DNA of 64,000 bases from Deltaproteobacteria bacterium (GTDB lineage: Bacteria > Myxococcota_A > UBA9042): NCBI GenBank assembly GCA_016875335.1, contig VGRO01000003.1, positions 10,343 through 74,342 on the forward strand, in the 5' to 3' direction. Of this stretch, positions 1-64,000 are shown in pieces; positions within the stretch are counted from its first letter, which is position 1, and each line of letters begins with the position of its first letter. Below the pieces are notes generated by a model. The model worked only from the letters and a program-made list of their open reading frames with translations. It had not been told where the DNA came from and did not search any database. The translations under genes and the position numbers were made by a program.

Positions 1-246
1 CTCGAAAAGCGTCATGATCTTGGCGGTCTGATCGGCGTGGCTGCCCGAGCCCACGCCCAGGAACGCGTCGGGTCGCGGCATGCCGAGGTCGTCAAAGAAG
101 ACGGCCGACATCTTGTCGTCGTAGTGCTGTCCCGTATGGACCAGCCGAACCTGCACCCCGCGGGCGCGCAGCGCGGCATGGACCGGCGCCACCTTCATGA
201 AATTGGGCCGCGCTCCGACCACGCACGCGACGCGTTCCGGCTTCAT
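1..246 (-). CDS. wecB: UDP-N-acetylglucosamine 2-epimerase (non-hydrolysing), N-terminal fragment; the gene continues beyond the window start
   Basis: The minus-strand translation starting at the ATG at 246..244 reads MKPERVACVVGARPNFMKVAPVHAALRARGVQVRLVHTGQHYDDKMSAVFFDDLGMP. This is the conserved N-terminus of WecB/MnaA-type epimerases. The ATG overlaps the rluB stop codon as ATGA. Confidence 0.6.
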   Translation of the reverse strand, partial: MKPERVACVVGARPNFMKVAPVHAALRARGVQVRLVHTGQHYDDKMSAVFFDDLGMPRPDAFLGVGSGSHADQTAKIMTLFE

Positions 247-1388
247 CGCCGCCCTCGCGTGCTGCCGTTGGCGCCGGACCCGCGCGCCGTCTGGGTTCGT
301 CGTGCGGGGCCCTTGGCGCGCGAACCCTGCGCTGGCGCAACCGGAGACGACGGGCCCTCCTTGGGTGCCGGCCGACCGGCTGCGGGCGAGCGCTCGCCCT
401 GGGCCCGGGCGGCGCCGCGATGCGCGGGCTGGGCCGTCGGCCCGGGTCCAGTGCTCAACTGCGGCGCGCGCGCTTCGCCCTTGCGCGGATCCGGCGGCAG
501 GGCGAAGCCCCCGACGTGGCCTTTGCTCTCCAGTTGGGCAATTTCCCGCTCCTCCAGAAGGCGCCACTTGCCCTGCGCCAGCCCCGCCGTCGTCACGCCC
601 GCGTACGAGATGCGCCGCAGACGCACCACCGGGTGCCCGACGCGCTCAAGCAGGCGACGCACCTCGCGGTTGCGGCCTTCGAGCAGCACCAGCCGCAGCC
701 AGCAGTTCGCCGCGGTTTGTTTGACCACCGCGACTTCCTCGGCACGCGCCGGGCCGTCCTCTAGCCGCACGCCCATGCGCAGCCGGGCCAGCGTCTCGTC
801 GCTGGGCACGCCGCGCACCCGAGCCTCGTACACGCGGTGCACCGCGAACCGCGCATGGCCCAGGCGCTCCGCAAGATCGCCGTCGTTGGTAAAGAGCAGC
901 ACGCCCTCGGTGTTGAAGTCGAGCCGACCGACCGACCGCAGCGCCAGGTCCTTGGGCACCAGCCAGTACACGAGCGGTCGATTCTCGGGGTCCGCAGCGG
1001 CGCACAGGTAGCCGACCGGCTTGTTCAGCGCCAACACGACGCGGCGGGCCGGAAGCTTGAGGCGCTCGCCATCCAGCCGGATCTCGTCGCGATCGGCTTG
1101 CACGCGCACGCCCAGTTGGGTCACGACCTCGCCGTTGACCTCGACGCGCCCGGCGGTGATGAGCGCCTCCGCGGCCCTGCGAGACGCCACCCCGCAGCGC
1201 GACAGCACCTTTTGCAGGCGCTCGCCGCTCGGCGCGGTCGCTTTGGGTCGTTGGATCTTGGCGTTGGGGGCAGCCACGGCGAGGTCGGCAGTCCGCGACG
1301 GCGGTTTGGGGTCGCGAACGGGGGCGGCATTGTGCGGGGCAGGGCGGCAAAAGTCCACGGCGCTACCGCCGTGGCGCCGCAGCTCCAT
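243..1388 (-). CDS. rluB: 23S rRNA pseudouridine synthase, RluB/RsuA family (S4 domain plus PseudoU_synth_2), with an Arg/Pro-rich disordered C-terminal tail
   Basis: The S4 domain (GERLQKVLSRCGVASRRAAEALITAGRVEVNGEVV) aligns with E. coli RluB (SEKLQKVLARAGHGSRRE...). The catalytic region reads RLDFNTEGVLLFTNDGDLAERL followed by LLEGRNREVRRL. The start is ambiguous: ATG at 1388, ORF-track start at 1403, or GTG at 1277. Confidence 0.8.
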   Translation of the reverse strand: MELRRHGGSAVDFCRPAPHNAAPVRDPKPPSRTADLAVAAPNAKIQRPKATAPSGERLQKVLSRCGVASRRAAEALITAGRVEVNGEVVTQLGVRVQADRDEIRLDGERLKLPARRVVLALNKPVGYLCAAADPENRPLVYWLVPKDLALRSVGRLDFNTEGVLLFTNDGDLAERLGHARFAVHRVYEARVRGVPSDETLARLRMGVRLEDGPARAEEVAVVKQTAANCWLRLVLLEGRNREVRRLLERVGHPVVRLRRISYAGVTTAGLAQGKWRLLEEREIAQLESKGHVGGFALPPDPRKGEARAPQLSTGPGPTAQPAHRGAARAQGERSPAAGRPAPKEGPSSPVAPAQGSRAKGPARRTQTARGSGANGSTRGRR

Positions 1389-1803
1389 CGATCCGCTGCA
1401 CAAGGTCGGCCAGCGTGGTGCCGTCGACGATGCGCAACGCCTCGGCGTGCACGTCGGCCAGCAAGGTGCGCACGGCGCAGGTTCGTTCGTCGGCGCACTC
1501 CTGGCAGCGCTGATAGGCGGTTTTGGACAGGCACGGCAGCGGCGCGAGTGGCCCGCTCAACATGCGGATCACGTCGCCGAGGTTGACGTCGGCCGGAGGC
1601 GATCGCAAAACGTAGCCCCCAGCCTTGCCGCGCTTGCTCGCAAGGACACCCCCGTTCTTCAACTCGACCAGGATGGCTTCGAGGAACTTGCGTGGAATCC
1701 CCTCGGCCTGCGCGATGGCGGCGGCCTGGACTGGAGCGTCCGTTGGAGCGCGCGCCAGGAACACCAGGGCCTTGAGGCCGTAGCGCGACTTCATCGGCAG
1801 CAT
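1363..1803 (-). CDS. Rrf2-family transcriptional regulator (IscR/NsrR-like wHTH)
   Basis: MKSRYGLKALVFLA...KFLEAILVELKNGGVLASKRGKAGGYVLRSP is the typical Rrf2 helix-turn-helix and wing. There are cysteines in the C-terminal half (CLSKTAYQRCQECADERTC) that could ligate an Fe-S cluster. Confidence 0.8.
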   Translation of the reverse strand: MLPMKSRYGLKALVFLARAPTDAPVQAAAIAQAEGIPRKFLEAILVELKNGGVLASKRGKAGGYVLRSPPADVNLGDVIRMLSGPLAPLPCLSKTAYQRCQECADERTCAVRTLLADVHAEALRIVDGTTLADLVQRIDGAAAPRR

Positions 1804-1845
1804 CCGTCCCTCGCAGGCGCCGGCCGTGGCCGCGCGGCCGCAACC

Positions 1846-3534
1846 TTATGGCGCCAACGCCGCCGATGGCAATGGTGCGCGGCGCCGCCGCCAACCCAGC
1901 CGGGCCAGCCACGCCGCGCACCCAACCGTCGTCAACCACAGCGGCACATCGCCCCACAGCCGATAGGGGCTTGCCAGGTCGCGCAACGGGACGTCGACCA
2001 GCACCGTTTCTGCACGGCCGACCTGCGTCTCGCTCTGGAACACGCCCGCCGCGTCGATGTAGGCGCTTACCCCCGACACCGTCGAACGGACCAGCGGCCG
2101 CCGCAATTCCACAGCGCGCGCCTGCTGGACCATCAGGTGCAGGTCCGGCGCCGGTTGCGGTCCGAACCACACATCGTTGGTCAGGTTGACCAGCACCTGC
2201 GCGTCGCCGGCCTCGTCGCGCAGGAACTCGGCAAACAACGCCTCGTAGCAGATGTTGACCAGGACCTTGCCGCGGCCGAGTTGGACCAGGCCCGATGTGG
2301 TGCCCTCGTCAAAGTTCGACACCCCAGGGATCGCCTCTTTGAGCGCTGGGAACCACCGTGTGCCGGGCAGGTATTCGCCGAACGCGAGCAGGATCTGCTT
2401 GTCGTACGCAAATGTCTGCCGGCCGCGATCGAGCACGATCGCGCTGTTGCGCGCTTCCTGTACCCAAAGGGGGTCGAAGCGGCGAAGGGTGCCGAGCAAG
2501 AGCGGCATTGGCAGCCGCCGCGACCATGCGATCACGCGCTCCTTGCTGCGCAGCAGCCAGTGGTTGGCCTTGGTCTTGATCTTGGGCGCGGCAGGTCCGA
2601 CCTCGTCCGGCACCCAGAAGAACGGAAAGGCCCCTTCGGGCCAGATGAGCGCATCGCGATCGGCAAGGCGGCCCTGGCGGAGCGCGTCTTCGCTCATCTC
2701 GAGGAGTCGGTCGAGCACCGTCACCCGTTTCTCGGCGGCGATCGCCTTCTTTTCGCCCAGGGTCGCGTTCTGCTGGACCAGGGCGGCGCGCCATGTCCCC
2801 GTCGCCGGGTGGGCGGCTACCTGGTGCATGCGCAGGGCGCCGTATCCCGCCCACGCCGCCGCGACCACAGCCGCGCCGACCGCGGGCCGCATCGAGCGGC
2901 GCGCAAGCGCCATCGCCACCAGTTGTGCGACGGCCAGGGCCAATGCGCTGACGCCGATGACGCCCACCAGGTCCGCCGCCTGCATCCACAGGGGCGTCCT
3001 GAAGAACGCGTTGGCCACGTACCACCGGAAAAGCCACGGTAGAGCGAACTCGCAGACCGCGATCGTCACCGCGACCTGGGCGGCCCGCAGCGCCAGCGGG
3101 CAACCCGAGCGCCGCGTCCACGCCGTCACTGCCGCAAACAGCCCCTGATGCAGCGCCATCGCCGCGGCGTGCAAGCCCACAAGGCCGTAACCGGCTGCCC
3201 AAGGCATCGAGCTCATTTCCACGGCCGTGAACGCCAGGAACGCATAGACCACCGCGTGCAGCACGACGCCGGCCACCCACCCGGCCAGCAGGGCCAATTG
3301 CCACCGCGGCTGCCGCACTTCGATCCAGTAGAGCAGCGGCACCCAGCCGCCGATCGCCAGCGGCCACCAACCGGTCGACGGATAGGCCAGGCACAGCAGG
3401 GCGCCTGTGACCAGGCCGATGCCGGTGGCCGCCCGCCATTCGCGCCGGGCGGCCGACGTCGGCTTGCCGCAGCGTTGGGCGTCGCCCGCCACCCCGCTTT
3501 GCCCATGGGGGCGCTTGTGATAGTCAACCGCCAT
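1846..3534 (-). CDS. lnt: apolipoprotein N-acyltransferase (N-terminal polytopic membrane domain plus CN-hydrolase domain)
   Basis: The CN-hydrolase catalytic region includes VNICYEALFAEFLRDEAGDAQVLVNLTNDVWFG and the N-terminal half has multiple hydrophobic helices. The ORF runs to 3885; the first ATG (MAVDYHK) is at 3534 and the true start is uncertain. Confidence 0.85.
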   Translation of the reverse strand: MAVDYHKRPHGQSGVAGDAQRCGKPTSAARREWRAATGIGLVTGALLCLAYPSTGWWPLAIGGWVPLLYWIEVRQPRWQLALLAGWVAGVVLHAVVYAFLAFTAVEMSSMPWAAGYGLVGLHAAAMALHQGLFAAVTAWTRRSGCPLALRAAQVAVTIAVCEFALPWLFRWYVANAFFRTPLWMQAADLVGVIGVSALALAVAQLVAMALARRSMRPAVGAAVVAAAWAGYGALRMHQVAAHPATGTWRAALVQQNATLGEKKAIAAEKRVTVLDRLLEMSEDALRQGRLADRDALIWPEGAFPFFWVPDEVGPAAPKIKTKANHWLLRSKERVIAWSRRLPMPLLLGTLRRFDPLWVQEARNSAIVLDRGRQTFAYDKQILLAFGEYLPGTRWFPALKEAIPGVSNFDEGTTSGLVQLGRGKVLVNICYEALFAEFLRDEAGDAQVLVNLTNDVWFGPQPAPDLHLMVQQARAVELRRPLVRSTVSGVSAYIDAAGVFQSETQVGRAETVLVDVPLRDLASPYRLWGDVPLWLTTVGCAAWLARLGWRRRRAPLPSAALAP

Positions 3535-4186
3535 GGCCCGTGTTTTCCTGTTTTCGGAGATGGGCGACCGGTCGCCGGCCCGCGCGGCGCTGGCGCAGGG
3601 CCCCTGGACCGTGACGGCACGCCTCTTGCGCGGCACCTTCCTGGATTGCCCGATCGGCCTGCCGCCGGATCTGGCCGTCGTCGAACCGGGACCACTGCGC
3701 TCGCCGGAGCCGATCGCGAGCGCCCTGGCGGCCCATCCGGTCGTCGGGCGGACACCTTGGCTCTTGGTGGTCGATCCGGACCGCGTCCACTTGGCGCCCG
3801 CGCTTTCGTGCAACGATTTCGTCTTGCGCGGCTTCCCTGCGGCCGAGCTCGCCGCACGGGCCGAGCGGGTGTTGGGCGCGCGCACGCGTCATGGCGCCGT
3901 CGTTCGCAGTGGCCCGATCGCGCTGGACCTGGCCGCGCACACCGTCCGAGTGGGCGACCTGCCGGTCGAGGTCAAACCCCAGGAGTTCGCGCTGCTGCGC
4001 TATCTGGTGCAGTTCGCGGGCCGGCCGCTGTCGCGCGATCAGTTGTTGCGCGCCGCGTGGGGACCCGGGTACGCGGGCGGCGAGCGCACCGTGGACGTGC
4101 ACATCCGTAGACTGCGCGCACATCTGGGATCGGCGGCCCACCACATCGAAACGCTGCGCGAAGTCGGCTACCGCTGGTTGGCATGA
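3533..4186 (+). CDS. OmpR/PhoB-family DNA-binding response regulator with a degenerate receiver domain (orphan; no adjacent kinase)
   Basis: The C-terminal winged-helix trans_reg_C domain reads EVKPQEFALLRYLVQFAGRPLSRDQLLRAAWGPGYAGGERTVDVHIRRLRAHLG...IETLREVGYRWLA. The N-terminal about 110 aa is receiver-like but lacks the canonical acidic pocket. Confidence 0.75.
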   Translation: MARVFLFSEMGDRSPARAALAQGPWTVTARLLRGTFLDCPIGLPPDLAVVEPGPLRSPEPIASALAAHPVVGRTPWLLVVDPDRVHLAPALSCNDFVLRGFPAAELAARAERVLGARTRHGAVVRSGPIALDLAAHTVRVGDLPVEVKPQEFALLRYLVQFAGRPLSRDQLLRAAWGPGYAGGERTVDVHIRRLRAHLGSAAHHIETLREVGYRWLA

Positions 4187-4283
4187 CCGCGCTGCGCGCA
4201 CGGCCAGCCGCGCGTCGTGATCGCGGGTCGCCCACGTCGGGGTGTCGGCGAACATCGAGCCGCCCCCGATTGCGCCGGGTGAC

Positions 4284-4634
4284 TTACACGAACTCGATGA
4301 GTGCCATCTCGGCGGCATCGCCCGTGCGCCGGCCGAGCTTGAGCGTGCGGGTGTAGCCGCCTGGCCGCGCGACATACTTCGGGCCGAGTTCGCCGAACAG
4401 GCGCGCCACCAATCCGTTGTCGCGCAACTTGGCGAAAGCGAGGCGCCGCCGGTGGATCGAATCCTCCTTGGCCATGGTGACCATGGGCTCGATCCATCCG
4501 CGAAGTTCCTTGGCCTTGGCGACCGTCGTCGTGATGCGGCCGTGCTCGATGAGCGACTTGCACAGGTTGAGCAGCATCGCCTTGCGGTGCGAGGTCTCGC
4601 GACTGAGCTTGTTGCCTTTGTTCAGGTGGCGCAT
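4284..4634 (-). CDS. rplQ: 50S ribosomal protein L17
   Basis: [45 protein letters not shown] is the L17 signature. It is the last gene of the alpha operon. Confidence 0.95.
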
Positions 4635-4699
4635 GGGGTCCTCTGCTGCTGGCTGCCGCAGTCGCTGCGGCCCGGGGGCGGTCGTGGTCGTGGAGGGGC

Positions 4700-5809
<1,110 letters not shown>

Positions 5810-5937
5810 GGTGGTGCCTGCCTGCGAGCACTTCGCCCGCGCTGATGTCGCGGCCCGCGCAATGTGCGATGGCCGCGCCGGTCGAGAAAATCCTGCTTGC
5901 GCCTGTTGCGACTCCGCCGGCGCGAGGGGCGCGCCGA

Positions 5938-6567
<630 letters not shown>

Positions 6568-6655
6568 GGGTTCTCCGTATCGACAGGAAGCGTTGGGCAA
6601 TCGGCAGCCGCGGCGGAGGCGCCTCGAACGCCGCCTTGCGCGCCGGAAATCTTCG

Positions 6656-7066
<411 letters not shown>

Positions 7067-7215
7067 TTGGGGTTCCTTGTCTGCGATGTGCGTTGGCGAC
7101 GGAGCGCCATGTCGTGTGTTCTGGCGTCGCGGACGGGACAGGCCGACTCAGGCCGGGCGCCAGCCGATGGGCTGGGGGCCTGGCCGTTCGCCTTCGGCCA
7201 GCGGCGCCGCGGGCG

Positions 7216-7581
7216 CTACTTCTTCTTGATGGCCGTGCGCCGCGGGCCCTTGCGGGTGCGCGCATTGGTGTGGGTGCGCTGACCGCGGACTGGCAGGCCT
7301 TTGCGGTGCCGCAGACCGCGGTAGCAGCCCAGGTCCATCAGACGCTTGATGTCCATCGCGACCTGCCGCCGCAGATCGCCTTCGACCTTGTACTGGTTTT
7401 CCAGCACATCGCGGATGCGGACGATGTCCACCTCGGTCAGTTCGTCGGCCTTGCGCCCGAGCGGGACGCCCGCTTTGGAGCACACCTCGACGGCCACGCG
7501 CGGGCCAACGCCGTAGATCGAGCGCAGCGCGATCTCGATGCGCTTGTTGCGGGGCAGGTCCACGCCTGCAATTCGTGCCAT
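7216..7581 (-). CDS. rpsM: 30S ribosomal protein S13
   Basis: [27 protein letters not shown]...[25 protein letters not shown]. Confidence 0.95.
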
Positions 7582-7640
7582 GATCGTCTCCTACCGGAAA
7601 GCCGCGAGCGCGCGCCGAATGGGCTGCACCCGAAAAAGCG

Positions 7641-7754
7641 CTATCCCTGCCGTTGCTTGTGCTTGGGGGTCACGCAAATGACGCGCACGATGCCGCGGCG
7701 CTTGACCACACGGCACTGGTCGCAGATGGGTTTGACAGAAGCTCGTACTTTCAT
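7641..7754 (-). CDS. rpmJ: 50S ribosomal protein L36
   Basis: [37 protein letters not shown] (37 aa) is a classical L36 zinc-ribbon. Confidence 0.9.
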
Positions 7755-7890
7755 CGGATTACCTTGTGTATCTCGTTCTCGGCGCGGGCGAACCGGCCGC
7801 GAGGGGGCGGCAGTATACAGCAAGCTCGCGGTGGTGGGAAGCCCCGTTCGACTTCGGCCTTCCGTCGCCGCGGGCGGCAGGGTCGCTGCG

Positions 7891-8109
7891 TCACTTCGCG
7901 CGGTAGGTGATCCGCCCCCGCGACAGGTCGTAGGGACTCAGCGCCACCTTGACCTTGTCCCCCGGCAGGATGCGGATGAAGTGCATGCGCATCTTGCCCG
8001 AAACGTGGGCCAGCACCTTGTGGCCATTATCCAGCTGGACGCGGAACATGGCATTGGGCAACGGTTCGAGCACCGTGCCTTCGACCTCAATGGCGTCGTC
8101 TTTCGACAT
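7891..8109 (-). CDS. infA: translation initiation factor IF-1
   Basis: [72 protein letters not shown]. The start ATG at 8109 was verified. Confidence 0.93.
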
Positions 8110-8179
8110 CCAACTCCTTGCTGCCCGAAGGGGGCCGGTGTCGGCCGGGCCTCGGGCGCCATTACTCCGCGGATTCCGT

Positions 8180-8866
8180 CTAGAGCGTGCCCTCGCCCGC
8201 GTTGCCATGCCTGCGCAGGACGGCGACGGCGGCCTTGAGCACGATCTCGGGCGGTTGGTTGCCATCGACCTTTTCGATGACAGTCCCGTAGCGCTGCACC
8301 AAAGGTGCTGTCTGCGCCGCAAAAGCGTCCAAGCGTTTGCGAATGGTCGCGTCGTGGTCATCGCTGCGGTGGACGAGCGTGCCCCCGCAGCGATCGCACA
8401 CGCCGTCTTTGAGCGGGGGCGCGAACTCGACGTGGTGCACGTTGCCGCACGCCGGGCAGGTGCGGCGCCCGCTCAACCGGCGGACGACCGACTCGTTGGG
8501 CACGTCGATGAACAGGACGAGGTCGGGGGCAAGTCCCTCCGCGGCCAGTGCGTCGGCCTGCGGCAATGTGCGCGGAAACCCATCGAGCAGGAACCGCGGC
8601 GAGCCGTCCGTGTTGCGGCAGTCTGGCTGTTGGACGCGTTCGGAAATGAGCTTGACCATCACGTCGTCGGGCACCAACGCGCCGCGATCCATGAAGGTCT
8701 TGGCCAGCAGGCCCACCTGGCTGCCCGCGGCAACCGCCGCGCGCAACATGTCCCCCGTCGACAGGTGGGTCAGCCCGAATCGATCGACAAGACCCTTGGC
8801 GACCGTTCCCTTGCCCGCGCCAGGTGCGCCGACCAGGATGATCTTGTGCGCGGTCCGCGTGGTCAT
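8180..8866 (-). CDS. adk: adenylate kinase (zinc-lid type)
   Basis: The P-loop is [12 protein letters not shown] and the LID has the CPACG...CDRCG zinc knuckle. It sits between secY and infA as in spc/alpha operons, with no map gene present. Confidence 0.93.
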
Positions 8867-8923
8867 GTTGGCCTGCTTGCGGCGTTGCAGCGCCGCGCGG
8901 TGCGCGCGTACGCGGGTGCGGTG

Positions 8924-10252
8924 CTACACGTCATCGGAGCGCCGGCCACGCATGCGCGGACCCTTTTCGCCGCCAAAACTTTCGTAGGAGCGGCTGATGA
9001 GGTGACTCTCAATCTGCTTGGCGGTGTCCATGGCCACGCCCACGACGATGAGCAGAGACGTGCCGCCGTAGTAGAACGGAACATTGAAGTTGGTCTGAAG
9101 CAGCGTCGGCAGGACACACACGCTGCTGATGTATAGCGCGCCGCCAAAGGTGATGCGCGACAGCACGCGGTCGATGTACTCGGCGGTATCTTTGCCGGCG
9201 CGCACGCCGACTACAGCGCCGCCGCCCTTGCGCAGGTTGTCGGCGATATCGACCGAGTTGAAGGTGACTGCCGTATAGAAGTAGCAGAAGAACACGATGA
9301 GCACGACGTACATCGCGTTGTACATGATGCGTCCGGGAGACAGAGCGTTGACCACGCCGACTAGGAAGCTGGCGTCTGGGAAGAAGTTGGCCAATGTCGC
9401 CGGGAACATGAGAATCGACGACGCAAAGATGGGTGGAATCACACCGGCCGAATTGACCTTGAGCGGCAAGTAGCTGTTCGCTGCGGCCACAGTTTCGCGG
9501 TTGACCGTGCGTTTGGCGTACTGCACGAGGATGCGCCGCTGTGCGCTCTCGAAGTAGACAATGACGGCGATGACGGCCACCACCAGGGCGCCAATGAGGA
9601 TGAGGATCGGCACCGGGATCTGGCCGTTGGTCACCAGTTCCCAGGTTTGCTTGACGGCGCTCGGCAAGCCAGCGACGATGCCAGCGTAGATGACCAACGA
9701 AATGCCGTTGCCGATGCCGCGCTCGGTGATCTGCTCGCCGAGCCACATGATGAACGTGGTGCCCGCGGTCAGGGACAACACGCACAGCGCCCGAAAGCCC
9801 CACCCGGCGTTGTGGACGACGCCGCCCAGTGCGGCCGAGTTCATGCCTTCGAGCCAGATGGCGAGCGCGGTGCCTTGGATGATCGACAGGAACACGCAAC
9901 CGTATCGAGTCCACTGGTTGATCTTGCGCCGGCCGGCCTCGCCCTCCTTGTTCAGGCGTTCGACGGCGGGGACGACCACCGTCAACAGCTGCAGGATGAT
10001 GCTTGCAGAAATGTACGGCATGATGCCGAGCGCGAAGATCGAGACCTGCTGCAGCGCGCCGCCCGAGAACAGGTCGATGAGCCCCATCAGTCCGCCGCCC
10101 TTGCTGTTCATGTAGTCGGCCATCACGTGGCGGTCCACGCCGGGCACGGTCACGAACACGCCGATGCGGTAGATGGCCAACATCGCCAGGGAAAACAGCA
10201 CCCGGTTCTTGAGTTCCGGGACCTTGGCGATGTTCTGCAGTACGTTGGCCAC
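8924..10252 (-). CDS. secY: preprotein translocase subunit SecY
   Basis: [40 protein letters not shown]..., about 10 transmembrane helices, 442 aa. Confidence 0.95.
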
Positions 10253-10330
10253 GGACGACCTCTTGCGGTGGTGCGGTGTGCGGCGGACAGCGGGGCAGCG
10301 GGTCGAGCCGAATTCCGCGTATGGGGGCGG

Positions 10331-10780
10331 TTAGACGCCGGTCGTCTGGCAGCTGCCGCCGGCCTGCGCGATCTTGGCCTGGGCCGATTCGCTGAACTTG
10401 TCCGCCACCACGGTCAGGGCGCGGTCGAGTTCGCCTCCGCCCAGGATCTTGACCCCGTCCCAGTTGCCGTTGACCAGTCGAACGGCGCGCAGCGCCATCT
10501 CGTCGACCCGGCTCCCTGGCTCGAAGATCGCCAGGTCTCCGACATTGACCGGCGCGAACCGGGTGCGAAACAGATTGGTGAAGCCGATTTTCGGCAAGCG
10601 CCGCTGGATCGGCATCTGACCGCCCTCGAAGGAGTTGCCGACGTCGGGGGACTTGCGCGCCAATTGGCCTTTGTGGCCCTTGCCGGCCGTCTTGCCAAGG
10701 CCCGAACCTGCGCCGCGGCCGAGCCGGCGAGTCTGCACGTTCGCGCCACGCGGCGCCTGGAGATTGCTGAGTTCCTTCAT
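10331..10780 (-). CDS. rplO: 50S ribosomal protein L15
   Basis: MKELSNLQAPRGANVQTRRLGRGAGSGLGKTAGKGHKGQLARKS...KILGGGEL. The start was chosen at the internal ATG (10780); the ORF-track start at 10864 would add 28 atypical residues. Confidence 0.9.
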   Translation of the reverse strand: MKELSNLQAPRGANVQTRRLGRGAGSGLGKTAGKGHKGQLARKSPDVGNSFEGGQMPIQRRLPKIGFTNLFRTRFAPVNVGDLAIFEPGSRVDEMALRAVRLVNGNWDGVKILGGGELDRALTVVADKFSESAQAKIAQAGGSCQTTGV

Positions 10781-11003
10781 GGTGTCCGCTGCCTGCTGTC
10801 GCACGGTCTGCGACGGTCGGAAAGTGCTGGCCGGGTCTGCCGACGGCAGCTGCGACGGGTGCAATCGCGTTCCCGTTCGCCCTTGTTGTGCCGGCCGGCC
10901 GGCGCCCGCGGGGCCGGCGGTGATCGTTGAACGGTCCCTATCTGGTGGAACCGAGAGGCCTTCTTGCTACCTTCCCGCACGGGCGGTGGGTTGCAGGGCC
11001 GCA

Positions 11004-11032
11004 ATTATAGGTGGGATGCGCAAGCGGAACAA
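11004..11032 (-). promoter_or_regulatory. Candidate internal sigma-70-type promoter (TTGTTC-N17-TATAAT on the minus strand) in the rpsE-rplO spacer that replaces rpmD
   Basis: The minus strand reads ttgttc cgcttgcgcatcccacc tataat. A perfect TATAAT is conspicuous in a 70% GC genome. The 285-nt spacer 10781..11065 has no L30-like ORF in any minus-strand frame. Confidence 0.3.
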
Positions 11033-11065
11033 GGCCCGCGCGCGCCGGACCGCATCCTTGCTCGG

Positions 11066-11623
11066 CTAGCCGCGCAAGGACTCGGCGGCCTTGCCCAAAC
11101 GGGCGGCCACTTCGTCCACCGTGCGCAACTGGCGCAACGCCGCCACAGTGGCGCGAACCACGTTGTGCGGGTTGTTGCTGCCGATGCACTTGGTCACGAC
11201 ATCGCGGACCCCGGCCTGTTCGAGCACGGCGCGAACGGCACCACCGGCAATCACGCCGGTGCCCTTGCCCGCGGGCTTGAGCAGAACCTGGCCCGCGCCA
11301 TAGTGGCCAATGACGTCGTGCGGAATCGAGCCTTTGACGAGCGGCACGTCGAACATCTGCTTCTTGGCCTGGTCCGTGCCTTTGCGAATAGCCTCTGGCA
11401 CTTCGCTCGCCTTGCCCATGCCGATGCCGACCTTGCCCTTGCCGTCGCCGACCACGATGAGCGCTGAAAAGCTGAAGCGCCGACCGCCCTTGACGACCTT
11501 GGCCGTGCGGTTGATCGCGACCGTAGCGCTGCCGAACTCGTCCTTCTCGGCGGCTTGGGCATCGTTGCGGCGCGGCTGGCGCGGTTCGCGTTGGTTGCGG
11601 TTTTCTTTGGTGGGTTCCGACAT
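11066..11623 (-). CDS. rpsE: 30S ribosomal protein S5
   Basis: [48 protein letters not shown]...[14 protein letters not shown]. Confidence 0.95.
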
Positions 11624-11626
11624 GGT

Positions 11627-12031
11627 CTATTGCTCCTGGGGCGCCGCAGCGGTCGAGCCCGTGTGACCTTCCTTGGACAGCAGGCCCAACTCGTGTGCGG
11701 CCTTGGAGACAGCGGCGATCCGGCCGGTATAGTGGAAGCCGTTGCGGTCGAACACCAGCTTGGTGACGCCCTTGGCCAAGGCGCGCTCAGCGCACAGCCG
11801 CCCGACCGTCTCAGCAATCGCGGTCTTGCTGCCCTCCATCGACCGCACGGCGGTTTCGACGGAACTGGCGGCTGCGAGCGTTGTGCCGCTCTCGTCGTCG
11901 ATGACTTGGGCGTAGATGTGCTTGGCAGAGCGGAACACCGACATCCGCGGCCGCTCCGGCGTTCCCTTGAGGCCAAAGCGCATGCGAACCTTGCGTTGTT
12001 CGCGCGCATCGGCATAGCGTTTGATCGACAT
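11627..12031 (-). CDS. rplR: 50S ribosomal protein L18
   Basis: [42 protein letters not shown]...[26 protein letters not shown]. Confidence 0.93.
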
Positions 12032-12209
12032 CTGAACCTTCCTTCGTCAAGTCGGCACCTGTGGGTGCCAAACCTGCGTCCTTGACCTCCGTGCGCCTGC
12101 CGCCGGAGTCGGCGGCCAGCGGCGCGGGGGCGGATACCCACGCCGGATCGTTTCGATCGCGCGCGAACTGCGCAGGCCCCAGCGACCCGGAGCCGAAATC
12201 CCGCCCCGA

Positions 12210-12791
12210 TTACTTCTTCTTGGCGCCCTTGCCACCGGACTTGCCGGCCTTCTGGCGCACCTTCTCACCGCTGTAGCGGATGCCCTTGCCCTTGTAGGGC
12301 TCCGGCGACCGAATCGAGCGAAGGGTCGCAGCCGTCTGGCCCAACAGTTCCTTGTCGGTCGAGGTCAACTCGATGTGGGTGAGCTTGTCGATCTTGCACT
12401 CGACGCCCTTGGGCAGCACGAAGTGAACCGGGTGCGAATAGCCGACCGACAGCTTGAGTGCTTGGCCGATCTGCTCGACCTTGAAGCCGACGCCTTGGAC
12501 GTCGAGTTCCTTCTTGTAGCCCGCCGTGACGCCCTGGACCATGTTGCGCAGCAGATTGCGGCCCAGGCCGTGCAAGGCTTTGCCGGTGCGCGTGTTCTCC
12601 ACTGGATGCACCAGAATCTGGCCCGCCTGTTGCTCAAAGGTCACACCCTTGAACGTGCGGACCAGCGTTCCGAGCGGCCCCTTGACCGTGACCACGTCGC
12701 CCGCCACCGCCACGGTGACCTTGGGCGGCAGCGCGACCGGGGCCTTGCCGACCCGCGATACCACGAATTCGCTCTGACCTTCGCTACTCAT
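12210..12791 (-). CDS. rplF: 50S ribosomal protein L6
   Basis: MSSEGQSEFVVSRVGKAPVALPPKVTVAVAGDVVTVKGPLGTL...YKGKGIRYSGEKVRQKAGK. Confidence 0.95.
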   Translation of the reverse strand: MSSEGQSEFVVSRVGKAPVALPPKVTVAVAGDVVTVKGPLGTLVRTFKGVTFEQQAGQILVHPVENTRTGKALHGLGRNLLRNMVQGVTAGYKKELDVQGVGFKVEQIGQALKLSVGYSHPVHFVLPKGVECKIDKLTHIELTSTDKELLGQTAATLRSIRSPEPYKGKGIRYSGEKVRQKAGKSGGKGAKKK

Positions 12792-12894
12792 CTCTGCTCC
12801 CGGCCCCTGGGGTCCTGCGGCCCGATGCGGGCGGCGGATTCGGCTGGCCTTGGTTGCGCCGAAGCGCGATTGGGCACGCCCAACGGGCGACCGC

Positions 12895-13296
12895 CTACCA
12901 CACCGTGCACAGCAGCTCGCCGCCCACGTTGAGTTTGCGGGCCTTGGCGCCCGTCATCACGCCCGACGACGTGGACAGGATGGCGATGCCGAGGCCGTTC
13001 TTGACCTTGGGGATGTCAGAAACCTGGACGTATTTGCGCTGGCCCGGGCGCGAGACGCGGCGCAGCCCGCTGATCGCGTTGGACTTGTCCGCGCAATAGC
13101 GCAAGGTCAGCACCAGCTTGTCCTGCGCTTGCTCGCCCACGTCTTCGGCCAACTCGGCGACATACCCTTCCTCGTGCAGGATGCCGGCAATGGCTTTGAC
13201 CGTGTTCGATGCGGGGACCGCCACGCTCGGGTGGCGCGCCAGAATCGCGTTGCGCACGCGGGTCAGGAAATCGGCAATGGGATCACTCGTGGGCAT
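12895..13296 (-). CDS. rpsH: 30S ribosomal protein S8
   Basis: MPTSDPIADFLTRVRNAILARHPSVAVPASNTVKAIAGILHEEGYV...GLGIAILSTSSGVMTGAKARKLNVGGELLCTVW. Confidence 0.95.
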   Translation of the reverse strand: MPTSDPIADFLTRVRNAILARHPSVAVPASNTVKAIAGILHEEGYVAELAEDVGEQAQDKLVLTLRYCADKSNAISGLRRVSRPGQRKYVQVSDIPKVKNGLGIAILSTSSGVMTGAKARKLNVGGELLCTVW

Positions 13297-13392
13297 TTCA
13301 CACCTTCTGGTTCGACGCGGGGGTCGAATGCTTGGGGTCCTCTCCAGCAGCTTGTGGCGGACGCGGCGAGGGCTCGCGGAAGCGGCCGAATC

Positions 13393-13578
13393 TCACCACG
13401 ACGCCTTGGTCACACCCGGCAGTTCGCCGCGCACCGCCAACTGCCGAAAGCAGATGCGGCACAGCCCGAACTTGCGCAGGAAGGCCTTGGGACGGCCGCA
13501 GCGCTGGCAGCGGCTGTGCTGCCGTGTCGAGAATTTTGGCTTGCGCGCGGCGGCGATGATCTTGCTGGTCTTGGCCAT
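13393..13578 (-). CDS. rpsZ: 30S ribosomal protein S14, type Z (zinc-binding, 61 aa)
   Basis: [61 protein letters not shown] has the CxxC...CxxC of S14Z. Confidence 0.9.
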
Positions 13579-13614
13579 GGTGGTTGTCTCTCGCTGGGTG
13601 GAGCAGTTGTGCGG

Positions 13615-14157
13615 TTACTTGCGGAAGGGCATGCCGAGGGCCGCCAACAGGGCCTTGCTCTGGGCGTCATCCCCGGCGGTGGTGACCATCGTGATGTTCA
13701 TGCCGCGGACCTTGTCGACCTGGTCGTAGTTGATCTCGGGGAAGATGATCTGCTCCTTGAGGCCCATGGTGAAGTTGCCGCGGCCATCGAAGCCCTTGGG
13801 ACTGACGCCACGAAAGTCGCGGACGCGCGGCAAGGCGATCGTCACCAAGCGGTCCAGGAACTCCCACATGCGATCGCGGCGCAAGGTGACCTTGGCGCCG
13901 ATCGCTTGGTTCTCGCGCAGCTTGAAGTTGGCGATCGACTTGCGCGACCGCGTCACGATCGGTTTCTGGCCCGAGAGCATCGTCAGTTGCTCGACCGCCT
14001 TGTCGACGATCTTGGGGTTCTGGGTCGCCTCGCCCAGGCCGAAGTTGATGACGATCTTTTGCAGGCGTGGCACCTGCATGGGATTCGTGAGCCCGAATTC
14101 CGCGGTCAACTTGGCGATGACCTCGGCCTTGTACTTTTGCTGGAGACGCGCTGCCAT
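13615..14157 (-). CDS. rplE: 50S ribosomal protein L5
   Basis: [44 protein letters not shown]...[30 protein letters not shown]. Confidence 0.95.
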
Positions 14158-14244
14158 GGACTACCTGCCTCTTTCAGCTTGCTTCCGCTCCAGCCTGCGC
14201 CGCAACCCTTTTGCGGCGACTGACGCGCTGGGCGAACTCCCTTG

Positions 14245-14577
14245 CTAACCGACCGGGTCGAGAACTTCGCCGGTCTTGTGCACCACGCGGACCTTCTTGG
14301 GGCCGTTGGCCGTATCCACGGTTTGGAAGCCGACGCGCACCGGCTTGCCCGTGGTGGGGCTGACCAGCGCGACGTTGCTGATGTGGATCGGGGCCTCGCG
14401 GTCCTGGATGCCGCCCTGCTCGCCTTCGCGGCGCGCCTTGACGTGCTTCTTGACCTTGTTCCAGCCCTCGACGATCACGGCTTCGCCATCGCGAGCCATG
14501 CGCAGCACCTTGCCGCTCTGGCCCTTGTCCTTGCCGGCCAGGATGGCCACCGTGTCGCCCTTGCGAATCTTGCGCAT
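14245..14577 (-). CDS. rplX: 50S ribosomal protein L24
   Basis: [49 protein letters not shown] is a KOW domain. The start ATG at 14577 was verified. The ORF-track extension to 14952 is in-frame read-through of the upstream gap. Confidence 0.9.
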
Positions 14578-14686
14578 CTGCTGCCTCGCGTTTTTCTGTA
14601 CTCGCGATTGTCTGCCTGCTCGCGATTGTCTGCCTGTTCGCTGTGTCGGTCGTTCAAAGTCGCCCCAAAGGGCGCGCGGGCGACGG

Positions 14687-15055
14687 CTACAGCACCTCTG
14701 GGGCCAGTGACACGATCTTGGTGAACTTCTTGGCGCGCAGTTCGCGCGCCACGGGTCCGAAGATGCGGGTGCCGACCGGTTCCTTCTGGTTGTTGATGAC
14801 GACGGCGGCGTTGCCGTCGAACTTGATGTAGCTGCCGTCCTCGCGGCCCACTTCCTTGGTGGTGCGGACGATGACGGCCTTGACCACATCGCCCTTCTTG
14901 ACCTTGGATTTGGGCAGCGCCTCGCGCACCGAGCAGACGATGATGTCGCCAAGCGACGCGTACTTGCGCTTGCTGCCGCCCAGCACCTTGATGCAGCGCA
15001 GTTGCTTGGCGCCCGAATTGTCCGCGACCGTGAGGTAGGTTTCTTGCTGAATCAT
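14687..15055 (-). CDS. rplN: 50S ribosomal protein L14
   Basis: [65 protein letters not shown]. The ATG at 15055 was verified. Confidence 0.95.
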
Positions 15056-15200
15056 GGCCGTCTCCTTACCGGTGGCCGAACCGATCGGCCTGCGGTGGCG
15101 AGCCCCGCAAACTGTGCGGGGCAGGGGGGCAGCGACCCGCGGGTCACTGCACCGGTGCACGTTCGACGGCGCCCGCGGACGAGCTGCCGCCGATGGCGGA

Positions 15201-15509
15201 CTAGTCCTCTTTCTTGCGCAACGTGGACTTGTAGACCCAGCGTTTGTGCTTGGACAACGGCCGGCATTCTTCGATGACCACCTGGTCGCCCACTGCGCAC
15301 GCGCCGGCCTCGTCGTGGGCCATGTAGCGCGCGCGGCGGCGCACGTACTTGCGGTACTTGGCGTGCAGGAACACGCGGGTCACGGAGACGACGGCGGTCT
15401 TCTCCATCTTGGTGGACACCACGATGCCAGTCATGCGCCGACGGTGGCGGTCGAGGTGGTTGCCCTGGTCCTGGGCAGCCTCGTTGTGGTTCTCTGCGGT
15501 CTCGGTCAT
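15201..15509 (-). CDS. rpsQ: 30S ribosomal protein S17, possibly with an N-terminal extension of about 25 aa
   Basis: [64 protein letters not shown]. An alternative start at M26 (15434) would give a canonical 77-aa S17. Confidence 0.88.
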
Positions 15510-15559
15510 GGGATGCTCCCTGTGGTCCGGCGTGCCGGGCGCGCTGCGGTGCGACGCCG

Positions 15560-15760
15560 CTACCCTTGGATGCCCAGTTCGATTTCGCGCAGGCGGGTCG
15601 CCACGCGCGCCAACTCGCGCCGCGTCGTGCGCAGCTTGATCGGGCTCGACAGTTGCTTGGTGTGGTGCTGGAAACGCAGGCGGAACAGCTCGTCGCGCAG
15701 TTCGGACTCGCGCTTCTGCAACTCGGCCTGGGTCAACTCGGCGATGACGGTCTTTTTCAC
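15560..15760 (-). CDS. rpmC: 50S ribosomal protein L29 (GTG start)
   Basis: (V)[61 protein letters not shown]. The GTG at 15760..15758 overlaps the rplP stop by 4 nt. Confidence 0.85.
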
Positions 15761-16173
15761 AGGATTTCTCCCCGGCTGACGACCTTGCACTTGATCGGCA
15801 GCTTGTGGCCGGCGTCCGCCAACGCGCCCATGGCGACTGCGGCGTCGTCGGATTGGATTTCGTACATCATCGTGCCAGGCTGCACGACGGCGACCCAGTG
15901 GTCTGGCGGTCCCTTGCCCTTGCCCATGCGGGTTTCCAGGGGCTTCTTGGTCACTGGCTTTTGCGGGAAGATGCGGATCCAGACCCGCGCATCGCGCTTC
16001 ATTTTGCGGGTCATCGAGATACGCGCGGCCTCGATCTGCCGGCTGGTCAGCCAGCCACACTCCAGCGCCATCAGGCCGAAGTTGCCGAACGACACCTCGC
16101 TGCCGGTGTGGGCGAAGCCGCGGGACTTGCCCTTCATCACTTTGCGCCACTTGACGCGCTTGGGAGCCAGCAT
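15757..16173 (-). CDS. rplP: 50S ribosomal protein L16
   Basis: [56 protein letters not shown]. Confidence 0.95.
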
Positions 16174-16230
16174 GGCTGAACCTCTCGAATCTGGGCCACC
16201 GCGCCGAAGGGCCGGGGCCGCGTTGGAAAA

Positions 16231-16890
16231 CTACTGGGCGCGCGCCTGAGCGTGCTGTCCGCGTTCGGCAAGGATGTCGCCGTGGTAGATCCAGGTCTTG
16301 ACGCCGATGACACCGTAGGTGGTCCTGGCCAGGGCCTCGCCGTACTGGATGTCGGCGCGCAGCGTATGCAAGGGCACGCGGCCCTCGCGGTACCACTCAT
16401 ACCGTCCCATCTCGGCGCCACCCAGGCGGCCCGAACAGGCGACGCGGATGCCCTTGATGCCGAACTTTTGCGCAGCCTGCATGGCCTTGCGCATGGCGCG
16501 GCGGAACGCGACCCGGCGCTCGAGCTGCGTTGCGATGTTCTCGGCGACCAGTTGCGCGTCGGTTTCGGCGCGGCGCACTTCATGGATGGTCAGCACGATT
16601 TCGCCTTTGGCCAGCTTCTGCAGCTGGGCCTTGAGCTTCTCATGCTCCTTGCCCTTGGGACCGATCAGCACACCGGGGCGCGCCGTGTGCACGCCGACGC
16701 GAATCTGGCGGGCGCGGCGCTCGACATCGACCTTGGCGATGCCGGCGTGGTTCATCTTTTCCTTGATCGTCTTGCGGATCGCCAGATCCTCGTGCAGCCA
16801 AGCCTTGTAGTTCTTCTCTTCGAACCACTTGGAGTTCCAGCTGCGGATGACGCCCAGGCGCAGTCCATTCGGATGGCTTTTTTGTCCCAC
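16231..16890 (-). CDS. rpsC: 30S ribosomal protein S3
   Basis: [45 protein letters not shown] (KH domain)...[31 protein letters not shown]. Confidence 0.95.
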
Positions 16891-16939
16891 GGTTGCCTCT
16901 CTTGGTCGCTTGCAAATTCGGTGGCGCGCGCGCAGCGGC

Positions 16940-17350
16940 CTACAGCGCCACGCCCAGTTGCAGGGTCACGTGGCTGGTCTTCTTGAGGATGCGCGTCGCG
17001 CGACCTTGGGCCCGCGGCGTCCAGCGCTTCATGGTCTCTGCCTGGTCGACGAAGATGGTCTCGACGTACAAGTCGTCGACATCGACCCCGCCTACGAACC
17101 GCGCATTGGCGACGGCGCTGAACAGCAGCTTGCGCAGCGGTTCGGCCGCGAGCTTGGGCGTGAACTGCAACAGGTCCAGCGCCTCTTGAACGCCCTTGCC
17201 GCGAATGCGGTCCGCCACGACCCGCACCTTGCGGGGAGCAATGTGCAGACCCTTGAGCTTGACGGCGGCCAGAGGCGCTGTGCCGTCGATCTGCACGTCG
17301 CCGACATCGGCAGCGGCCTGCTGGTCTTCGTTCTGCTGGGTGTCGTCCAT
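16940..17350 (-). CDS. rplV: 50S ribosomal protein L22 with an acidic N-terminal extension
   Basis: [44 protein letters not shown]...[16 protein letters not shown]. The start was chosen at the ATG at 17350 ([11 protein letters not shown]...). Confidence 0.9.
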
Positions 17351-17408
17351 GACTGTCTCCCGATGGCCGCCCCGAGGCGGCGCGCGGTGTGCCGAGGTGC
17401 GGCGCCGC

Positions 17409-17687
17409 CTACTTCTTCTTGACCTTCTTGTCTGCGCTGTGACCAAAGAAGGTGCGGGTCGGGGCGAACTCGCCCATCTTGTGACCCACCATGTTCTCGG
17501 TCACGAACACCGGCACGAACTTCTTGCCGTTGTGCACCATGAAGTTCAGACCGACGAAATCGGGGTAGATGGTCGAGCGCCGCGACCAGGTCTTGATCGG
17601 CCGCTTGTTGTTGGTGCGGTTGGCGTCCTCGACTTTGGCCTTGAGGTGGCCGTCGACGAACGGGCTTTTCTTGACGGAACGGGGCAT
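17409..17687 (-). CDS. rpsS: 30S ribosomal protein S19
   Basis: [20 protein letters not shown]...[45 protein letters not shown]. Confidence 0.95.
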
Positions 17688-17720
17688 GGTGGACCTCGGT
17701 ACGGTAGCGTCTGGCGGCGA

Positions 17721-18554
17721 TTAGCGCGCGCCCTTGGGCCGGCGGGCGACGATGAGGTGGTTCGTGCGCTTGTTCTTGCGCGTCTTGGGGCCCTTGGTCT
17801 TCCAGCCCCACGGCGAGGTCGGGTGGCGACCACCCGAGGTGCGGCCTTCGCCGCCGCCGAGCGGGTGATCGACCGGGTTCATCGCGACGCCGCGCACGCA
17901 CGGCCGGATGCCCAACCAGCGCGAGCGACCGGCCTTGCCCAGGCTGATCTTGTCATGGTCGACGTTGCTGGTCTGTCCGATGGTCGCCTTGCAGTCCTTG
18001 GTGACCTTGCGAAGTTCGCCGGACGGAAGACGCAGCAAAGCGTGTTTGCCTTCCTTGGCCATCAACTGTGCAGCGGTGCCCGCGGCGCGGCAGACCTGAC
18101 CGCCCTTGCCGGCCTGCAGTTCGACGTTGTGGACCATCGTGCCGACGGGAATCGCCTCAAGCGGCAGCGTGTTGCCGGGCTTGATGTCGGCGTTCCTGCT
18201 GGCGATGACCGCGTCGCCGACCTTGAGGCCAACCGGCGCGAGGATGTAGCGCTTCTCGCCGTCCGCATAGTTCAGCAGCGCGATACGCGCCGAGCGGTTG
18301 GGGTCGAACTCGATGGTTGCAACCTTGGCCGGCACTGCGACCTTGTCGCGCTTGAAGTCGATGATGCGGTAGTGGCGCTTGTGGCCGCCGCCGCGCTGCC
18401 ATACGGTGATGCGGCCATTGTTGGTGCGACCCTTGGGGCCGTGCAGCGGGGCGAGCAGCGGGCCGTGCGCCTCGCTGGTCGTGACGTCGCTGAAATCGTC
18501 GAGCCGGAGCTGGCGGGTGCCGGCGGAGACGGGTCGATACGACTTGATGCCCAT
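17721..18554 (-). CDS. rplB: 50S ribosomal protein L2
   Basis: [25 protein letters not shown]...[41 protein letters not shown]. Confidence 0.95.
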
Positions 18555-18662
18555 GGTCTGCCTCTCGGTGTGCCAAAGCGGCCGTGGCCTATTGCCAGCG
18601 GCGGTTTACCGTTCGTGTGGCACACGCCCCGGGGTTGGGGAGCGCGCGCCGGGTGTGGCCGA

Positions 18663-18953
18663 CTAGGCCACGAAGTAGTCGATGACTTGGCCCTCGGCCA
18701 GCTTGACGAAAGCCTTCTTGGTCTGCGCGCGATTGCCGACGAACTTGCCGACTCGGCGCTGCTTGCCCTGCAACTGCATGGTGCGCACGCCTACGACCGT
18801 CACGCCGAAAAGCGCCTCGACCGCTGCCCTGATTTGCTTCTTGTTCGCGTCGCGGTGGACCTGGAACGCGTACGCGTTGTCGGTGTTGCTCACCGTCGTG
18901 TTCTTTTCGCCGGACAGCGGCTTTTCCAGGATTTGGGTCAGGTGCAGGGCCAT
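18663..18953 (-). CDS. rplW: 50S ribosomal protein L23
   Basis: MALHLTQILEKPLSGEKNTTVS...KQIRAAVEALFGVTVVGVRTMQLQGKQRRVG. Confidence 0.93.
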   Translation of the reverse strand: MALHLTQILEKPLSGEKNTTVSNTDNAYAFQVHRDANKKQIRAAVEALFGVTVVGVRTMQLQGKQRRVGKFVGNRAQTKKAFVKLAEGQVIDYFVA

Positions 18954-18993
18954 GGCTTCCTCGTTGCTGCGATGTGCGGTGGCGTGATTGGGC

Positions 18994-19614
18994 CTAGCCC
19001 AAGCGCTCTTCCAGGGCCTTGGCGGCGTCGACGCTCAACACCAGCCGGTCGTATTTGAGGACGTCGAACACGTTGACGCCCTCGGCGCGAATGTACTTGG
19101 CTGTCGGCAAATTGCGGATCGACAGGTGCAGATGCGACTCTTCGTGGCGCGTGACCACCAGCGCGTTTGAGGCGCCCAGGCGGGCCAGCGTGGCCGCCGC
19201 TTCCTTGGTCTTGGGGGCGCCCATGCCGAACGCGTCGACCACGACCAACTCGCCGTTGGCGTAGCGCAGCGACAGGGCCGACCTGAGCGCGGCGCGCCGC
19301 ACCTTCTTGGGTGTGCTGTAACTGTAGTCGCGCGGGTGCGGGCCATGCGCGATGCCGCCGTGGACGAAGATCGGCGACTTGCGCGACCCGTGGCGTGCGT
19401 TGCCCGACCCCTTCTGCTTGTACGTCTTGCGGGTGGTGCCGTGCACGGTGGTGCGCGTCTTGGTCGAATGCGTACCCTGGCGGCGGTTGGCCAATTGGTT
19501 GCGCACGACCTCCCAGTGCAGGAAGGGCTTGACCTCGGCCGCAAACACATCGTCGGACAGCTCGATTTCGCCGACCACCTGGGCTTGGGTATTGAGGACG
19601 TTCATCGTTGGCAT
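18994..19614 (-). CDS. rplD: 50S ribosomal protein L4
   Basis: [54 protein letters not shown]...[12 protein letters not shown]. Confidence 0.95.
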
Positions 19615-19675
19615 GGCTGCCTCTCGGTCTGCTGGCGACGCGGCGGTGGCGTCGGGTTCCTGGTGCGGGCGCGGA

Positions 19676-19984
19676 TCAGGTCTTGATTTCGACCGCCACG
19701 CCGGCGGCCAGATCGAGCTTCATCAGCGCGTCGAGCGTCTGCTGGGTCGGGTCCAGGATGTCGATGAGGCGCTTGTGCGTGCGCACCTCGAACTGCTCGC
19801 GGCTCTTCTTGTCGACGTGCGGGGACCGCAACACCGTGTAGCTGTTGATGCGCGTGGGCAGCGGGATGGGACCCGCGACGCGGGCGCCCGTGGTGCGCAC
19901 GGTGTTGATGATTTCGCTGACCGACTGGTCGAGCAGCTTGAAATCGTAGGCCTTGAGGCGGATGCGAATGCGTTGGCCGGCCAT
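19676..19984 (-). CDS. rpsJ: 30S ribosomal protein S10
   Basis: [77 protein letters not shown]. Confidence 0.95.
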
Positions 19985-20014
19985 GGTGGAACCTCCGAGG
20001 CGAAACGCCTGGTA

Positions 20015-22102
<2,088 letters not shown>

Positions 22103-22198
22103 GATGGGCTCTCAGTGCGGCGGTTGCGCGGTTGCCGGCAGGGACCGGCGCTCAAAGGGTGGCGACCGTGGGAAGGGTCGCGCGGCGGAAGGGGTGGG

Positions 22199-22669
22199 CT
22201 ACCAGCGATAGTGGGCGAAGGCCTTGTTGGCCTCAGCCATCCGGTGGACGTCTTCGCGCTTCTTGACCGCGGCGCCGCGGCCCTGCGATGCGTCCAGGAT
22301 TTCGTTGGCCAGTTTCTCGACCATGCCCTTTTCGCCGCGAGCGCGGGCGGCGGCGATGAGCCAACGCATCGACAGCGCGGCGCGGCGTTCGGGGCGGATT
22401 TCGACCGGTACCTGGTAGTTCGAGCCACCGACGCGGCGCGACTTGACTTCGACGGCCGGCCGCACGTTTTCGAGGGCCTGGCGGAAGAGCTTGACCGGTT
22501 CGTCCTTGCCGCGCGCCTCGACGCGTTCGAGGGCCGCGTACAGCAGCGCCTCGGCCGTCGACTTCTTGCCGTCGAGCATCAGACAGTTGGCGAACTTGCC
22601 GACCATCTGATCGCCGTATTTGGGGTCGCGCAGGACGGGGCGGTGGGGTACTTCGCGGCGACGGGGCAT
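22199..22669 (-). CDS. rpsG: 30S ribosomal protein S7
   Basis: [47 protein letters not shown]...[22 protein letters not shown]. Confidence 0.95.
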
Positions 22670-22720
22670 GGGTTCCTCTCTGGATGGGTGCGGCGGCCCG
22701 CGACCCAGGTGCTGTGCGGG

Positions 22721-23128
22721 CTACTTCTTGCCTTTGCTCGCGGCGGCGGCGGCGCCTTCCTTGGGCCGCTTTGCGCCGTACTTGCTGCGGCTCTTGCGGC
22801 GGTTGGCGACGCCGGTGGTGTCGAGCGAGCCTCGCACGATGTGGTAGCGCACGCCCGGCAGGTCTTTGACGCGACCGCCGCGGATGAGCACGATCGAGTG
22901 TTCCTGCAGGTTGTGGCCGACGCCCGGGATGTACGACGTCACTTCCATGCCGTTGGAGAGGCGCACGCGCGCGACCTTGCGCAGGGCCGAGTTCGGCTTC
23001 TTGGGCGTGGTGGTGTACACGCGGGTGCACACGCCGCGGCGCTGCGGACAGGCGTCGAGCGCAGGCGACTTGGTCTTGCGGTGCTTGGCTGCGCGGCGAT
23101 CACGAACGAGCTGGTTGATCGTGGGCAT
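22721..23128 (-). CDS. rpsL: 30S ribosomal protein S12
   Basis: [78 protein letters not shown]. The ATG at 23128 was verified. The ORF-track extension to 23368 is upstream read-through. Confidence 0.95.
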
Positions 23129-23677
23129 CTGGGGCTGTCTCCGGGGGCGCTGGCGTTTCCCGTTGTCGAACCGTCGGTTGTGGACCCGCCGTCCAGCTGT
23201 GCGCCATACGCGCCATCGCCGGACGATGCGGCTCCATGGTCCTCGCGGCGGGGGCACCGCCGAACGTGGACCAGAGCGGCGTTTGCGACATTGCGCACCC
23301 AAGGGCCCGGTCCCAGCAGAACCAAGCCAAGGGCGACGGCAGTGTGCCGCGTCGCCAGGAGTCACCACTGAATTCGCAGCCTTTCCGCCCTCTGCGGATG
23401 TGGCGTGCGACCGATGGCGCCCATCGTTCCTTCGCGGAGGGCCGGGTCCGTGTAGGCCGCGGCCTCTTGCAGCACCAGGTGATCAATCCGTTGATCGCCC
23501 GCCAGCCGTTGATTCGGCTGATTTTCGTGCTGCGAAGGCTCCTTTCCCGATGGGAGGGCGGGCTGTCGGGCAGCCCGGTTGTCGCGCAAAACCCCGAGGG
23601 GGCCGGCGCGGGGGCGAAAGTTTACGCCTGCGCGGCCTGGGTGTCAACGGGGTTTTCTGGCCGGGGCGCACTGGATG

Positions 23678-24745
23678 TCATTCGCGCCAGATGAACTTCC
23701 AAGGGTGGCGCTTGAGGTCCTTGAGCAGCAGCTTGAGATCCATGAAGAGCTCGTTGTCCATCAGCAGCCCGCCGACCGTGCCGCGGCCTTTGCGGGCGTT
23801 TTGCGTCACGGCCTGGACATCGTCTACCGCGCGATCGGCTTTCTGAACCGCTCCGTCCATGCGGTCGAGCACGCCCGTCACCTTGCCGACCGCCTTGTCG
23901 CCGAGCAGGACCTCCGCGGTCGGTTGGTCGCGCAGCTTCTCCGACAACCGTCGGACATTCTTGGCGATAGCCTTGGCGTCGACCAGGATCGGATCGGTCG
24001 CCTCGTCCACCCTTGCGCTCACCCGCTCGACGTTGGCCAGGGTGCGCTTGATCTGCTTGCCGTCGCCGACCGAACTCTCGAGGGTGGCCACCAGCTTGTC
24101 GAGCTTGCTGCTGGTCTGGTCGAGGCGATCGAGCAGGCGCTTGACGGTGTCGCGGTTGTCCAGGATCAGTTGATCGGCGTCGTTGACGGCTTTCTTGGCG
24201 TCGAGCACCGCCTGGTCGGCATGGGTCAGGATGTCGCTGATCGTCGTCTCGTTGCGCTCGAGGATGCGCGTGACGGCGCCGGCGACCTTGGACAACTGCT
24301 GTCCCAGGATCTCCATGCGCAGGGGCGGCACGCCGACGACCGCGCTGTCCGTGCGGACGACGGGCCGCTCGAACGAACCTGGGTCGATCTCGATGTATTT
24401 TTCGCCGAGGATACCCTGGGTCGAGATGTAGAACTGCGCGTCGTCGTGGATGGTCTTGCCCTTTTCGGGTTCCAGGTCGATCCACACCCGGACCACGATG
24501 CGCCGGCCACTCTTGGGATCGCGCTTGCCGCCCAGGTACTCGATGGTGGTGACCTTGCCCGCCGACACGCCAGCGAGCTTGACCGGGGCGCCGGGCTTGA
24601 TGTCGCTGGCGGTGTTGTAGTCGATGGCGATCGTGTAACCGCCCGAACCGCGCAGGTCGCCCAACACGATGATGAAGCCGATGAGCAACGTGGCACACAC
24701 GAGCACCAAGGCGCCGACTTTGACCTCGATCGACTTTTCCTTCAC
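23678..24745 (-). CDS. MCE/MlaD-family protein (one transmembrane helix, an MCE domain and a long coiled-coil C-terminus)
   Basis: The TM helix is VGALVLVCATLLIGFIIVL. The MCE domain reads GGYTIAIDYNTASDIKPGAPVKLAGVSAGKVTTIEY...DAQFYISTQGILGEKYIEIDPG. After that come about 200 aa of heptad-like Leu/Asp/Lys-rich sequence. The start is probably the GTG near 24745. Confidence 0.8.
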   Translation of the reverse strand: MKEKSIEVKVGALVLVCATLLIGFIIVLGDLRGSGGYTIAIDYNTASDIKPGAPVKLAGVSAGKVTTIEYLGGKRDPKSGRRIVVRVWIDLEPEKGKTIHDDAQFYISTQGILGEKYIEIDPGSFERPVVRTDSAVVGVPPLRMEILGQQLSKVAGAVTRILERNETTISDILTHADQAVLDAKKAVNDADQLILDNRDTVKRLLDRLDQTSSKLDKLVATLESSVGDGKQIKRTLANVERVSARVDEATDPILVDAKAIAKNVRRLSEKLRDQPTAEVLLGDKAVGKVTGVLDRMDGAVQKADRAVDDVQAVTQNARKGRGTVGGLLMDNELFMDLKLLLKDLKRHPWKFIWRE

Positions 24746-24866
24746 GGACCGCCTCTGGCGCCTGGGGCCATGGACCGCGGCATGGTAGGGCAAACGTTGC
24801 GATCCGTCGACCACTGGCCCGACCGCCCGGCAACTGGCCGAGATCGATGGAGTTGGTCGCGCGCCA

Positions 24867-25640
24867 TCACAGGTCCATCGCGCCTTCGGCCAAGCCGCGG
24901 ATGAACTGGTAGATGACCCCATCGCGGCTGTTGCGAAAGTCGGCCGGCGTGCCGTCGAGCCGCACATTGCCCTGATAGATCATGGCGATGCGGTCGGCGA
25001 CGGTGAAGATCGAGCGCAGATCGTGGCTGACGACGATCGACGTCACGCCTTGCTCGTCGCTCAACTGGCGAATCAGCCGGTCGACGTTGGCGGCGGCCAG
25101 CGGGTCCAGGCCCGTCGTGGGTTCGTCGAAGATGACGAAGTCCGGGTCCAGGGTCAGGGCCCGCGCGATCGCCACGCGCTTGCGCAGGCCGTCGCCAATG
25201 TCGCTCGGAAAGCGGTTGGCCATGTGGTCCATCTGCACGCGCCGCAAGAAGCCGATCGCGGCGTCGTGGGCCTGCCTGTGGTTGAGATCCTTGTGCTTGC
25301 GCAGCGGCAGCATCACGTTCTCGACCAGCGACATGGAGTCGAAGAGCGTCGAGTGCTGGAACACCATCGCGCAGCGCATGCGCACTGGGTAGAATTCCTT
25401 TTCGCTCAGGTGGGTGATGTCGCGGCCGTCGAGCAGCACTTGGCCGGCGTCCGGTTGGATGAGGCCGACCAAGTGCTTGACCAGCACGCTTTTGCCGGCG
25501 CCCGACAGACCCACGATGAACAGGATCTGCCCTTTGTCGACGACCAGCGACACGTCCTTTAGAACGTGCTTGCTGCCGAAGGCCTTGCTGATGTTGCGGA
25601 ATTCGATCAATGCTCGGACCCTGGGCCCATGGGGTGCCAT
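24867..25640 (-). CDS. ABC transporter ATP-binding protein, MlaF-like
   Basis: Walker A is GLSGAGKS, the ABC signature is LSGGMRKRVAIARAL-like (GLRKRVAIARAL), Walker B is DEPTTGLD and the H-loop is VSHD. No permease gene lies between it and the MCE gene. Confidence 0.85.
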   Translation of the reverse strand: MAPHGPRVRALIEFRNISKAFGSKHVLKDVSLVVDKGQILFIVGLSGAGKSVLVKHLVGLIQPDAGQVLLDGRDITHLSEKEFYPVRMRCAMVFQHSTLFDSMSLVENVMLPLRKHKDLNHRQAHDAAIGFLRRVQMDHMANRFPSDIGDGLRKRVAIARALTLDPDFVIFDEPTTGLDPLAAANVDRLIRQLSDEQGVTSIVVSHDLRSIFTVADRIAMIYQGNVRLDGTPADFRNSRDGVIYQFIRGLAEGAMDL

Positions 25641-25724
25641 GCCCGTGGCCGCGCGCTAGCATAGCCGGCCGCAGCGGCGGCGGAAATTGCTCGCCCGCCG
25701 CATCCACCGGGAGCAGCCAAGGCC

Positions 25725-26066
25725 GTGTCGCGCGAGGAACTCATCGAAAGGTTGGACGACCTGCTGCACGATCTGGGCAAGCACCTGCTCTTGCCCGTGG
25801 CGCTGCTGCCGGCCACCGCGACGGCCGACGACCTGCGGGCCGCCATCGCAGCGGGGCTCCGCCAAGTGGCGGCGTGGCACGCGTTTCAGGCAGCCGGAGC
25901 GGCGGCGTTGGCCAACGACACCGGTTTCCGGCGGGTCCAAGCCACCGTGGCGGCGGCCTTGGTCTGGGCGGATGCGGTCGACGTGGACCGCGCCCAGGTC
26001 CAGGCGGATTTCGCGGCGGTCGGTCAGGCCGTGCGGGCCTGGCGCTTGCAGGTGGCCGGTGACTGA
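25725..26066 (+). CDS. hypothetical Ala-rich 113-aa protein; first gene of a translationally coupled regulatory operon
   Basis: It has a GTG start with GGAG about 11 nt upstream. Its stop TGA overlaps the GTG of the downstream sigma-54 activator as GTGA. I recognise no domain. Confidence 0.45.
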   Translation: MSREELIERLDDLLHDLGKHLLLPVALLPATATADDLRAAIAAGLRQVAAWHAFQAAGAAALANDTGFRRVQATVAAALVWADAVDVDRAQVQADFAAVGQAVRAWRLQVAGD

Positions 26067-27699
26067 GCGGCGGTCCGACCCAGTCCGGGTGCTGCTGGTC
26101 GATGACGGCCCGCGCTACCAGCAGACCCTGGCCGCCCTGGACAACGTACAGTTGCTGTCCATCGACGGGCAGTTGCGTGCGCCCGACGGCAAGGCTGCGC
26201 TGGACTGGCTCGACGGCCGCCGCGCAGAGGTCGACGTGGTGTTGCTCGACGTGCAGTTCGAGGTGCCAGACGATCGCCTGTTGCCGCTGGAGGTCGGGGC
26301 GTCGCCGCGCAAGACCCGCCGGTTCCAGGGCGTCGCCATCCTGCGCGAGATCCGCCGACGCTGGCCGGACCTGCCGGTGGTCTTGCTGACCGAATGGCAG
26401 GACCTTTCGCTGGCCGACGCCGCCGCCGACGTCTCGGCCACGCCGGTCACCTACTTCGCGGGCGCGGTGGACGCCGACACCTTGCGCATCCGGATCTGGT
26501 CGGCGCGCGCCGAGGCCACGCAACCGCTCGAAGACCAGGGGGTATTGTGGGGGCGGGACCCCGCGATGCGCGCCCTGCGCCACCGCCTGGCCGTGCTGGC
26601 GCGCGGCGGCCTGCCGATCGTGCTCGAAGGCGAGACCGGCACGGGCAAGTCGCACCTGGCGCGTGCGTTCATCCATCCGAACAGTGGCCGGCGTGGGCCC
26701 TTCGTGGCAATCGACCTCGCGACGGTGCCCGCCGAGTTGGTGCCCGCCACGCTCTTTGGCGCGCTGCGCGGCAGCTATACCGGGTCGGTGGCCGACCGCA
26801 AGGGAGCCTTTGAGGTCGCCCACAAGGGCACGCTGTTTCTCGACGAAATCCAGAATGTCCCGCTCGACATCCAAAAGCAGCTTTTGCGCGTCTTGCAGGA
26901 GGGCCGCGTGCAGCCCCTCGGCGCAGTGGCCGAGACCGAGGTCGACGTCAAGCTGGTGGTCGCCGCCAATGTGGCCCTTGCCGATCTCGTGGCGGCGGGG
27001 CGCTTCCGGCGCGACTTGTACATGCGGTTGTCGCCAGCGACCCGGGTGACAGTGCCGGCCTTGCGCGATCGGCGCCAGGACTACGCTTTGCTGTTGCGCC
27101 AGCTGACCGCCGCATGCGCCGAGCGGCCGGCTGTCCGGGCGTTGCTCGGCGAAGTCGCCAGCGGCATGGGCTTGCGTCGCGGGGCGGGCTTGCGGCTGGT
27201 GGTCGGCGCGGATATGCGCCATCCGCCAGCGGGCGACGCGCTCGAATTGGCGATGCCGGACGCCGCGTGGCGGGCGATCACCCAGCATCCATTCCCCGGC
27301 AATCTGCGCGAGATGGCCATGTTGGCCGAGAACCTCGCCAGCTTCACGTTGTTTTCTGCCGCCGAAGCCGCGCGGGCCGGGGTCGAACTGCACCACGGCC
27401 GCCTGCAAATCGATAGCGGTCTGGTCGTTGAACTGCTGAGCACGGCGCCGGCCGTCGAGGCGGTTGCGCCCGTCGATGACCGTGTGCCCGTGCGCGTGGC
27501 GCCGGCAGCGACCTTGGGTCAGTGCGCAGTCGCCGTCGAGCGCCAGGTCATGGAAGCGCTTTTCGTCCGCTGTCGCGGCGACCTCGGGGCGATGGCCGAA
27601 CTGCTGCTTGGCGACCGCGGCCGGGCCCGGGCCGTCCAACTGCGGCTGAACCAGTTGGGGTTGAGCGTGCGCCATCTGCGCGCCGACGGCGATCGATGA
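26062..27699 (+). CDS. sigma-54-dependent transcriptional activator (receiver, AAA+ sigma-54 interaction domain, Fis-type HTH) with a variant GAFTGA loop
   Basis: The receiver is VRVLLVDDGP...VDVVLLDVQF. The AAA+ core is LEGETGTGKSHLARAFH, GTLFLDEIQNVPLDIQKQLLRVLQEG and the arginine finger DLYMRLS. The C-terminal HTH is ERQVMEALFVRCRGDLGAMAELLLGDRGRARAVQLRLNQLGL. The canonical GAFTGA reads GSYTGS here. Confidence 0.85.
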   Translation, partial: TERRSDPVRVLLVDDGPRYQQTLAALDNVQLLSIDGQLRAPDGKAALDWLDGRRAEVDVVLLDVQFEVPDDRLLPLEVGASPRKTRRFQGVAILREIRRRWPDLPVVLLTEWQDLSLADAAADVSATPVTYFAGAVDADTLRIRIWSARAEATQPLEDQGVLWGRDPAMRALRHRLAVLARGGLPIVLEGETGTGKSHLARAFIHPNSGRRGPFVAIDLATVPAELVPATLFGALRGSYTGSVADRKGAFEVAHKGTLFLDEIQNVPLDIQKQLLRVLQEGRVQPLGAVAETEVDVKLVVAANVALADLVAAGRFRRDLYMRLSPATRVTVPALRDRRQDYALLLRQLTAACAERPAVRALLGEVASGMGLRRGAGLRLVVGADMRHPPAGDALELAMPDAAWRAITQHPFPGNLREMAMLAENLASFTLFSAAEAARAGVELHHGRLQIDSGLVVELLSTAPAVEAVAPVDDRVPVRVAPAATLGQCAVAVERQVMEALFVRCRGDLGAMAELLLGDRGRARAVQLRLNQLGLSVRHLRADGDR

Positions 27700-30473
27700 C
27701 CGGCGGCCTCGTGCTGTGGTCGTGGCTGGCGGTGGCGCCGATGACCCTGCCGGATGCCGCAACAGCGCTTTGCGCTGCGGTGCCCGATGATCCCGCAGCG
27801 AGCAGGGCCCTGGCGGCAACCCTGCTGGCCAAGGCCCGTGCCTTGCGCGAGGGCCGCGACATGGCGCGCGCTGCTGCCGCGCTGCGTCTGGCGGTGGCCG
27901 TGTGGACCAAGGATGCGGCCGCTTGGCACGAATTGGCGCAGCTCGAAGCCCAGTTGGGCCAGCCAGCTGCCGCAGAGGCCGCCTGGCGGCAGGCTGTGGC
28001 GGCGCAACCTGAGTTCGCGTTGGCCCGCCTCGCCTTCGCTGAATGGTTGGCCCAGCGCGGCCAAGGCGGCGACCTCGACCTTGCCGCCGAACTGCTGCGG
28101 CGAGCGCAGCGAGAACCGGGCGCCTCCTGCCTGTCCGCGCGCGTCGCCGCGTTGCGCGGTCAGTGCGACGACGCCGACCGGTCGTGGCAGGACTGCGCGC
28201 GCAATCCGCCGCGCAAGCCGAACCGCCCGCCGGTCGTCGAAGTACACCTGGCGCGCGGGCGCTGCCGGTTCGCCCGCGGGCAATACGACGCGGCCGAGGC
28301 GGACTGGGAACTGGCCGGCGCCGCCGGCGCCGACATCTCAGCCCAGCTTGCGCTTTTGGCAGAGGCGCGACGCAAGGTGGCCGTCGAGGCGCAGCCGGAG
28401 ATGCGCAAGGCCATGGCCACAGTCACCGAGTTGGCGCGTTCGGTCCTGCACGGCCTCGACCGCGGCCAGGAGCCGCCGGACCAGGGCTTGGCGCGCGCCG
28501 TCGCGGCGGCTCCAGCCGTGGGTATCGGCCACATCGCCCTGGGCGAACTTGCAGCCCGGCAAGGCCGGTTCGATCGCGCCGAACTGCATCTGCTGCGAGC
28601 GCTCGCTCTGCCGCTTGCCGATCTCGACCGCGGCCGCGCGCTGCGGGCGCTCGCCCGCCTGTGCGCCAGCGCGCAACCCGCGCCGCGGTGGGCCGAAGCT
28701 GCCGCCTTCTGGTCTGCCGCCGCGCCGATCGATGAGCTGCCGCGTGCCGACGAACTGGCGTGGTTGGAGGCGCTGCGCCGCACCGGTCAGTTGCGCGCGG
28801 CCCTGCGGCTGGCGACGCGTCTGTTGGCGCGCGCCGTCGACGGCGACGATCCGGCCGCTTCGGACTCGCTGCGCGAACTGCGCGCGCACAAGTTGGCGCT
28901 CGAATTGGCCGGGGGCACGACGATCGACGATCCGGTGGCCGCCCTGCCCGCGACCCACCCGGCGGCGCCCATCGACAGGGCCCGCGCCCTGGCCCGCGGC
29001 GACCGGTTGGCCGACGCCATCGCCGTCGTGCGCGCCGCGCTGCGCGACGGTCCGGCGCAGGCGGAATTGTGGCGCGATCTCGCCCACTACCAGCGGGCGG
29101 TCGGCGACGTGGATGCGTCGGTGGAGTCGCTGACGCGATCCCTCGAGGTGCGCGAGGCACAAGGGCCGGTGCACTGGACGCTGGGACGCTGGCTGATGGA
29201 TGCGGGCGACGATCGGACTGCGCTGCGCCATGTCCGCCGCGCCGAGTCCTTGGGGGTCGCAGCGGCTGTGCCAGTTGCCGTGCGCGCCGACCTCGACGAC
29301 CGTGCGCTGACGGGATGGGTGGGCCGCTTGGCCGATCGCGCGACGCTTGCCGCGCTGATCGCCCGCCTCGACCGGTGGGAGGCGCGCGCCCGCGCCGACC
29401 CGAATGTTGCCGATCGCGCCGCCGATGTCACAGAACTGCGTGCGGCTATCGCTGCGGAGCAGCGTCTTGCGGTCGCTGGCCAGGCGGCGCTGGCACTGGT
29501 GCTGGCCGCCGTCGGCGCCTGGGCGGCTTGGCGGCGTTGGGGTGGTGCGACGTTGCGCACGCTGGTGGCCGAGCATCCCGACACCGGCCCCGAGGTCCAG
29601 CGCATCGTCGCGGCCGTGCGCCATGAAGTCATCAAGCACAATACCTTGCGGCTCGGGGCAGCCGTGGAGGCGCTGGGTGCCGGCGACCGGGGCGCGGCGC
29701 TAGAGATCATCTACCAGATCGCCGGTCGCACCGACTCGCCGCGCGACAAGCTCGAGGACTACGCGGCGCAACTGGACCGCATCGGCAGGGCACGCGGGGT
29801 GCGACTGAACCTGCGCCGCCGCGACCCTACCTTCGCCGCGCTGTTTGCGGGCTTTGAGCTGCTCGGCGGCGCCATCACCGCGTTGACGAGGACGAGCCCA
29901 TGGCCGGTTGAGCGCCGCGGCCACGTGGACCGCCGGCTGCGCGCCGCCATGCGCATGTTGAACGCCAACGGCTACGCCGCGACGGCCACGTTGCTCGACA
30001 GCATGCGGCTCGTTCGGGTCGACGCCGTACTGCTGCGCGCAGCCTGCGATCAGGTGTGCGCCGAATCCGCGCAGGCGAGTGGGGCGATGACGCCGGTGGC
30101 CCTCGAAATCCACGTCGCCGATCTGTGGGTGGCGGCGCCGCGTTCCGCACTCAACGAGATCGTGGTCAACCTGGTGCGCAACGCGGTCCAAGCCACCCGC
30201 GACGGCGTGGCCGTCACCGTGGACGTGGACATTGCGCCGATCACTGCCCTGGAATCGGTGGTCGTCGCCGTGCGCGATCGTGGGCCGCCGTTGGCCGCGT
30301 CGGCGGTTGCACAACCCCAAGCTGATCACGGTCTTGGCCTGGTGCTCGCGCTGGTCGACCGCCATGGTGGGGCCCTCGAGGTCACGCCCGCGCCCGCGCC
30401 GTGGACCAAAGCGGTGGCGGTCCGCCTGCCGCGCGCCTACCCTACCGCCATGGAACCGTTGGCCGCGCTGTGA
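27696..30473 (+). CDS. TPR-repeat protein with a C-terminal histidine-kinase-type ATPase (HATPase_c) domain; putative sensor kinase
   Basis: The ATG overlaps the upstream stop as ATGA. There are about 600 aa of Ala/Leu-rich TPR-like repeats (AWHELAQLEAQLGQPAAAEAAWRQAVAAQPEFALARLAFAEWL...). The C-terminus carries the N-box IVVNLVRNAVQA and a G-box/D-box ...DRGPP...GLGLVLALV. No canonical HisKA H-box was identified. Confidence 0.75.
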   Translation: MTGGLVLWSWLAVAPMTLPDAATALCAAVPDDPAASRALAATLLAKARALREGRDMARAAAALRLAVAVWTKDAAAWHELAQLEAQLGQPAAAEAAWRQAVAAQPEFALARLAFAEWLAQRGQGGDLDLAAELLRRAQREPGASCLSARVAALRGQCDDADRSWQDCARNPPRKPNRPPVVEVHLARGRCRFARGQYDAAEADWELAGAAGADISAQLALLAEARRKVAVEAQPEMRKAMATVTELARSVLHGLDRGQEPPDQGLARAVAAAPAVGIGHIALGELAARQGRFDRAELHLLRALALPLADLDRGRALRALARLCASAQPAPRWAEAAAFWSAAAPIDELPRADELAWLEALRRTGQLRAALRLATRLLARAVDGDDPAASDSLRELRAHKLALELAGGTTIDDPVAALPATHPAAPIDRARALARGDRLADAIAVVRAALRDGPAQAELWRDLAHYQRAVGDVDASVESLTRSLEVREAQGPVHWTLGRWLMDAGDDRTALRHVRRAESLGVAAAVPVAVRADLDDRALTGWVGRLADRATLAALIARLDRWEARARADPNVADRAADVTELRAAIAAEQRLAVAGQAALALVLAAVGAWAAWRRWGGATLRTLVAEHPDTGPEVQRIVAAVRHEVIKHNTLRLGAAVEALGAGDRGAALEIIYQIAGRTDSPRDKLEDYAAQLDRIGRARGVRLNLRRRDPTFAALFAGFELLGGAITALTRTSPWPVERRGHVDRRLRAAMRMLNANGYAATATLLDSMRLVRVDAVLLRAACDQVCAESAQASGAMTPVALEIHVADLWVAAPRSALNEIVVNLVRNAVQATRDGVAVTVDVDIAPITALESVVVAVRDRGPPLAASAVAQPQADHGLGLVLALVDRHGGALEVTPAPAPWTKAVAVRLPRAYPTAMEPLAAL

Positions 30474-30946
30474 CCCCTCCCACCGTGATGATCGCCGAAG
30501 ATGGCGACGAATACCTCGAGACGCTGGGCCGCATGGGCGGCGAATTCAGCTGGCTGCAAGCCAAGAGTGCCAGGGTCGCTGTCGAGTTGGTTGGCCGACA
30601 CCCGGTGACCTGTGCGGTCCTCGACATGCGGTTCGACCGCGTGGCGCGCGGCGACCTTGCCGGCGATTTCACGGCTGCGCTGCGGCAGGTCGGCGGCGAT
30701 TCCGAGCGGGCGTGGCGCTATCTGGCCCAGCACCAAGGCCTTTTCGTCCTGGCGGCCTTGCGCGCGGCCGGCTGGCGCGGCCCGGGGCTCATCGCCTACG
30801 ATTTCACCCGCGAACTGCGGCGGTTCGAGGCGCTGCGCAGCCAATACGCGCCGCTGGACTGGATCGGCGACGACGCGACGGCCGCGGCGTGGCGCAAGAA
30901 GTTGGCCGCAGCTTGCGGCATCGCCACCGAGGAGGTCTTGTCGTGA
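30470..30946 (+). CDS. single-domain response-regulator receiver (CheY-like, no output domain)
   Basis: The GTG overlaps the kinase stop as GTGA. MIAEDGDEYLETL is the acidic pocket, VTCAVLDMRF holds the putative phospho-Asp, and a conserved Ala/Tyr region follows. Confidence 0.7.
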   Translation: MTPPTVMIAEDGDEYLETLGRMGGEFSWLQAKSARVAVELVGRHPVTCAVLDMRFDRVARGDLAGDFTAALRQVGGDSERAWRYLAQHQGLFVLAALRAAGWRGPGLIAYDFTRELRRFEALRSQYAPLDWIGDDATAAAWRKKLAAACGIATEEVLS

Positions 30947-31353
30947 CCCCCGAATGCATCCATCACCTCGGCATCGTCGTGCGCGATCTCGACCAGGGCC
31001 TCGCGGTGTGGCGCGACGGTCTCGGCTTGGCGGTCGAGCGCATCGTCGAACTGCCCGACCGCGGGCTCAAGATTGCGTTCCTGCCCTGTGGTCCGACCAC
31101 CATCGAACTCATCGCGCCGCTGCACGACCACAGCGAGGTGAGCAAGTTCCTGTACGAGCGCGGTGGCGGCTTGCACCACGTGTGCCTGCAAGTGCCGGAC
31201 ATCGCGGCGGCCAGCGCGCAGGCCGCGGATCATGGCCTGCGCATGCTGGGCGATGGACCCAAGCCAGGCGCAGAAGGCTTTCCGGTCCGTTTCGCACACC
31301 CCAAGACGACCGCCGGGGCCCTGGTCGAACTGTTGGAAACGACGAATGGCTAG
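30943..31353 (+). CDS. methylmalonyl-CoA epimerase-like VOC (glyoxalase I fold) enzyme
   Basis: The GTG overlaps the upstream stop as GTGA. HHLGIVVRDLDQGLAVWRDGLGLAVERIVELPDRGLKIAFLPCGPTTIELIAPL...GGGLHHVCLQVPDIAAASAQAADHGLRML closely follows the MCE consensus (HIGIAV.DLD...G.K.AFL..G.T.IEL..P....S....FL...G.GLHHI). Confidence 0.75.
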   Translation: MTPECIHHLGIVVRDLDQGLAVWRDGLGLAVERIVELPDRGLKIAFLPCGPTTIELIAPLHDHSEVSKFLYERGGGLHHVCLQVPDIAAASAQAADHGLRMLGDGPKPGAEGFPVRFAHPKTTAGALVELLETTNG

Positions 31354-31356
31354 CGT

Positions 31357-33426
31357 TCAGTCGGCGTCCGCCGCCGGCACGTTCGGCGCGGACTCTGCGG
31401 CCGATTCGCTGGGCTGCGTTCCGTAGAGCGAGGCGGCCATGCGCGCCTGGACCTCGCCGTGGCTCAAGTGCCGGCGCTGGACCAGGAACTGCGGCCAGAA
31501 CTTGTGTGGCGTCGCCCGAGCGCCCTTGCCGATGCCGGGCTGGTGGCGCAGCGCCCGCTCGATCAGCCGCGCAGCGTTGTCGCGCCAAGGGGCCGGCATC
31601 GCCAGCGCCTGCACCAGGGGGCCCAGGCGACCCGCGCCCAGGTCCACGCCATGGCGGGCGAAGCCGTCGCGCACCACTTCGGCGAGGCTGACGTCCGCGC
31701 CGAGGCGATCGAAGAACTGCGACCAGAGGGCCTTCTCTGCGGCGGGGTCGAGCGGTTGGTCCGGCGACAACTGCGGCACTCCCGCACCGTTCAGGGCCAC
31801 GAGGTCGGTCGTGACGTGAGCGGTGGCGCGCTCCAACAACTGCCGTGCGGCGTCCCGCACGGGCGCCTCGGCATCGTCCAACAGCGCCACGGCGGCGCGC
31901 GCGGCCGGCAACGTCGGGTCGTCGGTCAGCAGTTGGACGGCCACCTTGCGCACCGTGACGTCGGGCGTTGTGACGTCGCCCGTAGGGGCCGGCAGGGTAC
32001 GCCGATCACCGAAGGCCGCGGCAAGCGCATCCGACGCCCGCAGCCGGCCCAGCCCGAGCAGCATTTGCGCGGCCGCCAATGCCGCGGTTTCCTTGCGCAG
32101 CGCCTCGCCCAGCAACGCCGCGGCGTCCGCACGGTCCCAGTCGGCCAGGACGCGAGCCGCCTCCGCGCGCACCAGTGCCGAACGATCCTGCAATGCGTGG
32201 GCGACCTTGGCGTACCCTTCACCGTCGCGGTACAGGCCGATCAGGTACACCGCATCGGCGCGCGCATGCGCCTCGTCGCCCTCCACGGTCCGCCGGATGG
32301 CCTCCAACCGCGCACGCACGCCGGCCGGGTGGCCCCAAGCGGATTGGGGCGCCCGCGAGGCGTCGACGCACCCCTGCTCGCGATCGGCGGCCGAGCAGCC
32401 GATGCGCACATGCACGTGGTCGTTGTGCGGCATCGCCTTCTTGGGCTGGTGCACCTTGGCCGCGACCCGGGCGATGACCTTCTTGTCCACCTTGTGCTTG
32501 GCGGCGTAGTGCAGCGCTGGCCAACTGAGCCAACTGGCGATGAAAAGGTACTGCAGCTCGTCGCCCGAGCACTCGACCAGCGATCGCAGCAACGTCCAGT
32601 TCGCGGCGACATCGAAGGTGAGGGGCTCCGGCGCGTCGGTGGACTGGCCGCTTTGGTCAAAGTGGTAGAGGCGGGCCATGTCGGCCGGCCGGCCCAGGGC
32701 GTCGAGCGCGTAGAACGCGACATCGGCGTCGCGGCCATTGTGGTGCGACACGCTCCACGGCAGCGGTCCGCCGGCCTGTCGCGACAGATTGCCCAATTGC
32801 AGCACCCGCCCCGGGTGCTCCTTGGCGACGCGCTCGGCCGCGCACAGCAGCACATCGGCCATTGCGCGGGTCGTGAAGCGGGTGTTGCGCGGAGCGACCT
32901 TTTCCATGATCCGGTGGTGCGCCCCCGTCTGCGTCACTTCCACGGCCTCGGCGATGTAGCCCGCAGTGACGGTGCCGACACTGGCCGACCCGCCGCGCTC
33001 GCTGCCAATCCGCGGGTGTCGGCGGACGCCGAGCGGCATCACCCACGGGTCCAGGCCCGCCTCGGATTCGCGGCGGCCGCGGCGCATCAGTGGTTCGGCG
33101 ACGCGGAGTTCGCCGTCCGATTCGTACGCATGGGTGGGTTCGACCGGGCCCTGGGGCCCGAGTGCGGCGGGCGCCGCGGCCATCAACGGCGGCGTCGTCG
33201 GCGCGGGCGAGGGCCGCGGTTCCAGCGCAGCACAGGTCGTCACCAGCGGGATTGCTGCTGCAAGCACGGCGGCGCGGCGCCCGGCGATCGCCTGGAGCCA
33301 CTGCTGGCTGCGACTCAATGAAACCTGCGGGGGCATCGGCGGCCGAAAAGCGCAGGGCAGGGCGCCCCGCCGCAATCTAGCAAATCCAACGCAACGGTCG
33401 AATTTGCCGCGCTGGCAGCGACGCAC
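31357..33426 (-). CDS. secreted MepA-like (peptidase M74) murein endopeptidase fused to a C-terminal HEAT-repeat domain
   Basis: The M74 zinc-ligand motifs are SVSHHNGRDADVAFY and HNDHVHVRIGC. The N-terminus has a signal-peptide-like hydrophobic stretch (AAVLAAAIPLVTTCAAL). The C-terminal about 300 aa contains repeated helical pairs (ALVRAEAARVLADW, APVRDAARQLLERA) typical of HEAT repeats. Confidence 0.7.
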   Translation of the reverse strand: MRRCQRGKFDRCVGFARLRRGALPCAFRPPMPPQVSLSRSQQWLQAIAGRRAAVLAAAIPLVTTCAALEPRPSPAPTTPPLMAAAPAALGPQGPVEPTHAYESDGELRVAEPLMRRGRRESEAGLDPWVMPLGVRRHPRIGSERGGSASVGTVTAGYIAEAVEVTQTGAHHRIMEKVAPRNTRFTTRAMADVLLCAAERVAKEHPGRVLQLGNLSRQAGGPLPWSVSHHNGRDADVAFYALDALGRPADMARLYHFDQSGQSTDAPEPLTFDVAANWTLLRSLVECSGDELQYLFIASWLSWPALHYAAKHKVDKKVIARVAAKVHQPKKAMPHNDHVHVRIGCSAADREQGCVDASRAPQSAWGHPAGVRARLEAIRRTVEGDEAHARADAVYLIGLYRDGEGYAKVAHALQDRSALVRAEAARVLADWDRADAAALLGEALRKETAALAAAQMLLGLGRLRASDALAAAFGDRRTLPAPTGDVTTPDVTVRKVAVQLLTDDPTLPAARAAVALLDDAEAPVRDAARQLLERATAHVTTDLVALNGAGVPQLSPDQPLDPAAEKALWSQFFDRLGADVSLAEVVRDGFARHGVDLGAGRLGPLVQALAMPAPWRDNAARLIERALRHQPGIGKGARATPHKFWPQFLVQRRHLSHGEVQARMAASLYGTQPSESAAESAPNVPAADAD

Positions 33427-33456
33427 CGGTGCCGCCCTTGGTTCACGCCGAAGCGA

Positions 33457-34143
33457 TCAAGCCGCCACCTTGGCCGTGCGCCGCTTGAAGGCCTGGCCAA
33501 AGAAGTTGCCCAGGTAGCCGGCCGCCGAGCCGACCGAGAACACCATCGACAGGGTCAACATCAGCGCGCCCACCTTGTGGTAGTCCACGGTGCCGGACAG
33601 CACGATGAAATCGGTGTGCAGTTCGAAATGGATCAGCAGCCCCACCAGTCCAACCATTTGCAGCGCAGTCTTCCATTTGCCCCAGCGGTCGCTCGGCACG
33701 TCGAAGCCTTCGTCGGCGGCGATCGCCCGCAGGCCGGTGATCGCGACCTCGCGCGACAACAGCAGGATCGCCATCCACGCAGGTGTACGTCCCAGGTGGA
33801 CCAGTTCGACGAGGCACGCCAAGACCAGCAGCTTGTCGGCCAACGGGTCCAGGAACTTGCCGAACGCGCTCTGCAAGTTCAGGTTTCGCGCCAGCCAGCC
33901 GTCCAGGAAGTCGGTGATCGAGGCCACGGCGAAAAGCGTCGTCGCCCAGAACGCGGCGCGCAGCGCCAGCCATTGTCCGCCCGCCGCGCACGGATCGGAC
34001 AACTCCATCTGCCACATGACCAGCGGGATGGCGGCGACCCGACCCATGGTCAAGATGTTGGGCAGGTTGAAAATCTCTTCGCGAAGCGCCGACTTGGGGC
34101 GACCGGGCCTTCTGCGTTTCTTGGCGGGTTTGGCTTCGGCCAT
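33457..34143 (-). CDS. pgsA: CDP-diacylglycerol--glycerol-3-phosphate 3-phosphatidyltransferase
   Basis: The CDP-alcohol phosphatidyltransferase motif is ITDFLDGWLARNLNLQSAFGKFLDPLADKLLV, with multiple TM helices. The ATG at 34143 was verified; the ORF-track start at 34260 adds 39 non-homologous residues. Confidence 0.85.
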   Translation of the reverse strand: MAEAKPAKKRRRPGRPKSALREEIFNLPNILTMGRVAAIPLVMWQMELSDPCAAGGQWLALRAAFWATTLFAVASITDFLDGWLARNLNLQSAFGKFLDPLADKLLVLACLVELVHLGRTPAWMAILLLSREVAITGLRAIAADEGFDVPSDRWGKWKTALQMVGLVGLLIHFELHTDFIVLSGTVDYHKVGALMLTLSMVFSVGSAAGYLGNFFGQAFKRRTAKVAA

Positions 34144-34250
34144 GGCCGGCAGTATGGCACCAGCGGCCGCAGCGGCCAACCGGCGATTGCCGCGACCGGC
34201 GTCGCGCGCTACTTTGGCTGCCCCGTGCCGACCAAGGCCGCAGCGACACC

Positions 34251-34919
34251 ATGACGCCATCGACCCTGCACCACCTGGCCGCCCATCACGGCGACTTTGA
34301 CCAGTTCGCCGCGCTGATGCAGCAGACTGCTTCTGGCCGCTTCAATGAGGTGTTCTGGGGCGTGTGGCGGCAATACGTGGCGCCGGCCCTGCCGGAGACC
34401 GGCCGCGTCGTCGACCTCGGCTGCGGCCCCGGCGGACTTTTCGCGCCGTTGCGCGCCCGGCATCCCGACGTTGCCCTCATCGGTGTCGAAGTCCAACCCG
34501 CGATGCTGCGCGAGGCGAGGGCCGTGGCGGTGCATGTGCGTGCAGAGATCCTCGAGGCTGACCTCAACCTGCCGCTGCCGCTTGCCGACGCTTGCGCAGA
34601 CGCGGTGACGTTGGCCCACGTGCTGCACGAATTGCCCTGGCCGGTTCCGCTCTTGCGCGAGGCGCTGCGCATCTTGCGCCCGGGCGGCGCGTGCCTGGTG
34701 TTCGACTGGGTGCGGCAGCCTCTGCAGAGCTACGTCGAGGGCGCGGAACTCGACGAGAACCTCCTGCAGCACTTTCGCGAACACTGCTTGTACACACCCG
34801 ACGACCTCGCCTTCTTGTGCCAGCGCGCCGGCTTCGAGGTGCGCGAGATCATCGGCCGGCGCGGCGGACGCTTTGCCATGATCGCGCTCGCCCGACCCGC
34901 GCTCGCCGAGCCCACGTGA
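34251..34919 (+). CDS. class I SAM-dependent methyltransferase
   Basis: Motif I is VVDLGCGPGG, followed by post-I LIGVEV and motif II/III (AVTLAHVLHELP, LRPGGACLVFDW). Its stop overlaps the GTG of the downstream DUF692 gene as GTGA. Confidence 0.8.
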   Translation: MTPSTLHHLAAHHGDFDQFAALMQQTASGRFNEVFWGVWRQYVAPALPETGRVVDLGCGPGGLFAPLRARHPDVALIGVEVQPAMLREARAVAVHVRAEILEADLNLPLPLADACADAVTLAHVLHELPWPVPLLREALRILRPGGACLVFDWVRQPLQSYVEGAELDENLLQHFREHCLYTPDDLAFLCQRAGFEVREIIGRRGGRFAMIALARPALAEPT

Positions 34920-36565
34920 TCGCGCCGCCGGCTGACCTGGGTTTGGGGCTCGGCCTGCGCGGTCCGCACCTGGCGCAGTGGCTGCGCGAGCCCCCACCAG
35001 CCGTCCAGTGGATCGAAGCCATCACCGACAACTATCTGGCCAACCGCGGTTGGCTGCGCCGCGTGCTTGTGCGCTTGGCCGAGTCCCGTCCGGTCGTCTT
35101 GCACGGCGTCGGGCTGAACATCGGTTCGACCGATCGGCTCGACCGCATCTACTTGCGCCAGGTCCGCCAGTTGGCGGCCGAAGTCCGCGCGCCCTGGGTG
35201 TCGGACCACCTGTGCTGGACCGGGGTGGGCCGGCTGCAGACGCACGACCTGCTGCCCATGCCGTACACCGATGCCGCGCTGCACTGGTTGGTCGAGCGGA
35301 TCCGCGCGGTCCAGGAACTGCTGGAACGGCCGCTGGTTCTCGAAAACCCCTCGACCTACCTGGCGTTTCGCCAATCGACCTGGACCGAGTGGGATTTCCT
35401 GGCCGAGTTGTGCGAGCGCGCCGACTGCGGCCTGCTGATCGACGTCAACAACGTACACGTCTCCGCCTTCAACCACGGGTTCGACGAGGCCCGGTGGCTC
35501 GCTGCCGTGCCGTGGGCGCGCGTTTGGCAGTTGCACGTCGCCGGCCACACCACGTACGCGACCCACAAGCTCGACACCCACGTGGGACCGGTGCCCGAAG
35601 CCGTCTGGCGCCTCTACGGCGAGGCGTGGGCGCGCTGCGGTGGCCGCTCGACGTTGCTCGAATGGGACCAGGACATCCCAGACCTCGACGTCGCCGTAGC
35701 CGAGTTGTGCAAGGCGCGCGCGTGGCAGGCTGCCGAGCGGTCGAGCGGCAGCGTGCAGGCGCGCCGCGCCGGCTCGGCGGTCGGGGGCGACACCAATGCC
35801 CCGGCCGGGCTGCGCGCCCTGCAGCGCGCGGTGTTGCGGCAGATCGCGACCGGCAGGACGAGCACCGCCGTACAGCGACAGGTGCTGCCGACCTCGCAAC
35901 TGACCGGCCGCGCACGCGTGGCCATCCACGGCCGCATGTACGCGTTGCGACTCGACGGCGCGCTGGCCGAGGATTTCGCGAGGACCGCGCAACTGCTCGG
36001 CAGGCGGGCGTTTGCCGCGGCGTGTGCGGGCTATCGCAGGCGCCATCCCTCGCGGCACTGGGCACTGGAGCAGTACGGCATCCGGTTTGCCGCGTGGCTG
36101 GCCAGTCAACCGCGGTTCGCGGGCAACCCCGCGCAACTGGCGCGGCTGGAGTGGGCCGTCGTCCAGACGCGCCTGGCGCCGGGTTGCGACCCGCTGGCCA
36201 TCGACTGGGCGGACCGCGTCGGCGGCACGCCCTTGGCCCAATGCTGCTTGCGCTTTGCCCCGGGCGTCCGCGTGCAGCATGTCGCGCCCGAGGTGTGGCA
36301 CATCTGGTCCGGGCAGGCGCTGCGCAGCGGCAAGCGCGTCGCGGTGCGGCTTTCTCCGGCCGGGCGCCACGTGGCAGTGCGGTCCCTGTCGCCGGCCGAG
36401 GCCGCCGCCCTATCCGCACTGCGCGCCGGCATGCCCATCCTGCAAGCGTGTGCGGCGGTCGCGCGGCGGTCTGCGGCCTGGGGGGCCGAAGTGCAGGTCA
36501 GGCTGGGCGATTGGTTGCGCGATTGGGTGGCCGACGGCGCGGTCGTGGCGGTCGAGCCCGCGTGA
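34916..36565 (+). CDS. DUF692 (MNIO, MbnB/TglH/HvfB/BufB-like) enzyme fused to its DUF2063 (MbnC/HvfC/BufC-like) partner domain
   Basis: The N-terminal DUF692 signatures are GLGLGLRGPH, EAITDNY, HGVGLNIGS, SDHLCW, LENPSTY and LLIDVNNVHVSAFNHGFD. The C-terminal DUF2063 signatures are VAIHGRMYALRLDGALAEDFARTAQLLGRRAFAAACAGYRRRHPSRHWALEQYGIRFAAWL. No precursor-peptide ORF of 60 aa or more is adjacent. Confidence 0.85.
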   Translation: MIAPPADLGLGLGLRGPHLAQWLREPPPAVQWIEAITDNYLANRGWLRRVLVRLAESRPVVLHGVGLNIGSTDRLDRIYLRQVRQLAAEVRAPWVSDHLCWTGVGRLQTHDLLPMPYTDAALHWLVERIRAVQELLERPLVLENPSTYLAFRQSTWTEWDFLAELCERADCGLLIDVNNVHVSAFNHGFDEARWLAAVPWARVWQLHVAGHTTYATHKLDTHVGPVPEAVWRLYGEAWARCGGRSTLLEWDQDIPDLDVAVAELCKARAWQAAERSSGSVQARRAGSAVGGDTNAPAGLRALQRAVLRQIATGRTSTAVQRQVLPTSQLTGRARVAIHGRMYALRLDGALAEDFARTAQLLGRRAFAAACAGYRRRHPSRHWALEQYGIRFAAWLASQPRFAGNPAQLARLEWAVVQTRLAPGCDPLAIDWADRVGGTPLAQCCLRFAPGVRVQHVAPEVWHIWSGQALRSGKRVAVRLSPAGRHVAVRSLSPAEAAALSALRAGMPILQACAAVARRSAAWGAEVQVRLGDWLRDWVADGAVVAVEPA

Positions 36566-36572
36566 CGCCGCG

Positions 36573-41381
<4,809 letters not shown>

Positions 41382-41490
41382 GGTTGGCCCTGTCGCGGAG
41401 CGGGCGTGCGCCCTGCGTGCAGTCTTGCCGCCCGGTGGGCGCTGTCAAGAACCGCACATGGTTCCTTTCGGTTGGTTGCGGCGCGCCGCG

Positions 41491-43008
41491 CTACCTGGGC
41501 TCGGTCGGACCGTCGATGGCCGGATCGGCGGTGTCCTCGCCTCGGGGTGGCACCACCGCGCGCGCCGGCAACGTGGGCCCGTCGAGGTCTTCGCCCAGGT
41601 CCAGGGCCGGCAACGGCTGGCTGCTCGCCAGCGCGGGCGGCGGGCGCAGGTGGGGCAGGTCCGGCAGATCGGCAGTGGTTGCGCCCACCCATTCGCCGTC
41701 GGCACCGACACCTGCTGTCCTGCCATCGCGCACGACCACGACCACCGGCGCGATGCCGCGCGGGTCGGTGTCTTCGTCCAGGCTGCGCGAACCGGCCGGA
41801 GCGGACGCCACTGCGCGCACGGGATCCGTGTCCCGCACGTTGGGTGATGCCGTCGGTTGCGCCGCGCCCAGCGGCGGCGTGGTTGCCTGGGCCGCGGCGA
41901 GCGAGGCGGCCTGGGCGGCCCGCACCTGCGCGCCGATGTCTCGCGGGATCTTCTCCGTCGGTTCCTGGCTCGAAGTGGCCCGCCGCACGACCAAGGGCAC
42001 CCCCGCCGGCGGGGTCAGGTCCTCGCGGCTCATCGGCCGGACGGGCTGCGTCGCCGCGAACTTGGGCGGCAGGTTGACGCGGATCTCCGGCATGGTCTCC
42101 TGGTCGATCAGCCCCTCGCCGGCGACGTCCGGTTCGTGCTCCAGGTCGTCCAGCGCCGTCCCGGGGCTGGTGTCGAAGCTGGTCAGCGGGCTCATCGGCA
42201 GCGTGCGCCGGTGGAATGGCACAGCCTTGGGCTGGTCGGCGACCTCGACCGTCTTGAGCAGCAAAATGGTGACGTTGTCCTTGCCGCCGCTGTCCAACGC
42301 CTGCTGGATGAGCCGAGCGCCGACCTGCGGCAAGTCGCCCATGCCGTCGCGCAGAATCTGCGCGATCTGCTCGTCTTCGACCATGTCGTTCAGGCCGTCC
42401 GAGCACAGCAGGTACACGTCGCCAGCGCGGTACTCGGTAATCTGCACGTCGGGTTCGACGTTCTCGCGCAGGCCGACGGCCCGCACGATCACGTTCTTGC
42501 CAGCGAACCCCTTGATCTGCTGAGCCGACATCGGCCGGGTGTTCATGTAGTAGTTGAGCAGGCTATGGTCGTCGGTCAACTGCTCGAATTCGCCGTCGCG
42601 CAGCCGATAGATGCGGCTGTCGCCGACATGGACCAGGCCCAGCCGCTGTGCGCCCGCGTACACGCCCGCGATGGTGGTGCCCATGCCCTTGTGCAGCGGG
42701 TTGGCCTGTGCCTGAACAAACACCTCGCGGTTGGCGGCGCGCACCGCGGCGTCCAGGGCCCGCGCCTCCTCGGATTGCTGCACTCCGCTTTCGGCCGGCC
42801 AGCGAAAGTCGGGCCTGAACCGATCCATGGCCAGGAAGCGCACCACTGCGTCGGCGGCGATCTGGCTGGCGATTTCACCGCTGGCGTGGCCCCCCATGCC
42901 GTCGCAGACCAAGTACACGCCAGCGTCGGCGGCCACGCGAAAGGCGTCCTCGTTGTTCTTGCGCTCCCGGCCGACATTGGTCTCGCCGTAGTGCACAATC
43001 TTGAACAT
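41491..43008 (-). CDS. PP2C-family Ser/Thr protein phosphatase with a long Pro/Ala-rich disordered C-terminal extension
   Basis: MFKIVHYGETNVGRERKNNEDAF...VCDGMGGHASGEIAS...GTTIAGV...VGDSRIYR...LCSDGL...DNVTILLL is the full PPM motif set. The ATG at 43008 was verified. About 220 aa of low-complexity tail follow. Confidence 0.85.
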   Translation of the reverse strand: MFKIVHYGETNVGRERKNNEDAFRVAADAGVYLVCDGMGGHASGEIASQIAADAVVRFLAMDRFRPDFRWPAESGVQQSEEARALDAAVRAANREVFVQAQANPLHKGMGTTIAGVYAGAQRLGLVHVGDSRIYRLRDGEFEQLTDDHSLLNYYMNTRPMSAQQIKGFAGKNVIVRAVGLRENVEPDVQITEYRAGDVYLLCSDGLNDMVEDEQIAQILRDGMGDLPQVGARLIQQALDSGGKDNVTILLLKTVEVADQPKAVPFHRRTLPMSPLTSFDTSPGTALDDLEHEPDVAGEGLIDQETMPEIRVNLPPKFAATQPVRPMSREDLTPPAGVPLVVRRATSSQEPTEKIPRDIGAQVRAAQAASLAAAQATTPPLGAAQPTASPNVRDTDPVRAVASAPAGSRSLDEDTDPRGIAPVVVVVRDGRTAGVGADGEWVGATTADLPDLPHLRPPPALASSQPLPALDLGEDLDGPTLPARAVVPPRGEDTADPAIDGPTEPR

Positions 43009-43357
43009 CGACGCCACCTCGGGGCCGCTCAGGGACACAGGACCGAAGAACTGCGCGGTACGGGGCCGGTCGGTCAGGCGAAATCCAGGAGCGTCCGCCG
43101 GCCGCGGTGTAGCAGGCAATCGCGCGCGGCGTCAAGGCCCACGCGACGGCGGGGGGTGCGGTTCCTGAACCGGGGTCTGGTTCCGGCCTGCCGGCGCGCG
43201 AACGCGCACGCAACAATTACAAAGCCTTACCTGCGCAAGGCCCACTTCCCCCTGGCGCGGACCAGGTGCGCTTGAGGGCGAAAAACCAATCGCTTGCGCC
43301 CGGACCCTATCTGGCGATCCGCGCCCGGACGGCGGCGGGCGCGGCGCGGCGAAAAGC

Positions 43358-44254
43358 TCAGCCCAAAAGGGCCAACCGACGCAGTTCTGCTTGCAGGGCC
43401 GTGCGCGTTGCGTCCGACGCGGCCACCAGCGGCAGCCGGCACGCTGGCGCCATGTGACCGAGCAGGTGCATCGCCATCTTGGCGGGTTGCGGGTTTGGTT
43501 CGCAAAAGAGGGCCTTGATGAGCGGCAGCAGGTCCACCTGGCCGCGCGCGGCCGCCTCGGTGCGCCCCGCCGAGAAGTCGCGCCACAGAGCTGCAGTGCG
43601 CGCCGGAGCGACGTTGGACACCACCGAGATGACCCCGCGGCCGCCGACCGCGTAGGTGGGCACGCAAAGCGCGTCTTCGCCCGAGAGGACGGCAAAGGCA
43701 AACTCGGTCAAGCGCACGGTCTCCTGCACCTGCTCCAGCGACCCGGCCGCCTCCTTGAGCGCGACCACATTGGGATGTCGCGCCAACTCGGCGACCGTCG
43801 CGGGCAGCAGGTTGACGCCGGTGCGCCCTGGCACGTTGTAGAGCACTACGGGCACTGTCGCGGCATCGGCTACACGCAGGAAGTGTTCTTTCATGCCGGC
43901 CTGGGTCGGCTTGTTGTAGTAGGGCGTGACGACCAGCACCCCGTCGACGCCGAGCGCGCACGCCGTATGGGTGGTCAGCAGCGTTTTGGCGGTGCTGTTC
44001 GATCCGACACCCGCGAGGACCGGCACGCGGCCGTTGGCGGCGGCCACCACGGTCGCGACCACCGTCTGGTATTCATCGTCGGTCAGCGTGGCGGTTTCGC
44101 CGGTCGTCCCGCAGGCCACCAGACCGTCCACGCCGCCGGCGATTTGCATCTCGACCAGGCCGCGCAACGCCGGCAGGTCCAAGGACCGGTCGTCGTCGTC
44201 GAGAAACGGAGTGACCAGTGCGGTGTGGGTGCCTGCGGGAACGAAACGGGCCAT
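43358..44254 (-). CDS. dapA: 4-hydroxy-tetrahydrodipicolinate synthase
   Basis: GTHTALVTPF...GVDGLVACGTTGE...VPVLAGVGSNST...VTPYYNKP...LYNVPGRTG with the catalytic Lys in VVALKEAAG. The ATG at 44254 was verified. Confidence 0.93.
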   Translation of the reverse strand: MARFVPAGTHTALVTPFLDDDDRSLDLPALRGLVEMQIAGGVDGLVACGTTGETATLTDDEYQTVVATVVAAANGRVPVLAGVGSNSTAKTLLTTHTACALGVDGVLVVTPYYNKPTQAGMKEHFLRVADAATVPVVLYNVPGRTGVNLLPATVAELARHPNVVALKEAAGSLEQVQETVRLTEFAFAVLSGEDALCVPTYAVGGRGVISVVSNVAPARTAALWRDFSAGRTEAAARGQVDLLPLIKALFCEPNPQPAKMAMHLLGHMAPACRLPLVAASDATRTALQAELRRLALLG

Positions 44255-44327
44255 GGTGCTCCAGGTAGGGTGGGTCGACGCGCGCGACCCAAGGTGTGGC
44301 TTGAACCAGGGACGGGCGCGCCCCTTC

Positions 44328-44897
44328 TCAGCGAGACCGCTCGCGCGTCGCAATTCGCTGCAAGGCCGACACCATGGCATCGCGGACTGTGAGCGACGGT
44401 TCGCGCTCCAACTGGGCCTCGAGCAAGGGCCGGACCCGCCGATCGTCGAGGTGGCCGAGCGCGTGGGCCGCCGCCTCGCGCACCAGCGCATCTCTGTGGT
44501 GCAGGTGGGCCTGAAGGTGCGGCAGGGCCTCCGCCCCGAAGCCGTTGGCAAGGGCTGCAAGGGCGACGCGTAAGGCCTCTGGGCTTTCGGGATGGGCGAT
44601 CGCGCCGACCAGGACCGCCCTGCTGGTGGCGTTGGGGTAGTACTGCAGCCAGCCCAGGGCGCGCATGCGCACCGCGGCCGGACCGGACTTGCCGGTGGCC
44701 GTCTCGACCAGGATCGCCTGCACGTCCGGGCCGATGCGCGCCAGCTTTGCCGCGTCGACGTTGGGGTGCGGCGCATGCAGCACGGACAGCACGGCAGCGC
44801 GCTGCGCCTCGCGGGGGCGCGGATCTGCGGCCGACGCGTCCAGAGCGCACACGCCCATCACAAGGGTGGCGGCGGTCGGCAAGCAAAAGGAGCGCAT
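44328..44897 (-). CDS. secreted HEAT-repeat protein (hypothetical)
   Basis: The signal peptide is [23 protein letters not shown]. It is followed by about 4 HEAT-like helix pairs ([51 protein letters not shown]). Confidence 0.55.
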
Positions 44898-45093
44898 GAC
44901 GTTCTCGCTGGGGTGCCGCGGGGGCGGGGCGCCTATCGTACTGCAACGCGGCCGCCGCGAAAATCATGCCCGAGATCGCGCTTGCCAGTCGCCCGGCATC
45001 CACCTAACCTGTCCGGCCCGCGGAGTTCGGGCGGTGGAGCGGCACGGGGAACGTCGTCCAGTCCGCAACCGTTCCGCCGCACAGGAAGCGTGG

Positions 45094-48198
<3,105 letters not shown>

Positions 48199-48370
48199 CC
48201 GACCGAGCGCAGTATCCCGCAGTCTGCGGTCAAAGCGTGCACGACGCGCCGCGGTTGCGGCACAATGCACTCGCTGGCGCGGCGCCCCTCCGTGCGGCCG
48301 CTGGCATCGACGGACCCGTTCGTGCGTCGATAGGACCCAAGGCCGCGGCCGTACTTTCGGGTCGCGGGCG

Positions 48371-48427
48371 CTAGGAGCCTGTGGGTGTTACGCCAGAATC
48401 GCCAGATTCTGGCCGACAGGCTCCTAG
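48371..48427. promoter_or_regulatory. Two-tier perfect inverted repeat (12-bp outer stem plus 8-bp inner stem) between secA and the Ser/Thr kinase gene
   Basis: The outer arms are ctaggagcctgt (48371..48382) and acaggctcctag (48416..48427). The inner arms are ccagaatc (48393..48400) and gattctgg (48405..48412). No U-tract follows. Confidence 0.4.
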
Positions 48428-48572
48428 GCAGGCCGCGGCTGCGGCCTGCCAGCGACCGAAACTGCCTGAAAACACTTCAGGCGGTTCTCGGTCGCTGCCC
48501 CAATCGCAATCAGCACGGAGCCGGTCGGACGATGGGCCGACAGGCTCCTTGCGAGGACGCTCCTTGGCAGAC

Positions 48573-50318
<1,746 letters not shown>

Positions 50319-50402
50319 GCGGGCGTTTGCGCGTTTCGGCTTGTCGCGCTCGCCGTTTCCGGCTAAAACCGCGCGCCCGCCGCGCCACAGCGCCGCCCCG
50401 GA

Positions 50403-52031
50403 GTGCCCATGATCCGCGCCCTCGTCCGTTGCCTGTGGGTCATCCCGGCCGCCACAGGTGCGCTCGTCCTCGCGCCCGCGTGCGGCGAGCAGAAGAAGGC
50501 CGGCAGCAAGGTCGAGAACGCCACACAGTGCCTGAGCGACTTGATGGATTCCCGCCGCAAGCGCGCCGTCGCGGGCATCCCGGCCAGCGACGACCCCGAC
50601 CAGGACGAGCACCCGTGGCTGGCGTGGGTCAAGAAGAACAGTCAGGTTGCGCAAGGCAGTGATTTCAAGGCCTGCGCCATCAAGGGCGAGGGCACGCCGG
50701 TCCGCGAGACGGCCGAGACGCTGATGCGCTACTTCGACGACCAACGCGGGTTCTACGCCGACGAAAAGAAGGAGACCAAGGAATACCTCGGCGGGCTCGT
50801 CGGCGCGCAGCGCGTCAGCAAGGGCACGACCTGGGAGGCCGACGTCGAGTTCGACGCGCTTTTCTTCCACGCGGCCACCTTGGCCAGGTATTGGACGTTG
50901 CTGCAGAGCACACCGCGCGACGACCGGGTCACCATCTTTTTCGCCAACCAACTGCTGCTGTGGAACTTTGACGCCAAAACCTCGCTCTATGAAGAGGAAA
51001 TCTCGCTCTTGTGCCAGAAGAAGCTCGGCGACTACTGCAAGGCCATTCCGATGGAAGACCGGCCATTCGCCATCACCCGTCCGTATTTCGAAGGCGTGGC
51101 AGGCCTTTTCGACGCCTACAAGGACAAGTATCCGCAGAGCCCCTATGCCACGTTCGCCGCCCGCATCGCCGGAGTCTACAAGGCACGCGCCGCCAAGGTC
51201 CCAGAGTACAAGGAGTTTCCCGTTCTGCCGGCGATACGCTCGACCAAGCCTGCGCCGTACAGCAACAACGCCACGTTCCTGGTCAGCCAGGAAAAGGGTC
51301 TTTTCCTGATGGACAACCCGCTGCGCGTGCCCAATCCGCCGCCGCCTGCCAACCCGACCGACAAGCCCAAGCCGGCGTGGAAGGGCGACTATGCCCTCGA
51401 CCCCGGCCTGGCCAAGGAGGTCGCGATTTTGGTTCAGGACGTGCGGTCGAACATGGTGTCGCAGTTCAACCAGTCGCTCATCTATTTCGTGGCCGAAGGC
51501 AAGGTGCCGGTCCAGTTCATTGAGCCGCTGCTGCGCGCGTGCATTGAAGGTGAACACGCCAAGAACTGGCCGAGCTTCGTGCTGGTGGGTCGCCGCCGCG
51601 CCGATGGCACCAACCGCCGGTCCGGTTTCAACGCCACCTTGTCCAAGGTCGAGGAGGTCGGCAAGTTCAAGGTCAAGGCGCCGACCTCGGGCAAGGTGCT
51701 GTCGTGCGAGGCCTGGGCGTCGATCGGCAAGGACCAGTTGGGCGGCACCGGTTTCAAGCCCATCGTGTTCCACGAAGGCGCGCAGATCCACATCGGCCGC
51801 CTGAACGACGACGGCACCATCGCCAGCGTGCAGAGCGCGGCCGGTCACGGCGACGGCGAGCGCCTGGAGAAGTGGGCCGATCAGCAGAACATGTCGATGG
51901 TCGTGGCCGTGCCGCAGTCGGCGACCTACGAGCAGTGGCTCGAAGCCATCAACGGCGTCGCCTACAAGTGCGAAGACGACGAGTGCTCGCGCGAACGCGG
52001 GATCAAGGTATTCCTGGCGACCTGCAAATAG
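50403..52031 (+). CDS. hypothetical Lys-rich lipoprotein (542 aa)
   Basis: The signal peptide is MPMIRALVRCLWVIPAATGALVLAPACGE. Its composition is rich in Lys, Glu and Tyr, in contrast to the Arg-rich neighbours. I recognise no domain. Confidence 0.6.
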   Translation: MPMIRALVRCLWVIPAATGALVLAPACGEQKKAGSKVENATQCLSDLMDSRRKRAVAGIPASDDPDQDEHPWLAWVKKNSQVAQGSDFKACAIKGEGTPVRETAETLMRYFDDQRGFYADEKKETKEYLGGLVGAQRVSKGTTWEADVEFDALFFHAATLARYWTLLQSTPRDDRVTIFFANQLLLWNFDAKTSLYEEEISLLCQKKLGDYCKAIPMEDRPFAITRPYFEGVAGLFDAYKDKYPQSPYATFAARIAGVYKARAAKVPEYKEFPVLPAIRSTKPAPYSNNATFLVSQEKGLFLMDNPLRVPNPPPPANPTDKPKPAWKGDYALDPGLAKEVAILVQDVRSNMVSQFNQSLIYFVAEGKVPVQFIEPLLRACIEGEHAKNWPSFVLVGRRRADGTNRRSGFNATLSKVEEVGKFKVKAPTSGKVLSCEAWASIGKDQLGGTGFKPIVFHEGAQIHIGRLNDDGTIASVQSAAGHGDGERLEKWADQQNMSMVVAVPQSATYEQWLEAINGVAYKCEDDECSRERGIKVFLATCK

Positions 52032-52049
52032 CGCCCGTCTGAGCCGCGG

Positions 52050-53834
52050 TCAGTTGGCGGCGGCGATGTGCAGCTCCGCCAATTGCTTGGGTTCGACCGT
52101 GCACGGCGCCTCGGACATCAGGCACGTCGCCCGCGCGGTCTTGGGGAAGGCGATGACGTCGCGCAGGCTGTCGGCGCCGACCAGCAGCATCATCATGCGG
52201 TCCAGGCCGAACGCGATGCCTCCGTGCGGCGGCGTGCCGTATTGGAGCGCATCGACAAAGAAGCCGAACTTGGCGCGGATCTGGTCGTCGGAAAGCCCGA
52301 GCAGCCGGAAAACCTTGGCTTGCACGTCGCTCTGGTGGATGCGGATCGAGCCGCCGCCCAGTTCGGTACCGTTGAGCACGAGGTCGTAGGCCTGCGCCAG
52401 CACCGCGCCCGGATCGCGTTCGAGTCGCTCCAGGTGATCCGGCCGCGGGCTGGTGAACGGGTGGTGCATCGCCGCCCAGCGGCCCTCGGCCTCGTCGTAT
52501 TCGAACATCGGGAAATCGGTGACCCACAGGAAGGCCCAGCGGTTCTTGTCGAGCAGGTTCAGCCGCTCGCCGACCACCAGGCGCAGCCGGGCCAGCGCCG
52601 CGTTGGCGACCGCCGGCTTGTCGGCGACGAAAAGCACCAGTGCACCTTCGGCCGCGCCCAGGCGGTCCTGCAGCGCCGCGCGCAGTTCGGGGGACAGCGA
52701 CTTGGCGACCGGCCCCGACCACTCGCCGGCCGCGGCGATCCGCGCCCACGCCACGCCCTTGGCCCCGTGGGCCGCCGCCTCCTGGGGGAAGGTGACGTCG
52801 AGGTCCTTGCGCGAAAACGCCGCTCCGTCGGCGATGGCCAGGGCCTTGACCAGGCCGCCGGCCTCCAGCGCCGCGACGAACGGCCGGAATTCGGTCTGGC
52901 CGCGCAGCGTTTCAGTCAGATCGGTCAGCGGAAGGCCGAACCGCAAGTCCGGTTTGTCGCAACCGTAATTGTCCATCGCCTCCGCGTAGGTCATGCGGCG
53001 CAGCGGCAGGGGCACCTCCACGCCCAGGAACTGCTTCCAGACGAAGGCGACGTAGCCCTCCATCAGTTCGTAGAGTTCTTCACGGGTTGCGAACGACAGC
53101 TCCAGGTCGAGTTGCGTGAACTCGGGCTGACGGTCGGCGCGCAGGTCCTCATCGCGAAAGCACCGACAGATCTGCATGTAGCGGTCCATGCCGGCCATCA
53201 TGAAAAGCTGCTTGAACTGCTGGGGCGACTGCGGCAGCGCATAGAACTGGCCAGGATGGATGCGGCTCGGCACCAGGTAGTCGCGCGCGCCCTCCGGCGT
53301 CGACTTGGTCAGGATTGGCGTCTCAAGTTCCAAGAAGCCATTGTCGATGAAGTACTTGCGCGTCAGTTGGGTGACCTGGCTGCGCGCGGCGAAGTTGCGG
53401 TTCAACTCGGGCCGCCGCAGGTCGAGGTAGCGGTACTGCAACCGCAGGTCGTCGTTGGCGTGCACGCCGTCCTTGATCTCGAAGGGCGGCGTCTGCGCTT
53501 CGGACAACACCTCGAGGCCGTCGACCTCGACTTCAACTTCGCCGGTCGGGATCTTCGGGTTGACGTTGGCGCCGCGCGAGATGACCTTGCCGGTCGCCGC
53601 GACCACCCACTCTGGGCGCAGCGACAGGGCCAAAGCGTGCACGGCGGCGCGGTCTGATTCGCAGCGGATCTGCACGAACCCGGTGCGGTCGCGCACGTCC
53701 ACGAACACCACGCCGCCGTGGTGCCGATAGGCCTGCACCCAACCGTACACGGCGACCTGGCGGCCGATGTCGGCGGCGCGGTAGGCGCCATTGCCCTGGG
53801 TGCGGCGGGTGGTGTGCAGAATCGACGTCATCAC
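52050..53834 (-). CDS. aspS: aspartate--tRNA ligase
   Basis: Class II motifs FRDEDLRADRQPEFTQLDLE (motif 2) and GGGSIRIH...GLDRMMM (motif 3), plus an N-terminal OB anticodon-binding domain. It is 594 aa. Confidence 0.97.
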   Translation of the reverse strand: MMTSILHTTRRTQGNGAYRAADIGRQVAVYGWVQAYRHHGGVVFVDVRDRTGFVQIRCESDRAAVHALALSLRPEWVVAATGKVISRGANVNPKIPTGEVEVEVDGLEVLSEAQTPPFEIKDGVHANDDLRLQYRYLDLRRPELNRNFAARSQVTQLTRKYFIDNGFLELETPILTKSTPEGARDYLVPSRIHPGQFYALPQSPQQFKQLFMMAGMDRYMQICRCFRDEDLRADRQPEFTQLDLELSFATREELYELMEGYVAFVWKQFLGVEVPLPLRRMTYAEAMDNYGCDKPDLRFGLPLTDLTETLRGQTEFRPFVAALEAGGLVKALAIADGAAFSRKDLDVTFPQEAAAHGAKGVAWARIAAAGEWSGPVAKSLSPELRAALQDRLGAAEGALVLFVADKPAVANAALARLRLVVGERLNLLDKNRWAFLWVTDFPMFEYDEAEGRWAAMHHPFTSPRPDHLERLERDPGAVLAQAYDLVLNGTELGGGSIRIHQSDVQAKVFRLLGLSDDQIRAKFGFFVDALQYGTPPHGGIAFGLDRMMMLLVGADSLRDVIAFPKTARATCLMSEAPCTVEPKQLAELHIAAAN

Positions 53835-53988
53835 GCGCTCCGGTTCGGCCAGCGGGCCGAGGGGCGCGGATGGTAAGGACTTGGCGTGGGCGGGGCAAGC
53901 GCGCCGCGATCTGGCCCAACGGCCGCAGGTGCGCTACATTCGCCCGCGCCGCCCGGCGGGAGGTGCTGTGAATCACAGACGTTTTCCA

Positions 53989-55575
53989 ATGATTGCAGCG
54001 ATTTCAGCCGTCGCATGCGCGGCCATGGCTTTCCTCCCGGGGCAAGCGACACCGGCCACGAAAAAGCCGAAGCGCCCACCGGTCGCCGCGGCCGAACCGG
54101 AAAAGCCGTGGCCGCTGCCGCAACCATGGCAGGTCGATCGATTCACCCTGGACAACGGCATGCGGGTGTTGGTGCATACCGACCGGTCCGCTCCACTGGT
54201 GGCCGTGGGTCTGATGGTCGACGTCGGATCGCGCGACGAGGCGCAGGGTCAAAGCGGCCTCGCGCACTTCTTTGAGCACATGATGTTCCAGGGCAGCAAG
54301 CACAGCGGCAAGATGGAGCACATGCGCGCTCTGGAGGGCCAGGGCGCGGACCTGAACGCCAACACCAGCGCCGATCGCACCTGGTATTACCAAGTGGTGC
54401 CGCGGCCAGCGCTCGAATTGGCGCTGTGGCTCGAAGCCGACCGCTTTGCCAATCTGGTCATCGACGCTGCCAACGTCGAGAACCAACGTCAGACCGTGAT
54501 GGAGGAACTGCGCGAGCGCATCGAGAACCGGCCGCTGGTGCGCTCGCACCTCGAACTGGTCGCCAACGTCTATGCCAGTTGGGCGATGGGCCACCCGACG
54601 ATTGGCTCGATCGAGGACCTGAACCGCGCGCCGGTGCTAGCGTTCGCATTGTTCTGGCATCGCTGGTACACGCCCAACAACTGCGTGCTGGTGCTGTCGG
54701 GCGACATCGACGTCGGCGCGGCCCGGCCGCTGGTCGAACGGACCCTCGGCCTCGTACAACGCCGCGCCGACATCCGCCGCCAGGCTGTGCAAGAGCCGGC
54801 GCCGACCGGTCACGCCGGTGCCACGCTCTACGACAAGCTGGCGCGCACGCCGGCCGTCCACCTGGCCTGGAAGGTGCCGGCCCACCCGGACCCGGACGCC
54901 TATGCCTTGGACTTGCTGGCCGAAGTGCTTGGGTCCGGCGATTCGTCGCGGCTTGAGAAGCGCCTGGTCCGGCAGGGCGGGCTGGCGGCTGGCTATTCGG
55001 CAGGCACCCATGGCCGCCGCGATCACGACCTCTTTCAGGTGTATGTCGAGTTGGCCGAGGCGGGCCCTGCGGCCATCGCTGAGACGAAGCGCAGGATTCG
55101 CGAAGAGATTTTGGATATCGCCGCCAATGGCGTGACGCCCGAAGAGCTGCGCCGCGCGCAGATCGCTTTTGAAGCCGGCTGGGTCCGCGCCGCCGAGAGC
55201 CCGGCGCGCCGCGCGGAACTGCTGGCGATGTTCGAGGTCTATCACGGCGACGCCGACAAGCTGCGCCAGGTGTTGCCGCGCTACCGGGCGGTCAATTCGG
55301 CCGGCGTGCAGCGGGTCGCACGCGGCTGGCTGACGTGGGATCGCGAGGTCGAGTTGGAGGTGTTGCCGTCCGGTGCGACTGCCACGCCCGTCGGCGCCAA
55401 GCCCGATTGGATCAGGCGGGCCGAAAGGGGCATCGCCGACGCCGAAGCCCGCAGGGTCGCTGCACAATTGCGTGCCAAGGAGGAGGCCCAGCGCAAGGCC
55501 GCCGAAGCCGTGCCGCCGCCCGCCGAGCCGACCCCGGTTGCATTGCCGCCGCAGGCCACGGACGGCGCCAAATGA
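53989..55575 (+). CDS. M16-family zinc peptidase, catalytic subunit (HxxEH), secreted
   Basis: The signal peptide is MIAAISAVACAAMAFLPGQA and the inverted zincin motif is HFFEHMMFQGS...E...E (LEGQGADLNANTSADRTWYY). An alternative GTG start lies at 53968. Confidence 0.85.
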   Translation: MIAAISAVACAAMAFLPGQATPATKKPKRPPVAAAEPEKPWPLPQPWQVDRFTLDNGMRVLVHTDRSAPLVAVGLMVDVGSRDEAQGQSGLAHFFEHMMFQGSKHSGKMEHMRALEGQGADLNANTSADRTWYYQVVPRPALELALWLEADRFANLVIDAANVENQRQTVMEELRERIENRPLVRSHLELVANVYASWAMGHPTIGSIEDLNRAPVLAFALFWHRWYTPNNCVLVLSGDIDVGAARPLVERTLGLVQRRADIRRQAVQEPAPTGHAGATLYDKLARTPAVHLAWKVPAHPDPDAYALDLLAEVLGSGDSSRLEKRLVRQGGLAAGYSAGTHGRRDHDLFQVYVELAEAGPAAIAETKRRIREEILDIAANGVTPEELRRAQIAFEAGWVRAAESPARRAELLAMFEVYHGDADKLRQVLPRYRAVNSAGVQRVARGWLTWDREVELEVLPSGATATPVGAKPDWIRRAERGIADAEARRVAAQLRAKEEAQRKAAEAVPPPAEPTPVALPPQATDGAK

Positions 55576-58571
55576 GGGGTGCCCTGCTCACCGTTGCTCT
55601 CGGGTTGGCGCTTGTCGGGTGCAGCGCCCCGCGCGTCGCGCCGCCGCCCAGGCCGCCGCCGCCCGAAATCGACACGTGGCCGCCCCGACCGATGGTGACG
55701 GCGCCGGTCCAGGCGGTCTTTCCGACGCCCGTCGTATGGGGCATCCGCCGGACTGAGGCCGGCGCTGGCGTGACCGCGGTCGTCGCCGAACGCCACGAAC
55801 TGCCGATCGTGCACCTGCGATGGGTCATTCCTGGCGGGCGCATGCTGGCTTGGAACGGCACCGCCCACCGCTGGCCCGAGGGCACCCTGAACTTTGCCGC
55901 CGACGTGGCGCGCATGGGCACGCGGACCCACCCTGGCACGAAGTTTGCCGCCGCCCTGGCCGACCTCGGCGCGTCGCTGGACGTGCACGCGCTCGGTGAC
56001 GCGGTCGTCGTCGAAGGTTCGGTGCTGAGCCACCAATTCGACCGCATGTTGCCCCTGCTGCGCGAGTTGCTGCTTGAGCCCGCCTTCGACAAGGCCGACA
56101 TCGAGACCGTGCGCAAGCGCGTCCAATCCGACCTGCAAGCAGAGGCCGGCGATCCAGAGGCCGTCAGCGCCCGCCTTGCCCTGCGCCTGGCGTTTGGCTT
56201 CGGTCACCCCTACGCGGCGGACGCGCCGACCGCGGACTCGCTGCTGCGGATCCAGCGCAAGGCCCTGACCGAGGCCTGGGCCGCGGCGACACGGTTGGGT
56301 GGCAGCACGCTGGTGGCTGTGGGCGACGTGCACCCCGCAGCGCTGGCTCAGGCGGTCGAGCGCACGTTTGGCGCGGCCATCGAGACCCTGCCGACGCAGC
56401 CAACCGTGGCGTTGGCCACTCCTGCCACCCTGGACACCTGCCATGTGGTCCATGTCGCCAGCGCGACGCAAGCCGCCTTGCACCAATTCGTGCCCGGACC
56501 GCCGCGCCGCACGCGGCAATGGCCGGCGCTCATCGTGGCCAACCAAATCGTGGGTGGGTCGGCCAGTTCGCGGCTCTTCACCGAGTTGCGCGAGCGCCGC
56601 GGCTACACCTATGGCATCTACAGCGGATTCGACGCCCGTCGCACTGCCGGTCGCTGGTCCTTGCAGGGCAGCGTGCGCAACGCCGTGCTCGGTGACGCAC
56701 TGTTGGCCATCGACGACCAATTGCTCGCCGCCCGCCGCGAGCGACCCACGGATCGCGAAATGCAGGACGCGCGCCGGTTCTTGGCGGGCCAGTTCGCTCT
56801 GGCGTTGGCCGACGGCGACCAACTGGTCGACTACCTTGCGGCGATCCCCCTCTATGGGCTGCCCGCCGACGAGTTTGCCCACTATGCGCAGGCCTTGCAG
56901 GCGGTGACCGCCGACGACGCGCTGGAGGCCGTGGTCAAGACCGTGCCCGCCGCGGGCCGGGTGACGGTCATTGCCGGCGACTGGGAGGCGACGCGGCCGG
57001 GCCTGGATGCGGCGTGCCGCCAGATCGTCGAACACGACGCCGTGGGCAATGTCGTCAGGGTCGTGCTCGGCCGCGACGACGACATGGGCGACGCCGGAAG
57101 GGCGGCGGCGTTCGCGGCGTGGCAGCGCGGCCCGGCGGGGCTGGTCGCGACGGCGCGGTACTCGGCCGATGCCGACAGAAGCGCGCTTTTTCGGGCGGAC
57201 GTCCTCGCGCTCTACGCCCGCGGCGCCGACGCCGACAAGGTGCTGGCGATGGGTCGGGCCGCCGCCGATTGGAAGCAGGCGCTCGCCCCGGCCCTTGCCG
57301 TCCGCCTGCTCCGCCACCTGGCCGACGCCGACAAGGCCGTGCAGAAGCGTGCCCATGCGCTGCTGCTGGCCATGGCGAACCACACGGTGGCCGGCAAGTG
57401 GGCCGACGTGGACCAAGAGGCAGGGCGCGCATTGCGAGTCGCGGTGGCCAATTGGGCCTTTGGCGATGTCGATGCCGGCAAGACGCCCGACCAGGTATTG
57501 GCGTTGGCCGACGCCCGGCTCGACCCCGGCGACCTCGCGCTGCTCGGCGACGCCTGCGGCGAAGTCCTGGAACACTGGCTGGCCAACGACGTGCGGCGCC
57601 ACGAGGCCGTACAGGCGCTCTTGCGTGACAAGACGCCTGCGAACCTCGGTGCACTGGTCCGCGGCTATCGGCGGCTGTTTGCCTACGGCGTGGCGCCCGT
57701 GGACCGCGACCTGGAGGCACTGGGCCAGGTGCAAGGCATCGATGCGCTTGCGCTGCTGCTCGACGTGCACAGCAACGTCCAGGGCAGCGATCTGCCGCAC
57801 GCGGTCACCCGCACGGCGGGCCTGATGGCTACGGCGCGCGCGCTGACCGACCGTCTGGCCAAGGAAAAGGCCCAAGGCGGGTCGGGCGGGACGGAACTCG
57901 CCGCGCGCTTCGACCGCGTCGAGAGCCACCTCGAGAACCTGCTGGCCATGCGCAACGCCGACGACCGGTGGTGGGCCGCCGGGCTGCTTGCCCGGTACCG
58001 CGCCGTGTCCGGCCTGCGGCGGGTGCTGGCGGGGCTGCGCGACGATGCGAACTACCGAGAACCGCGCTGGCGCACCGTCGATCCCAAGCGCATGGCAGCG
58101 CTTTTCGCCCGCGACGACATTGCGCCGCTCGGCCACGACGCCGAGCCCGCCCTGCTCGCAGCGCTGTCCGCGCCCAAGCCCATCGGCAAGGTGGTGGCGG
58201 TGCTCGGCCTGCGGGCGATCCACAGCGACGGCGGGCTCAACGCGCTGCGCACGAGCACCGACGACACGGAGGTGTCGACCTACCTCGAACTGCCTGCGCC
58301 CTTTACGGTGCGCGATCTGTGCCTCGCCTCCGTGGACGTCATGCGCATGTGGCGCGACATCGACAAGCAGGTCTCGGCCGGCACGATGTCGGTCGAGTCG
58401 GCGGCGATCTACAGGGATGTGTCGTACTTCATCGTCGAGCTCGCCGACAAGCGGCTGCGCGAAGAGGTCCACCGCCAGGTGTTGCAGCGCACCCAGGCTG
58501 TGCCCGCGGCAGCCGATTCGACTCCCGCCACGGCGCCACCCACGGGCAGCAATCCTGGCCACCCGCGCTGA
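55572..58571 (+). CDS. M16-family peptidase, non-catalytic-type subunit (lipoprotein) with a C-terminal helical-repeat extension of about 500 aa
   Basis: The ATG overlaps the upstream stop as ATGA. The lipobox is LALVGC. The M16 fold has no HxxEH. The C-terminal half is Ala/Leu-rich repeats (ALYARGADADKVLAMGRAAADW..., HLADADKAVQKRAHALLLAM...). Confidence 0.8.
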   Translation: MRGALLTVALGLALVGCSAPRVAPPPRPPPPEIDTWPPRPMVTAPVQAVFPTPVVWGIRRTEAGAGVTAVVAERHELPIVHLRWVIPGGRMLAWNGTAHRWPEGTLNFAADVARMGTRTHPGTKFAAALADLGASLDVHALGDAVVVEGSVLSHQFDRMLPLLRELLLEPAFDKADIETVRKRVQSDLQAEAGDPEAVSARLALRLAFGFGHPYAADAPTADSLLRIQRKALTEAWAAATRLGGSTLVAVGDVHPAALAQAVERTFGAAIETLPTQPTVALATPATLDTCHVVHVASATQAALHQFVPGPPRRTRQWPALIVANQIVGGSASSRLFTELRERRGYTYGIYSGFDARRTAGRWSLQGSVRNAVLGDALLAIDDQLLAARRERPTDREMQDARRFLAGQFALALADGDQLVDYLAAIPLYGLPADEFAHYAQALQAVTADDALEAVVKTVPAAGRVTVIAGDWEATRPGLDAACRQIVEHDAVGNVVRVVLGRDDDMGDAGRAAAFAAWQRGPAGLVATARYSADADRSALFRADVLALYARGADADKVLAMGRAAADWKQALAPALAVRLLRHLADADKAVQKRAHALLLAMANHTVAGKWADVDQEAGRALRVAVANWAFGDVDAGKTPDQVLALADARLDPGDLALLGDACGEVLEHWLANDVRRHEAVQALLRDKTPANLGALVRGYRRLFAYGVAPVDRDLEALGQVQGIDALALLLDVHSNVQGSDLPHAVTRTAGLMATARALTDRLAKEKAQGGSGGTELAARFDRVESHLENLLAMRNADDRWWAAGLLARYRAVSGLRRVLAGLRDDANYREPRWRTVDPKRMAALFARDDIAPLGHDAEPALLAALSAPKPIGKVVAVLGLRAIHSDGGLNALRTSTDDTEVSTYLELPAPFTVRDLCLASVDVMRMWRDIDKQVSAGTMSVESAAIYRDVSYFIVELADKRLREEVHRQVLQRTQAVPAAADSTPATAPPTGSNPGHPR

Positions 58572-58662
58572 CACGCGCGCGCCCCCGCGGACGCCTGCAG
58601 GCACCAGCGATGACACGCGCAGGCCCCATGCGCTGACATGGGCGGGTCTCACGCGCTGACAC
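58564..58662. repeat. Four copies of a GCGCTGACA(C/T) / TGACACGCGC motif within 100 bp upstream of the tandem AAA+ ATPase gene
   Basis: cgcgctgacacgcgcgc (58564), gatgacacgcgc (58609), gcgctgacatggg (58630) and cgcgctgacacacc (58653). These are candidate operator or promoter (TTGACA-like) elements. Confidence 0.35.
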
Positions 58663-58701
58663 ACCCTGGACGCCGTGCTACGTTCGCCGCCGAGGTCGCC
58701 G

Positions 58702-60891
58702 ATGTCCAAGCTCAAGTCCTCCAAGAAACCGACCGCGGCCGAGGTGCACCCGGCGCAGCGCACCGCGTTGTGCCAGCGCTGGCTGGCGGCAGCGTGCACC
58801 CACATGCGCCAGCGACTGGTCATGGCGACCCAGGTGCGCCAGGCCAAGGCAGCGGGCCTCACCGACGAGGAGGCGCTGATGTCGGTCGAGCCTACCCAGG
58901 TCGAGGTCACGCGCGCCTACAAGAAGTTGGCGCAGGTCGAGGGCGAGGCCGAGGGCCACAACCTGCGGCTGCCCATCGAAGTCCTGACGGCTCAGGGCGA
59001 CCTGGGCGACGACGACCGCGACATCCTGGTGCTGGCGGTGGCGCCGCAAGTCGACGTCGAAATCCGCGACGCCATCGCCCGCTTCAACGACAACTTGCTC
59101 GCCAACTACGTCGACGTGCGGCTGTGTGTCGAGTTCCTGCGCACCGACCCGGTCGAGCGCCTCGGCCTGCGCGGCCACTTTGCCCCCGATGCGTCGCTGC
59201 GGCGGTTGCGCTTGGTCGCGCTGGAGAAGCGCGATGCCGGCGGCGACAACCTGCTCGGCTACGAGGTGACGCCCGCTCCGCGCGCCTTGCAGTTGCTCCT
59301 GGGCGATCAGGGCCTGCTCGACGTGTCGATGTCGGGCATTGCCGAGTTCCGCCGTTCGCAGGTGCGGCTCGACCAAGTCATCTTGCCGGCGGGCGACCTC
59401 GACCCGATGCTGACGCTGCTCGATGCGTGGTCTCGGCGGGCGCAACGGACGCATGCCGCGGCGTCGCCGTTCTCGATGGCCCCTGGGCTCGTCGTCGAAG
59501 TTTCCGGTCCACCCGGCACCGGCAAGACCATGCTGGTCGACGGGTTGGCCCACCACCTGGATCGGCCGATCCTCGAAATCGACGCCAGTCGCCTCACCGA
59601 GCAAGCCGACATCGATGTGCAGCGCGCGTTGCTGTCCAGCCTCGATCAGGCGCGCCTCATCGACGCCATCGTGGTGCTGGATGGCGTGGACGGGTTGCTC
59701 GCCAAGGGCAACGCCAAGGTCGACGTCGTGCAGGAGTCGATGCGCGGCCACCCGGGGTTGGTCATCTTGACGTCGCGCGATACCGCCACCTTGGACAGCA
59801 ACCTCGACCGCTTCATCGTGCAGAGGCTCATCCTGGACACTCCGGGTCCGGTCGAGCGCAAGCGCATCTTCGATCTGCACGTGCCGGACGGCGTGGCCTT
59901 CGAGGACGATGCGGCCATCACCGCGCTCGCTGGCCAGTTCACCTTTCCAGGTGCGCTCATCCGCAATGCCATGCAGGTGGCCACCAACCGCGCGTTCGCC
60001 CTGTCGCCCGACGCCCCGGTCATCGGCGCGGAGTTGCTCAAGAAGGCCTGCTACGAGCAGATCCGCGCCAGCCTGGACGAATACGCGGTGCGCAAGAAGG
60101 TGGGGCTCACGCTCGAAGACCTCATCGTGCCGACCGAGACCCGCGACGACATTGAGGAGATGTTCGTGGCCGCCCGGCAGCGTTCGCATGTGCTGCACAA
60201 CTGGGGATTCGCGCAGAAGATGAGCACCGGCAAAGGCATTGTCGCGCTTTTCTCGGGCGAACCAGGCGTCGGCAAGACGCTGTGTGCGACGATCCTGGCC
60301 AACGAGATGGACCAGCAACTTTTCCAGATCGCCATCCCGCGGGTCATCAGCAAGTGGATCGGTGAGACTGAGAAGAACATCGAGAAGATCTTCGAGACCG
60401 CCAAGGCCAGCCACGGCATTCTGCTTTTCGACGAGGCCGACTCGCTTTTCGCCAGCCGCACCAAGGTCGATTCGAGCGTCGACCGCTACAGCAACATGGC
60501 GACGAACATGCTCTTGCAGGAGATTGAGAACTTCGACGGCATCGTCATCCTGACCACCAACTTGGAGAAGAACATCGACAAGGCCTTCCAGCGCCGCATC
60601 GGGTTCAAGATCCACTTCCCGTTTCCCGAGGCGCCGTATCGCGCCAAGATCTGGCGCACACTGGTGCCCCGGACCTGCCCGGTGGATCCGGCCCTGGACT
60701 GGGAGGAACTCGGCCTCCGCTTTGAGCTGTCGGGTGGCCACATCAAGAACGCCGTGCTGCGCGCCGCCTATCAGGGGTCAGCCGACAACGACATCCTGCG
60801 CTTCAAGCATTTCGAGTACGCAGCGCGCCAGGAGTGCAAGAACGCCGGCAAGGTGTTTCGCAGCTCCGTCGGGGTTGGCGATTTGTTTTGA
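58702..60891 (+). CDS. tandem AAA+ ATPase (two AAA modules; first with a degenerate Walker B, second canonical), SpoVK/CbbX-like
   Basis: AAA1 reads VSGPPGTGKTML...VVLDGVDGLL. AAA2 reads FSGEPGVGKTLCATILA...ILLFDEADSLFASR...LTTN, with a C-terminal lid LSGGHIKNAVLRAA. The ATG at 58702 has a GAGGT ribosome-binding site. Confidence 0.85.
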   Translation: MSKLKSSKKPTAAEVHPAQRTALCQRWLAAACTHMRQRLVMATQVRQAKAAGLTDEEALMSVEPTQVEVTRAYKKLAQVEGEAEGHNLRLPIEVLTAQGDLGDDDRDILVLAVAPQVDVEIRDAIARFNDNLLANYVDVRLCVEFLRTDPVERLGLRGHFAPDASLRRLRLVALEKRDAGGDNLLGYEVTPAPRALQLLLGDQGLLDVSMSGIAEFRRSQVRLDQVILPAGDLDPMLTLLDAWSRRAQRTHAAASPFSMAPGLVVEVSGPPGTGKTMLVDGLAHHLDRPILEIDASRLTEQADIDVQRALLSSLDQARLIDAIVVLDGVDGLLAKGNAKVDVVQESMRGHPGLVILTSRDTATLDSNLDRFIVQRLILDTPGPVERKRIFDLHVPDGVAFEDDAAITALAGQFTFPGALIRNAMQVATNRAFALSPDAPVIGAELLKKACYEQIRASLDEYAVRKKVGLTLEDLIVPTETRDDIEEMFVAARQRSHVLHNWGFAQKMSTGKGIVALFSGEPGVGKTLCATILANEMDQQLFQIAIPRVISKWIGETEKNIEKIFETAKASHGILLFDEADSLFASRTKVDSSVDRYSNMATNMLLQEIENFDGIVILTTNLEKNIDKAFQRRIGFKIHFPFPEAPYRAKIWRTLVPRTCPVDPALDWEELGLRFELSGGHIKNAVLRAAYQGSADNDILRFKHFEYAARQECKNAGKVFRSSVGVGDLF

Positions 60892-61065
60892 CGTTTGCGT
60901 GGCGCGGTAGCCCTGGGGCGGCGCCGCAATCCTGAACAAGCGACCCGGTGTCCATGGATGCGACCTGCCGGCGGGCGGCGGATGTCGCACGGCAGCCCTG
61001 CTGCCCATTGGTCCTTGCCACAAGTTTGTCACAACGGTACGCTGGCATTCCCCGTCCGGTTGGAC

Positions 61066-61614
61066 ATGCCCGCTTCGCTCCGACCCTTGCCGCTTGCCCC
61101 CTGGCGCCGCCTTGCCGCGGCGGCCCTTGCGCTGCCGTTGTTCGCGCAATTCGTGGGGCTGTCGCTGGTCTGCCGGTGCGGCGGTTGCCCGACCAGCAAG
61201 GCCTGGGGCGTCGACGCGAACGCTGGCCGGCCTGCGTGCTGCCATGGCGACGAAGAAACGACCGCTACCGCAGCGGCGCCGGCCTGCGCGCCAACGGCAA
61301 GCGCCAAGAACAAGGCCGCCGACAAGGCTGCGGCGCTCTGCGGAGTCGCCACCACCGTCAAGGCCGGCCAGGAATTCAGCGCCGAGGTCCTGGTCACCCA
61401 GGTCGCCGACGGACCGGCTGTGCCCGGACTGTCGTTCACGGTCAAGTTCATCCACGTCGGCATGGGCCACGGCGGCAGCAAGGTGCCGATGGTTGAAGAG
61501 GCCGGTGGCGGCCTGTACAAGGTCACCGCGCTCAAGCCGTCGATGGCCGGCAACTGGCGGATGACCCTGACCGCGGGCGCCGACGCGTTCGCCTTCGACT
61601 TCAAGGTCAACTGA
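61066..61614 (+). CDS. small membrane-anchored Cys/Met/His-rich protein, putative copper-binding (FixH/YtkA-like fold suspected)
   Basis: The TM helix is LAAAALALPLFAQFVGLSLV. The Cys clusters are CRCGGCPTSK and CCHGDEE. The C-terminal beta-rich domain carries HVGMGHGG and MAGNWRM motifs. Its stop overlaps the ATG of the downstream multicopper oxidase (TGATG). Confidence 0.5.
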   Translation: MPASLRPLPLAPWRRLAAAALALPLFAQFVGLSLVCRCGGCPTSKAWGVDANAGRPACCHGDEETTATAAAPACAPTASAKNKAADKAAALCGVATTVKAGQEFSAEVLVTQVADGPAVPGLSFTVKFIHVGMGHGGSKVPMVEEAGGGLYKVTALKPSMAGNWRMTLTAGADAFAFDFKVN

Positions 61615-62909
61615 TGGAGGCTTGCATGAACGTACGCCCTCTGCGGACCGCACCCCATTGGCTGGCCCGGGCAGCCGTGCTGCTGACTGTGGCCTGTACA
61701 GGCGCAGGCCACGGCACCACCGCGGGCTCCGACGCCCACGGCTCTGCCGATACGGGCCATGGCCACGCCAAGCTGACCTGGGAACAGCTGGCGCTCGGCT
61801 GCACGCCGATGGGTACCGGCGAGGCCGCCCACATCATGTGCAACCACGGCCACAGCCTGAGCCTGCACAACGACGACCTGTGGTCGCGGCGGCTCTACTT
61901 GCTCGCCCACGGCCACAAGGACCCCCACGAACTGGAGCTGATGCACGCGATGAACGGGCTGCCGCCGCCGCTCACGCCCATCCTCAAGGCGCGGCTGGGC
62001 GAGCGCGTGCGGCTGCGGGTCATCTCGTACGGGCCGCTTTTCCACACCTTCCATGTACACGGCCACGTATGGAACGAGGCGGGCAAGCGCAAGGACGTGC
62101 AGACCATGGGTCCGGCCGAGGTGTACGACGCAGCCGAGTTCTACGCGGGCGCGGGCGCCGACGACCCCGCCGAGCGCGCCGGGCCCGGCGACTGGATGTA
62201 CCACTGCCACGTAGAGACCCACGCCGCGACCGGCATGTGGGGGGTGTTCCGGGTCCTGGAGCCCAAGACCACCGACCTGCCGGGCGCCGACGGCCGCTAC
62301 CCGACGGAGGTGCCGCTGCCGCTCGGCGCTTCCGGGGCGACGGTCGACGTGTACGTGGTGGCGGCCGAGGTGCCGCTGTCGGTTGCGCGGGTGTTCAGCC
62401 CGGCCACCAAGAGCCTGGATCTGGTCGAGCGGCTGGCGCGGCTCTACGTGCCGCAATCCGACGAGGCGACCTTTCTGGCCGCCACCACCAGCAGCGTGCG
62501 CAAGCAGTTGGCGGACAAGAAAGAGTCGTGGACGCCGTGGATCCTGGCGCTGCGCCAGGGCGCCAACGTCCGCGTCCACCTGCGCAACCTGATGCCCGGG
62601 GTGCCGGTGTCGCTGCACCCGCATGGCGTCGCCTACGACAACAAAAACGACGGAACGCTGCCGCAGAACGTCGCGGTGCAGGGTGGTCCGCCGGTGCTGT
62701 ACGAGTGGCGCGCCGACACGCCGGGCACTTGGCCGCTGCACGACCACACCAAGATCATCGAGAACCTGGGCCGCGGCCTGTTCGCGGCCATCGTGGTCAA
62801 GTCGCCCGCCGAGGAGCAGCAGCTGCAGCGCGACTACCTCGTGTTCATGCACGACTACGACATGGACTGGGTGATGGGCAGCGACGAGCCGGGGGGATCC
62901 GGGCACTGA
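61614..62909 (+). CDS. two-domain multicopper oxidase (cupredoxin x2) with a His-rich N-terminal region
   Basis: Cu-site motifs FHTFHVHGH and WMYHCHVETHAATGMWGVF in domain 1, LHPHGV and WPLHDHT in domain 2. The N-terminal His-rich stretch is GSDAHGSADTGHGHA and the lipoprotein-like signal is AAVLLTVACTGAG. Confidence 0.8.
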   Translation: MEACMNVRPLRTAPHWLARAAVLLTVACTGAGHGTTAGSDAHGSADTGHGHAKLTWEQLALGCTPMGTGEAAHIMCNHGHSLSLHNDDLWSRRLYLLAHGHKDPHELELMHAMNGLPPPLTPILKARLGERVRLRVISYGPLFHTFHVHGHVWNEAGKRKDVQTMGPAEVYDAAEFYAGAGADDPAERAGPGDWMYHCHVETHAATGMWGVFRVLEPKTTDLPGADGRYPTEVPLPLGASGATVDVYVVAAEVPLSVARVFSPATKSLDLVERLARLYVPQSDEATFLAATTSSVRKQLADKKESWTPWILALRQGANVRVHLRNLMPGVPVSLHPHGVAYDNKNDGTLPQNVAVQGGPPVLYEWRADTPGTWPLHDHTKIIENLGRGLFAAIVVKSPAEEQQLQRDYLVFMHDYDMDWVMGSDEPGGSGH

Positions 62910-63491
62910 ACGGCGCGGGGGTTTCGTGTGGGTCGGGTCGCCGGTTTGCCCCCTGGGAGGCACTTCACCCGACGAGGCCCATCGCCAGCCTGTGGCGACC
63001 CAGGGCCGTCGGGGAGCAGAACGAGCTGGCGCCGCCGCAGGGCCGCGGGCCGCGGCCGCACAAGAGTTGCTGGCGCGGTTGGTCGCGAGCGGTGTCAGCG
63101 AGGACGAGGCGCGTTGGATGCTGGGCTTGGGGTAGGTGGCCGGGCGTGCTGGTGCGGGTCGCCGGCGCGATTTTCTCCGCGACCGCGCTACGCGCGAGAA
63201 GGGTCAAAGGTCAAAGGGCCCGGCGGCCCTGCGCATGTAGTTCCCAGGCGCGGCAGGGCCCACATTTCCACGAAAAACCGTGGCACGCCTGGTTCTCAGG
63301 GTCAGCCGGCGCCGAACTCGCGCCTGTGGCGGCCTTCGACAACGGCGCCGGACAGCGTCAGGGCCTGGCACAGCGTCTGGGCAGGATCAAGGCCGGCGGG
63401 CCCGTCGGTCGACGCAGTATTCCTTCCGACGACTTCCGAACAACCCCTCGCACAATGGCCCCCCCGGCCCAACGGCGCTACCATCGCCCCC

Positions 63492-64000
63492 ATGTCCAAC
63501 CCAACCCTGAGCCCGCTGCACCCCGCGATCGCCGCCTGGTTCGCCGAGCGGCACGGTGCCCCGACCGCCGTGCAGACGGAAACCTGGCCGGCCATCGCCC
63601 GGGGCGACCACGTGCTGGCGACAGCGCCCACCGGCAGCGGCAAGACCCTGGCCGCGACCTTGATGGCCTTGCAGTCCCTGCTGACCGGGCGCTGGCCGGC
63701 GGGCGAGCTGAGTGTGCTCTACGTCTCGCCGCTCAAGGCGCTGTCGGCCGACGTGCATCGCAACTTGTTGGCGCCCTTGGCGGAACTCGGACCGTGGCTG
63801 CGCGACCGCGGCGTGCGCGCCCCTGCCGTGCGGGTGGCCTTGCGCACCGGCGACACCGCCCAGCGCGACCGGGCCGCGACCCTGCGCACGCCGCCGGAGG
63901 TCCTGGTCACCACGCCCGAGAGCCTGCACATCCTTCTGGTGTCGGCGTCGGGTCGGCGCCTGCTCGCGCAGGTGCGGCTGTGCATCCTGGACGAAATCCA
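63492..64000 (+). CDS. Lhr-like ATP-dependent DEAD/DEAH-box helicase, N-terminal fragment; continues beyond the window end
   Basis: MSNPTLSPLHPAIAAWFAERHGAPTAVQTETWPAIARGDHVLATAPTGSGKTLAA...LYVSPLKALSADVHRNL...TPESLHILL...LDEI covers helicase motifs Q, I, Ia and II. It is absent from the ORF track only because no stop lies in the window. Confidence 0.75.
   Translation, partial: MSNPTLSPLHPAIAAWFAERHGAPTAVQTETWPAIARGDHVLATAPTGSGKTLAATLMALQSLLTGRWPAGELSVLYVSPLKALSADVHRNLLAPLAELGPWLRDRGVRAPAVRVALRTGDTAQRDRAATLRTPPEVLVTTPESLHILLVSASGRRLLAQVRLCILDEI

Follow-up and report, generated by a model that had tools for sequence, protein, structure and literature searches.

In Escherichia coli, the S10 operon is arranged as rpsJ-rplC-rplD-rplW-rplB-rpsS-rplV-rpsC-rplP-rpmC-rpsQ, with rplC, the gene for ribosomal protein uL3 (L3), directly downstream of rpsJ. 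The protein is established as essential and as universally conserved. In cyanobacteria and plastids, the cluster is broken at its 5' end throughout the lineage: rpsJ remains with the str operon behind tufA, and rplC heads the rplD-rplW-... string. The window, that is, the whole 64-kb stretch of DNA analysed here, carries every gene of the E. coli operon other than rplC, arranged on one strand in the E. coli order and continuing into the spc and alpha clusters; it differs in being without rplC and without tuf. As in cyanobacteria and plastids, the break in myxobacteria is lineage-wide, lies at the 5' end of the S10 cluster and parts rpsJ from rplC; unlike in those organisms, rpsJ and rplD stay together and rplC alone is gone. 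The arrangement is the standard gene order of the window's lineage and not a peculiarity of one contig.

The genes of the window locus were identified with NCBIfam equivalog models, and uS10, uL4, uL23, uL2, EF-G and uS7 all scored well over the cut-offs (Table 1). As in the canonical arrangement, rpsJ comes first in the S10 string, though it is joined to fusA by 30 nt without a leader before it, and the order rplD-rplW-rplB-rpsS-rplV-rpsC-rplP-rpmC-rpsQ is kept on one strand. The canonical position of rplC directly downstream of rpsJ is instead taken by a short spacer, in which tblastn and HMM searches found no L3. The earlier note had described rpsJ as followed directly by rplD with 61 nt between them, and the coordinates and the NCBIfam models confirm this exactly to the base. 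Beyond rplB, the cluster runs through rpsS, rplV, rpsC, rplP, rpmC, rpsQ, rplN, rplX, rplE, rpsN, rpsH, rplF, rplR, rpsE, rplO, secY, adk, rpsM, rpsK and rpsD (5938-6600).

Table 1. Features of the str-S10-spc-alpha region of the window, in the direction of transcription.
Feature	Position	Strand	Evidence and remarks
sigma-70-like promoter candidate, TTGACA-17-TAAACT	23619-23647	-	upstream of rpsL; consensus match only
rpsL (uS12)	22721-23128	-	starts MPTINQL; homologues in the related loci L001-L005 match PF00164
rpsG (uS7)	22199-22669	-	TIGR01029, 222.5 bits
fusA (EF-G)	20015-22102	-	TIGR00484, 1120.9 bits; 30-nt gap to rpsJ (19985-20014)
rpsJ (uS10)	19676-19984	-	NF001861, 164.8 bits (cut-off 85); TIGR01049, 153.5 bits
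rpsJ-rplD spacer	19615-19675	-	61 nt; position of rplC in other bacteria
rplD (uL4)	18994-19614	-	TIGR03953, 236.9 bits (cut-off 130.1)
rplW (uL23)	18663-18953	-	NCBIfam equivalog model
rplB (uL2)	17721-18554	-	TIGR01171, 413.7 bits
rest of the contiguous S10-spc-alpha cluster	5938-17687	-	20 genes, rpsS to rpsD

L3 was sought throughout the window with two tblastn probes and a profile HMM. The E. coli L3 probe, by which a real L3 is found at 3e-58, gave a best E-value of 2.6 and no L3 in the 64-kb window, and the Deferrisomatales L3 probe gave nothing at E<1. The L3 HMM was built from 40 sequences; it scores true L3 at 1.7e-119 and detects L3 in every canonical locus fetched. When it was run with hmmsearch against all six-frame ORFs of the window of at least 25 aa, the best E-value was 3.9, and no window-encoded protein among these ORFs fits uL3 (TIGR03625, L3_bact) as judged by this model. 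The two probes and the HMM thus bear out the claim of the earlier note that the window holds no L3-like ORF. A hidden or degenerate rplC in the spacers was ruled out by the absence of any HMM signal and by the spacers being too short, and no L3 fragment was detected in any S10-L4 spacer of the window or of the related loci.

The rpsJ-rplD spacer contains no terminator, no promoter-like site and no remnant of L3. Its fold is no better than that of shuffled sequence (z = -0.33), its sequence is unconserved among relatives except for the ribosome-binding site, and no Rfam family, ribosomal leaders included, reached the gathering score in the whole 64-kb window; a regulatory RNA within the 61 nt was ruled out on these three grounds. 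The conserved element is a GAGAGG site at 19620-19625, five nt before the rplD ATG, from which rplD would be translated. In the closest sequenced relative (L001, the same contig as L011; GCA_009692465.1), the spacer (5750-6000) is 251 nt long, as against 61 nt in the window, and it is filled with short tandem repeats, namely two copies of CAGCAGCGCCAAACGT and three of CACACGCCCACAAGCG.

The 30 nt between fusA and rpsJ appear too short for an S10 leader or promoter of the E. coli type, and they gave no Rfam match at the gathering score. The L4-responsive S10 leader was defined in E. coli and Gammaproteobacteria, and the account in PMC3616713 presents such leaders as narrowly distributed. On the coding strand between 18500 and 23800, no terminator-like site was found, and the candidate upstream of rpsL is the sole promoter-like site. 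Judging from the spacing and the absence of terminator-like sites, the simplest reading is that the same-strand string rpsL-rpsG-fusA-rpsJ-rplD-rplW-rplB-... is probably transcribed from upstream of rpsL, so that the str genes would run into the S10, spc and alpha genes on one long transcript. L3 would then be made from a separate transcription unit at another locus.

The junction was next compared across related bacteria. Six contigs recovered through L4 homologues at 84, 75, 62, 56, 55 and 53% identity, which came from the NCBI metagenome-assembled genomes (MAGs) GCA_009692465.1, GCA_020632995.1 and GCA_049840955.1 and from ENA and Logan assemblies, all have S10 followed by L4 (6/6). A scan with an L4 alignment, covering one genome per GTDB species, returned 80 loci with flanks of up to 10 kb a side, which were annotated with S10, L3 and L4 HMMs. 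S10-L4 without L3 anywhere in these flanks was found in 38 of the 80, one of them a contig already among the six. Most of the 38 carry the titles Myxococcales, Myxococcota, Polyangiaceae, Nannocystis, Nannocystineae, Sandaracinaceae, Labilithrix, Sorangium or Polyangium, and the set includes the complete chromosome of Sorangium sp. So ce1078 (NZ_CP150357.1) and the isolate draft of Polyangium jinanense SDU13. Seven of the 38 have vaguer titles, i.e. Deltaproteobacteria, delta proteobacterium, Proteobacteria and one 'Enterobacteriaceae'. The last of these, 'uncultured Enterobacteriaceae bacterium' (L009, CAYHHL010000014.1), has 64% GC, an L4 73% identical to that of the window and the S10-L4 junction, and its title is almost certainly a mislabel.

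The other 42 of the 80 loci, from Firmicutes, Chloroflexota, Aquificota, Binatia, Thermodesulfobacteriota, one alphaproteobacterium and others, read S10-L3-L4 without exception, as does a Deferrisomatales contig whose L4 is 54% identical to that of the window. Altogether, the junction without L3 occurs in 43 assemblies of related bacteria other than the window; over all sampled loci, S10-L4 is found in 44/44 myxobacterial ones (window included) and S10-L3-L4 in 44/44 non-myxobacterial ones. Among the loci lacking L3, the median S10-L4 spacer is 27 nt, and the extremes are about -22 and 251 nt. The earlier note had called the arrangement a rare break. It is indeed unusual when set against the non-myxobacterial loci, all of which keep L3 in place; however, it is standard within the lineage, and the synteny comparison with related Myxococcota showed the relatives to share rpsJ-rplD, so that the junction is not specific to this contig.

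Other features of the cluster vary among these loci. The S10 clusters of the other Myxococcota sampled share rpsJ-rplD and have no rplC within flanks of up to 10 kb a side; outside the sub-clade of the window, L4 identity to the window protein drops to only 49-56%. In most of these clusters tuf stands before rpsJ, whereas in the window it does not. Between fusA and rpsJ, tuf is absent from the window and its closest relatives (L001-L004), and EF-Tu must be encoded elsewhere in this sub-clade; distant myxobacterial loci with tuf at this site are L005 (4330-5532), L006 (3412-4602) and that of Sorangium (L057). At the rpsQ (S17) position of L003 (9884-10459), the product is 191 aa long, about twice the usual length of S17, and has no Pfam match on record. 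In Sorangium sp. So ce1078 (L057, 12065-18700) and Polyangium jinanense (L053, 3204-4100), the S10 cluster stops after rpsS and is followed by unrelated DNA of 72-84% GC or by an opposite-strand gene, with no S3 or L16 within 10 kb. The cluster ending there means that a second break of the S10 cluster exists in these Polyangiaceae.

The closest relatives of the window's L4 and S10 belong to Myxococcales MAGs (about 83-84% and 98% identity, respectively), and the window combines a junction too short for rplC with ribosomal proteins that group with Myxococcota. A neighbour-joining tree of S10, L4, L23, L2 and S19 (773 columns) placed 36 of 37 loci lacking L3 in one clade, the window within it, a monophyly unsupported by bootstrap (exact set in 0/200, best clade in 3/200), as are the deep nodes. 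In the same tree, the window sits in a sub-clade with Lake Baikal MAGs. The exceptions are L005, which lacks L3 and falls just outside the clade, and the high-GC alphaproteobacterial locus L055, which intrudes into it. The window is from a deep-branching member of Myxococcota.

The taxonomic reach of the junction was considered further with published classifications. According to the GTDB classes in supplementary file 4 of PMC6704655, the genome SLNH (L016) belongs to Polyangia/Kofleriales and SKQC (L031) to the class UBA4248, so the trait exceeds the class Polyangia. For Myxococcus xanthus DK1622, published locus tags assign MXAN_3298 to tuf (EF-Tu) and MXAN_3303 to rpsS, which contradicts an assignment of MXAN_3299 to rplC. 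The five MXAN tags after tuf fit rpsJ, rplD, rplW, rplB and rpsS, and none is left over for rplC, by locus-tag arithmetic and not by sequence. This arithmetic suggests that the class Myxococcia shares the trait, which would therefore have originated at or near the root of the phylum. Collectively, the evidence points to an S10 junction lacking L3 as a trait of most or all Myxococcota.

The gene exists in Myxococcales, since phylogenetic work has drawn RplC sequences from 40 of their genomes (PMC7310880; PMC4765838). A detached rplC (protein P0576) was found on SLQV01000017.1 and SKZE01000299.1, contigs of two MAGs that GTDB classifies as Myxococcota, Polyangia, Polyangiales and that have Sandaracinaceae-related 16S. 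The two contigs (L170 and L171) are 99.9% identical and therefore represent one species. P0576 scores 242 bits against TIGR03625, the bacterial L3 equivalog model (cut-off 143); its true start is probably MNTNLGLLG, giving 226 aa. No S10 or L4 was found within 10 kb of this gene; the S10-L4 junction was seen in other Sandaracinaceae and Polyangiales genomes, not in the two MAGs themselves.

The gene order at the detached locus is glutamate-cysteine ligase (GCS2-type)-rplC-FtsJ/RlmE-like methyltransferase (8440-11554 of L170, that is, of SLQV01000017.1; likewise in L171). The ligase is of the plant type. The methyltransferase matches models of RlmE, the 23S rRNA U2552 2'-O-methyltransferase, at 1e-34 to 1e-37, below their equivalog cut-offs. 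Further genes around rplC encode Ser/Thr kinases, PEGA-domain proteins, GlnD, ApbE, PanB and PanC. Upstream of rplC lies a non-coding stretch of about 300 nt, in which TTGACA stands about 45 nt and GGAGA 6 nt ahead of the ATG, and the 63 nt between rplC and the methyltransferase gene hold no terminator-like site; from this layout, the two genes are probably co-transcribed. Homologues of the neighbours of the detached rplC were absent from the 64-kb window. The RplC sequences of the 40 Myxococcales genomes and the detached Polyangiales gene support the statement of the earlier note that L3 must be encoded elsewhere, and we infer that the window's own genome carries rplC at another locus.

Several other searches for a myxobacterial rplC did not find one. 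In a protein search started from the Deferrisomatales L3, none of the best 120 matches was myxobacterial; all belonged to other phyla, with identities of 56% or more. A search of cluster-representative L3 proteins yielded 150 representatives, which were sorted by Arg/Lys ratio, N- and C-terminal extensions and loop motifs. Several 'extended' L3 proteins considered as myxobacterial candidates were in fact frameshift fusions of L3 and L4, and such fusions therefore place the gene in a canonical S10-cluster context; P0328 and P0497 were likewise rejected, their genomic context being canonical S10-L3-L4. A strict high-GC DNA pattern for GKGF...HG was dropped, as it matched no known L3 gene and nothing in viral contigs; the scan of viral contigs for L3 also found none, and PMC8436480 lists no L3 in its supplements. 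When metagenomes were scanned with an L3 alignment, the result was 79 loci that were canonical or cut by the contig end beside S10 or L4, and one detached L3. Among canonical clusters of other phyla, an insertion of about 2 kb separates rplC from rplD in one metagenome contig (L139, 10612-12606), and another locus (L008, 374-1252) carries, immediately after S10, an L3 extended by 82 aa at its N-terminus.

The one detached metagenome L3 (L142, 1-800 of contig Ga0272442_10004029) was rejected as a myxobacterial candidate, since a protein search places it in Planctomycetota. This rplC, too, lies apart from any ribosomal cluster, the 10 kb downstream containing no L4, and belongs to a different phylum (its homologues are named Planctomycetota). 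The gene has TTGACT-17-TATGAT upstream and a GC-rich hairpin with a T-run downstream, and looks monocistronic from these elements. It provides an independent instance of an rplC located away from the S10 cluster.

Considering these results together, we regard it as highly probable that the ancestor of Myxococcota moved rplC out of the S10 cluster, that the rpsJ-rplD order was inherited and that L3 is supplied from a separate locus. The ancestral exit of rplC would have placed rpsJ directly before rplD, and the arrangement would have been handed down since; we infer a single ancestral event. The deletion or misassembly that the earlier note had envisaged would mean that rplC was collapsed in assembly, or lost in one strain, in the window contig only. 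Although the window does come from a metagenome-assembled genome, its L4 being 100% identical to a protein of a MAG labelled 'Deltaproteobacteria bacterium', this explanation is refuted by the identical junction in 43 other assemblies, produced by different groups with different assemblers and including the closed chromosome of one isolate and the draft of another; as independent assemblies carry the same junction, a contig-private deletion or collapse is excluded, and no spacer retains a fragment of L3. Its probability is accordingly negligible. Chance is not at issue, because the observation is a gene order and the question is one of artefact versus biology. It is just as hard to credit that the lineage truly lacks L3, or has replaced it with a non-homologous or unrecognisably divergent protein. 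The window yielded no L3, and neither did the 43 related loci over flanks of up to 10 kb a side or the best-scoring matches of two L3 protein searches; against this stand the established universal conservation and essentiality of uL3, the RplC sequences of the 40 Myxococcales genomes and a Polyangiales L3 that scores above the TIGR03625 cut-off.

The origin of the present gene copy was also weighed. A xenologous displacement, by which a foreign rplC entered the ancestor at a new site and the resident copy was lost afterwards, would fit the detached Polyangiales L3 being only 42-54% identical to every reference L3 compared and carrying the HGTHEYRRHGGSIG loop variant, which is closer in type to Binatia and some unplaced lineages than to Deferrisomatales and Thermodesulfobacteriota; the free-standing Planctomycetota gene shows, moreover, that rplC can live outside the cluster. 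However, no donor stands out, identity to all phyla being about equally low, as would be the case for an ancient gene passed down vertically in a deep phylum, and the detached Planctomycetota L3 is itself only about 48% identical to the Polyangiales one. We therefore consider displacement unlikely. Several independent losses of rplC in different myxobacterial lineages appear less probable still. The deep nodes of the ribosomal-protein tree are unresolved, and the cluster is plastic within the phylum, with tuf present or absent before rpsJ and a break after rpsS in Sorangium and Polyangium, all of which would leave room for repeated loss; yet rplC is missing from 44/44 sampled myxobacterial loci (window included) and retained in none, the sampling covers Polyangiales, Kofleriales/Nannocystineae, UBA4248 and, as judged from locus tags, Myxococcia, and one early event is far more parsimonious.

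The window contig is not misassembled at this site, and annotation pipelines should not flag its missing rplC. For Myxococcota, the rpsJ-rplD junction offers a simple synteny marker that seems to be universal (44/44 versus 0/44) and may be of use in binning or classifying contigs. Public genomes have shown the arrangement for years, and our literature search found no publication describing a clade-wide rpsJ-rplD rearrangement. A single exit of rplC early in Myxococcota would mean that even the most conserved gene string of bacteria can be stripped of an essential gene at the base of a large phylum, and it raises the question of how L3 stoichiometry is kept when rplC is transcribed apart from its usual partners. 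The neighbouring positions of rplC and the rlmE-like gene in one Polyangiales species suggest that functions around the peptidyl-transferase centre may have been regrouped. It is conceivable, though doubtful, that the loss of rplC from the S10 operon marks Myxococcota as a phylum-wide synapomorphy and that the gene was rewired into a conserved two-gene unit with rlmE, the gene for the 23S rRNA A-loop methyltransferase, so that L3 supply would be co-regulated with late 50S maturation and independent of the other S10-operon proteins. If this holds true, the rplC-rlmE unit could matter for development or sporulation, or for the tolerance of self-made antibiotics that target the peptidyl-transferase centre.

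Follow-up and report, generated by a model that had tools for sequence, protein, structure and literature searches.

Gene organisation of the locus

Within the 64-kb stretch of DNA analysed here (hereafter the window), five consecutive plus-strand genes, termed g1 to g5, were delineated (Table 1). They are real genes, the GC pattern over codon positions shifting frame at each of the proposed junctions.

Table 1. Features of the g1-g5 locus, numbered from the first nucleotide of the window
Feature	Position	Strand	Description
Conserved intergenic block GCGCTAGCATAGCC	25653..25666	+	5' of g1; near-identical in the window, L001 and L008
g1	25725..26066	+	113-aa helical-bundle protein; coding frame supported by the GC3 pattern
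g2	26059..27699	+	546-aa protein, predicted NtrC-class sigma-54 enhancer-binding protein
g3	27696..30473	+	925-aa protein, predicted TPR sensor histidine kinase
g4	30470..30946	+	158-aa stand-alone receiver-fold protein (model); alternative start ATG 30488
g5	30943..31353	+	136-aa predicted methylmalonyl-CoA epimerase (VOC superfamily); lineage-specific 3' addition

The g1 and g2 genes overlap by 8 nt (GTGACTGA), g2 starting at the GTG in 26059 and g1 ending with the TGA at 26064-26066. A 4-nt GTGA overlap was rejected at this junction, the TGA that it contains being out of frame for g1. Overlaps of 4 nt were read from the sequence for the (g2, g3) and (g4, g5) couples, with ATGA at 27696-27699 and GTGA at 30943-30946, respectively; a Shine-Dalgarno GGAGG is located 7 nt 5' of the g5 GTG. 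A GTGA is also present between g3 and g4 (30470-30473). A database entry 100% identical to g4 (P0007, 152 aa) fits the alternative start, which would leave a 14-nt gap after g3. The start at 30470 was favoured because the g3/g4 junction of the orthologues is made of ATGA or GTGA (L001, L005, L008, L011, L013). Thus, of the four 4-nt overlaps described in a previous sequence-only reading of this DNA, the last three stand and the first is really one of 8 nt.

The same reading had deduced from these overlaps a fixed 1:1 stoichiometry of the gene products. Overlapping codons do not indicate such a stoichiometry: a start/stop overlap is a sign of co-transcription, possibly of translational coupling, and does not fix 1:1 proportions. 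Moreover, the gene tables of these genomes exhibit 4-nt overlaps between unrelated adjacent genes, so that such overlaps are not unusual in themselves. Distant orthologous loci again have 4- or 8-nt overlaps between the g1-g4 genes, and the tight packing of these four genes can therefore be regarded as conserved. For g4/g5, the window and L001 were the sole loci with an overlap. In L008, g4 and g5 are 35 nt apart and the spacer carries its own AGGAG Shine-Dalgarno.

Proteins encoded by the locus

From its sequence, g2 is predicted to be an NtrC-class AAA+ sigma-54 activator whose receiver retains the phospho-acceptor Asp. The Pfam search matched Sigma54_activat (PF00158) with 170 bits and an E-value of 4.7e-50, over profile positions 2-163 of 168, and Response_reg with 32.6 bits. 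All NCBIfam matches (NorR, NtrC and RtcR) scored under their respective cut-offs. The receiver is atypical: it comprises D15, D16, D64 and T111, bears an insertion after D64 and lacks the conserved Lys. The L1 loop reads GSYTGS instead of GAFTGA, a deviation at 3 of the 6 positions, and the pattern G-x-Y-T-G-S is invariant in three orthologues. HrpS functions with a natural GAYTGA loop (PMC3105312), from which that of g2 differs by further Ala-to-Ser changes. No Pfam match to HTH_8 was obtained in the C-terminus at E<=0.1; a divergent conserved segment located there (MAELLLGD...QLRLNQLGL) resembles a Fis-type HTH, as judged by eye.

The sequence of g3 predicts a membrane-bound histidine kinase in which a large TPR domain is combined with an ATP-binding domain of the NtrB/ZraS type. 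From the N-terminus it comprises a hydrophobic segment, TPR repeats over about 570 aa, a TM helix (hydropathy peak at about residues 590-612), an H-box and a HATPase_c domain. TPR families and HATPase_c (PF02518, 32.5 bits) were detected with Pfam, HisKA was not, and a profile search against the PDB matched the catalytic domains of ZraS and NtrB. The H-box is RHEVIKH, with H643 as its first His; the motif RHE(V/I/L)(L/I)KH is invariant and located about 30 residues past the TM helix. Among 13 orthologues the R-H-E triplet, H648, the N-box NLxRNA and the GLGL box are all invariant. We infer that the TPR domain is periplasmic. The family comprises 250 clusters at 50% identity (E<=1e-10), mostly of 860-1000 aa and nearly all with the same architecture.

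No Pfam match, PF00072 included, and no NCBIfam match was obtained for g4. Its AF2 model (pLDDT 96.1) exhibits a (beta/alpha)5 receiver fold in which beta3 is followed by a two-helix insertion. The best 50 Foldseek matches in the PDB were all receiver-containing chains, with target-normalised TM-scores of up to 0.80, and included a putative LuxO-REC, AdeR, Spo0F and PhoP. The acidic pocket formed by E10, D11 and D52 is invariant in 60 sequences. The canonical Thr/Ser closing beta4 and the Lys past beta5 are absent: an invariant D-F pair (YDF in the window) comes after beta4, and no Lys is conserved past beta5. Lacking these residues of phosphorylatable receivers, g4 may therefore be a pseudo-receiver. 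The g4-like proteins number more than 1000. The alignment of g4 with the g2 receiver (28% identity over 61 residues only, E 0.012) is no more than suggestive of paralogy between the two.

The g1 protein likewise has neither a Pfam nor an NCBIfam match. Its AF2 model (pLDDT 89.7) is made of five helices, the first of which carries the motif H15-D16-x-G18-K19; HDxGK is invariant across orthologues and differs from the HxxKG of Hpt proteins. The same 113-aa protein was recovered from a JGI contig (P0138). Homology to Hpt (PF01627), Spo0B or DHp domains was found neither by sequence (Pfam, NCBIfam and PDB profile searches) nor by fold. With Foldseek, no PDB fold was significant, the best E-value being 0.6 and that of CheA P1 about 1, and the PDB profile search returned coiled-coil noise only. 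When g1 was aligned with the g3 DHp using hhalign, the best alignment superimposed RHDLGK of g1 on RHEVLKH of g3, with a weak E-value of 0.058 and a probability below 1%. In the clade of the window, g1 lacks an 11-residue segment conserved elsewhere (TRRGxxG region). We considered and rejected an HD-domain phosphohydrolase: the motif is similar, but the protein is short (about 113 aa), carries no His upstream and does not match Pfam HD. We regard g1 as a candidate His-phosphotransfer or accessory protein.

The g5 protein is a genuine member of the methylmalonyl-CoA epimerase (MCE) family. It scored 126.7 bits against the equivalog model TIGR03081 (cut-off 114.95), full-length over positions 1-129 of 129, and 80 bits against Glyoxalase_4 in Pfam. 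It also aligns over its full length with 3RMU (human MCEE), 3OA4 and 1JC4 (P. shermanii), its residues H8, E55, H79 and E129 matching identical residues in 3RMU and 3OA4. We take these four residues to be the VOC metal/catalytic site, from their roles in the P. shermanii structure. The sequence-only reading had thus correctly recognised an epimerase rather than an unrelated glyoxalase in g5, and its calls of a sigma-54 activator, a TPR kinase and a receiver agree with the domain searches for g2 and g3 and with the modelled fold of g4. Its gene list was largely right for g2-g5 and left g1 unnamed, though this gene is a conserved member of the group.

Upstream region and sigma-54 promoter-like sites

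Upstream of g1, the window, L001 and L008 share the block GCGCTAGCATAGCC with little or no change, the remaining intergenic DNA having diverged. It may hold a -10 element (TAGCAT, 25657-25662) with a -35 element (GTGCCA, 25634-25639) 17 nt upstream; a consensus scan of 25400-31700 detected no sigma-70 promoter and no intrinsic terminator. The sigma-54-like site TGGCCGCGCGCTAGCA (25646-25661) overlaps this block. It was rejected as a promoter, with a score of 16.5 of 20 that 101 sites of the window equal or exceed and a GG that is conserved neither in L001 nor in L008. The two best-scoring sigma-54-like sites of the window (12619 and 55934) fall within coding sequence and were rejected as well. 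Accordingly, the search for sigma-54 promoters that the sequence-only reading had proposed yielded no conserved site near the operon: none is conserved upstream of g1 in the clade of the window, and strong sites are absent there in the window itself. An Rfam scan of 20000-37000 gave no match and a repeat search returned GC-rich chance matches only.

Other lineages were inspected by counting the sites scoring at least 18 of 20 within 250 nt upstream of g1. Such sites were found in 5 of 47 loci for an expectation of 0.56, an enrichment of about 9-fold, and L144 carries a perfect site, TGGCACGCACCTTGCT. These counts bear on whether g2 could in practice be a sigma-54-independent AAA+ regulator or remodeller. 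The conserved change at half of the GAFTGA positions, the missing HTH_8 match and the lack of a conserved sigma-54 promoter near the cassette of the window would all fit such a role. On the other hand, the PF00158 match is strong and full-length, the Thr of the loop is kept, the Phe to Tyr change works in HrpS, and consensus-grade sigma-54 promoters are enriched upstream of g1 elsewhere. We thus hold a sigma-54-independent g2 to be highly improbable and retain its assignment as a predicted sigma-54 activator.

Conservation of g1-g4 and position of the epimerase gene

The locus was compared with a set of 83 distinct loci, from which subsets of 77 (g3-g4 couple), 61 (gene following g4) and 47 (promoters) were used. 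The g1-g4 genes stay together, mostly overlapping, across the 83 loci, and the epimerase gene does not travel along. Orthologues of g1 lie directly 5' of g2 in every locus examined, the order g1<g2<g3 is kept in 47 loci and g4 directly follows g3 in 76 of 77. The loci belong to many uncultured bacteria, mainly Myxococcota and also other phyla. An APP1-like lipid phosphatase gene often adjoins the cassette, which hints at a control of envelope or lipid homeostasis; no APP1_cat-like gene was found in the 64-kb window.

An MCE gene follows g4 in only 3 of the 61 informative loci: the window, L001 (with its duplicates) and L008. They form one Myxococcota clade with common flanking genes (ABC/MlaD, M74) and, because all their flanking genes are common, count as a single evolutionary event. 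The 58 other loci contain no MCE after g4 or elsewhere in the DNA searched (up to 7-10 kb on each side), the gene 3' of g4 being variable or convergent. Among the relatives of the clade, g5 shares 77-81% identity versus 43-66% for g3, as expected of a housekeeping enzyme. The window itself is a housekeeping region (ribosomal and Sec genes), and no methylmalonyl-CoA mutase, propionyl-CoA carboxylase or PKS gene was detected within its 64 kb. The conserved unit is thus, in our estimation, probably an uncharacterised four-gene sigma-54 signalling cassette, g1-g4, to which a housekeeping-type MCE was joined on the 3' side in one Myxococcota lineage.

The sequence-only reading had proposed instead that the sigma-54 module senses or controls the flux of methylmalonyl-CoA, with the epimerase as its dedicated output produced in fixed proportion. 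If true, a link between sigma-54 and methylmalonyl-CoA supply would matter for polyketide and lipid metabolism. That g5 truly belongs to the MCE family, that its start lies in a 4-nt overlap with g4 in both the window and L001, and that the two genes stay adjacent in three genomes of the clade speak for this proposal. It is opposed by the 58 of 61 loci devoid of MCE, by the single event to which the three positive loci amount, by the spacer and separate Shine-Dalgarno of L008, by the absence of mutase, carboxylase and PKS genes from the window, and by the established point that an overlap does not set stoichiometry. A TPR sensor that is presumably periplasmic would also be an unexpected choice for detecting a CoA thioester of the cytoplasm. 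Flux sensing therefore appears quite improbable and the claim is left unsupported. The literature contained no description that we could find of the cassette or of an MCE/sigma-54 link.

We conclude that g5 is probably a lineage-specific, co-transcribed passenger of the cassette that takes no part in its signalling logic. It would simply be transcribed with g1-g4 and act in ordinary propionyl-CoA/methylmalonyl-CoA metabolism. Within the clade of the window, selection for the g4-MCE linkage is possible, because the adjacency is kept in three genomes whose g3 identity falls to 43%.

Proposed signalling mechanism

In the mechanism that we propose, the periplasmic TPR domain of g3 would sense an envelope or extracellular cue and the kinase would autophosphorylate on H643. 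The phosphoryl group would reach D64 of g2, which would then assemble and activate sigma-54 promoters. In some lineages, the targets of g2 would include the promoter directly upstream of g1, resulting in autoregulation.

For the path between H643 and D64, we tentatively favour a split His-Asp-His-Asp relay, in the order g3 H643, g4 D52, g1 H15 and g2 D64. LuxQ-LuxU-LuxO and KinA-Spo0F-Spo0B-Spo0A are precedents for relays of this kind. The cassette comprises exactly four modules, H, D, H and D; g4 combines a receiver fold with an Asp pocket and g1 a helical bundle with an invariant His. Against the relay stand the lack of a significant Hpt, Spo0B or DHp match for g1 and the missing Thr/Ser and Lys of g4.

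These same weaknesses suit a branched two-component system in which the kinase phosphorylates g2 directly, the MCE still being a passenger. There, g4 would either serve as a sink for phosphate or act allosterically on the kinase as a single-domain regulator, and g1 would be an accessory protein that is not phosphorylated, for instance one that inhibits or scaffolds the activator or the kinase. The g2 receiver, with its Asp and Thr, could take the phosphate straight from an NtrB/ZraS-like H-box kinase; g4 lacks Thr and Lys, g1 has no detectable similarity to Hpt, and the loss of 11 conserved residues from g1 in the clade of the window suggests relaxed constraint. Such a branched scheme leaves unexplained why the His, D, G and K of g1 should be invariant in all orthologues of a mere scaffold, and the strict presence of one H-protein and one D-protein beside the kinase and the regulator fits a relay. 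We regard the branched system as unlikely.

Returning to the split relay, its fullest version would make g1-g4 an undescribed and widespread system combining a periplasmic TPR kinase, an insertion-bearing receiver, a new HDxGK phosphotransfer family and a sigma-54 activator whose L1 loop deviates from GAFTGA. Taken as a whole, this version is somewhat doubtful.

Comparison with known systems

Two protein families of the cassette, those of g1 and of the variant receiver g4, fall outside the models of Pfam and NCBIfam; its kinase has an H-box that is not canonical, and its activator deviates in the loop that contacts sigma-54. The cassette occurs in metagenomes as hundreds of sequence clusters, and its characterisation would provide a new wiring variant for two-component and sigma-54 biology, as well as natural variants of the GAFTGA loop and of the receiver domain for mechanistic study.

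Compared with known MCEs (TIGR03081; 3RMU, 1JC4), g5 scores above the equivalog cut-off and aligns over its whole length, its activity being predicted. It differs by its setting, as the last gene of a signalling operon within a ribosomal/Sec region and with no mutase or carboxylase neighbours. The comparison of gene neighbourhoods points to a lineage-specific adjacency as the nature of the g4-MCE association.

With the LuxQ/LuxU/LuxO and KinA-Spo0F-Spo0B-Spo0A relays, the cassette, known from sequence and models, has in common a kinase His, a receiver Asp, a helical-bundle His and a regulator Asp; the Lux relay also ends on a sigma-54 activator. Unlike in these relays, g1 is not detectably a homologue of Hpt or Spo0B proteins, g4 is devoid of Thr and Lys, and the four modules are all encoded by separate, co-translated genes.

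Finally, the cassette resembles NtrB-NtrC and ZraS-ZraR by a related kinase catalytic domain (PDB profile matches), a receiver-AAA+ activator with PF00158 and the adjacency of the kinase and regulator genes. It departs from them in the kinase, with its sensor of about 570 aa made of TPR repeats and an RHExxKH H-box that HisKA does not recognise, and in g2, whose receiver carries an insertion and no Lys and whose L1 loop is G[AS]YTGS. All NCBIfam equivalogs score far under their cut-offs, and two extra conserved genes, g1 and g4, complete the cassette.

Organisation of the operon

Raw ORF lists were uninformative because the GC content of the window is 68%. A clear codon-position GC pattern, with frame switches near 26060, 27700, 30470 and 30945, backs five consecutive genes (g1 to g5), and the operon proposed by the sequence-only reading is real. 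That reading had counted four 4-nt overlaps; they were confirmed at the g2/g3, g3/g4 and g4/g5 junctions, but g1 and g2 overlap by 8 nt (GTGACTGA) because the g1 stop codon lies at 26064-26066. The start of g4 is ambiguous, since a 100%-identical database entry of 152 aa matches a start at ATG 30488; the overlapping ATGA or GTGA found at the g3/g4 junction of orthologues favours a start at 30470. A GGAGG motif precedes the start codon of g5 by 7 nt.

Upstream of the operon there is a divergent ABC-ATPase/MlaD pair, and downstream a convergent M74-peptidase/HEAT gene; the stop codons of this gene and of g5 are only 3 nt apart (31351-31359). A consensus scan of 25400-31700 detected no sigma-70-like and no terminator-like site, including between the latter two stops. 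According to gene tables, these genomes have many start/stop overlaps, and the overlaps do not imply the fixed 1:1 stoichiometry previously read from them.

Positions of the operon genes and of other features in the window and at related loci
Feature	Sequence	Position	Strand	Basis
g1	window	25725-26066	+	codon-position GC
g2	window	26059-27699	+	codon-position GC
g3	window	27696-30473	+	codon-position GC
g4	window	30470-30946	+	codon-position GC
g5	window	30943-31353	+	codon-position GC
Methyltransferase and MbnB/TglH/ChrH-DUF2063 genes	window	34251-36565	+	
1,623-aa protein gene	window	36573-41444	-	
Rearranged cassette	L012	5688-9638		
APP1_cat-like/upstream gene	L067	5-2298		
APP1_cat-like/upstream gene	L070	1-2285		
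APP1_cat-like/upstream gene	L075	1-2211		
APP1_cat-like/upstream gene	L144, L142, L134 and others			
Sigma-54 site upstream of g1	L144	3283		consensus-grade
Sigma-54 site upstream of g1	L075	2282		consensus-grade
Sigma-54 site upstream of g1	L100	3190		consensus-grade
Sigma-54 site upstream of g1	L119	3071		consensus-grade
Sigma-54 site upstream of g1	L097	2834		consensus-grade

Domain content of the proteins

Domain calls on each protein indicated that the gene identities suggested earlier were mostly right. In Pfam, g2 matches Sigma54_activat at 170 bits and a receiver domain weakly; its scores against NorR, NtrC, RtcR and other NCBIfam equivalogs are all far under the cut-offs. Its receiver retains D15, D16, D64 and T111, with an insertion after D64 and no conserved Lys. 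The GAFTGA position is occupied by GSYTGS, G-x-Y-T-G-S being invariant in three orthologues; HrpS functions with a natural GAYTGA loop (PMC3105312).

The g3 kinase combines TPR repeats with HATPase_c, no HisKA match being obtained in Pfam. About 570 aa of TPR are set apart from the cytoplasmic part by a hydropathy peak at residues 590-612. An invariant RHExxKH motif stands at the beginning of the cytoplasmic part, where the N and G boxes are also conserved. Profile comparison with the PDB matched g3 to the catalytic domains of ZraS and NtrB.

No Pfam or NCBIfam match was found for g4. Its predicted fold is of the CheY-type (beta/alpha)5 with a two-helix insertion after beta3 (pLDDT 96), and its best Foldseek matches are all chains with a receiver domain. 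Its E10, D11 and D52 are invariant, but it has neither the canonical Thr/Ser nor the Lys. The g1 protein matched no profile library. It is modelled as a helical bundle (pLDDT 90) carrying an invariant H-D-x-G-K on helix 1, and no significant structural neighbour was found for it. The best hhalign alignment placed its RHDLGK on RHEVLKH of g3 with an E-value of 0.058 and negligible probability. Compared with the alignment A8, g1 of the window and of L001, a locus of the same clade, lacks an 11-residue segment in the TRRGxxG region that most other orthologues conserve.

Conservation of the cassette

A first search with the whole kinase recovered only three relatives, one of them an orthologue with 65% identity, from a MAG where all five genes recur with unchanged overlaps and flanks. 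By scanning genomes with an activator alignment, searching with a g4 profile, looking up gene contexts and scanning metagenomes with a kinase H-box pattern, 155 loci were gathered; each was compared with the cassette proteins by tblastn, and 83 distinct loci remained once duplicates were removed. The genes g1 to g4 are co-inherited: g4 lies at most 200 nt after g3 in 76 of the 77 loci with enough sequence, the order g1-g2-g3 is kept in 47 loci, and overlaps of 4 or 8 nt also occur in distant members. At E≤1e-10, a search of 1.84 billion cluster representatives with the kinase C-terminal region gave 250 relatives, of which almost all are 860-1000 aa long and match at their C-terminus. These four genes are a conserved, uncharacterised cassette and the object of interest at this locus; we found no literature on it.

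Two particular cases were encountered. Locus L012 has the tightly packed order g3-g4-g1-g2 and a kinase of only 498 aa devoid of most of the TPR region. The contig CAMAWH010000095.1 (L010/L072), by title from a Klebsiella pneumoniae MAG, has 65% GC and a Myxococcota-type cassette, and is probably mis-binned or mislabelled.

The most recurrent neighbour, found in other lineages, is an APP1_cat-like gene, which immediately precedes g1 in 13 of 46 loci and encodes a protein of about 320 aa of the phosphatidate phosphatase family. In many cases an unknown gene of about 430 aa, without a Pfam match, comes before it. Neither is present in the window.

The epimerase and its genomic context

With 126.7 bits, g5 passes the cut-off (114.95) of the methylmalonyl-CoA epimerase equivalog TIGR03081, and human MCEE and bacterial epimerases align with it over its full length. 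Of 61 informative loci, only 3 have such a gene after g4, those of the window, L001 and L008. All three have the upstream ABC/MlaD genes in common, and the window and L001 also the downstream M74 gene; with these common flanks, the three loci count as a single inherited arrangement. In L008, g4 and g5 are separated by 35 nt and g5 has its own AGGAG. Elsewhere the gene after g4 varies: a convergent acetyltransferase (9 loci), a peptidase M24, an FGE-sulfatase-like gene, an OmpR-TPR regulator or unknown proteins. The 64-kb window is a housekeeping region (ribosomal proteins, SecY, EF-G, SecA, AspRS, Lnt) in which no mutase, carboxylase or PKS gene was found. Nothing beyond an adjacency confined to one clade supports the proposed functional coupling of the signalling module to methylmalonyl-CoA metabolism.

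Also in the window, a fused MbnB/TglH/ChrH (326 bits) and DUF2063 gene comes after a class I methyltransferase gene. They are a RiPP-type or HvfB/HvfC-like modification pair, which the related MAG conserves in the same place. Another gene encodes a protein of 1,623 aa that contains Dictyostelium CTDC repeats, three Laminin_G_3 domains and DUF4215 and resembles a large protein of the surface or a secreted one.

Sigma-54 sites upstream of the cassette

Sites were scored out of 20 against a weighted TGGCACG-N4-TTGCW, with a threshold of 18. Within 250 nt upstream of g1, 5 of 47 loci reached it, for 0.56 expected from the background rate. The site of L144 is a perfect consensus, and those of L075 and L100 read GGGCACGGA(C/G)CTTGCT; L075 and L144 have theirs in the stretch that separates the APP1-like gene from g1. 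These sites suggest sigma-54-dependent autoregulation of the cassette in some lineages.

The sole candidate upstream of g1 in the window, TGGCCGCGCGCTAGCA at 25646, scores 16.5. It was discounted as evidence for a promoter, being one of 101 equal or better sites in the 64 kb and not conserved in L001 or L008. Upstream of g1, the window (25653-25666), L001 (~7955-7975) and L008 (~2700-2715) share a conserved 14-nt block, GCGCTAGCATA(G/C)CC, amid diverged intergenic DNA; this block might serve as a -10 element (TAGCAT) or as an operator.

Proposed signalling mechanism

Domain content, the g4 fold and the invariant residues are established for the cassette. The TPR domain of g3 would be periplasmic, H643 of this kinase would pass phosphate to the receivers, and g2, once phosphorylated, would activate sigma-54 promoters. 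The phosphotransfer step might tentatively be assigned to g1. A serious rival is a branched system, where g4 would serve as a phosphate sink and g1 as an accessory protein. The cassette comprises exactly one of each of four modules: a kinase His, a stand-alone receiver Asp, a small helical protein with an invariant His and a receiver-activator. Given this content, our preferred model is a split His-Asp-His-Asp relay, analogous to the known phosphorelays LuxQ-LuxU-LuxO and Spo0F-Spo0B-Spo0A.

Follow-up and report, generated by a model that had tools for sequence, protein, structure and literature searches.

Does a gene for a fused DUF692-DUF2063 protein, translationally coupled to a methyltransferase gene and standing apart from any precursor peptide gene, belong to a new kind of peptide-modification system or to a variant of one already known? 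Among RiPP-type pathways, the MNIO-PME1 systems (bufferins, oxazolins and fontiphorins), which are associated with copper stress, rank with the most abundant; in them an iron enzyme and a helper protein ordinarily convert cysteines of small secreted peptides to rings that bind copper. To our knowledge, every characterised case consists of two proteins and an adjacent precursor. The locus analysed here lies within a stretch of 64,000 nucleotides of DNA (hereafter, the window), and its features are collected in Table 1.

A single-chain MNIO and partner protein

A sequence-only reading of the locus had proposed that the signatures of a DUF692 enzyme and of its DUF2063 partner are found together in one polypeptide, and profile searches bore this out. 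The PF05114 match reached 326.5 bits (cutoff 25; E 1.4e-97; profile positions 2-262 of 263) and the PF09836 match 51.4 bits (cutoff 27.2; E 1.3e-13). The NCBIfam equivalog MNIO_BufB (NF050167) was passed marginally, by 7 bits (317.7 against a cutoff of 310). The N-terminal domain combines the TIM-barrel fold with the conserved His/Asp/Glu/Asn iron-ligand set of the MNIO family (H63, D97/H98, E143, D176, N179, H207, D220, H222 and E249), and shares 50-58% identity with unfused BufB enzymes. Among PDB structures it best matches 3bww, a DUF692 protein from Histophilus somni that falls within the MNIO-PME1 set of PMC13097082. Across 42 homologues (mean column identity 42%), the residues of the metal-ligand motifs do not vary, and the protein is conserved in both halves.

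Table 1. Features of the methyltransferase-fusion locus, with positions in the window
Feature	Position	Strand	Basis
Intergenic region of 107 nt, presumably holding the promoter and 5' UTR of the operon	34144..34250	.	sequence
SAM-dependent class I methyltransferase, 222 aa	34251..34919	+	Pfam Methyltransf_11/23/25, E ~1e-17
Methyltransferase SAM motif I, VVDLGCGPGG	34407-34436	+	translation
GTGA, fusion start codon (GTG 34916) overlapping the methyltransferase stop	34916..34919	+	sequence; translational coupling
Single-chain MNIO-PME1 (BufB-BufC) fusion, 549 aa + stop	34916..36565	+	Pfam, NCBIfam, AF2
MNIO (DUF692, PF05114) TIM-barrel, aa 10-271	34943..35728	+	PF05114
Low-confidence linker rich in Ala/Gly/Ser/Arg, aa 272-301	35729..35818	+	AF2
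Helical DUF2063 domain (PF09836) of the partner, aa 302-395	35819..36100	+	PF09836
C-terminal half of the partner module, aa 396-549	36101..36562	+	alignment to stand-alone partners, AF2
Secreted Cys-rich repeat protein, 1602 aa	36573-41381	-	convergent neighbour of the fusion

The AF2 model of the fusion has a pLDDT of 93.1 and a pTM of 0.91, with the linker falling to a pLDDT of 50-66 over aa 271-290 and showing no secondary structure over aa 272-296. The C-terminal 254 residues align end to end with stand-alone partners whose genes lie downstream of those for unfused BufBs; one such alignment pairs query residues 4-249 with residues 4-255 of a 259-aa protein (E 2.8e-19), and 66 loci gave hits. 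The BufC/PME1 partner (DUF2063 plus RRE) is present here as the C-terminal half of one polypeptide and not as a separate protein. AF2 secondary structure places a strand/helix region, winged-helix or RRE-like, at about aa 443-548, and the HvfC RRE model gave a weak match (aa 331-544) far below its cutoff; the C-terminal region is a putative RRE.

A protein identical to the fusion is present on an independent Logan contig, and similar or identical one-piece proteins with intact frames occur in many independent assemblies. In a search of 1.84 billion proteins, full-length fusions made up about 130 of the 150 top-ranking cluster representatives. This recurrence across assemblies and in the protein search indicates that the fusion is not an assembly artefact. 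It also means that the fused architecture is widespread and no rarity of this locus, and at two further loci (L067 and L068) an MNIO-partner fusion arose independently, in canonical clusters with adjacent bufferin-like precursors. Among the matches listed in a scan of genome contigs, most were unfused BufB loci.

In the tree, the enzyme of the window lies within a monophyletic fused clade, sampled mostly from Myxococcota-type MAGs, which forms a long-branched sister of the canonical BufBs, so that its chemistry or substrate could have diverged. In the sample of genomic contexts retrieved, members of this clade belong to housekeeping-looking operons (Sua5, DUF5916, GT2) and not recognisable RiPP clusters, and in L004, L169 and the P0023 contig the fused MNIO gene overlaps Sua5 by 4 nt. 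Sister fused MNIOs occur without the methyltransferase of the window. Two genes upstream of fused MNIOs were considered as partners or substrates, a methyltransferase gene in L169 and a gene for a 206-aa protein in L004, and both were rejected: each product is unrelated to the window methyltransferase, and the second has no Pfam match.

The methyltransferase and its linkage to the fusion

The coupling of the fusion to an upstream SAM methyltransferase through a GTGA overlap, also noted in the sequence-only reading, was confirmed. The operon is bounded by a divergent CDP-alcohol phosphatidyltransferase gene 107 nt upstream of the methyltransferase and by the convergent gene for the 1602-aa protein, 7 nt from the fusion stop. 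Promoter, terminator and Rfam scans over 33.3-36.9 kb returned nothing meaningful, with neither a sigma-70-like promoter nor an Rfam element found in the 107-nt region.

The encoded protein exceeds the Pfam cutoffs of Methyltransf_11, 23, 25, 31 and 12, and has the Rossmann-like fold and glycine-rich motif I of class I SAM-dependent methyltransferases. No NCBIfam model, those of specific subfamilies included, reached its cutoff. The structures closest to its AF2 model (pLDDT 95.4) in a Foldseek search are those of small-molecule methyltransferases (NovO/CouO, Hvo_0019 and CysG/BelI).

Conservation of the pair had been suggested as a check, and the pair was found in five sampled contexts: the window, L002, L003, L167 and L168. 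The two genes overlap by 4 nt in L002, as in the window; the gap between them is 8 nt in L003, 6 nt in L167 and 0 nt in L168. In L167 and L168 the flanks are unrelated to those of the window, having been completely replaced, and the coupling has survived this turnover together with divergence of the MNIO to 49-52% identity. For the linked subclade, the methyltransferase and MNIO trees are congruent. Flank turnover in two contexts and the agreement of the two trees identify a conserved two-gene module, in which the methyltransferase is presumably co-transcribed, and has been co-inherited, with the fusion throughout one subclade. Genes for a DUF4920 lipoprotein, an SDR and a ferric reductase in L167 were considered as partners or substrates and set aside, as they occur in no other methyltransferase-fusion locus.

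The methyltransferase had also been described as dedicated to the fusion, a claim that its wider distribution does not sustain. Its orthologue family is sharply bounded (self score 503 bits, orthologues 424 to 165, next matches at most 118) and has His, Glu and Cys residues that are invariant outside the SAM motifs. Orthologues with 41-67% identity were found at one MAG locus and some 30 loci from metagenomes; the flanks retrieved for these, up to 7-10 kb where the contig was long enough, contained no MNIO. In L172, from a closely related MAG, the methyltransferase gene is monocistronic and stands without an MNIO, and in the methyltransferase tree the MNIO-linked proteins form one clade nested inside the unlinked orthologues. 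Because its orthologues mostly stand alone and sister fused MNIOs do without it, the methyltransferase is not demonstrably dedicated.

Search for a precursor peptide

No precursor gene was found in the 107-nt and 7-nt gaps beside the module, and the upstream region is too short to leave room for a non-overlapping one. The earlier observation that an adjacent precursor is absent also holds down to 20 aa: apart from the methyltransferase and the fusion, no ORF of at least 20 aa is conserved among the five methyltransferase-fusion loci. Across the whole 64-kb window, a signal-peptide and Cys heuristic, phmmer with 49 precursors from canonical loci, regular expressions for CKG, GCGGK, EGKCG and DUF2282-type motifs, and codon-usage scoring of small ORFs in all gene gaps yielded no credible precursor. 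The hunt produced only ribosomal proteins and a YtkA-like protein (61060-61614), which were rejected. The window therefore lacks the small Sec-signal, Cys-rich precursor of a bufferin cluster in each form sought (DUF2282/Buf1, Buf2 with 6 or 12 Cys, or EGKCG).

The orthologous loci L002, L003, L167 and L168 likewise contain no precursor-like ORF, and with L004 and L169-L171 they make up eight contexts beyond the window in which a local precursor is missing; on the P0023 contig, no small gene is listed upstream of the fused MNIO. Gene calls out to about 6 kb on L001 and L002, which are identical or orthologous contigs, included no DoxX (BufD) gene, and neither sigma/anti-sigma (copper-stress) genes nor a DUF2282 gene were seen near the module. 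DoxX is frequent in bufferin clusters and not universal.

The relatives of the enzyme indicate what its substrate may resemble. Leaving aside the independently fused L067 and L068, a precursor adjoins just one fused relative, L006, and is there a Sec-signal peptide with three GCGGKG repeats. At the unfused BufB loci (enzymes 50-58% identical), Sec-signal precursors of the CKGxNxCKGxGGC type are encoded upstream, matching precursor categories of PMC13097082. The precursors at L006, L067 and L068 indicate that fusion is compatible with an ordinary precursor, and many bufferin precursors are genetically unlinked to MNIO genes (PMC12452194). Of the three options originally raised for the locus (a new substrate class, a precursor in trans or a methylated product), a precursor in trans fits best. 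The substrate gene most likely lies elsewhere in the genome, "in trans" resting here on its absence within 64 kb, and the likeliest substrate would be a CKG-, GCGGKG- or EGKCG-type peptide.

Relation to known systems and proposed function

With the bufferin system BufABC(D) of Caulobacter vibrioides (PMC11626156; landscape in PMC12452194), the locus shares an MNIO above the BufB cutoff, a DUF2063-plus-RRE partner, relatives adjoining Sec-signal Cys-rich precursors, and the expected conversion of Cys to 5-thiooxazole. It differs in carrying B and C as one polypeptide, in having a methyltransferase in the operon and neither bufA nor DoxX/BufD, in showing no copper-stress sigma/anti-sigma genes, and in its Myxococcota-type MAG lineage. 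In the HvfABC oxazolin system of nontypeable Haemophilus influenzae (PMC11252979) and the FonABC fontiphorin system (PMC13097082), an MNIO-PME1 pair acts on repeated Cys-Gly-Lys motifs. The GCGGKG repeats of L006 resemble the EGKCG of such precursors, whereas the window has no repeat peptide, and the fusion falls short of the HvfB (222 bits against 360) and HvfC (20.8 against 142) models. TglHI and MbnBC are more distant, at 18-24% identity; MbnB scored 35.8 bits against 325, and no MbnC-, MbnA- or TglA-type gene was seen with the module.

A precedent for recognition and catalysis in one chain is MovX, a partner-free MNIO with a built-in RRE-like domain. As far as it is described where cited in PMC11252979, this domain is the only addition to MovX, whereas the protein of the window has a complete C-terminal DUF2063-plus-RRE partner. 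The aminopyruvatide cluster (ApyHI and ApyS, PMC10635010) provides an MNIO cluster in which a SAM methyltransferase acts on the MNIO product, but its substrate residue is Asp and not Cys, H and I are separate, and the cluster includes an adjacent precursor, a P450 and a B12-rSAM enzyme. The scores against these and the ChrHI models were low (ApyH 95.2 against 400, ApyS 24.8 against 400, ChrH 34.7 against 600). The MNIO literature searched describes neither an MNIO-DUF2063 fusion nor a methyltransferase in a bufferin-type cluster. To that extent the proposal of an undescribed system stands, while the ApyHI and ApyS example shows that MNIO clusters containing a methyltransferase are already known in another class.

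By analogy with these systems, we suggest, at about an even chance, that the operon encodes a methyltransferase and a single-chain bufferin-type maturase for Cys-rich secreted peptides encoded elsewhere. The partner half would most likely bind a Cys-rich Sec-signal peptide, as in BufBC, HvfBC and FonBC, and the MNIO half would use O2 to convert Cys to metal-binding 5-thiooxazole (or oxazolone-thioamide) heterocycles in the cytoplasm, prior to export. That the methyltransferase acts on the modified peptide or a related product is a possibility we place just short of even; that it is functionally unrelated to the fusion we rate a step lower, as a serious possibility nonetheless. Weighing against the proposal as a whole are the lack of a candidate substrate in the window, the narrow BufB margin and sub-cutoff HvfC score, the long branch of the fused clade, the housekeeping-type contexts, the absence of DoxX, sigma and DUF2282 genes nearby, the mostly MNIO-free occurrence of methyltransferase orthologues, and the resemblance of the methyltransferase to small-molecule enzymes.

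The adjacency could instead be meaningless, with a lineage-wide, housekeeping-type methyltransferase behind which the fused MNIO landed in one ancestor, to mature a trans-encoded peptide without it. The single origin of the linkage, nested among unlinked orthologues, and the monocistronic gene of L172 are consistent with this, and the 4-nt Sua5 overlaps suggest that the fused MNIO readily hitch-hikes in unrelated operons. Yet the coupling has outlived both sequence divergence and flank turnover, exceeding usual neutral synteny, and we consider this reading doubtful. Also unlikely, and slightly more so, is a dedicated two-enzyme pathway for a non-canonical substrate (a small molecule, an entire protein or a precursor of a new class) with obligatory methylation, for instance on S in the thiooxazole thiolate or on C or O in an MNIO product. 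Such a pathway would accommodate the tight spacing kept while both flanks were replaced, the congruent trees that imply long co-inheritance, the invariant His, Glu and Cys, and a methyltransferase in the usual position of the precursor gene; ApyS and ChrH (S-methylation, PMC12636315) provide precedents for MNIO-linked methylation. Against it, equally similar orthologues stand alone, including L172 and the roughly 30 loci without an MNIO (flanks of up to 7 kb), sister fusions do without the enzyme, the methyltransferase of L169 is unrelated, and a near-typical BufB with a full PME1 argues for an ordinary Cys-rich peptide substrate.

A broader and more improbable scenario would place the fused BufB-BufC clade of Myxococcota outside any dedicated peptide gene cluster, as a stand-alone, vertically inherited protein-modification enzyme with several substrates encoded elsewhere, possibly including the large Cys-rich secreted repeat proteins found at several of these loci; in the subclade of the window, the co-evolving methyltransferase might then cap the thiolate of the thiooxazole, or some other product of the MNIO, and so yield a methylated heterocycle new to RiPPs. 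That the substrate is the neighbouring 1602-aa protein, or a similar large Dicty_CTDC/DUF4215 protein in place of a small peptide, is very unlikely. The 1602-aa protein is syntenic in L002 and L003, in L004 and the P0023 contig Dicty_CTDC/DUF4215 proteins are encoded no more than about 6 kb from fused MNIOs, and bona fide proteins have been proposed as MNIO substrates (PMC12452194). However, none occurs in the fetched parts of L167-L171 and L006, such repeat proteins recur across fetched loci, one of them near the methyltransferase-only L172, and the 1602-aa protein itself is encoded convergently to the fusion and has no similarity to bufferin-type motifs; it was rejected as a substrate because it is not conserved outside syntenic relatives. 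Finally, a bufferin-cluster relic, inactive or in decay after the loss of its precursor, would explain why local precursor, DoxX gene and regulator are all absent, but is barely credible given the invariant metal-ligand residues, the conservation of both halves across 42 homologues, the intact frames in many assemblies and the confident structure prediction.

The locus is an unusual yet recognisable variant of a known bufferin-type system. A large clade with enzyme and partner in one chain offers a naturally stabilised, stoichiometric complex for work on structure and mechanism, and shows that genome mining by locus overlooks the substrates of an entire lineage. Thiooxazole chemistry would gain a methylation step if the methyltransferase acts on the MNIO product; otherwise, the locus cautions against equating translational coupling with pathway membership.

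One chain carrying an MNIO domain and a complete partner module

The fused protein matches PF05114 (MbnB_TglH_ChrH, the MNIO family) over residues 10–271 (E = 1.4e-97) and PF09836 (DUF2063) over residues 302–395 (E = 1.3e-13). With 317.7 bits it passes the 310-bit cutoff of the NCBIfam equivalog model named 'MNIO family bufferin maturase', and it falls far under the cutoffs of the HvfB, ApyH, MbnB and ChrH models. The GTG start of the fusion sits within the GTGA that closes the upstream SAM methyltransferase (MT) gene. Together with translation and neighbour checks, the Pfam and NCBIfam results therefore bear out, in every particular, the sequence-only reading of an MT translationally coupled to DUF692 and DUF2063 domains in a single polypeptide.

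The fusion is genuine and well formed: an independent assembly carries the same protein, at least 40 one-piece homologues were recovered from 5.8 billion proteins, and a profile built from 42 of these and run on 1.84 billion cluster representatives returned full-length fusions (520–636 aa) for ∼130 of the best 150 matches. Residues H63, D97/H98, E143, D176, N179, H207, D220, H222 and E249 are invariant in the 42-sequence alignment and map to the motif blocks HG, SDHL, EN.S, D.NN, H.AGH, D.H and E.D in an alignment with the solved DUF692 protein 3bww. From the MbnB and TglH structures, we take these residues to ligate the multinuclear iron centre. Over its whole length, the C-terminal stretch of 254 residues aligns with the ∼260-aa partners that are encoded as separate proteins after unfused BufB genes (66 loci match; for example, query 4–249 versus target 4–255, E = 2.8e-19), so this half is a complete PME1/BufC, comprising DUF2063 and a winged-helix-like region, and not a fragment. 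By sequence, the C-terminal half matched nothing in the PDB, and no structural match to an RRE fold was obtained there, as both fold searches returned TIM barrels en masse.

In a neighbour-joining tree of MNIO domains, the protein falls in a monophyletic, all-fused clade (P0001–P0038), mostly from Myxococcota-type MAGs, which branches apart from the bulk of unfused BufB enzymes (50–58% identity to those); a few independent fusions are dispersed elsewhere. In fetched genomes, unfused relatives almost always have a Sec-signal peptide encoded directly upstream that is rich in CKGxNxCKGxGGC, DGCSGKDGC or DUF2282-like motifs, in agreement with the precursor categories given for MNIO-PME1 clusters (PMC13097082). 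Two independently fused gammaproteobacterial enzymes (L067 and L068) likewise have such precursors, so fusion per se does not preclude ordinary bufferin biosynthesis. A fused MNIO 45% identical to that of the window lies on CAMDBH010000071.1 (L005/L007). The title of this record, 'MAG: Klebsiella pneumoniae', looks like a wrong bin label, since the nearly identical stretch of another contig (L004, a fused locus coupled to Sua5 and lacking the MT) bears a Dicty_CTDC/DUF4215 protein.

Gene neighborhood and the missing precursor

The surroundings of the pair are listed in the table.

Features of the window (∼70% G+C) and of related loci
Feature	Position	Strand	Evidence or remark
MT, 222 aa	34251–34919	+	Translation; SAM motif VVDLGCGPGG
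MNIO-DUF2063 fusion, 549 aa	34916–36565	+	GTG start at 34916
CDP-alcohol phosphatidyltransferase	33457–34143	-	Pfam call on identical contig; divergent, 107 nt upstream of MT
1602-aa protein, Dicty_CTDC, three Laminin_G_3, DUF4215/myxo_disulf repeats	36573–41381	-	Pfam/NCBIfam; convergent, 7 nt past fusion
Long series of genes	∼4000–25600	-	Some translations resemble ribosomal proteins
YtkA/FixH-like protein	61060–61614	+	Cys-rich N-terminal segment (CRCGGC...ACCHGDEE)
Multicopper-oxidase-like protein	61614–62909	+	Cu-oxidase_2 and Cu-oxidase_3; directly after YtkA/FixH-like gene
L006, 80-aa ORF	5666–5908	+	Just upstream of fused gene
L167, three co-directional genes	781–5280	+	Gaps of 11–39 nt; precede MT-fusion pair
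L004, fused MNIO-Sua5	7659–8720		4-nt overlap, recurrent tie to housekeeping gene
L169, fused MNIO-Sua5	3725–4864		4-nt overlap, as L004
P0023 contig, fused MNIO-Sua5			4-nt overlap, as L004

The minus-strand run with its ribosomal-protein-like ORFs therefore apparently places the module in the core chromosome, and no sign of a mobile island around it was seen within the window. The 1602-aa repeat protein is syntenic in L002 and L003 and missing from L167 and L168 (all four being relatives' loci with the MT-fusion pair). The YtkA/FixH-like and multicopper-oxidase-like genes form a copper-handling pair ∼25 kb from the MNIO gene.

The proposed lack of an adjacent precursor held when the ORF floor was lowered: there is physically no room for an extra gene beside the operon, and no stop-to-stop ORF of at least 20 aa, other than MT and fusion, is conserved across the five MT-fusion loci. 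Comparison of 49 harvested precursors and motif regexes with every ORF of the 64-kb window, L002, L003, L167 and L168 gave only noise, while the same search recovered the positive control in L006. When the small ORFs in the window's gene gaps were all scored for codon usage, just ribosomal proteins and the YtkA-like protein were left. Absence of a local precursor is the usual state in the fused Myxococcota-type clade as a whole (L004, L169, L170 and L171); for the P0023 contig, too, the listing shows no small gene upstream of the fused MNIO. The sole exception is L006: its 80-aa ORF (GCGGKGGCGGKGGCGGK), a candidate type of precursor, combines a clear Sec signal peptide with GCGGKG repeated three times and a tail rich in Lys, Ala and Asp. 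Its GCGGKGGCGGK motif also opens the precursor beside the unfused BufB of L032. As sizeable fractions of bufferin precursors are genetically unlinked to MNIO genes (PMC12452194), the simplest reading of this absence is that the substrate is encoded elsewhere.

Does the methyltransferase belong to the system?

MT matches five Pfam class I methyltransferase models (E = 1e-12 to 1e-17), and no NCBIfam subfamily model came near its cutoff (best, DVU_1556, 56 bits versus 155). Its orthologue family (∼90 clusters) is sharply bounded, with 503 bits for the window's own protein, 424 down to 165 for orthologues, and 118 and below for the next matches. Beyond the SAM motif, H8, H12, H13, R30, H126, E127, H174, E177, H178 and C179 are invariant or nearly so, and the HFREHC motif is among the conserved residues of the family alignment; this pattern suggests a putative metal- or substrate-binding site.

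A functional link between MT and the fused MNIO is close to evenly balanced. The pair recurs in L002, L003, L167 and L168 (MNIO identity 67%, 51%, 52% and 49%), with a 4-nt overlap or spacings of 8, 6 and 0 nt, respectively; in L167 and L168, these two genes are all that is in common with the window. All linked MTs group in a single clade, and its branching order parallels that of the linked MNIOs, which points to a single ancient juxtaposition, retained since. The three genes preceding the pair in L167 encode a DUF4920 lipoprotein (six Cys), an SDR and a ferric-reductase-like membrane protein; as general partners they were rejected, being absent from the other MT-fusion loci. Against a link, a metagenome scan seeded with family motifs yielded ∼30 orthologous MT loci (41–67% identity, leaving out L087, which is the L002 contig), none of which has an MNIO or DUF2063 ORF in the flanks retrieved (up to 7 kb) and whose neighbours show no conserved theme. 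The MT of a sibling MAG (L172), 67% identical, is monocistronic and has no MNIO within 10 kb. The sister fused MNIOs come without this MT, being coupled instead to Sua5/TsaC (threonylcarbamoyl-AMP synthase; downstream, in three contexts), DUF5916, or an unrelated MT and glycosyltransferase. By structural comparison, MT also resembles the small-molecule methyltransferases NovO/CouO, Hvo_0019 and CysG/BelI, with sequence similarity limited to the Rossmann core. On this evidence, participation of MT in the fused-MNIO system is therefore judged to have roughly even odds and is not established.

Relation to known systems

PME1 partners are almost always encoded beside MNIO genes in the landscape (PMC12452194), bufferin (PMC11626156), oxazolin and fontiphorin (PMC13097082) papers, and MovX, an MNIO with a built-in RRE-like domain, is cited in the oxazolin paper (PMC11252979); in these four papers, neither MNIO-DUF2063 fusions nor methyltransferases in bufferin-type clusters are mentioned. 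The claim that a fused enzyme with an MT is undescribed thus survives for these papers, but fusions are widespread, and the unrelated aminopyruvatide pathway (ApyHI and ApyS; PMC10635010) offers a known case in which a methyltransferase works on what an MNIO has made. The fusion belongs with bufferin/MNIO enzymes at the enzyme level, whereas the locus, lacking bufA and DoxX, falls outside bufferin clusters. It is thus new in architecture and context within bufferin/oxazolin-type MNIO-PME1 systems, and not in system type.

Of the earlier interpretation, the domains, coupling, missing precursor and recurrent pair stand; that the MT is a dedicated partner is not demonstrable, given the ∼30 MT loci with no MNIO in their retrieved flanks. 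The likeliest reading, which has about an even chance of being correct, is a one-chain MNIO-PME1 maturase that would form thiooxazole on Cys-rich Sec peptides supplied from genes elsewhere, with a co-transcribed MT whose relevance to the pathway is unproven and whose link may be incidental. While the enzymology of the fused clade is expected to be familiar, a fused, precursor-less Myxococcota-type clade with a conserved MT module is apparently undescribed and experimentally tractable.
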